Part shown: positions 1-47,193 of the stretch, one piece after another | How positions within the stretch are numbered: the stretch's first letter is position 1 | Layout of the letters: each line of letters begins with the position of its first letter | Assembly (NCBI RefSeq): GCF_006345805.1 | Contig: NW_021835376.1 | Span: 1-47,193, forward strand | Length of the DNA stretch: 47,193 nt | Reading direction: 5' to 3' | From: Octopus sinensis | Lineage: Eukaryota | The notes under the pieces: generated by a model | Seen by the model: only the letters and a program-made list of their open reading frames with translations | Told to the model about the DNA's origin: nothing | The model's database searches: none | Program-made: the position numbers and the translations under genes

Positions 1-142
1 TGTTGTATTTTATCGAAAAAGCGAAAAGATAAGAAAAAAAAGATACAAAATGAGCATGGCCAAATTTGAACATAGAATATAAAGACATGAAACTAATTCC
101 TACCAAGGATTTAGTTTGAAGATTTCGTTATTCCAGAGCAGT

Positions 143-533
143 GGAGGCGCAATGGCCCAGTGGTTAGGGCAGCGGACTCGCGGTCGGAGGATCGCAGTTT
201 CGATTCCCAGACCGGGCGTTGTGTGTGTTTATTGAGCGAAAACACCTAAAGCTCCACGAGGCTCCGGCAGGGGGTGGTGGCGACCCCTGTTGTACTTTTT
301 CGCCTCAACTTTCTCTCACTCCACTCTTACTTCCTGTTTCTGTTGTACCTGTATTTCAAGGGGCCGGCTTGTCACTCTCTGTCACGCTGAATTCCTGAGA
401 ACTACGTTAAGGGTGCACGTGTATGTGGAGTGCTCAGCCACTTACACGTTAATTTCACGAGCAGGCTGTTCCGTTGATTCGGATCAACCGGAACCCTCAT
501 CGTCGTAAGCGACGGATTCCTTCCATATCCATA
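143..533 (+). mobile_element. tRNA(Arg-like)-derived SINE, Octopus OR1/OR2-like, long-tail variant
   Basis: Head GGAGGCGCAATGGCCCAGTGGTTAGGGCAGCGGACTCGCGGTC...TTTCGATTCCC has Pol III A and B boxes. Flanking direct repeat TCCAGAGCAGT at 132-142 and 537-547 (14 bp with one mismatch). The 5' ~170 bp is homologous to the copies at 17898, 18752 and 25688. Confidence 0.9.
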
Positions 534-957
534 TACTCCAGAGCAGTAACTTCTGAAACTAAAAAAAAAACATTAATTGAAACATTCAGCGTAATAAGCA
601 GTGGACCATTTTATATGAGGCGGGGCGCAGCGAGTTAATGTCATTGCATGAAGACTGCTTGGTTCCACGTTCATTGACTGATGAAAGACGTAGCGGAATT
701 TGATTGCATTTGGACTCAAATCTAAAGAGACGTAATTAAATAACGAAATAAACCTCGTTCGCCCGAAGCTCCTCTGATCCTATCAATCGCTATGTATGAT
801 AATAATTCTAACTTAGACCACAAGCCAGCAGCTTTTGAGAACCTATATAACTGGTTCTAGAGTATTCAGTTTATCGCTGGTATTTATTTTATATTTCGTT
901 TTTGTATATTGTTTGCAACATTCTTTAGGTAGATTCGTGTGTTGAAGCAAATTATAT

Positions 958-1226
958 TGTCTGGCGATAGTCATAATGTCTTAATTCCTTATCTAACAAA
1001 CTCACCGGTTCCATTTCCACTCATTTATTTCTTACATTTTTTTTCTTCCAAACATTTCGTTGCCTTTAGCAAACTTGTCAATGGATGTTGGCTGTCCGTT
1101 AAAATAACATCCATTGACAAGGAATGGAAGAAAATACTTTGTAAAAAAATCAATACTAAATGAGTTGAAATTTAATCGGTGAGCTTGTTAGATAAGGCAT
1201 TAGGACAATATGACCCTACCCAGACA
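958..1226. mobile_element. Foldback/palindromic MITE
   Basis: Left arm TGTCTGGCGATAGTCATAATGTCTTAATTCCTTATCTAACAAACTCACCG...ACTCATTTA is the imperfect reverse complement of ~1157-1226. Inner perfect 16-bp inverted repeat CTTGTCAATGGATGTT (1074-1089) / AACATCCATTGACAAG (1106-1121). Confidence 0.8.
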
Positions 1227-1277
1227 CAACAGAATGTATTTTATAATTATTCATAGAATTAATATGTTACTGAATTG

Positions 1278-1915
1278 GAATCTTTTCGGTTTGAACGACA
1301 GTTTTAACATAATTTCTAGGTAACTAAAAAAATTTAAACTTCGTATACTGGTAGAATGTGTTTATAAAACATCTTTTTCTCTTTGCTTTATTGAGAAAAT
1401 TCCATTGTTTGTAAGATATTTGGTCTTTAATTTCTTGTATTTCAGCAATTTCAACCAATCAGTGACGTCTATTGAGGTGAAAACATTATGTGCCGTATGA
1501 ATATGTCCCTCGTTTAAGAAATAGATTGGGTTTATTTACATTTGTGAAGAAAAAAAGATACCCTTCCCCCACCCCTAACCCTAACTAGCCCTAAATCTAA
1601 AATAGATTGAAATACAATAGATCGATTCTAGGGTCATAATTATGGGTGTCATATGAAATTGTCACCCATAATTATGACCCTAGTATCGATCTATTGCATT
1701 TCAATCTATTTTAGATTTAGGGTTAGAGTTAGGGTTAGGGTGAGGGTTGGGGGAACGGTAAATTAAAGACGAAATATCTTACAAACTATGGAATTTTCTC
1801 AATAAAGCCAAGAGAAAAATATGTTTTATAAACACATTCTACCAGTATACGAAGTTTAAAATTTTTTAGATACCAAGAGATTATGTTAAAAACTGCCGTT
1901 CAAACCGAAAAGATC
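1278..1915. mobile_element. TTAGGG-containing non-autonomous DNA element, foldback (inverted dimer) form
   Basis: Ends ATCTTTTCGGTTTGAACG / CGTTCAAACCGAAAAGATC. Arms are reverse complements around a centre at ~1655. CCCTAA repeats at ~1573-1594 and TTAGGG repeats at ~1717-1754. Homologous to the monomer at 13974-14410. Confidence 0.9.
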
Positions 1916-2399
1916 TCTCAATTGATTTACTTTGAAGAGAGAGTGAAACTTACATTTAATGTAACTGTCTTTAATCACACACACACACACACACACAAAC
2001 ACGCATATACACTAACGCACGCATTAAATGGTGGGTTATATCATATAATGTATCCTTCGATGTTACAATTACCTGAGGGATATTTGGCTGCCATTTCCTT
2101 CAGGTCAAGTGATCACGATAATGCTGCATCATTGTTTTCTCAATCAGAGATGCTTCCTGATATAATTTTCTCACCTTACCATGACTTCATCAATCTAATT
2201 ACTCTCCAATGCAACAATGTACAGACTCGGTGAAACTACATAAAATGTTTGAACTGCTAATTCTACAGAATTAAACCAACAAAAGCAACTTTAAATAGTT
2301 TCAAAATCACAACATCTTTAATGTTATTTCCTTTATAATCATTGATCATATTTTCCATTGCATTTGTAATAGATTTCCGGCCCATTTTAGTATTGCTAT

Positions 2400-2408
2400 A
2401 ATAATAAC

Positions 2409-2457
<49 letters not shown>

Positions 2458-2492
2458 TAATAATAATAATTATTATTATTATTATTATTAAT
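2400..2492. repeat. (AAT)n tract abutting an (ATT)n tract (inverted trinucleotide microsatellite)
   Basis: Read directly; the switch point is at ~2470. Confidence 0.95.
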
Positions 2493-2771
2493 TTATTGAT
2501 CGTAGAATTTGTTCCAAAATGTGACCAGCATATTTCTGTGGTATTTGTATTGGAATGTTTTATCAACTAAACCATCAAGCGACATTAAAATAATTAACTT
2601 AATGTATTTCGTGTTCTCTGCAGAAGAAAAACAGTAGAGTCGTGTGTTCGGCATTCTTTGAAACCATGTTAATTAAAACACGTTAGCGACAACAAAAACA
2701 CTTGCAGCTGCCTATTCTTTCGAATGAAATTCTTTTCACTTCCCAGCCAATTAATTACGCTCATCCTGACT

Positions 2772-2852
2772 TCTGCTGCTGCTGCTGCTGTTGCTACTAT
2801 TTTTGTCGTACTAGTACTTGTTGTCATAGCAGTAGCAGCAGTAGTGATGGTA
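2772..2852. repeat. Degenerate (CTG)/(AGT,AGC) trinucleotide repeats
   Basis: CTGCTGCTGCTGCTGTTGCTACT...AGCAGTAGCAGCAGTAGTG; source of the poly-C/S/A ORFs in the track. Confidence 0.85.
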
Positions 2853-2992
2853 GTATAATACCAAGGAAGCTTGTATTTTATATACTTCTGTCGCTGTCCA
2901 ACCCCCAACCCGATGTTTGTTTGTGTGTGTGTGTCTGCGCGCGAATGAGAGGAACAACGAGAAAGAGAGAGAGGGAGAGAGAGAGAGTAATA

Positions 2993-3225
2993 TATTTCTT
3001 TACTATCCACAAGGGGCTAAACATAGAGGGGACAAACAAGGACAGACAAGCGGATTAAGTCGATTACATCGACCCCAGTGCGAAACTGGTACTGTATTTA
3101 TCGACCCCGAAAGGATGAAAGGCAAAGTCTGCCACGGCGGAATTTGAACTCAGAACGTAACGTCAGACGAAATACCGCTAAGCATTTCGCCCGGCGCGCT
3201 AACGTTTCTGCCAGCTCGCCGCCTT
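2993..3225 (-). mobile_element. tRNA-derived SINE, family B (GGCGGCGAGCTGGCAGAA head)
   Basis: Minus strand reads GGCGGCGAGCTGGCAGAAACGTTAGC...GAGTTCAAATTCC (A/B boxes), central GCCTTTCATCCTTTCGGGGTCGATAAA, tail AGCCCCTTGTGGATAGTAAAGAAAT. 16-bp TSD GAGAGAGAGAGTAATA at 2977-2992 and 3226-3241. Confidence 0.92.
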
Positions 3226-4290
3226 GAGAGAGAGAGTAATAGACAGACAGAACGTGTGTGTGTGCGTGCGTGCATTAACGTTGTTTTTCAAGCCGTGAGT
3301 GAATTGTACATCCTTTAATATTCATCTGGCTACAAGAAAGAATAAAAGTTTAAAAAATCCTGGAAGTTATAATAACATACGGGTAGACCGGAGAATTTTT
3401 CGTCGTGCAGTTTCGAGGTGACATATCTGAACGTTACGGAAATTCTTTTATAATGTAGTATTTTATTCAGAGACAGGTTGCAAAAGACATAGCAAAATAC
3501 AAATTACAGTAGTAACACTCGTAAGTTAATGAAGTGCCTTGTAGCGGTTGTTAGATGTACTAAAAACACAGCAACGAAATATCCGTCGAGCAATAACTTA
3601 CTGTCTCGGAAAATACCAGGATTTACAAAAAGGCCGGAATTGCTAGGGGTGTAATGTATGTGTACATAGTTTTCTTCTTTGAGTTGGCTTCCAACCGAAC
3701 AACGCAATAGCCTACCCATTTAACGAGTTATATATTTACAGCTCTATATATTCAACGTGGCTAGGCCCATACTTATCGGAAAGTCTTAATTGTAATTTCA
3801 GTGGCTTCTGCTAATAAAATTCCTATTTTCATTTGATGGGTATGCTAGACTGTAAAAGCAGATGCCTATCAAAGTTTGCTGAAAGTAATGAATGGTACAA
3901 TTATTTGCCATGTCATATACAGACAGCAACTGTTTTATTTTCACAGTTGGTGAAATAAAATGAATGACTGAAAATTGCAGTGTCACTTCCGTAGTAAGAT
4001 AAACTTTTCTCCCATAACGTAAACTCGAACTTATATTTTCTGTAACTGTAACCGTGGATCAAGTGACGTATAGTCTATGACTTAATTTCATGTTACTTTT
4101 TCTCCGAGATATTCCTTTTCTCTTTTCTAAGAAAATATTTGTATTTTCACCCTCTTTCATTATTCTTCAGATACTAATGCTATAATTTTACCTTTCTATC
4201 TTCTTTCCTGAGTTTGCCTTAATATTTTATTTGCTTTTGTCGTGTGTGGCAAAACAACATTTTACTACGTCATTAACATTTTCTGCTCAG

Positions 4291-4391
4291 GTTGCATAAA
4301 TGGTGGCTAATGGACGACCATTGTAATTTTCGAGAAGAAAAAGTTGAGCACGACAGACACAGAACAATAAATTTCAACAGAAGAGACAAAG
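4291..4391 (+). other. Candidate internal exon (101 nt) of an unidentified host transcript
   Basis: Branch-like CATTAAC and acceptor TTTTCTGCTCAG|G; donor AAG|GTAAGA. One frame is open throughout (LHKWWLMDDHCNFREEKVEHDRHRTINFNRRDK). Purine-rich body with pyrimidine-rich upstream sequence. No homology recognised. Confidence 0.4.
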
Positions 4392-4611
4392 GTAAGAGAA
4401 ATGAGGATATGAAAGGGTACATTATGAAAGTTACAATTGGAGATTTTTTTCCCTAAAGCAAAAGATCTAATTATTTCCTTATATTAAAATGTATTGGAAC
4501 AATAGACTATCATACCACGAAAAGCCAGATAATTTGAAGATTGCTCCTTCTCACTTCACTTATTAGAAGAATGGGGTTAAATAGAAAATCGTTAATAGCA
4601 GCAGTAACAAT

Positions 4612-4911
<300 letters not shown>

Positions 4912-5525
4912 CATACATATCTATGTATGGAGTTGAAGTTTAACACTCACGAACTAATACATAAATATTTTTGATGTTTCTATATTACCTGAACGAATGT
5001 GGACGAATAATTATGTAAAAGGACATAGGTGTAATATATGTATATAATCGATAGCATTGCACACCGTTCTAAAAATATGAACAGAAATTAACGAAAACAA
5101 AGAAACAAAATTATCGGTGGCAGGGAACGTAATGTTTAGTGGATTTTTGTCTTGGAGAAGCTAAAATCCGGATAAATGGCAATAGATCAAAGAGAGAAGA
5201 AACGATATAAAATACAGAGAATTTAACGATAGACTATGGCTATAAAAAGTCGTAAAAACTTAGTATATCTCAGACTCATATTTGTATTATGAGTTTTCGA
5301 CGTGAAGTAATAGAATAAAATAATATTATTGCCGCCGTGGTTTGGACAGTGAGGAAAGTAATACAAACTATAACGAAATGTGATTTCTTATACAAGAAAG
5401 AATCATAAAGTCTATTGAAAACTGGAAACCAAGCACGCGTACCTATCTGAATGTACACTCACACACACAAAACTTACATATAGTATATGTATCTCTGTGT
5501 GTTGGTATATGTGTGAGTGAGTACA

Positions 5526-6696
5526 TACGAGGGTAGAATGAAAAGGTCATAGGCTGTCAATGAACGATGCAAGAGCTGTGAACTCTTACATGCATTAATT
5601 TCAACATTTCTTAATAAATGCATTCTTTCGTTCCAGGTAAACTGATATGTTACTGTGCAAAGACGACTTCAAATGTAACGAAAACCGACTCTTCTTGAAA
5701 ATGCATCGTGGTGTTATCGGGTACCTGCAAACTAATGGTTTAGCAAGCAAGAATATTGATGCTGACAAGATTGATATATTAGTGATGACGCTCCAGACTT
5801 ATCAATAGTGCAAAAATGAGCAGCTGAATTTATTCCTGAAACTGTCACAATTTAGGAAATCATTGATCGTCTTCATCACATGGAGATGGATGGCAAGCGG
5901 TTGGCAATAAATGAAATGACCAATTCTATTAGCATATTTCTTAAGCGAGTTGAGAATATTCTGCACAATGAAATTGTCATGATGTCTGATTAACAACGTA
6001 TCAGGCTGAGTACTGTAAAGTCTGATTTTGAAGCAAAATATCTGGTTTTCCTGAACGAGTTTCATTTACTTTGAATTTGAAACAAAGAAAAAAATGCATG
6101 CAGTGCGAACACCTCACCTCACCTTCTCCAAACGAGACTAAGGTTATTTCATTTGCAGAGAAGGCAATGGCTTCAGTGTTTTGAATAGAAAGTACACTGT
6201 GTTTAGTGACCATCTTGAAAAAGGCCACATCATCAACAGAGAGTACTGTGCCACCTGGCTGAGGCAGTTACGAAAGGCTATGAAACCAATCACCCAGGAA
6301 AACTGACGCAAGTGGTCTCAATTCATCAGGACAGTGCTTCTGCACATAAAGACTTGGTAGCAATGACTGATGTGCGTTACTGTCGCTTTGAACTTGTTAC
6401 ACACTGTCCCTAGTCTTTTGCGTTGATCCCATCAGAATATCATCTGCTCCACTGCATGTACAAACATTTCGCTGGGAACCAGTATCGCAGGGATGAGGTC
6501 TTCGTATCTGCTCTTGATTTTCTCGAGCAAGAGGATGAAGGCTTCTTCACCCATGAGATCCAAGCAGCGCAACACTAACGGAAGAAATGCGTTGGCCACG
6601 AGGAAGACAATATTTAAAAATAAACCTCATTTGCATTTGGCCACATTCAAAGAGACTATCTTGACAAACCTCTAAAAATTTCAGCCGAGCTTCGTA
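5526..6696 (+). mobile_element. Decayed mariner (Tc1/mariner, DD34D-type) element with transposase pseudogene
   Basis: Degenerate TIRs with terminal TA (TACGAGGGTAGAATGAAAAGG / TTTCAGCCGAGCTTCGTA). Translated remnants: MHRGVIGYLQTNGLA (5701), ETKKKCMQCEHLTSPSPNETKVISFAEKAMASVF* (~6078; cf. SAGKVMASVFWD), DHLEKGHIINREY, HQDSASAH (6324; cf. HQDNAPAH) and a degraded YSPDLAPSDYHLF at ~6410. Many stops and frameshifts. Confidence 0.9.
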
Positions 6697-7344
6697 GATT
6701 TCATTGCTGCAATACCAGTGGGTCATTTTCCCATAATATCACATACATGGTTTGTAGTTGAACGCATCTTTATTTTCTAATTATTAAATTACTCCCTTAA
6801 TTATAATAATACAATGCCGTTTAGCAGCATTCTACAACATATCGATAGTTTATTACTTAAGCATTCAGAACGTTCTTGTACACCCTTATATCTGATAGTT
6901 TAGAAACTCAGCAACATTATGGACTAAGTATGCCATAGAAAGAAGTAATTACATACAAGCAGAGAATGATGGGGTGAGGGTTATGACATCTGTAAGGTTA
7001 CAACTTATAAGAAAAGTACCACGACAAACATCTTAAGAAAACAGAAATAGAAATGCAAACGGCAAGTGTGTTTCATTCCAGGAATGTGCTTTACGAAATA
7101 TATCAATATTTCTTGTAACGTACGAAATTAACTACAGAAATGTGGAGAACAAATTCAAAAATCAAATGGAAAACAACAACTACCCGTACACTTAGATGCA
7201 AGCAACCAGTATATATGTTCAGAAATTAAGGAAATCTGTATGTCAGCCCTTAAACTCAGGTGCCTGAGCTTAGATTAGAAACTGTTTACGCCAAAGAGTG
7301 TCAGACCCCGAGTATAAAGAATGAAGTTTAACGGTTTAATAAAG

Positions 7345-7573
7345 GTGGCGAGCTGGCAGAATCGGTAGCACGCTGGGCGAAATGCTGAGCGGTATTTCGT
7401 CTGCCGCTACGTTCCGAGTTCAAATTCCGCCGAGGTCGACTTTGCCTTTCATCATTTCGGGGTCGATTAAATAAGTATCAGTTACGCACTGGGGTCGAAT
7501 TATCGACTTAACTCGTTTGTCTGTCTTTGTTTGTCCTCTCTGTGTTTAGCCCCTTGTGGGTAGTAAAGAAATA
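7345..7573 (+). mobile_element. tRNA-derived SINE, family B, full length
   Basis: Co-linear with 2993-3225. 12-bp TSD GGTTTAATAAAG at 7333-7344 and 7574-7585. Confidence 0.92.
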
Positions 7574-8212
7574 GGTTTAATAAAGAGTACGTCTTATGCA
7601 CATACATATAAACGCACGCATGGATAGACACATATCTATATACATATATATAGAGAGAGAGCGCGAAAGGGTGAGATAGTGAGAGAGACATTCATCGTAG
7701 AGAGATTATGAGATAGAAATAGCTAATTCTCTAAGAAAGAATATAATGTTATCAATCGCATTTCGAATCCTAAGGATGCGTATTTTACAACTTTCTCGAT
7801 AGCTTTTTCCACTTCTTCTTACTGAACGTCTTTCATGTATGGGTCTTTTGATATTATGTAATCGAATTTTCCTATAGATGTCCATCGAGCTGAGATGAGC
7901 AGGAAGCCACCTATATGGGTACTATTGGAATTCGTGTGCCTTTAGGTGGAAATCAAAGGGTTTTCCTGCAACATTGGTCACTGGATCCCTTATAATAAAT
8001 AATCAGTATTCTTTAATCACAAGCACCCAAGATTGCAAGAGTAAATCAAATGAACATTTACATCTTCGGCTTAACGTATTTGGTGTTTAGAATTGCAGAA
8101 AATGTGTCGCTTTCAATAAACATATACAACTATATTTACACATATACACAAACATACCTATGTACATGTATCCGTCTGTATATGTATGTATTAATAAGCA
8201 CAAGTCAATGTG

Positions 8213-8236
8213 TGTATATATAAAACATACACACAC

Positions 8237-8280
<44 letters not shown>
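8213..8280. repeat. (CA)/(TA)n-(TG)n microsatellite
   Basis: Read directly. Confidence 0.9.
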
Positions 8281-8281
<1 letters not shown>

Positions 8282-8469
8282 AACACAAATATCTGTGTAA
8301 TCTATATATTAATGCAAACCTACATAAGCACTGCTCACACACATATGTATATGTCAAAACAACGCGCACATATATATGAATTGACGTATATGTATATATT
8401 TGAACACATAGACATATACGAGAGTATACAGTATCTATTGTTGGGGAGTCATGCTGTAAAAGAATCTTT

Positions 8470-8650
8470 TTCCTGAAGAAAATGAAAGTTCTTAATGGAA
8501 AGTAGCTTTCACAAATCTTTCTTACGCTGATATTGAAATGGTAGCAAGATATTTGCAGCAACCTTTTCAACCAAGGTGCCGACCTTTAGAGTTTAGATTC
8601 ATTAAAACTGGCCACATATTTCAATAGACCAAGCGGTGAATGTGTTTACA
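8470..8650 (+). pseudogene. Possible highly decayed mariner transposase C-terminal fragment
   Basis: MKVLNGK*LS...NQGAD...FIKL...SGECV loosely follows the mariner C-terminal pattern (L.GK.F...Q...F...GI.KL...G.YV). Weak. Confidence 0.3.
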
Positions 8651-9325
8651 TTGGCAGCTTTATTTATTCAACTTAACATATAGGAATTTCCCCTTCTATA
8701 GAGCAAAGATTTAAGCTATTGGGCTGGTAGGATGCCTTTATAACTAAGAATTCTTCCGTCTTCAAAAGAATTTCTCAATTTAACATTAACAGCACTGCTT
8801 TTAAATTGCATTGCGCAGCATATTGCTATAGCACTGCAGAGAGTTACATGTATAAGCATTAGTTGTTTTTATGAAAAATATCAATACAATAGCCATTTTC
8901 AGTGAGTGGTTACAAGAACTGTGAAGACGGAGAGGACTAAAGGGAATGATAGACTGTGTAAGAGAGGAGGAGGGTAACAAACATCGAGAGAATCGCAGCT
9001 GTCTTGTGTGTTCTTGTGTCTTGGGAATTTATTAGTACATCTGCACGTAGATTTACATGTAATCATAGCTGAAAATCCATAAATGATTAATATAATATAC
9101 ACAGCATTCACGATTTAGTGTGTCGATTATATAGAATGTACCTGAGAGGAATTAGAATAGTTGATTACGTCTTAGGATCTAAGATATTCTTTCATAAAAT
9201 CTCTATATTTTTCAAATAGAAATCCTTTTATTCATTACAAATAGTGTGTGATAACGTGTGATATGGAGAAAATTTTCATATGTGGAGGAATCATATGCAA
9301 GAAGCGGTTCCTTATATGGCAATTA

Positions 9326-9395
<70 letters not shown>

Positions 9396-12300
9396 TGAGA
9401 TAAAATGTAGAAATTCACATCATGCTGAATGATTGAAGCGTGTTATATAGGTGGAATCCCAAAATGTGGAAATCCTTTCAAGACTCGAGGATATCTAATA
9501 AAAGTGACTGTTAAAACGCACTGGTATATAGAATAAGGGAAGCTGAATATTCTACACAGAGTTGTGTTTCTGAATTCTAGTTTGTTTGATGTTAACACAA
9601 TTTCATATTTCATTTACCGTTTGGTAATCTTTCTGTACGGAATTAAAAGAATATTCACACCACCAGCACAATCGCATATATAAGAATAATTACACAGAGG
9701 GTGGTGGTTTGAATTAGTATAATATTTGATGTTGTTAATTTACAATATACGTCTAGTTTTTAGTTACTGAGCTAATAAATAGTTCGTGTTTTACTAAGTC
9801 AATTGTAAAATATATTATAGAGAGTGTTATATAGAATGCATATATACATGCATGTTTGCAGTTTCAAAATGATTTCCTGCAGATAACGAGCAGCAGGAAT
9901 GAGTAAAATACGGATTTTAGAACTAATATCACTATGACAAACTCCTGTTTGTGTAAGTACTCTTTCTATTATCCTCTTGACCATTGGAGATAAGCTTGAA
10001 CAATTGTTATATAGCCGATGCTTATTGATGTAGTAATACATGTCCTTGTCTATCCTCTTACCTCCAGGCAATAAACAAGGCATTTCAACTATGGAGAATT
10101 CTTGATAATATCTCCTTTTCACAACTGTAGCCGGTCTTACCTCCTATTTTGTATGATACATCTTCCAGAGTCAGAGATAATACTACAAAATCACGAATTT
10201 ATGTTGTATGTTATTTGATATACCTGTATCTGTCTAAGTCATTTAAATGCATGTTTCTGGCAAACCTGAGTTGTTTGAGCCCGTATTCATTTACATTATA
10301 GACATTATTATGTCAGCAACAGGGGAAGGGAGATAACTATTGGCAACATTATCTAAATGTGTCAGTGTACTCATGGTAGTCGAAGAAATCTAAGGATGGA
10401 TAGATAGTGATACCGTCAGTATAAATAGTCACAAAATGACTCGCAGTTCAAGACGGTGGGGGGGGGGCAATAATACACGTGGCAAAGGTGAGCCTGCAAT
10501 GTCCCCGGCACGTACCTTCAAGACATCTAGCGGAAATAAAGAAAACATTATACAATATTCTTAAGAACTAACTGTAACCAGATTAGACATCGCAAATATG
10601 AAGAAAGCACAAGTCTTAAAGGTAGAGTATTGTTTCTCCATTTATTTTAATTATTTCTATGAAAACAAATTTTCCCTGACAGGACTCGTAGGAACAGACA
10701 TTAGCAAAAACAATGAAATAAAATAACCCCACATTTCGTTCTACTGTACACGTTGAATAATTTCTTTCGCTTATTTGCAATTCACACCATTATTATAGCG
10801 TGTACACGACCTGTTGCATGCACGTAAATCCATCATGCTTTCAAATGATATACGACTGAATGCATCTATATATTTATCTAGTCACAACTGTGAATTGTTT
10901 TCACTATATATATTCAAGAATTTGAGTGATTCACTCTGAGAAATGTTCCATAATTATATCTTGTTTGTGTTGGCGTTTCTGTTTCCGTTATGTTCCGATT
11001 ACATGTAATTATAGCATTAGTAATTGACATGCTTTGCAGTAGTCAAAGTCGATAGTTAAATTTCTCCTCAAATGCTAACGTGAGACATCTACGTGATCAA
11101 TGAAATTACTAGAAACAACAACCCAATCGGCATCACTGTTGCACGATATAGACCCTGGGGTGGTTCCTACTGTAATGTCTTAGAACATCGATGTAGTCTA
11201 TCAACATTGATGCAGAGCAAAATTTAAACAAAATGGTACTCTTTAATTATATTATCTGTTGGAATTTTTTTATTGGCATGCCCTGCTTATACTTGTTGGC
11301 AAGCAGGGATCTTCATTCACTCCTGCCATACACGACTGCATGTTAATAGCACGGACTTTCTGAAGCGTTCATTGATTATTTTCTCCTTTTGTCTCACCAA
11401 TGCTTAATGTTTTTCAGTTCGCTATTGTGTACAACGATGCCAATGCTATTATTTTCTCTTCAGATAAGGTTTAATGAATATGGTCTGTTTTCTTTAGAGG
11501 TTAAAATACATTTTTTAATGGTTTGTTCTAGTTTAAAGACTTCCATATTTTTGATGGTATGCGTGCGTTGCAGACATTTTCAGTCTTTCTATAAGGAACA
11601 CCATATCTACAGTGTAAATAAGCCTTAGCATTTGTCCAAATATCTTTCAAGTTGTAAAGTACACGCTTACAGAAAGAAACATCTCATCGCAAAAGTATTA
11701 AAATACTGGATGGTCGTGGATCCAATGTCTGGATATTAATTGTTATGTCATTCTTAAAGTAGTTATAAAAGCAACATGAAAGACACCTATGAGGTATCAA
11801 CTGGATTGCCTTGTCATCATCATCGGGATAGCTCAACCAGCATGAATCACATGGGGGAAGACTCCGTAAAATATAAAATCTTTCCCTCTGCATACAATTT
11901 ATCAGACATTTGTAATTGGTTTGCCCATGATCAAACTTGATTGTGCGGGTCATTGATTCAGAAATATAGGATATTACATATTAGAGGTTTTCCCTTATTA
12001 TAAATGTATATAGTATTTTAGGGAGAAATTTAGCTGTTTAGCTGAGCATGTTAGCATCCACCTATACTTTTCACAGTACCGATAAAATTAATCTTGAAGC
12101 AAGTTAATATAGACATCGAGAAAATTACAATAGGATTAAAGTAATCTGAAAATGACCTCGAAAGATTTTTAAGTAACTTCGAATCAAAAGAAAATATGGA
12201 AGCAAATAAAAGAATATTTTGTTATTAAATAATGCTACTGAAACTTATCTTTATACATTTATCGAACAAGTAATGAATTGAACACTTATTGAACAAGCAT

Positions 12301-13835
12301 GAAACAATTGTGTATAGAGGGACGTATATTATTCAAAGGAGTTCCAACACTGAATCAATTCAGAAGTTTAGTAAATACACAGCCCTAAATATAGTTGCTT
12401 GAAGGATAACAATTTTCCTATCAACATTCTTGCTATTGTTTCTTGGGATACACTCGAGCTAATGTTCAAATATTAATATTAATGTAATTCTAGGAGCGTT
12501 GCCCTAAATCGCATAATGAGAGGGATTTAGATTTAACAAAAATTAATATGAATGGAAACAATTCAAGACGTTTTACCTAGGTATGTACAATTAATTTGCT
12601 GTCACCGAAAACAATTTGACTGGATTATAATTCCGTCTGTGTTCTCATACTCTAATTTGGACCAGAAAAATTAGAAACCATAACTTCCAGTCTGTTAATC
12701 TGGTTACCATTAGGTACCTTGTTGAACAGAATTGTGCTATCGGTGCCATGTATATTGGTCCTTTAGTATGGTTTAAAGTGAAACCTTATTAAGAATACCA
12801 ATGGCAAACTTCAACATAGCTATAATTGGATTGTCTTTTAAGCAGGCGTAGTACATGTAAGGAAAATAATTGAAAATGCCATTCCTGGTTTTAAGATATT
12901 ATGATGTGATTTATATAAAATCTGCTTGTTATTTCTAGTAGGTGAAACGAATGTATAATGGCTACAAGGTAGCTTTCTAATCCATAATGTTTACTGTATG
13001 CACGTGTAAGCATAACATTTAGGAAATTCAACGAGGCAAATGGAATTTTTACAAGTAGGGAACCTTTCTTACTCTTGAAGATTTGAAATAGAATCCTAAA
13101 AAGAAGATACACATATACAATCTTTATGGCATACAGCAATTATATTGGGATAATTATACGCCTTCAGAAAGATGCGTAATGGCAAAACATAACATGTTCC
13201 TTATTCGAAACTGCTTGCAAGAAGATATGAAATGAAAGAACACATACATGATTAGAACTGAAAATTTTGGAGAAATAAATCAAAATGGCAGAAGAATAAT
13301 AACTGGTACTACCTTTTCAAATATACTTTTTAATTTAATAATTCAATGAAATATTGTTGAGAGAAAAATATTTCATCGTATTTTTGTTCTTTTTGTAATG
13401 CCTTTTCGCAGTTAATCACAGAATAAAAGTATAATCTATAAATTACTCTCGCTTGATGTCTGCTGCAGTTTCGCAAAAAATAATTGATTCTGTCAATTTC
13501 CCAACACGTCCAACAGGGAATTACAGGAATAAGGCAGATGAGATTTAAAATGGACACTGTTGTCTTTTTTTGTAATGAATTATTGCTATAGTTTCCCTAT
13601 TTAATTTTGGAGACAATATAATTTGTTTCGAATTATGTTCCTAAGCACAGGGCCAAGTACGAGGACAGCTACGTTTGTGCTTAGTACTACACTATCTACA
13701 CTGCTTTTGAGAAACATATTGTTAGGCCGCACGCAGCTTGATAGTAACAACGGGTTCCAACATAGCAATTTTTAAATTGATGGATCAGAAGATGGCACCG
13801 GCAACGCTCAACAAACCAACTTCTTAAGAGCAGAA

Positions 13836-14514
13836 GAAGCTGTAGTCAAAGTAACCAGGAGAGTTATGAATAACAAAGCAAGATCGTCGAGTATAATAAA
13901 AATAAATGAACTTTTAATTAAGAGGCAAATAAAACATTTATGCACCACAAGGACAGTCCTTCGGAGAATTCTTGATTCTTATCGGTTTGAACGGTATTCT
14001 TTTCTAGCGGTGTCATGAAATTGTCACCCATAATTATGACCCTAGTATCGATCTATTGCATTTCAATCTGTTTTAGGGTTAGGGATAGTTAGGGTTAGTG
14101 CTAGGGTTAGAGGTGGAAGAAGGGTATCTTTTTTTCTTCACAAATGTAAATAGACCCAATCTGTTTCTTACACGAGGGACATATTCATACGGCACAGAAT
14201 GTTTTTTTACGTCAATATACGTCAGTGATTTATTGAAATTATAGAACTTGAAGAAACAAACAACAAATATCTTACAAAATATAGAATGTTCTCAATAATG
14301 TCAAGAGAAAAAGATGTTTGATAAACATATTCTACCAGTATACAAAGTTTAAATTTTTTTCAGTTACCTAGAAATTATGTTAAAAACTGCCGTTCAAACT
14401 GAAAAGATTCGAAGCTGTAGTGAAAGAAACCAGGAGTGTTATGAATAACAAAGCAAGATCGTCGAGTATAATCAAAATAAATTAACTTTTAATTAAGAGG
14501 CAAATAAATCATTT
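13836..14514 (+). repeat. 104-bp direct repeat pair (13836-13939 and 14411-14514) bracketing a MITE
   Basis: GAAGCTGTAGT...GAATAACAAAGCAAGATCGTCGAGTATAAT...AAGAGGCAAATAAA.CATTT occurs twice, with 6 mismatches by eye. Confidence 0.95.
13974..14410. mobile_element. TTAGGG-containing MITE, monomer form (~437 bp)
   Basis: Terminal inverted repeats GATTCTTATCGGTTTGAACGG / CCGTTCAAACTGAAAAGATTC. Internal TTAGGG repeats at ~14073-14110. Body matches the arms of 1278-1915. Confidence 0.9.
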
Positions 14515-14831
14515 CTTTTTTTACCACTGAAGTCTTCCTCATTCTTTACGATTTGTAGTTAACATGGATAACCGAAAACAAATTCTCACTCATAGTCGCA
14601 TATCGTCTTCCAGCAGACTCCGAACCATCTCTTGACACTCCCCTCAACCGGACGTCAACTAACTCACAGCACCAACCGAACGCCGTCGCCTCGTGTTCTT
14701 TATAGTTCACCACGCGCCAAAATCACACTATGCTCGCTTACAAAACCAGAGAGGGGTGTTCTAATTCACGTCGTTCGAACGTGAAATTATGTAAGTATAA
14801 CTCTTCCGTCCGTAGCAATATCAATGTTACA
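14416..14831 (-). mobile_element. Possible solo LTR
   Basis: Bounded by TGTAG...TTACA and CpG-richer than its surroundings. Minus strand has TATAAAG (~14697-14703) and ATTAAA (~14487-14492) in promoter-then-polyA order. No TSD found. Confidence 0.3.
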
Positions 14832-15520
14832 ACTTCTATCGCTCTGGATATTTAGGATCTCTAACTTAATGGAGAAAATACCTTCCTCTATTCATTTGCA
14901 TTTATGCAATAAGATCGACTCCCCTCTGGTTCGAGTTTTACATTCATTCTTCTAATGGCGATAAACGTGAAGGTATAAGGAGTGTATAATCCAATAAGTC
15001 TTGCACAAAAAAAAGCAAGTAATTTTATGTCTGTAAAAATAGAAGCTTTCCATTATGATATTCTTCCTCTTCTAAAATTTAGGATCATAACGAAGCCTAT
15101 TCGTAACTATTTAGTCTGATTCAGCTGGATATATGTCAATAAAGATATATATAAAATCTTATATATATTACAAACGTTTCTCATGGAATATAGAAATCTT
15201 CTTTTTAACAGCTGGAATTGAAATGTATACTACATCGATGCATGAAACATGTTGTGAGATAATCTTAATTCATTCCTATTTTAAGTTATTCCAAGAAAGA
15301 AATACCGTAATTTAAAACACGTATATGAAGTTGAGATATATTGCCTGTGCCCCCCCGCCCCCCATCCATTAAGCAAATGTGTCAACCGCGTTTCGAGTCC
15401 TTACTTTGCCAAATGAACTGTAGTTCACATAACACCTCTACCCCATAAGTGATGTCTACACTGTTTATGTATTGGACAAATTCTCACTTGAGACGTTTGG
15501 GCAGGATTAAAATATCGCCT

Positions 15521-15558
<38 letters not shown>

Positions 15559-15836
15559 TATATATATATATAAAACAGTTGAAACACACCTGTCACAACC
15601 TGGGTCTTTGAAGACTGGTTTCATGCAAGACAGTATACTAGTCCCTTAATATTTGATATTCAATATTTCATCTATTCAATAGGACAATCAATACTTCATT
15701 TCATTTTACTATATATACTATTTATATTATATATTCTATATTCTACATTAATATTATAAAGAATAAAACATAAAAGACAGGGTTGGAACTTCTTTGAATA
15801 ATATATATCCCTCTATACACAATATACAAACCCCTT

Positions 15837-15837
<1 letters not shown>

Positions 15838-15899
<62 letters not shown>

Positions 15900-15965
15900 T
15901 CATACATATATATATATAGAGAGAGAGAGTGTGTGTGATATAGAGAGTGGGAGAGAGAGAGAGAG
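15838..15965. repeat. (TA)n-(GA)n compound microsatellite
   Basis: Read directly. Confidence 0.9.
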
Positions 15966-16929
15966 ATATGAATATTGGCTTCAAGCTGGGAAGTAAAATT
16001 TTGGTATAAACGAACTCGACAAATTCTGTTTTTAACGACCAGAACTAACAGAGTATAGCACTGTTGGTATCTAATTCGGTTCTGATGCTGAAAACAAATT
16101 CTAGAACAAAGTTACATGAACATTCTGCTCTCATTCGATATCGGCCAGAAAGAGGAAGTAAAGTATTTCTATTTCTAGCTGTATCGAATATTATTACTGA
16201 CTAGTCTATGTATTATAATATGCTGTAACGATTACTTTTTCAAATTCATTTAGTTAGGAAAATGTTTGTAGAAAATCGAATCATCGGCGCCTTTAATATT
16301 AAGGTTCTAAACTCAATATTCTGGTATTGTGTAGCATTTTCAAAACAATCAAATAATGATGCTTATATCGTATGGTTATGGTATATTTTAATATGAATTC
16401 TGTTGAGATACTACATAGCGTTATTTTTTAATAAAAAAGAGAAAAAAGACGGAGAAATCAATACCTTTTCATATCTTGCAGGACAAATAACATAGAAATA
16501 ATAAAAAATGTGGTCGATATAACACTGTGACAAGTGTGTAGTACCTGCTGGTATAAGTGAATATATGTCAGACCGAAACAACGGCAACAATGTTTAAGGT
16601 CGGTATGTCTGCACGCTAGTATGTATGTGTATATCTATCTACACACACCCCCACTTATATTATATACATATAATAACTAAGATTCAGTTAGAATAGGCAC
16701 TTAGAGGCACAAAGATAGTTCAGAATAGTCCGCCCGGCTTGCAGTCGGGTGAGTAAAAGCAAATAAGTAACAAGGGTGTCCAGGATAGCAGTTTCTTTCA
16801 AATTTTGCTGGTATTGATCGATGAAATAGTGTCGCTAGATAATGGCGTAATTCTTTGATACCTGGACATAACTTGTTATTTATTTACTTTCTATCTATCT
16901 ATCTTTCTACATGTATATATATATATATA

Positions 16930-17135
16930 GTTAATCCAAACATGAAACAAAAAGAGGAAACACAACAACGCGAGGACGTGGAACAAGTATAATATTATTG
17001 GACGCTCAGGAAAGAAGGAAAGAAGGAGGGTTTAACGTTTCGAGCAGAGCTCTTCGTCAGAAACATAGGAAAAGAAAAGATCGAAAGAAGGGAAGACGGA
17101 AGAAAAAAATCTCCAACGGTACACACGCGGTCATA
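16930..17135 (-). mobile_element. Short hammerhead-bearing cassette inserted in (TA)n (Penelope pseudo-LTR-like fragment)
   Basis: Unique ~200-bp purine-skewed block between TA tracts that contains the hammerhead motif. Its start AGTTAATCCAAA also occurs in the cassette at ~45602. Confidence 0.55.
17030..17064 (-). ncRNA. Minimal type I hammerhead ribozyme motif (Penelope-like element type)
   Basis: Minus strand GUUU-CUGACGA-A-GAGC-UCU-GCUC-GAAA-CG-U-U-AAAC: stem I GUUU/AAAC, intact CUGANGA and GAAA boxes, stem II GAGC/GCUC, palindromic ACGU in place of stem III. Confidence 0.75.
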
Positions 17136-17152
17136 CACACATATGTATCTGC

Positions 17153-17153
<1 letters not shown>

Positions 17154-17191
<38 letters not shown>

Positions 17192-17212
17192 CATTCATAC
17201 ATACATACAGAG

Positions 17213-17253
<41 letters not shown>
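17154..17253. repeat. (TA)n-(TACA)n-(GA)n microsatellite
   Basis: Read directly. Confidence 0.9.
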
Positions 17254-17257
<4 letters not shown>

Positions 17258-17897
17258 CGCTATGTGTTTTCGTTGTAGTCTGTTTTCTTCACTTGGTAAT
17301 ACGAACATCGTGTCACACGAACAAATGCATATGTTTATACATTCAAACGTATATCTATGAGTATATGTATTAATGAACAATTATTGCAAAACCGGGACTT
17401 TTAACGTACTTAACAGCTGTATGAAGAAGTTAGTTTCACATACTTATCGTTCTTTCTACACTGGCCTGAGGGTCGATACTTTGAATAAAGCTGCAATTTA
17501 ACCAATAATTGCTTTAGTTACATTAACTTAATTATAGCCAATCACGTCTGTGAATTAACAATCTGGTGATGAAAGGATAGTTCAGATAATTTTGCTACAA
17601 AGTTTTAAGTATATCGTTATATAAAATCATTTGGATCATCAGGTAAAATTTACTAACGGAACCGGAACATACATGGAAAATTTGATGGAGCTAAGAAATA
17701 TGGGACACCTGGGCACTACTATGAAACTTTAGAGGAATTGAATGGTTCAATTCAGTAAATTCAATGATACTGTTCTGTAAAATCTGAAAATATTGGGGCA
17801 CTAATAATATCAAACTGGAAAGTACACAGAAAAAAACTAACTAGAGGATTTTTTACCAATATAATTTTATTATAATTGAACCGTCATACAATATAGT

Positions 17898-18197
17898 GGA
17901 GACACATGGCCTAGTGGTTAGAGCAGCGGACTTGCGGTCGATGGATCGCGGGTTCGAATCTCAGACTGGACTATGCGTGTATTTATGAGTGAAATACCTA
18001 AGATCCACGTGGCTCCGGCAGAAGGTAATGGTGAAACTTCTGCTGACTCTTTCGCCACAACTTTCTCTCAATCTTTCATCTTACAGCTCACCTGCAACGG
18101 AGCGGCGTCCCGTCCAGGTGGAGAACCTATACGCCAAGAAACCGGGAAACTGGCCCTTATGAGCCAGGCATGCCTCGAGAAGGAACAAACAACAAAA
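17898..18197 (+). mobile_element. tRNA(Arg-like)-derived SINE, OR-like short-tail variant
   Basis: TGGCCTAGTGG A box and GGTTCGAATCT B box. Tail GGCCCTTATGAGCCAGGCATGCCTCGAGAAGGAACAAACAAC. Degenerate TSD CGTCATACAATATAGT / CATCATAGGATATAAT. Confidence 0.9.
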
Positions 18198-18751
18198 CAT
18201 CATAGGATATAATAATACGATGCTTCAGTTAATGGGGTTGCACTTACTTGATCAGGAGATTTACTTGATATACGAACTAAATTCCATTTGAAACTAATTT
18301 ATCATCTTATAAAAACAATCGAACGCCGATTTTAACATAGATAACGCTTGTTTGGATTGGTTTTCTGTAAAATATATTCGTCGTTGTTATACTATCAGTG
18401 GAATATCTTTGATTATTTGTTAGTTACGTCAGCGATGAGTTAGGGTTAAATAACAACGTTAAAAATCTACATAAATTTTACCATAAGCGACAAGGAAATT
18501 TCTTCCTGCTTCTCGACTCTTTTGATGTTTTATATCCCAGGTAAATAGAATCACGCAGAGAAAATTCTAATTTCAGATTTCCTCTAAAATAAAACCGCAT
18601 GTCATTTGGAAAGTTTCTGACTGTTTTTCGAATGTCACTGTATATTGCAGATTAATTTCAATTAAATTTTATTGTCATTTCCTTTACAGTGCAAGCGCCT
18701 ATATAGACTTGTTCACTCTCATATATTCAGGTATATTATATTATATATAGT

Positions 18752-19044
18752 GGAGTCCCATGGCATAGTGGTTAGAGCAGCAGACTCGCGTTCGAGGGTT
18801 CGCGGGCTCAAATCTCAGACTGGGCGATGTGTGTGTTTATGAGGGAAAAACCTAACCTCCATGCAGGTCCGGCAGAAGGTAATGGCGAACTCCTGCTGAA
18901 TCTTTCGCCACAACTTTCCCTCACTTTCTCCTCCTTCATCTTGCAGCTCACCTGCGACGAACCGGCGTCCCGTCAAGGTGGGGAACCGATACGCCAAAGA
19001 AACCGGGAAGCTGGCACTTATGAGCCAGGCACGGCTTGAGAAGG
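18752..19044 (+). mobile_element. tRNA(Arg-like)-derived SINE, OR-like short-tail variant
   Basis: Co-linear with 17898-18197. AGGTATATTATAT occurs near both ends (18729 and 19042). Confidence 0.9.
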
Positions 19045-19529
19045 TATATTATATACTGGTATACTATTTTAATTGCATTCTATGTTCTAGTTTTCTAATC
19101 CTCGGCAACGTATTCCTCACTGCGAGGAGAGTGGATAACTGTGGCAATTCTAGAGCAAATACATTTTCTGTTAACTTTCTAAAGTGATTTAGTGAGAAGC
19201 GTTGATATGTATTTGTTTACAGTTCATAGGTATTGCGTCAAAACTAACAGATCGGAGATAATAGCATTCTTTATAACTTTCTTATTTTCATTTCTTAATC
19301 GCCATGTAACATATACATATTTATTAAAATTATTATTCATTACAATGTTCTAAAACATTCAATCCCATTATCGTCTGCATTAAATCAGTGGGTCGCTACT
19401 AAGTAAATAGTAGCGAGATTTTTGAAAACGATGCTTCAGCTGTTTATATCCCTTGCACACGGAAAATAATATACGCCTTGAGAGGTAACGTCATTGCCAC
19501 TAGTATCTAGTCTGCCATCTATTATATTA

Positions 19530-19543
19530 GTGTATATATATAG

Positions 19544-19593
<50 letters not shown>

Positions 19594-19818
19594 GCATGTG
19601 CGTCTGTGTGCACCCACAAGTAACACGACCGTGTGGAATGATATGCCCATATTTCTCGTGTTATAATGTTAATGAGCAATGTAGTTTCTATATTTAACAA
19701 AATGGAACTATCCTCAATGATTCTGTGTATGTCGCGGTGTATTTTCGTGTCACTGCGTATGTGAATCTGCTTTTATATCATGCGTGCATTGCCCTATGTA
19801 TACACACACATACATATC

Positions 19819-19880
<62 letters not shown>

Positions 19881-20328
19881 TGTGTGTGTGTGTACATATG
19901 TGTGTATAGTTACTTAAATACATACTTGTATGTACCCATGTATGTGTTAACGTATATAATCTATAATATGATTATATTATTTTCATTGATATGAAATTTT
20001 GCCAAGTGTTTTCAATACTTACTGAAGCGGTTAAGAGTAACAAAGAAAGGCCAGAGAATTATATTATGGAAGCCGTCAAAAGAAACTGAGCGTAAGCGGT
20101 GGAACTATGTCTTTTTCCTGTGTAATTCGTCAACAGAGAAATGTGCGTCATAATGAACAGGAAAAATATTATGAATTTTCTAAGGATTTCATAGTATATA
20201 GGACAATGAACCTCAACATTTCTACCCACTTCACACATACAAACACAAGGACATGCATACATACGTAACATCGTTACATCATTCATACATAAATATTAAG
20301 ACGTAGATACCTGTGTGCGTATGTATAT

Positions 20329-20423
<95 letters not shown>

Positions 20424-20430
20424 TATATGT
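19530..20430. repeat. Cluster of (TA)n tracts (19530-19592, 19820-19892, 20325-20428)
   Basis: Read directly. Confidence 0.9.
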
Positions 20431-20709
20431 ACGTATGTATGTATACACAAAGACACACGTATATACATGTATGAACACACGCACACATATCTATATATAT
20501 TGTATAAAATACGAATGATGGAATATACGAGAATTTATAATTAATCAAGACAATAGTTTAGACATTTCTAGCAACGATACCTCACGGGTGGGAACTTCAA
20601 GAACTCGTTCAAGAGTATCTGGCGGTGCACACGTATTTCATCAGGTGATAAAAAGGTACAACTCGTGAAAATAACAGTTCCGCAATGAAATTACCTTACG
20701 TTGACAGTA

Positions 20710-21082
20710 CACATTAAGTTGACAGTATACAACTATTCTATGGTACAACTACTGCTTATATCTTATATTTAGGAATGTAATATTTCTATTTTTGTAATCA
20801 ATGGATTTATTTCACTAGAATTCTTATATGTTTACATGGCCTGGACAAGAATCTTCTACTTGCAGGTCATGCTGCTCCAGACTGATGACGAGCAAGGCTC
20901 AGAAACTAGTTTCTGAATGCAGGCTTAGCTTGGTAGGGGTGCTTGTCTCCTCCTTTTAACATAAATACACAGGAAATGTGTCAAGGCCGACAAGAAGCGT
21001 TGATGCTTCCTAGGGGTAAATAGCAGCGGTGTGATTCCCTTCATGGGACTGTCACATTAAGTTGACGGTATAGAACTACTCT
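20710..21082 (+). mobile_element. 343-nt terminally redundant unit carrying a hammerhead-like motif (retrozyme / Penelope pLTR-like)
   Basis: 30-bp direct repeat CACATTAAGTTGAC(A/G)GTATA(C/G)AACTA(T/C)TCT at 20710-20739 and 21053-21082, with a hammerhead-like core in the middle. Confidence 0.55.
20878..20915 (+). ncRNA. Minimal type I hammerhead ribozyme-like motif
   Basis: CAGA-CUGAUGA-C-GAGC-AAG-GCUC-A-GAAA-CUAG-U-U-UCUG: stem I CAGA/UCUG, stem II GAGC/GCUC, palindromic ACUAGU at stem III. C.A mismatch at the base of stem II. Confidence 0.65.
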
Positions 21083-21195
<113 letters not shown>

Positions 21196-22199
21196 CTGTT
21201 ATGCAGATGATACAAAAGTTTCACAGGAAATACAGAACCCTGAGGACACTAGACACCTGCAATGTGAGCTGGACGAAATATACAAGTGGGCTGAAAAGAA
21301 TAGAATGCAGTTCAATGCTGGAAAGTTTCAAGCTTTATACTATCAGCATGCAAAACTGAATGCAATACCCAATGAATACACTGGACCCGGAGGGATTGCA
21401 ATCCCAGAGGCACAATCAGTGCGTGACCTGGGTTTCACATGAGTGATGACGCGACCCTTCATGTACATGTTGCTAAACTGACAATGAAATGTAGACGGCT
21501 GGCTGGATGGATTCTTAGAACCTTTAGAACAAGAGAACAAGAAACCATGATGGTCCTCTGGAAGACACTTGTCCTAAGCCACTTTGACTATTGCTCTCAG
21601 CTATGGTCACCATCCAGTGTCAAGTTGATCACAGAACTTGAGGCGATCCAACGAAGCTACACAAAGAAGATAGCCTCTATGCAGAATGTAAGCTACTGGG
21701 AAAGACTCAAGAGATTAAAATTATATTCCCTGGAGCGTAGGCGGGAAAGATATGCCATAATATACATCTGGAAGATCCTGGAGGGAAGTGTCCTGAACTT
21801 TGGCAACGAGAGTTACGCAAATGCCAGAACTGGGCGCCACTGCATGGTGCCTAGGACTCCAAACTTGCCATCAAGATGTAGGACAAGATTCTGTGATAGC
21901 CTGGGCTTCCGAGGCCCACAGCTCTTCAATATCCTCCCGAAGAACCTGAGAGACCTGCATGGGGTGGATACAGATGTCTTTAAAATGAAGCTGGATCTCT
22001 TCCTGTCAGGTGTCCCAGATGAACCAACTTCACGGCAGGAGGGACAGATGAGGGCAGCTGCATCGAACTCTCTCATGCACCAAATAGCAGTCGCTAGAAA
22101 GCCTCCATGAAGTGAAACCAAGTAGCAACACCAAATGGCGGTGCCCCAGCATGGCCACAGCTCATAAGCTGAAACTAGAATCAATCAATGAATCAATCA

Positions 22200-22203
<4 letters not shown>
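21196..22203 (+). mobile_element. 5'-truncated CR1-clade LINE (C-terminal RT region, 3' UTR and (AATC)n tail)
   Basis: CYADDTK...LQCELDEIYKWAEKNRMQFNAGK...VRDLG (21197-21433; YADD at 21200-21211). One frameshift then leads into ORF 21439-22110 with LWKTLVLSHFDYCSQLWSP, LEAIQRSYTK and YWERLKRLKLYSLERRRER, typical CR1 motifs. The tail has a CAGCT-CATA-AGCTG hairpin followed by AATC repeats. Confidence 0.93.
21197..22110 (+). pseudogene. Reverse transcriptase ORF2 fragment, truncated at the YADD motif, single frameshift at ~21433
   Basis: Manual translation joined to the supplied ORF 21439..22110. Confidence 0.9.
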
Positions 22204-22255
<52 letters not shown>

Positions 22256-22310
22256 CGTGTGTGTATGTATGTATGTATGTATGTATGTATGTATGTATGT
22301 ATGTATGTAT
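22203..22310. repeat. (TA)n-(TG)n-(TATG)n microsatellite at the 3' flank of the LINE
   Basis: Read directly. Confidence 0.9.
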
Positions 22311-25300
22311 AGTCAATGGATAGGAATTTCGTGTATTTGTTCGAATTTCTATGTGTCAAGAATACTGTAACACTGTTACACGGTGCTCTACCAATCAGCC
22401 ATTTCATTAAAAATGTAACGCATAGCAGAATTGCTCCAATATAAAAATGTATCATTTCAACTCATCTTAACATTAATTCCTGTATGAAAAATGTTTAATT
22501 ATTAATGTGTCTGTATGTTTATTTGTGTATGTGGATCTGTGAGTACATTGTACGTAGGTGAGATGCATACATATTTTTGTGTGTGTATATATAATCATAC
22601 CACACATTCGCACACACAAGAACATGACTTACTACAATATTCCTCTCATGCTTTGTTGTGTGTATGTACAGGTGATCTGATGTTCACATTTAGATAAATT
22701 GAATGCAAACCTACTAAACTTACTGCTATCGTTTAGCTATAAATTTGCATTTATATAGATATTTGAAGACATGTTTTCTTAATTCAATGTATTCAGAGGA
22801 ACAAAGATTAAAATAAACGGAAACATTTGATTATATTCGATTATATTATTTCTTCTGTTATTGTTTACACAAACTGAACAAAAAAAAACAACATTTCTCT
22901 AGAACTTAATCATCCAATTTTACATAAGGTTACTTTCTTGATTCTAAAATTGAATTTGATTTTTGTATTTATTGCTTTACTTCATATTTTCTTTACCATT
23001 ATTTCTGATATCCGTTTACAATATGGTAGACATATTTATACTATTACTATTATGTTTGTCTGTGAATATCACAGATGTTTCAGACACGGAATATATTGGT
23101 CTCTTTGCCTGTAATGTGCAAGTGATTTTCGGGAAAATGGTGAGATTCATATTGAATTTTCTCAGTCTAAGTGTGTTACAGGGTTTTATTGGTAAACCCG
23201 AGAATTTAAAATACAGATTTCTCACTGGATGGCTATCAAGTTATTTTGCTGTGGAGCAAAACAACTTTTTTAGTTTTGTTTTTCAATTTAGTTTGCATTT
23301 CCAATTTTCTTGTAATAAATTATTCTAGCAATTTTAAGTGTTACACAATTTCAGTTAACTGAAAATAATTATAGAATGAAAACACTGAATATGGCGGTGT
23401 ATTTGAAACATTTGTAGGAAAAGAAAAACAAAACAAAACAAATATATACACATACATTTACCTGCTTTTGTTTTACCTCCTCAGTAAGGCTCACTCTTTG
23501 AACTATTACCAAATTAATAAGGGATATCACAATCACAAACAAATGCTTAGGATTGTATACACATTAGCACAGAGAAATGGAATTGTTATTTAAAGATAAT
23601 TAGTTTCTCTAGACATTGGATATTGTGCATGAAAATTTTACATTCTTTCTAATATTGATTGCAACTCACTTTTAATATATTTGACAAAAGATACGTAATA
23701 AAATTATCCAGGAGAAATTTTAGTCTTTAAACCTACTTTGACTACATTAGCCATAAACGAACTAAAGAAAATACGAAGTCAGATTGCGAATTAAGAAGCT
23801 AAAGAATAAGACGTTAGCTCCAGAAATTCTGAAACCCTGCTGCTTCTTCCAGCAGCTGTCATGAGACATTATTTGTTAACTGTTAAGAATATACGGAAGT
23901 CTCAGCTTTTTACTGTTCGATAATGGCGCGTGAAAGCAGCAGCGTTGTATGAAACCCGGGAGTTCCATCAACTGTGTGTTCGTTGTAAATCAGTTTTTCA
24001 CAATTTTTACCTGTCTCAGAAAGAACCACCTGAGGTATCTAAACACCTTAATGCTTCTGAACTATATATATATATATATAATTCACGAAGAAAACACAGT
24101 TTTCTGTACCAAAGAGAATATATCTAAAAAATAATAAATTGATTTTCACAATTCGAAGCTATGATAAAATAGTATTAATTTAAATATATATATTCTAATA
24201 CGATTCTTTCAGCGCAATTTTTGGTTTAAATAAAGTATGTTTAAACACAGAAATATCTTCTTTTATGTTCGAGCAAACAGAATTATATTAATCGTATAGT
24301 ATCGATTAAATCCATCTGTTATATTCATTGGTATTTTATTTCCATTTTAATTTTGATTTGTGCATATATTATATCCCTCACTTCGCAGCAGTTTAGAAAT
24401 GCAAGAAGAATGTAATCTCATAATATATTAAAGTTATAAAATAAATTTTATTGTTGTTGTTAGGCTAAGGAAAATATAGATGTGTTTTGGTTTATTCTCA
24501 GGCCAACTCAGAGAGCATATCTATTATGTAAAACATCCTAGTAATGACCTCTCCCTCGATGCATATCTAGGATTTTATTATAAAGTGCATTTATACGATT
24601 TTAAGAGATTCATTTTGATGATGATATCATAGTTGCAAAGCAATAAATATGTGGCTCCAATCCTCATCAAATATCCAACGACTGTAGTTCTGTAAACTCT
24701 GATCTGCCCTTGCAGTATATGCATCACTAAAGAGACTTGTTTGTGACTCTCTTAAAAAAAGCCTAAAATAATCTTATTTCTGTGTTAACAACGATCTCAG
24801 TAACTCATTGTATGCTATGACAGCGATATGTTGTAAGTCGATGAATGTTTGGCTGTTGTTTTTTGCAGCTCAAGCGATCAGATAGTGTTTCCGTGTTGTT
24901 TGTTTTGTCAGACGAAAAGTAAGATACGATTTCCTTACGGACCCTTCGGTCAAAAAAAGAAAAAAAAAACTGTTTGTGTGTTAATAATACTTTCTTATTC
25001 ACGAATCTATCGTCCGCTTGCCAAACACAGCGCGGCAAAATTTGGCTATCTTTACCAATGTTCTACACTTTAATAGATCAGATTTATTTTCACTTTTAGA
25101 TAGAAATAAAAGAAAACCTAGGGGATATAATCAACTAATTACTGTATCTATTCATATTTACTTAATATTATTCTTCAAACTCCCAGAAGACGTGATGGCA
25201 ACGTGTAGCTATTCTCTATGTGAGGCTAATCTATATGTATATAATCACACATACCGAGAATGTATAGAAATACACACATACTCACATATATATGATGTCT

Positions 25301-25687
25301 CTGTGTACTTAGTGTAAATATGTCTATCAGATACAATTTCATTTCCATCTCAAAAAGAAATTCTTTGTCTTCCTATCAGTGAATTAGTGTTATGTTCACA
25401 TTGCAATCCAATGTATAATTTGGTTGTTGGCAGCAGTACGTAGGTTGGGAAATTCAATCGATTTACAAAGAGTTTTCTCAAATATATCTCATTTACAGTA
25501 GCAATATGATGGTTGACTATAGTCTGTTTATGAACCGTTGTAAATAAGAAACACAATGAGAAAAATTTTGCAGTAGGGAAGGAGATCTGTAAAAACCGTG
25601 AGGGAAAGTATGTTTAACTTACATGGAATAGGTCTGCGTTGCAAACACTACAAAAGTCTTAAAGTTTAACCCTTCTGCAATACTTTG

Positions 25688-25992
25688 TTGTTTTTTTTTC
25701 CTTCTCGAGCCATGCGTGGCTCATAAGGGTCGGTTTCCCGGTTTCTTGGCGTATAGATTCCCCACCTGGACGGGACGCCGGTCCGTCGCAGGTGAGCTGC
25801 AAGATGTAGGAGGAAAGAGTGAGAGAAAGTTGTGGCGAAAGAGTCAGCAGACGTTTGCCATTACCTTCTGCCGGAGCCGCGTGTAGCTTAGGTGTTTCGC
25901 TCATAAGCACACACATCGCCCGGTCTGATATTCGAACCCGCGATCCTTCGACCGCGAGTCCGCTGATATAACCACTAGGCCATGTGCTTCCA
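25688..25992 (-). mobile_element. tRNA(Arg-like)-derived SINE, OR-like short-tail variant
   Basis: Reverse complement of the 17898/18752 family. Perfect 16-bp TSD CTTCTGCAATACTTTG at 25672-25687 and 25993-26008. Confidence 0.93.
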
Positions 25993-26937
25993 CTTCTGCA
26001 ATACTTTGGTTTAGATTCATCATCATAAGTTAGAATCAATTCTTTAATTCACAATGAGACATTGTTTTCGTAATTGTATCGATACATATGGTATATCATT
26101 ACGTCCAGTTCCTCTTTGCCGTTTAGTTCCTAACTGTAGGTAACAGAATCTTCGGTAGGACTCCTCATAATATTAGACATCCACTACTTACCAGGTAGGA
26201 GTGGTGATACTTAATAAAACCTTATAAACATTGACAGCTACAGACCCCACCTATTCGTAGGTCTCGAGCTTGCACGAATTTCCGCAGCGTTAAGAGATTG
26301 AGATTATAAGACAACAACCTGAAAAGGGCGTTAGTAAGTCACAATGTACTTCAGAACCATCTGTCCCTAGTACATAACTGACGACTGACGAAGAGTGTAC
26401 TGAAAATGCACAATACGAGGTACATGACGCGTTGCTCCACCCAATGAAATGTGGAAACCACAATTTAAAGACTGTCAGGTATAAGAACAAAAGCACAACG
26501 TCGTACACGTTCACACTAAACATATGATTTTTAATCATTGAATGCGCTACGGAGGTCCTTGGAGTTATATCTTATCTGAAAAAGGGTGACATAGAAAATA
26601 CTACATAGAGAATGGACGTGAAAATTTTCTGCCACAATTATACAATACGCTCTAGATATTGATAGTGTCTGAATACGGTAATCTGATATTCAAATCTTGG
26701 GCATTTGGATTTCGTAAAATGTACGATAGAGATTGTTTGAAGGGAGCTTGGGAAGCGTTAAGAATATATATATTAACGTATATAAATATATATTACATAT
26801 TAATGTACACAAAATCACACTAACCTGCAACCCTCAGATTTATCTAACTATCTTTCTCTCTCTTTTCAAATATATATATATATATATATAGATATATATA
26901 TACGTGTGTGTGTGTTTATATATGTATCTCTCTCTTT

Positions 26938-27007
<70 letters not shown>

Positions 27008-27009
27008 TT

Positions 27010-27284
27010 AAACAATTCCAGTGTGGAAGGTGGCTATAAGCCACCTAAGAAACACACAGAAACCGTTAGATTCCGTTCATCATTTAAATTTTATTTGCCA
27101 AAATCATTTTGTCGCTTTGAACCCACGACCTTTTCACTGTCGAAATTCCGTGCAGCACGGAAAAAGGTCGCGGGCTCAAAGCGACAAATATATTTTGGGA
27201 AATTACATTTAAGTGATGAAGAGAATCTAACGGTTTTTGTGTTTCTTAAATGGCTTATAAGCACATTCCATGGTGTAATTGTTT
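27010..27284. mobile_element. Whole-length palindromic (hairpin) element inside a (CT)/(TA) microsatellite
   Basis: AAACAATT...TATAAGCCA..TAAGAAACAC..AAACCGTTAGATTC...TTTGTCGCTTTGA.CCC.CGACCTTTT is mirrored on the right side. Apex TTCCGTGC-A-GCACGGAA at ~27146-27162. Confidence 0.85.
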
Positions 27285-27331
27285 TCGTTCCAGCACATGA
27301 TCTCAGATCAGGTCACTTGCTATGCAAGTAC

Positions 27332-27342
27332 ATCTCTCTCAT

Positions 27343-27376
<34 letters not shown>

Positions 27377-27888
27377 CTCTCTCTCCCTATATATATATAT
27401 ATATATATAGCGAGAGAGAGAAAGAGAGATAGATAGATACATAGATAGATAGATAGATAGAAATGATAGATAGATAGATAATTCTAATTACTCGTTATTT
27501 CAGTATTTCATGTTTTGCTGTAGATCTGCTGAATAAGCAAGTTGATAGGTTGGGTAACATAAGGAAAAATATATAGTAAATTCAGTTGCAGGCATGATCA
27601 TCTCTGCATGCGTGTGTGTATATATCGTCTAATAAAACGAATATGTGGGTGAATCTGTGAATACATTGGTATATAGAGATGTATGTATTCGTATATATAT
27701 ATATGTATATAGATACATATATAGATACATATATATATATATATATGTATCTATATATATACAAATAAATATACATACATATATAATATATATATATATA
27801 CATATACAAATAAATATACATACATATATATATATATATATATACATATACAAATAAATATACATACATATATATATATATACACACT

Positions 27889-27927
<39 letters not shown>

Positions 27928-28070
27928 TTACATATATATATATATATATTATATATATATATATATATATACATACACACACACACATATATATATATTT
28001 ACATATATATATGCATATATACATATACAGGTGTATATATATATACATGCATATATAATAATATATACGT
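27332..28070. repeat. Compound (CT)n/(TA)n/(TAGA)n tracts and degenerate TA/TACA satellite
   Basis: Read directly. Confidence 0.9.
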
Positions 28071-29124
28071 ATAGAAATCAAGGTATATAGATGTGAATAT
28101 TTATGTATGTGTATAATATAAAATTGATTATGTGGATTTCTGTTAAATTGAATTATAAAATGATAGAAGAAAATATAAGTGCCTCAAGTGAGCGTTGAAC
28201 ATGGGTCACTTGATTTACCAATGAATAAATTTCTTTCGTGCAAACGTCATTCATTTCACCATTCAATGAAAAGAAGAGAAATTTTACTTTAAGCAGTCAC
28301 GTGACCATCTGATTGATAAACATGTATTCATGTCTTATTTTTTCTACCATGATTCATACATTCATGTAGAATACAAAAATGAGTTCAATTTTTTTTTCCT
28401 TTAATGAAGGAAGTAAAATTGAGAGGAAGACCAATGCCGTACACTACATACGTTCCCCCCTGATATGCATGTGTGTGAGTGTGTGTGTGTGTGTCTGTGT
28501 GTGTGTGCGTGCGTGAATATGTATGCGTTTGCGGATGTGTACGTGCTTGTGTGCGTGTAATCCCACACCACACATATATGTATATTTAAAAAGGGAGAAA
28601 ATACAGGTTCATAGAAATTGTTGGTAGTTAAGAATTATTCTAATAGAAGAGTTAGGAAACTATATATATAAATATATGCATGTGTGTATGTACATTTGAG
28701 TATATATATATATATATATGTATGTATCTATGTATAAATATGGGTGTGTATGTCTTTATATATGTGTGTATATATACTTTTATTTGTATATATACACATG
28801 TATATATTCAGGTACTTAAATATGCACCCACCGGTGTGGTGTGCCCACATGCTCCGCATATATTCCATTGGAGGATATACTTCTGAATGTCTATCTTTCA
28901 CTCTAGCCTTTCTTGCATACATCCATCATTTTTCTGGGTATCGATCACACGAAAGTATGAAAAGCATGTGTCCTATAATAGAAGCGGAGATTAATAGTCG
29001 CCTTCTTGCGATGAAAGAACCCAATAATGCAAAAGGAACAAAAAAGAAAATCAAATATAAAAATGAACTCTAGCATAAATTCACAATAGATTTTTGATTA
29101 ATATTCTATAATTTGATTTTTAGC

Positions 29125-29540
29125 CTCATCACCATCACTTCCTCCGCCACCAGCCTTTGCTAAACTGTTAGCATTACCACCATCACTTCCACTACCACAA
29201 CAACAACCGGCACTACCAGCAGCAGTAACAACAACAACCATGACACCTACAACACCGAACATATCATCATTACTAACTTCATCTTTTTATTTTTACCTCT
29301 TCACCGTTATCATTCAATATCATCATCATCATCCTCATCATAGGAAAGATAAATATCGTCATCATCATCGTCGTCATCTTGATCAATCGCATCTTCTTCA
29401 GCACCACCATCTCCATCAGTGTAATCAGAATCACTATAACCATCAACAACGCCACTGCCACCACGATCATCATCATTATCAGTAACATCATCGTCGTCAT
29501 CATCATCATCATCACCATCATCATCGTTATCATCATCATT

Positions 29541-29582
<42 letters not shown>

Positions 29583-29584
29583 TC

Positions 29585-29622
<38 letters not shown>
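29125..29622. repeat. Degenerate trinucleotide region (CAC/CAA/CAT) ending in near-pure (CAT)n
   Basis: Read directly; source of the poly-H, poly-I, poly-M and poly-D ORFs. Confidence 0.95.
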
Positions 29623-30399
29623 TTGAAGCACTCAGAAGAATCTGCATTGCTACTAATACCGAAATCATAAGAGCGAATAATAGCGAATTAATTTCACTGA
29701 TAGTGGCTCCATTAGTGACTGATCTAGAATCGGCCATATTGCATTCACATAACCCTCGATTAAGGAAATTCAGTTTTCCGATTGCCAAAGAGAAATCGGC
29801 CGTTTTCGAACGGATTTTGTTTTTTGTTTTTTTACTATTGTATGGTGCCATAAATCTTGTTTCTTACCCCCAACAACAAAGGCATTCAGCAATAGCCTGA
29901 TAACCTATGAACAGAACAAAAGAAACCACTCTATAGTCGAATCTTACCCGGCATAACTGGGGGAATATTTATCGCTTAGACACTAACAAATCAAATTTCG
30001 GATGAAAAATGTACATAGATGTAACTTCACACACACAAACTCACACACTCGCACACACACACGCACGCACAAATACGCACGCGCGAACACATAAATTTCA
30101 ATATATTTTCTGGCCTTGCATGCATATACATTTACATACATATGTCTACATACCCACCACTACCACACAGACACGAACATACATGTGTGTATGTATGTAT
30201 ATGTGTATGCATATAGACATACACATATAAGTATTTATATATGTATGTCCATATGCATATATGTTTATTTATATAGACATATATAAAAACAGATATATCT
30301 ATATATATATCTACATATGTACATAACTATGTGTATATATATATGTACATATTATACATATATATATATGTATATATTTTATTTATTATATATGGTGGT

Positions 30400-30630
30400 T
30401 GTCTGCTCCATATACACAATTTGACCACGTCCTATATCTACACCTAAGAAATATCATGGCGTCTGATGTGGCTTTTTAAACCAGACTGTTTTAAAAGGCA
30501 CCCACATAGATTGCATATCCGATTTGGACCACCAAAAGCTGCAGTTAAGTTCTGATCGTTGTGGATCTCAAAATCTCTTTCTCAAACCTCTGTTAGATTG
30601 CAGATCAGATCGTCTGGCATACATTGAACT
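30400..30630 (-). pseudogene. Possible ancient RTE-type LINE 3' fragment
   Basis: Minus strand VQCMPDDLIC...GLRKR...WSKSDMQ loosely matches the V.RM.D.R...G.R.RGRP..RW...VK.DM pattern. A similarly weak fragment lies at ~28830-28930. Confidence 0.25.
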
Positions 30631-30879
30631 GAAAGGTGTACGTTGACATATAGGCAGAATAGAGACATACATACATTCATTTGCGTGTGTGCGTGTATAT
30701 ACATAGCTTCTTATTAAATCTGAAGCTGAACGTTTATCTCAAGAATCGAGTTTTACACCAGTGCAATTATAATCGCATGAATATATGAGTTAATGTATCT
30801 CATTTCTTCATTCTCCCTGTGTTTTATCTCGCTCTCCCTTTGTATACACACACACACACACACATATATATATATGCAA

Positions 30880-31378
30880 TATATGGGTATAGGACATCAC
30901 CAAAAGCAAGCATGAAATACGAAAACAAATGCTTTAAACATGCAAAGAGCGACAGAAAAAAGGGAAAACAGGAGAAGTAACACAAAGAACGACACTTCAT
31001 CAGTTGTCGACTGCCTGTCTACTCCTCATTTCGAGCATTGTATGACAATATAAGTCTATGAAAACAGTTGCTCCCATAAATACCAAAATAAAACTTTGGA
31101 TTTACGGAGGGTCAAAGTTGGGAACAAAATCATGACAATGGAGACATACGAGGAAACCGAACGAAAGCAAACATATAGGGTCGTTAGACTGCAACGAATG
31201 TAAAACAGCGAATGCTGGAGAAATATCTTCTATGAAAAGAGAAAAGATTGAAGAGTGAAATAGAAGACGTCCAGTCCTTAGGACGTACTGACGAAAAGGG
31301 ATGGTCACGTGAGGAAAAGTAAGATGGACGATGGTCCCGCGTGAGCAAGGAGAGTGAGAAAAAGAGAAATAGGGGATA
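30880..31378. mobile_element. Purine-skewed cassette inserted between microsatellites (possibly Penelope-related)
   Basis: Unique ~500-bp block bounded by (CA)(TA) and (TG) tracts, organised like 16930-17135. Only a half hammerhead box is present (CTTCATCAG, 30995-31003). Confidence 0.35.
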
Positions 31379-32007
31379 TACATGTATGCGTGTGTGTGTG
31401 TATGCGCGTGTGCGTGAGTGTGTTAATACATGTCTGCATGTGTGATTAAAATGTCCCATCAAATGTAAATAATATACTTATAAAAGGTTTGTAATTTTGG
31501 GGAATTTGTTTTTGTGTATATATTATATACTCCGTTCCTATCCGACAGAGGGCGCGCGTAGACGTGTGGAATGAAAGAAGATTCGTTTTCCACAATAGAA
31601 TTGTCTCACTGATAGTCTGTTTGGTCATTCAAAACAGAATTATCCAGGTGCTTAGCAATACGTGTATTTTAAACCTTGACACCCAAAACGAATAGGAGCT
31701 TACGTTTTACTCAATGCAAAAGGGAATCGTATAAATTTTGTTGTAAAGGGATGTTAAGTTTGAGAGACTGCTGGCAGTAGAAGTTGTCAAGAAGTCCATC
31801 CGGAGTTATACCTCTCTTCAAAAGAATTTGTTTTAGCAAGTGTATAATTGTAACTTGTTCGATCATATATTTTGAGACATTCTTAAAGTAAATTTGTCAC
31901 TTTACTGATATAACCCAACCTGAATTTTATAAGGAACTTGACTATGTTCGTCTAAATTTCATTTAACTATCCACTTAAGATTCTAGGCACAATCCATACG
32001 CATATGC

Positions 32008-32045
<38 letters not shown>

Positions 32046-32142
32046 GCATAGAAATGTGTGTATGTATCTATATGGGTATGTGTATATATGTTTATATATA
32101 TATATATATGTGTGTATATATATATGTATATATATATATATA

Positions 32143-32202
32143 TGATTGATTGATTGATTGATTCTAGTTTCAGCTTATGAGCTGTGGCCATGCTGGGGCA
32201 CC

Positions 32203-32207
<5 letters not shown>
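32143..32207 (-). mobile_element. Tail-only copy of the CR1-clade LINE
   Basis: The reverse complement of 32160-32207 is identical to 22135-22182 (48/48), followed by (AATC)n. TA repeats on both sides. Confidence 0.93.
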
Positions 32208-32240
<33 letters not shown>

Positions 32241-32385
32241 TATATAAGGAAAATATGAGTTAGAGATTGTGCAATTGTCTAAGGGATAAATGTATCCGAA
32301 GACACTACCGGTGTACTACCCTAGGTATAGTCGTAGCTATAAGGTATACAGTAGTTGGGAATTTAAAGGTAAACCCATGGTTTAA

Positions 32386-32657
32386 TACACGAGACTAAGT
32401 CAAAAAGTAATGCCATTTTGTTTAGGAAGGGTATAATTACCAACACAGGAGCATGCATCATACATCGCAATGAAGCTGGTCCTCTGCGGATTACATCCCT
32501 ACTACTCAACATAGTCACCGTTACTCTCAATAGCAATGTCCCACCTTCGAATGAATACATGTATCCCTGACCCGTAAAAGTCTGTTGACTGTTCGTTGAG
32601 CCACTACTTCACTAAAGTTTTCACTTCCTCGTCATTAGAATAATGTTTGCCCCTCTA
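32386..32657 (-). mobile_element. 3' fragment of a second mariner element (transposase C-terminus and TIR)
   Basis: Minus strand translates RGKHYSNDEEVKTLVK*WLNEQSTDFYGSGIHVFIRRWDIAIESNGDYVE*. Ends in TIR-like TACACGAGACTAAGTCAAAAAGTAATGCC. Confidence 0.85.
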
Positions 32658-34088
32658 CTTTCATTCTAAATAACATAAGATTTTTTAATATACGAGATAA
32701 AGCAATTGGTTGATTGTAATTAAAATTCAGAGTTGCATCGATGCGCCAAAATTGAAAGCAATCTGAGCAAAATTAAGTGGGAGGAAGTTTGCGGATGGGA
32801 AACACATTATCCGAGAACGGTAGTATAAGTACCAGGCTTAAAATAAAATAATTAGAGGGGTGTTTCATTTAACTAAAAGAAACTTCAAAGCGGTCCCACA
32901 GATTGGCCGTAGTTTATTCACTGAAACAAGTAAGAGAGATAGAAGTGATGCAAAGAATATTGTGCTAAGTACAACGGCGTATCTATTGCGGATTGTCAGT
33001 TTCTCTCCTAGAATATGACTGTAATTTAGAGAAATAGTGAAGAATATGAAACTTATCATCAATAATGATCACTATGTGCTATATTGTAAAGACAAAAATG
33101 CTTCCCAAGATAGTCTATATATCGGCAAAATCTAAAATTATTTTCCTTTGGGTCCAAAATATTCTCTACGAAAATTTGATAAACACGGTTGTTTTCTTAC
33201 CATGACACAATATAAGAGATTTTGCATTATTCTGTTAAACATGGATTAACCAGCTGACATTTAAAAATTACATGACTATTTTTCCAATAATTGACAAAAT
33301 CTTATCTCTCTCAGTATCTCTCTCCCTTTGATGTCTGTGAGTTATATCTGTTAACTTTGCCAAAAAGACGGATCATAATATTTTGTGCACGATCCAATAA
33401 ACTATATTAATAGGCACGTAATTCAACAGACTGCATAAAACATTATGTTGATTGCATTTAGATGGCATCAATATAATAGACAAACGCCATGTGTGAGAAT
33501 ATATATGAGAAGTCTTCCACAAATATAACAACTTTTTAACTATAACACTCAACTTTCCCCAACTTCCAATATCAAGATTGTAAAATATATAAAAATATAA
33601 AGAGGTTGATACGCAAATATATAAACATTCACTCAATCAGTTATATGGGTATTCTTTATAAATCGCTACTCCATAGCACATGATTAAACTGATTTGAATA
33701 TATACATCATACGTTCGAGTGTATATATATATATATATATCTATATATATATATATATATATACTTTGATACTTTGATAGGTTGCCGGCCATTATTGGCT
33801 CAGCCATGTCTAACTTAATAGCACCACCTGGTGAAGTCTTTCAAGTCAGAATTGGACACTATGGCCCACTCAAATAGAGAGTTATTGTTTACAGAGACTT
33901 CCGGGTGTAGGGGGTTTATCCGGATTTCTTGAAGGAATCTGTCCAAAGACGGTCTTGAACCCTATAGGGACTGTTTTTTGTTTTAATGTGTTTTGGTGAA
34001 TGTTTAAAGAGAGCGGGGCCAATATAATATATAAGCATATTTTTTCATAGAGGCATATACACACACATACCATATAATATATATATAA

Positions 34089-34127
<39 letters not shown>

Positions 34128-34252
34128 TATATATACATATGGCTATCAAGCAAGCAACAGATGTATATATGTATATATATGTAGTGTATATATATATATT
34201 ATATATATATATATATACACAGGAAACAAACAAGAGGCAGTTATAATGCAGC

Positions 34253-34430
34253 GATTGGTCAAAAAATGATGACGTTCCGTTCTATCTTGACTAAAGCCAC
34301 CTAACGGAACGATTGGTCAAAACGTTGATGACGTCAAGCTACGCTGGATTTTTACCACCTAACAGGCAGTATAAAACCGAGCACTTCACAAAAAACTCAT
34401 TAGAACCACCCAGCGAACATCCACCATGGG
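34253..34430 (+). promoter_or_regulatory. Compact Pol II promoter-like module
   Basis: Two ATTGG (reverse CCAAT) boxes at 34254 and 34312, each followed by TGACGT (full CRE TGACGTCA at 34329-34336). TATAAAA at 34370, Inr-like TCATT at 34397, and CCACCATGG at 34421-34429. Confidence 0.45.
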
Positions 34431-34794
34431 TCATTCTCATTTGCTTAAGGTAAAAATGAATTCCCGCTCTTTCGGAAACATCAATCTTCTGTATTGACCG
34501 CTTTCCACCACTTTGATCTGTTTTTTGTATTGAATACGTATCGTCACCGTGGCCCACTGCATCGAACACTTTGAACATATACTTCAAACTATATATCAAC
34601 TATACATGAGCTCTCAAGATGTCTGACTCCGTTGTGTATTATAAATGAATTTCTTGTGTTTGAACGGCATGAGGTGTCTTTTTTTTATATATAACTTTTT
34701 TGATAAAGTTAATTTCAGGAACTGAAACATGTTATAATGTATATATAAAAATTAAAAATTGTATAATAAGCAGCATTTTCGAACTTCATTTTTT

Positions 34795-34799
<5 letters not shown>

Positions 34800-34838
<39 letters not shown>

Positions 34839-34878
34839 TATAGATATATATATATATATATATAATATATATATATAC

Positions 34879-34934
<56 letters not shown>

Positions 34935-35002
34935 CCTCTCTCTCTCTCTATATATATATATATAATATATATACCTCTCTCTCTCTCTCTCTCCTCTCTC
35001 TC

Positions 35003-35033
<31 letters not shown>
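34800..35033. repeat. Alternating (TA)n/(CT)n higher-order microsatellite
   Basis: Three units of TATATACCTCTCTCTC...TATATA. Confidence 0.9.
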
Positions 35034-35034
<1 letters not shown>

Positions 35035-35772
35035 TATTTGGTCATCCTATATATAGTGTGTTTTTTTATAGTTCTTTTATATTCAAAATTAAGATAAATG
35101 AAGTTCGTTTTTAATTTATAATATACTCTCCTTCATTTTCTATAATGTACTTTCATATATCTGGTAGACTTACAAAGACCCTGTTCCAAGGACGCGTCTG
35201 TGGCGTAAACTACTCCTATTGTACTGCTTCCTCTACAAAATTCATAGATTTTGCGTCCCAATGATTTTGAAGAATACGGTATAAGTAATATTCAGATGGA
35301 GCAATGTCCGGCATATATGGTGGGCGGGGCATCCCATATTTTCATATCTACATATGCCTGACAATATATATACAATTTGTAGATAGGGTTACAATCGAAG
35401 TTTTTTACTAAAAGGTGGTGTTTTTACACGTTTTTCAACAGCTATACTCGAGTAATTTGTGTTAGCAATAATATGTATATTATGTGGAATATATACCACA
35501 ATACCTTTTCAGTTTTCAATTTTGATACATAATATATATATCTGTATGTATACATGTATGTACCTATTTTGGGGCAGGTGTGAGTATGCGCTTAACTCAT
35601 ACGGCATGGCATTCGGTTTTTATTTATGATTCGTTCGGCAAAACGATTCCAATAGAAATGCTAAATTTCGAAACAAAGTTTCTAGCGGCGGTTTTCATTT
35701 TCATTTTAAAACACTCGAAAACTTTCTTTTACCTGATGTCAACCAATGAATAAATGAATGCGGATTATGTGT

Positions 35773-37351
<1,579 letters not shown>

Positions 37352-37884
37352 AGCGTTTTTTATAAGTTTCATGTGGAATCGAACCTGTCATAGGACATAA
37401 AGCAATAGACTGTTAAAATAACACAATTATTGTTTCGCTTTACTAAACATTTATTTTAATATGTCTGGAGCGGATTTATGATTCCGCAGGACTACAGAAC
37501 TTAATAATCATCTACATTGGTTATAGACATCTTACCACTATTATGCAGAGAAATGTAAGTTAGATATTTCAAAAATATGCCTAATATGGAAGAAAAAAAT
37601 CATTATTGTGTAGACGGATTTTTTGTGCTTTTCTTTAAATATATTATATTCAGTTGTTGAATATTGAAAAGATATTCAAAACAATTGCATCTTTAGAACA
37701 ATGCTGAGTTGTATTCATTTCAAGTACAATTAATTTCCCCTTTATCCTTCTATTTTCACTCAATATATATCATACATTTGAACGAATAGAATACAAGAGA
37801 CCATATTGTCAAATATTGTCACATTTCTAGATTATTCTTTTACCACAATCCTTTTTCTTTGTTCTGTCTGTATACTTAAGATAG

Positions 37885-38200
37885 ATTGGATTCCACTGCG
37901 TATTATCTTGGAGAGCTGCCTCCTTCTACAGCCGTGGAGCGACCAAATCCATACAAGAGGAGTTGATGGATAAAAACTAAAAGAAAGCCGTCTTTATACG
38001 TATATGTATGTGAGTCAGTGTGTGTACGTGCGGGTGTGTCTATGTGCATGCACGTTACGCCCCCTTAAATTGGCTGCTCGAAAAAAAAGCAGCCTCACTT
38101 ATGAAGTACCAGACTTACTAATATAAGTAGTGAGGATACTTTGTTCGTGTAATCCATCGAAGGAGGTAGCCCAGCAGGGTTGCTGTCTAATGTCGAAATA
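37885..38200 (+). mobile_element. Old degenerate SINE (family C) with internal TG/TA microsatellite and LINE-like tail
   Basis: GATTCCACTGCGT..TCTTGG...CTTCTAC.GCC..G.GCGACCAAA is mirrored by the copy at 46050-46201. The 3' end GGAGGTAGCCCAGCAGGG resembles the LINE tail GGCGGTGCCCCAGCATGG. Confidence 0.6.
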
Positions 38201-38499
38201 TTCAAAACGTAGAATATAAGAACACAAGTAAAGATGAATCTAGATTAAAGCAGTATTTAATCCAGTAAGTCTGCACCAAAGACTTTATTGTTCGTTCCCC
38301 ACTGCCCAAGAACATAGGTTAATATTTCACTGTACGTTGCTTTTATAATGTATCGAACTGGTACAATTGTTAGTAAAGGGTAAAGACAATTTTCGGTCAT
38401 GAATGACCATGGAAGTGCACATAGAATGTTCTCCTCCGACGCACAAGTCCGGGCAATGTTGTTTGTGGAATACCAGCAGTCTCCCATGCAATCCAGACT

Positions 38500-38700
38500 C
38501 GCCCCTTCATTCCACTGACGTTATCAAAGGGAAAGGTGAAGGCTGATACAGCTTGGCAACTGTGACGTCGCAACTCCTGTTTGTAACGGAATGAAATAAA
38601 GTGTCTTGCTCAAGAACAAAACACACTGTCTGGTCTGAGAATTGAGCTCATTAGCTCATGATTGTAAACCTGACGCTCTAATTACGAACCCAAGCACCTG
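38500..38700 (-). mobile_element. Old tRNA-derived SINE with CORE/V-like TTGAGCAAGACACTT motif
   Basis: Plus strand AAGTGTCTTGCTCAAGAACAAAACAC...CTGAGAATTGAGCTC...ACGCTCTAA is a reversed tRNA head plus conserved core. Confidence 0.65.
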
Positions 38701-38860
38701 TAGGCGCATTTCATCGATCTTTATGCTCGGATTTCAAATATCTTTAACTGTTTTTAGTTCGGTGTCCATAAAATAAGTTTCAATTGAGCACGGGATCGAT
38801 GTAATCGATCTACCCACTCCCTCAAAATTGCAGTTCTGGTGCCAACATTTAAACCTAATA
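38701..38860 (+). mobile_element. Degenerate SINE related to family B
   Basis: CACGGGATCGATGTAATCGA matches family B CACTGGGGTCGATGTAATCGA; the tail is different. Confidence 0.5.
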
Positions 38861-39682
38861 ATAGACGTTTAGAATTTCAGTCATAGGCTTCAGATATATC
38901 AGCAATGCTACCGATAAATAAAGTACCCGTTAAATTCTCAACTAAAATTTAACATTCTTATAAAATAACTTACAGATAATTGAAATAATAATACATGAGA
39001 TATGATATGAATGAAATAATCATGTAAAGTTTTATATGATTGCGTTGAATAAATCCACTTTCATCTTTTAACTTCTCGTTTTATTCCAGTTATACTTAAA
39101 GGGATCCACTACATGGACAATCTCCTTAAATTAACACAGAAGTGAAAGATCTAAGAATGAGACTTAAGATTATTATCGTCAAATTTGCAATAATGTATCT
39201 TCAAGCATGTAACCCAGTAACACATCTGTTACAATTTGTTATGATTATGACTGAAATTAATACCTACCAAAATTTCACTTTTATTACTAACTATATCAAA
39301 AGGACTTGAAAAGGGAAATTTCTTTCAACTATCGCTGGTGCTGATCCTAAATATTAATGAGACAATAGTAATTGCCATATTGTATTGAATACGCTTGACG
39401 TAAAGATGCATTTGCTAGTATGAGATATCCCTGTCTTGATTGAAATTCAAACCCTTTATCGTTATGCTAGTGAATTCGTGCCTTTTCTATACACACATAC
39501 ACACGTGTGTATGTGTGTGTGTGTGTGTGTTTGAATGTGTGTGACTGTAACAGTTATTTACATTTATAAACCTATAAACCTTATAAACACATGAATGCAG
39601 ACAAATTTGAATTCACACACATACAGATAGATATATGTTACGTATATAATATATAGACAGACACACGCATATACAAAGACAA

Positions 39683-39687
<5 letters not shown>

Positions 39688-39721
<34 letters not shown>

Positions 39722-39730
39722 TATATATAT

Positions 39731-39761
<31 letters not shown>

Positions 39762-39821
39762 ATAATATATATATATAATATATAATATATATATATATAT
39801 ATTTATATTATATATATATAT

Positions 39822-39888
<67 letters not shown>

Positions 39889-39926
39889 GATAGTCAGAGA
39901 GATAGATAGACAGACAGACAGACAGA
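39688..39926. repeat. (TA)n-(TAGA)n-(CAGA)n microsatellite
   Basis: Read directly. Confidence 0.95.
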
Positions 39927-41030
39927 GTCATACATATATACATGACATACATACATAAACTCACATATATAAAGGTTTACATACATATAAAGGTATTTAG
40001 AAATATAAGCAGACCATTTAACCACTCGTCATGTCAGCTTCCGCATCAGAGATTTACTTCTATGCGTCGAGAAAGGTACACATATCTATGATTTTACGCG
40101 TATGATTTCGATGCATATGGATTTGGACTACTTTCCGCACCCGTTTCCAAATATTTTTGCTCTACGTGCTCATGCATTGACTGATAAAATGCGTAGATGC
40201 ACGAGGGAATTCTCTGTTAAATCTAAAATTTATAAGGTCGGCACTTTTCGTCGCGGGCTAAATACCTTAAATATCAAAAGAGAATTAAATATTACTTGGT
40301 CACACCCAGAATCGAGTAACGAGATCTATCCGTACATTCACAGAGCTTATATCGGTTTTTCTGATTTCATTTAACTCCGTTTACAGTTCATCCTCGGAAA
40401 TCCATCTTGCCATCTATTTACCAAATTGCTGTTAGGTATGGCATTAAGATATCCTTATATCAGGTATACCGGTGTGTCAGTTCAAAAGTGATGAATCGAC
40501 ATTTCAATATAAATTATCCGTCTTACTGTTACAGCCATATATCTTTCTCCATCATAACAAAACATTTATCTCCCACCACCTTAGTACTTCACTACTCACG
40601 TATCGACTACCATTTGCCATTGTTAACGGTAAACAGACAACACATATATTGCCTGTTTAATTGTTATGTGTTGTAGCTAATTTTGCTTAGTTTATTAATC
40701 AATTATCTATAATTATCCATTTACATAATTATTTAAATAGGCAACTAACTAGTCATCCATCAACTATATAAGTAGTCAATATATTATATGATCAATGATT
40801 TATTTACTCATCCATTTCGATAGTTAATTATTTCTTAAATCATACGTTTAATCATTTACGTAATTAATTCTCATATGTTACAATATTTTTTTCTTTAAAA
40901 ACACTCATCCATGTAATCCTCTTTACAGTATACTTCGAACTGTGTTTTCTTTCAGTAAATGTAGATAATTCTTCCGAACTACCTGAAAGCTATGATTTAT
41001 AATTCTTTCAGTAAAAATTCCTTACCAACA

Positions 41031-41272
41031 TAACATGGCAGGCCTGGCTTAGGACTAATGTTGCTGTAATTTAGCCCCAGGAGTAATTTACCTCTAGCTC
41101 GCTATACGACATGATCTGCGTCCTTATATTTTGGAACAAGGGAATCTAGCACTCCAACTCAGCTTAAAACAATATCTGTGTATCGCAATTTCTGGGTTAT
41201 TTCTCTTCATCGTATAGCCAGCTAGGGGTTAAATTACAGCAACATTAGTCCCAGACCGGGACTGCCACGTTA
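41031..41272. mobile_element. MITE with long TIRs and TA ends (Tc1/mariner-type)
   Basis: TA-ACATGGCAGGCCTGGCTTAGGACTAATGTTGCTGTAATTTAGCCCC...TAGCTCGCTATACGA versus the reverse complement of TCGTATAGCCAGCTAGGGGTTAAATTACAGCAACATTAGTCCCAGACCGGGACTGCCACGT-TA. Confidence 0.85.
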
Positions 41273-41456
41273 TAATGGCAAACAATCTTTAATATGAACT
41301 ACTGTTGCTTAATATCTCACGTTCTGAGATTTAAAAATAATAATTTGAAAAATTATAATTCTTGTTTATCTGTATTTTCTCTTTCGAGATTATATTAAAT
41401 ATATAGATTTTATTGTAGCCATTTAAATCGTAACACACACATATGTGTACACATGT

Positions 41457-41560
41457 TATATATATATATACATATATACATATCTATCTATATATATATA
41501 TATATACAGATAAATATATATATTCATACATATAGGTATAAATATATATATATACATAGA

Positions 41561-41638
<78 letters not shown>

Positions 41639-41806
41639 CATTCATATATAAATATGTTTATATTTAGACATATATATTTATATACATATAAGATATTTTA
41701 TACATTATACACATATATATATATACAAGAAATATATAATTATATATATATATATAAACAAGTCAATTGCGATAAAATAAAATTAATTATCGCTGATATA
41801 TACAAA

Positions 41807-41849
<43 letters not shown>

Positions 41850-41861
41850 CCATAAATATTA

Positions 41862-41894
<33 letters not shown>

Positions 41895-41937
41895 GTGTGT
41901 CCATAAATATTATATATATATATATATATATAATATT
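41457..41937. repeat. Degenerate (TA)n region with a small tandem duplication (TGTCCATAAATATT x2)
   Basis: Read directly. Confidence 0.9.
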
Positions 41938-42342
41938 ATGGACACACACATATATCTCTTTTACTCTTTACTTGTTTCAGTCATATATAAATCTGCAACT
42001 TGTAACGCGTTTTCTATCCCTTGGTTTTAATCCGTATTGGGTGCTGCCAATATGTATTACCTGTATCTATTATCAACACCAACGTAATCATGGTCCACAC
42101 AAAATCCAGTACAAGCACCACCACACACCTTCATCAACCTAGCACCTTCATTCATGACCAATAACCACGGGAAGCCTTAAATGAAAGATTATGCACATCT
42201 ATCTAGAGTTAAAGACAATCTCATGAGATCATGTAGTAACACACGGTATTTAAAAAATTGAATACATTTTTTGTCTTAGGTCAATGAGAATGTCATTAGA
42301 TTAAAGAGATAAAAGAAAAAAATATGACCATCTCCATCAATA

Positions 42343-43290
42343 ATGTCAATACCTTCAAAATCAGCACCAGCACCAACTGTCGCCACCCCTGTTAGATTTA
42401 CCTTCAAGGCGACTTCAAAGAATTTATCAAGAAGAACTGAAGGCAAATGTGAGACAGAAGAACGTAAAATTATTGCACTTGTCATTAAAATGTTTTTAAA
42501 AGGTTTGATGCAGGAGAAATATCAGCTAGATTGCCAAAACAGCAAGCTTTCAGAAAAAATACCTGACAACTGAGATAAAATTAAGTGAAGAGATCAACAA
42601 TTCTTTCAGTTAAATACTCAGACATTATAATTTCGTGAACCTGAACGGATGCTTAAGATTGATCGACACGTACGAGAATGGATTGAAATCAGTCTTGACG
42701 CGACATTATGTGCAAAGAAGCACAAGGATAATTAAACCAAGAAGCACGAGAGTAATAAAGCCAAATGTGGGTTGAACGTCTAATATATAATTATATCTAG
42801 CTAGTAACGTATCGGAAATGTTTAAAATACCCTTGAATCTGCACAAGATGAATAGTTGAAAGAAACAATTGCTAAAGGGCGCTACACTCTAGACAAAGTA
42901 TGCGCTGTTGATAAAACGACATTATCCTGAAGTGCAAGCCCGCTGGATCTATAATAAGTGAAGAAGAAAAGTAATTGCCGGGATCCAAAATTGCCCAAGT
43001 ATAATCAGATGCTTCATCTAAGCTGGTGATATGTAAAGGAAGCCCCATACACTTGAATCCCTTTGAAAATTCAAAGGAATCTAAGCATTATTCAATGACT
43101 AACTAAACTCTGATTTAGAATCAGTTTAGTTTACGTATAAATTGGTGTTCAAATAAGAATGCACGGATGACTATAAACCTTTACCAAGTGTTATTTATAC
43201 ATATTTTGTGGTTCGTGCTTGAAAGAATCAGTTATGGAAAAATTCTCAACAAATCGATGACCATTTTAGATAATGCGCTAAGCCACGCAG
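42343..43290 (+). pseudogene. Decayed Tigger/pogo (CENP-B-like) transposase
   Basis: ERKIIALVIK..KRFDAGE (CENP-B N-terminal HTH-like); ETIAKGRYTLDKVCAVDKTTLS* (42862; cf. GY.P.QVFN.DETGLFW); SEEEK*LPGSK (cf. EEK..PGFK); AGDM*RKP; ILDNALSH (43263; cf. LLDNAPGH). Confidence 0.8.
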
Positions 43291-43506
43291 TGAAGTTAAC
43301 CGAGCGGGTCTCCGATAATGAGTGAGTCGAATATACCATAAAGAATACTTTTTTGCTCCAGCCAATAGATCACACCAACTTTAAGGATTGCAGAATAATA
43401 TCCCCGGATGTTTACGTGTTCCCATCCATGGCTCACTTTTTGCGCACACATCGCTTTACTAACAAAGAGGAGTGCGTGGTCATCTATACATCTGACATCA
43501 TATATA

Positions 43507-43547
<41 letters not shown>

Positions 43548-43554
43548 CGCGTGC

Positions 43555-43606
<52 letters not shown>

Positions 43607-43714
43607 GTGTATGCAGTTAAGTCTATGCCCGGTCACAGAGTGACCAATGGTTTCGCATCCATATAAGCATTAATCTTGAGGATGACTCGTGAGATTTTGC
43701 TAGAACGCCATATT

Positions 43715-43916
43715 TATTTCTTTATTGCCCACAAGGGGCTAAACATAGGGATTAAGTCAATTACCTAGACCCAGTGCGTAACTGGTACTTATTTAATCGA
43801 CCCCGAAAGGATGAAAGACAAAGTCGACCTCAGCGGAATTTGAACTCAGAACGTAACGGCAGACGAAATACGGCTAAATATTTCGCCCGGCATCCTAACC
43901 AATCTGCCAGCTCGCC
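43715..43916 (-). mobile_element. tRNA-derived SINE, family B, with ~25-bp internal deletion
   Basis: Co-linear with 2993-3225 but lacking GACAAACAAGGACAGACAAGC. TSD CGCCATATT at 43706-43714 and 43913-43921. Confidence 0.9.
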
Positions 43917-44692
43917 ATATTATAGACTGACGGGCCGTCTGTGTAACTAAGCTAATTGTGGATGCGAAACCATTGAGGGTCTATGACCAGACATATATGT
44001 ATCTGCATATAAATGCCTTACTGCTCGGTACTTCAGAGAGTGGTTTGTTTTCGGATTTATGATACATTGACGATATATCTATACATTCCTACGAAGAAGC
44101 AAAAATACATATATTAAGTATGCTTCTCTTTGATTTTTCCATTCCGTATTTTAGACATATTTTTTCCCTCTTACTCTGCGTCTCTCTCTATCGTTTTCTT
44201 TTCTGTAAGTGACTGTCCGTCGCATTTTATAAAACTTTCTTCTGTCGAATAGGAGACATGACAACAAGAATCTATATTTTAAAATCCGCTAAATTCGGTG
44301 GAAACGACAAACGGTTATGTGAAATAACATTCATGTGCTATAATGTTCACATTCCTTACTTGCAAGAAATTTTAATGACTGCGGCTTTCGCGTAAGCCTA
44401 TTTCATTAATTAGTGTATTGATTAATTCAGTAACTCAAATACCACTTCGTTTTCTGCTATAGATTCATGACATAACGGTTCTGATATTGTATGTATTTAT
44501 ATTTATAGAAGTTAGTTAGAACTATCATGAAGATAAGATCAGTTGGTAATGATGAATACTTTCGATCAGCACCAGGAGTGATGCAAAAACACACACTCAC
44601 ACACAAATGTATATACAACAGATACACATACACACACACTCATATATATATATATATAAATACAAATATATGTGTGTGTGTGTTTGTATATG

Positions 44693-44741
<49 letters not shown>

Positions 44742-45564
44742 GGCATACACACATGCAGAAACACACATTTACACATTTACTCAGAGAAGTGTTGTATAAG
44801 TTTGATGTGTCAATGGTTGAAGTGCGTATGAAGCAATGATAGATAGTAGGAGATTGTCAAAGAAATTAGAAATATCAGTGGATAAGCTATAAACAAGAAT
44901 AAAGAGATAAGAAGCATGACTGCCGGCTTCAACAAGAATATTGTCCATATTATTCTGGTCAATTTACCGCCAGTCATAATCGCAAGATTGCGTTGTAGAT
45001 CACTACTTTAGATTGTAGGAATTATCAGCTCACTATTCTCTGATTATATTCTCTGATGTGAGCACTAAAAGATTCTTGGCTATAAAAGAGTCTCTAATTC
45101 CGGTTTAATCTGAAGCACTTTTATACAGACACTCAAACTCACACTTACTCGCGTAGGCTCCGATGAAGATGAAAATGAAAATGTACCTATATTTATTTGT
45201 GTGTGTATGTGTGTGTGTGCGTGTGTTTGTAGACGTGCGGGCATAATTGTGTAATCAAGCAGTAAAAGCATCGCATGAAAATATTGGAAATATTACATAA
45301 TAAACATGCTAGTGCAATAGAGATAGATGCATGTAAACGGATTTGGCATGTATGTATATCAGGTATACAAATATTCACGCATAAAGCCGTCGTATACGCA
45401 GTTTAGAACTCAAGGATTTTAAACACCCTACGACACACACACACAAACACACACACAAACACTCACACACACAAACACTCACACAGCTGAAGGATAAAAT
45501 GTACTTCTCCTGAATTATTTGATACGTACTGAAATATATGTATATATATATATATATAATAAAT

Positions 45565-45960
45565 ATAAGAGAGTGGTCACTATATGGCTCACTCTAGCAC
45601 CAGTTAATCCAAAAGTTTCAACCACAAAAATACATGTTTCCCATGAAGTCAGTACGATTTTAGCTCACACGGACAGGGCAAATAAAAAATAACAAAAATA
45701 CAGATTATTTTGGGACAATTGTTCGCTATTAATGAATTAAATGTAATTTTACTTACAAAAAATCCACTTGTAGCTCGTCAGCCAAACTATCTGGATGAAA
45801 TCCACTCAATCACACGCCAGATTTTACCATAACGATCAATACGCGTGTGGTTCAATTGATTACATCCGACGTTATAATTCAAATGCCCAACTAACAGCGC
45901 GCCAACTTTCACGGAAAACAATACTGCATTTAGAAATAAATGTAGCATAATTATAATTAA
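45565..45960 (-). mobile_element. ~400-bp hammerhead-bearing cassette inserted in (TA)n (Penelope pLTR-like)
   Basis: Unique block between TA tracts containing the hammerhead-like motif. Confidence 0.5.
45709..45786 (-). ncRNA. Type I hammerhead ribozyme-like motif with long loop II (one core A missing)
   Basis: Minus strand UUUGG-CUGACGA-GCUA-(~42 nt)-UAGC-GA-ACAAUUGU-C-CCAAA: stem I UUUGG/CCAAA, stem II GCUA/UAGC, palindromic stem III ACAAUUGU, GUC cleavage triplet. GAAA is reduced to GAA. Confidence 0.65.
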
Positions 45961-46011
45961 TTAATAATATATATATATATATATGATATATATATATATA
46001 TATAATATATA

Positions 46012-46049
<38 letters not shown>

Positions 46050-46050
<1 letters not shown>

Positions 46051-46201
46051 TGGGGACGATCTTTTCAGATTTCACTCTACAAAATCCACTAAGAAGTCTT
46101 TGGTCACGACGATGTTGTAGTTGTCTTGAAGATGCCACGCAGTGGAACTGAACACAGAGCAATGTGGCTGGAAGCTAGACTCCTATTATACAACCATGCC
46201 T
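46050..46201 (-). mobile_element. Old degenerate SINE (family C), 5' part
   Basis: CTTTGGTC.CG...GATGCCACGCAGTGGAACTGAAC...ATGTGG is the reverse of the head at 37885. Confidence 0.6.
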
Positions 46202-46659
46202 ACACGTATGAAGCTAGGTCTAGGCATATTGTTCTGCTGTATTTCGAATTAATTTCTAATGTGATTTATTAAGACTATTGATAATTAACGTAGAATGTTT
46301 GCTAAGATGAGAAAACTACAATCTGTTGTTACATCCCCAAAGTTTAATCTCTTAGGCTGAAAGAGATTTGTCTCTCTTTGAAGAAATATCAGGCTTCAGC
46401 AACTTTATTCAAAGAATAATACTTTTCACATCCTAAAATTTATAATTATTCACAATGATCGTAGGCTCTTATTTAAGAGAACTAGCCAGACAAATTTTCA
46501 TAAATAGTACATGCACACGCGGATTTGAAAAATGAAGCATAGTATCTACGCAACGCTGTAAGTTCTGATTTTCTAAATAGTTTCTGCGAGTCACATAAAA
46601 AATACTCTTATGACTTTTGAAATAATATGTTCTGGGGAACGTGGGTGTTTATGGACAAT

Positions 46660-46690
46660 GTATACATATATCATATACATAAATATACAT

Positions 46691-46733
<43 letters not shown>

Positions 46734-47193
46734 TATATATAATTATATAAATATATATATAGATATATATATACATACACACAATATATATGAGTCATGT
46801 ATGTGTCTGTGAAAAAATAATTTTTATAATCTACACACCAGTCTGTACAGATTTACAAAAATATAAGTGCCTATGGACAAATAACACACATTCACACACA
46901 TGTATATATGTCTATCTATATCCATCTATATAATAGATATATTATATTTTATATATATATATAATATATTTATATATATATAATATATGTATATTTATAT
47001 AATCTATATCTATATATGTATATTTATATATTATATATATATGTATATTTATATATAATATATTTATATATATATATATATATATGTAATATTTATATAT
47101 ATATTATATATATATAGATTTATTATAGATATATATATAATGTATATTTATATATATATATATATATATGTATATTTATATATATATATATAT
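46660..47193. repeat. Degenerate (TA)n tracts running off the window end
   Basis: Read directly. Confidence 0.95.

What the first reader, a model, noticed from the sequence alone, without database searches (positions are those of the whole stretch)
20710..21082. 343-nt terminally redundant, hammerhead-containing unit resembling a retrozyme (circular RNA) monomer
Seen: 30-bp direct repeats 343 bp apart, a central CUGAUGA/GAAA hammerhead-like fold, and no ORF. Known: metazoan non-LTR retrozymes are ~170-400 nt hammerhead-containing repeats that form circular RNAs and integrate as permuted or tandem copies. Inference: reverse transcription slightly more than once around a circular template would give exactly this monomer-plus-overlap structure. 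A long TSD or a partial tandem pLTR are alternatives.
Basis: partly seen in the sequence, partly recalled or inferred. Interest (0 to 1): 0.75.

Follow-up and report, generated by a model that had tools for sequence, protein, structure and literature searches.

The report
Penelope-copied hammerhead retrozyme repeat
This is one worn copy of a 350-base non-coding repeat, present at hundreds of places in an animal genome, that carries a predicted self-cutting RNA motif and is likely pasted by Penelope-type jumping-gene enzymes; it is a known kind of element, a circular RNA stage is possible but not shown, and a second jumping gene repeatedly sits just in front of the motif in other copies.

Summary
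The 30-bp direct repeat (27/30, 343 apart) and the hammerhead-like core are real. The unit is one copy of a dispersed family with a period of about 350 nt, and the 30-mer is internal to the unit, so it is not a TSD. Of 167 arms at 109 loci, 151 end at one of two fixed 3' sites about 54 nt apart. 5' ends are scattered, and 37 of 43 head-to-head pairs join one arm from each site. Targets are AT-rich. This is the Penelope-like-element (PLE) tail, tandem and inversion signature without an ORF: a non-LTR retrozyme, or non-autonomous PLE passenger. Stem I covaries across sister subfamilies; the window copy has GUU for the family's GUC. Copies read through the cleavage site (56 of 59), so the template was uncleaved multimer or circle; these cannot be told apart here. 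The 'monomer plus 30' length is one draw from a truncation continuum. No autonomous partner was found. Side finding: ORF1-only Tx1-like elements sit 31-32 nt before the hammerhead in this and related families. The scan has noted both features in other genomes.

The parts
20696..20709 (+). 5' junction: extra copy of unit positions about 5-18, forming an 18-nt local duplication; true 5' edge of the insertion
   Evidence: TRF period 18 at 20696-20731; run X19 contig across 20536-20770
20710..21052 (+). One unit (343 nt here, about 350 in the family) of the non-coding hammerhead repeat; 29 of 338 aligned positions differ from the family majority (family median 5.2%)
20770..20789 (+). Hairpin that precedes family 3'-end site B (not used as an end by this copy)
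   Evidence: 65 of 167 arms end at unit positions 65-100, mode 86; hairpin read from the sequence
20853..20858 (+). Position equivalent to the 3' junction of ORF1-only Tx1-like insertions in other copies; empty here
   Evidence: coordinates mapped by hand
20877..20916 (+). Predicted type I hammerhead: stem I 20877-20881/20912-20916, core 20882-20888 and 20902-20905, 3-bp stem II with C.A at its base, palindromic minimal stem III; cut site mutated to GUU; predicted cut 20911/20912
21053..21084 (+). Start of the next unit, ending at family 3'-end site A just after a small hairpin (the 'terminal redundancy')
   Evidence: 86 of 167 arms end at unit positions 20-40, mode 32
21085..21195 (+). (CT)n(AT)n tract at the 3' junction; likely an AT-tract target with later expansion; no TSD visible at this locus

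Best explanation
The stretch is one 5'-truncated, decayed insertion of a dispersed, non-coding repeat family of about 350 nt with a predicted type I hammerhead, likely mobilised in trans by a Penelope-like element (PLE) reverse transcriptase/GIY-YIG endonuclease. Inferred mechanism: the PLE protein nicks AT-rich or (TA)n DNA and starts cDNA synthesis inside the RNA at one of two hairpin-marked sites (A, about unit position 32; B, about 86). It copies backwards through the hammerhead and stops at random. When both target strands are extended, one from A and one from B, a head-to-head pair with a one-sided tail of about 54 nt results. The window copy began at A and ran one unit plus about 30 nt, which gives the direct repeat. 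The RNA template had to span the cut site; I favour uncleaved tandem transcripts slightly over circles. Shown: family anatomy, end positions, TSDs, covariation. Inferred: the enzyme, priming, cleavage, the form of the RNA.
For: 2448 first-look candidates, 40 scored, long hits 83-89% identical; one exact 35-mer occurs 189 times, control 0. 3' ends: A 86, B 65, other 16 of 167 arms. Inverted pairs: AB 37, AA 3, BB 3 (binomial p 8e-7 against 0.5), plus 8 pairs with an 'other' end. The two arms overlap in sequence, so this is not L1-type twin priming. 5' ends are scattered with no shared upstream body. 20 nt beyond the ends are 79% AT against 63% background; (TA)n follows 50 of 151 ends against 50 of 1600. 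TSDs of 7 nt or more in 15 of 59 solo arms, shuffled mean 1.4, maximum 6; contigs join across the L003 insertion with 7 shared letters. 56 of 59 arms that reach the cut site cross it; 3 stop within 3 nt against 2.6 expected. Stem I: 92% of cells paired, 3 of 5 pairs with two-sided changes in 33 sequences. Stem III palindromic in 72 of 75 distinct cores although its length varies. Sister subfamilies 71-85% identical keep the same two ends. The genome holds intact RT+GIY-YIG ORFs of 775-781 aa. [quoted passage not shown]
Against: No autonomous partner found: 35 distinct GIY-YIG loci of 147 matches share no sequence with the unit. No Rfam hammerhead match. Stem II is short, and its base pair is standard in only 27 of 75 cores. 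The two-sided changes come from few lineages, so they are few independent events. The tail (about 54 nt) is longer than the 30-40 bp described. 33 of 59 solo arms show no TSD, nor does the window copy. Expression and cleavage are untested.
Confidence: 0.8

Rival explanations
1. Same PLE enzyme, but the template is a covalently closed circle of about 350 nt made by (dimeric) hammerhead cleavage and ligation, copied round and round.
For: Copies cross the cut site without a pause and 5 of 149 arms cross it twice. Arm lengths show no step at one unit. Tandem units of one insertion differ at 37 of 186 non-CpG polymorphic comparisons against 41% between loci, and share rare variants about 5 times more often. 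The hammerhead is kept, with compensation, through many subfamilies. No array longer than 2.6 units was seen that could act as a linear donor. Axolotl retrozymes with similar weak stems give circles (PMC7229834 section 15).
Against: Within-insertion discordance (20%; 14% without L014) is above the 6.3% background at monomorphic sites, and the L014 dimer joins two subfamilies (14 of 21 sites differ), which one monomer circle cannot give. The stopping rate rises with length (0.006 to 0.017 per nt; small numbers). In vitro a PLE uses uncleaved RNA, and 8 of 9 predicted Xenopus dimers did not cleave.
Confidence: 0.35
2. The copies are only the 3' run-off ends (pLTR tandems) of an autonomous PLE whose ORF-bearing copies I did not sample.
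For: Median arm is only 201 nt, so ORF-reaching copies would be rare. Autonomous PLEs of this genome carry short tandem repeats in their 3' regions. Only 35 loci of 147 GIY-YIG matches (5029 candidates) were compared.
Against: Every arm longer than one unit continues into the same unit, up to 2.6 units. No 5' or 3' flank is shared at a fixed unit position. PLE ORF fragments near units are separate insertions with their own ends.
Confidence: 0.12
3. The 30-bp repeat is a long target-site duplication around a single 313-nt insert.
For: Only the local picture: two near-identical 30-mers flank the stretch.
Against: The 30-mer is part of the unit at loci genome-wide and is followed by more unit sequence in 88 of 167 arms. 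The TSDs that were found are 7-12 nt and locus-specific.
Confidence: 0.01

Closest known systems
Animal non-LTR retrozymes (Cervera and de la Pena 2020, PMC7229834; seen: passages and sections 15 and 17)
   Same: 150-450-bp non-coding repeat with a type I hammerhead, no LTR, tandem copies, weak palindromic stem III and a mismatch at the base of stem II as in the axolotl motifs; PLEs proposed as the mobiliser.
   Different: Here copies are mostly sub-monomeric dispersed fragments, the longest 2.6 units; circular RNA and cleavage are not shown. The two fixed start sites and A/B inverted pairs are not in the passages I read.
Retrozymes as non-autonomous PLE derivatives (Li, Clavereau, Pollet 2026, bioRxiv 10.64898/2026.07.22.740005; seen: parts 1-3 of 5; supplements not seen)
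   Same: Same conclusion: non-LTR retrozymes depend on PLEs; most families have few units.
   Different: Their evidence is co-occurrence and pLTR homology in vertebrates; here it is insertion anatomy, and no homologous autonomous pLTR was found.
EN+ Penelope-like elements, Neptune/Poseidon types (PMC8557442 passages; PMC11167929 parts 1-2 of 4)
   Same: 5' truncation, partial tandems, inverted 5' copy, one-sided tail from two internal start sites, AT/(TA)n targets.
   Different: No ORF; tail about 54 nt; whole element about 350 nt.
Target-biased Tx1 LINEs that insert into other transposons (Tx1/Tx1D, Tx1-Mar; PMC4494074 passages) and ORF1-only HAL1 elements (PMC5753468 passages), for the side finding
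   Same: Fixed-position insertion into another mobile element; ORF1-only derivative sharing the 3' end of autonomous LINEs.
   Different: The target is the stretch just 5' of a hammerhead in several retrozyme families; not found in print, but noted by this scan in another genome (e1-8669911).

Membership tests
Non-LTR retrozyme | Short (150-450 bp) unit occurring in tandem | tested here: met
   Period about 350; 17 of 113 pattern-picked arms exceed one unit, longest 921 nt; long arrays not seen
Non-LTR retrozyme | Type I hammerhead in the unit | tested here: met
   Core conserved, stem I covaries, GUC in 73 of 75 cores; no Rfam match; window copy is GUU
Non-LTR retrozyme | No protein coding, no LTR | tested here: met
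   ORFs of 43 and 39 aa only; the repeat is a partial tandem
Non-LTR retrozyme | At least two consecutive hammerhead units ('active' by Li et al.) | tested here: inconclusive
   Not met by the window copy (one core); met by 5 of 149 family arms
Non-LTR retrozyme | Self-cleavage in vitro | not testable with these tools
   Needs a transcription and cleavage assay
Non-LTR retrozyme | Accumulates as circular RNA | not testable with these tools
   Only assembled contigs of runs guessed to be RNA were on offer
Autonomous Penelope-like element | RT plus GIY-YIG ORF | tested here: not met
   No ORF in the unit and none attached in 109 loci
PLE-mobilised insertion | Fixed 3' ends with one-sided tail, 5' truncation, inverted 5' copy | tested here: met
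   151 of 167 arms at two sites; AB in 37 of 43 pairs
PLE-mobilised insertion | AT-rich or (TA)n target | tested here: met
   79% against 63% AT; (TA)n 50 of 151 against 50 of 1600
PLE-mobilised insertion | Sequence shared with the pLTR of an autonomous partner | tested here: inconclusive
   None in 35 distinct loci of 147 GIY-YIG matches
Tx1-clade target-specific LINE derivative (side finding) | Fixed 3' junction in a multicopy target with TSD-like duplication | tested here: met
   38 of 59 loci with a hammerhead core 15-45 nt after AATAAA, 28 at 31-32 nt; control 12 of 660; both junctions read
Tx1-clade target-specific LINE derivative (side finding) | RT phylogeny placing the partner in the Tx1 clade | not tested
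   Only Pfam RVT_1 plus zf-RVT, a shared 3' end and ORF1 homology in 5 of 30 loci; the Tx1 label is by resemblance

The most novel reading that the evidence does not exclude
A 350-nt circular RNA replicon has persisted through a series of subfamilies by being copied from two internal start sites by a PLE dimer, and is itself parasitised: ORF1-only Tx1-like elements insert just before its hammerhead, behind a putative promoter, using the host repeat for transcription and RNA processing. This would be a three-tier system of PLE, retrozyme and ribozyme-targeting LINE.
Probability: 0.2. Interest if true: 0.72.

Novelty: new member of a known kind. Interest (0 to 1): 0.4.

Why it matters
The element is a known kind, so the locus itself is ordinary. 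The family adds direct insertion-anatomy evidence for a link that the papers I read argue from co-occurrence and homology: retrozymes are written by PLE enzymes. It offers a minimal 350-nt substrate with two mapped start sites for testing circle against multimer templates and the origin of one-sided tails. The LINE that lands at a fixed distance before hammerheads of several families is a target type that my searches did not find in print.

Tried and rejected
TSD reading: rejected. Linear cleaved monomer as template: rejected, no excess of 5' ends at the cut site (3 of 59, expected 2.6). Apparent 5'-end peaks near unit positions 162 and 280 as junctions to an ORF body: flanks are unrelated. 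L1-type twin priming: the arms overlap. PLE ORF next to a unit at L167/L191 as the parent: it has its own 3' end and its own minimal hammerhead. Subfamily switch points at the cut site: only L014 is informative and the intervals are too wide. Rfam: no hammerhead hit. Expression: no RNA holder listed; contigs of runs guessed to be RNA hold the family unevenly and cannot show level, strand or circles. Empty site of the window locus: not found. ORF1 of the interrupting element: no homolog among 438 candidates, only weak zinc-knuckle matches; atlas look-up unavailable. Autonomous LINE sitting in this unit: 0 of 30 zf-RVT loci. Sequence look-ups in earlier findings: nothing.

Full report
Observation. 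The repeat pair 20710-20739 / 21053-21082 matches at 27 of 30 bases, 343 apart. A hammerhead-like core lies at 20877-20916 with the cut predicted at 20911/20912. ORFs are trivial. An 18-nt duplication at 20696-20731, also read in a contig of run X19, extends the insertion 5'. Upstream lies another interspersed repeat (1340 candidates); downstream a (CT)n(AT)n tract and a LINE RT fragment. No TSD is visible at this locus.

Family. The own genome (2.72 Gb) gave 2448 candidates, 40 scored. One exact 35-mer occurs 189 times, control 0; a looser core pattern occurs 834 times, control 6. I mapped 109 loci: 29 (L004 dropped as overlapping L003) and 80 from the first 100 of the 189 matches (12 already held, 5 in the same locus as another, 3 not fetched). 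Unit positions below are counted on the 351-nt L002 unit. Of 167 arms, 86 end at positions 20-40 (site A, mode 32), 65 at 65-100 (site B, mode 86) and 16 elsewhere. The script put the window arm among the 16 because its alignment overran into the CT tract; by eye it ends at A. In 88 arms the 30-mer is followed by more unit sequence, so it is not a TSD. 5' ends are scattered and share no flank. Of 51 head-to-head pairs, 37 are A+B, 3 A+A, 3 B+B and 8 involve another end (p 8e-7 for 37 of 43). The two arms overlap in sequence and meet with small overlaps or gaps, so they are two separate cDNAs. Flanks are AT-rich (79% against 63%; (TA)n 50 of 151 against 50 of 1600). TSDs of 7 nt or more occur in 15 of 59 solo arms against a shuffled mean of 1.4.

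What that anatomy means. Partial tandems, an inverted 5' copy, a tail often at one end only and (TA)n bias are described PLE traits (PMC8557442, passages). A purified PLE starts reverse transcription at two internal sites that bound the tail, nicks AT-rich DNA on both strands, is predicted to be a dimer, and mainly uses uncleaved RNA (PMC11167929, parts 1-2 of 4). The genome has intact RT+GIY-YIG ORFs; I call them Neptune-type from a CxxC knuckle before the GIY-YIG and their (TA)n ends, with no tree. None of 35 distinct such loci (of 147 matches) shares sequence with the unit, so the partner is unidentified.

Hammerhead. The core is conserved in the family: C at the cut site in 95 of 97 observations. 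Across 33 sequences from this family and sister subfamilies, stem I is 92% paired with two-sided changes at 3 of 5 pairs, and slid controls fall to 20-49%. The sequences are related and were picked for an intact core, so this reflects few events. In 75 distinct cores the three inner stem II pairs hold in 63-71, the base pair in only 27, and stem III is palindromic in 72 despite length changes. That resembles axolotl retrozyme motifs that cleave well only as dimers (PMC7229834 section 15). Rfam has no match. The window copy has GUU and a stem I mismatch and differs from the majority at 29 of 338 positions; it is probably impaired (inference).

Circle or multimer. In the pattern-picked set, 59 of 113 arms reach the cut site; 56 cross and 3 stop there against 2.6 expected; 17 exceed one unit. 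A cleaved linear monomer is therefore not the template. Tandem units within an insertion differ at 37 of 186 polymorphic comparisons, inverted arms at 36 of 264, and units of different loci at 41%; background is 6.3-6.5%. They come from related templates but not always identical ones; L014 joins two subfamilies. The stopping rate rises mildly with length. No usable RNA reads were on offer. I put about 0.35 on circles as the main template.

Side finding. Six of the fetched copies (L032, L065, L087, L152, L159, L167; possibly also L151) are interrupted just 5' of the core by a same-strand element of about 1.2-1.9 kb with a weak zinc-knuckle ORF and an AATAAA end. Searching with two such 3' ends gave 60 loci (one dropped, cut by a contig end; the two query loci and three neighbouring pairs are included). 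In 38 of 59 a hammerhead core follows 15-45 nt after AATAAA, in 28 at 31-32 nt; control 12 of 660. By eye about 12 more are tandem copies behind a target remnant. Targets include this family, its sisters and other hammerhead families. The 3' junction is near positions 151-156 and the 5' junction at 163-178. A set picked by ORF1 protein is broader: only 4 of 30 end at this lineage, and I saw no sign of an ORF2 within the 1.5 kb held downstream. RT+zf-RVT LINEs share the 3' end, and 5 of 30 show ORF1 homology in the next tandem copy, but 0 of 30 sit in this unit. This resembles Tx1 elements that target other transposons (PMC4494074, passages) and ORF1-only HAL1 (PMC5753468, passages). Searches for hammerhead+target site+Tx1 and retrozyme+Tx1 returned 0 papers; subscription papers and Repbase reports are not covered. 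The scan noted such targeting in another genome (e1-8669911); I saw that note. The window copy has no such insertion.

Comparison and verdict. The unit works like a PLE passenger and fits the non-LTR retrozyme definition on the sequence features tested; cleavage and circular RNA are untested. The retrozyme-PLE link is in print (PMC7229834 section 17; bioRxiv 10.64898/2026.07.22.740005 parts 1-3 of 5; its supplements were not seen and could list related families). Earlier notes of this scan describe similar families in other genomes. New member of a known kind; interest 0.40.

Noticed in passing
L032:2714-4408; L065, L087, L152, L159, L167; L201-L260: ORF1-only, zinc-knuckle, Tx1-like elements inserted at a fixed spot 31-32 nt (from AATAAA) before hammerhead cores of several families, often in tandem; their 5' ends carry remnants of earlier targets. 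A TATA-like stretch lies about 30 nt upstream of the site (by eye, untested).
   Followed up: partly
window 16890-17140 (- strand), core at about 17060: A second, minimal PLE-type hammerhead in a different interspersed repeat (9 other fetched loci match); its core resembles the 3' motif of the PLE at L191/L193.
   Followed up: partly
L151-L170, L187-L190, L233-L257: Older sister subfamilies (71-85% identical to the L002 unit) with the same two 3' ends and compensated stems; further unrelated families share the same core and stem III (L171-L186).
   Followed up: partly
3' ends of L001, L016, L027, L031, L038, L040, L052, L063, L071, L092, L093: (CT)n then (AT)n directly after site A; 10 ends scored CT against 1 AG, and L031 has CT outward on both arms. 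The CT run may be seeded by the element's end rather than being the target.
   Followed up: no
L014:1501-2216: Tandem dimer whose units belong to two subfamilies (14 of 21 diagnostic sites differ): template switch, mixed donor or mixed circle.
   Followed up: partly
L131-L141: Young Neptune-type PLE families with intact 775-781-aa ORFs, 96-98% identical among copies, ending in (TA)n.
   Followed up: partly
L291-L320: RT+zf-RVT LINEs, many in tandem arrays of about 5.3 kb, with varied targets; L311 is followed by a sequence that I recall as the 5' end of U1 snRNA (recalled, not tested).
   Followed up: no
window 20487-20695 and 21196-22107: An abundant interspersed repeat cut off by the insertion on the left; a high-copy LINE RT fragment that begins at its YADD motif on the right.
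   Followed up: no
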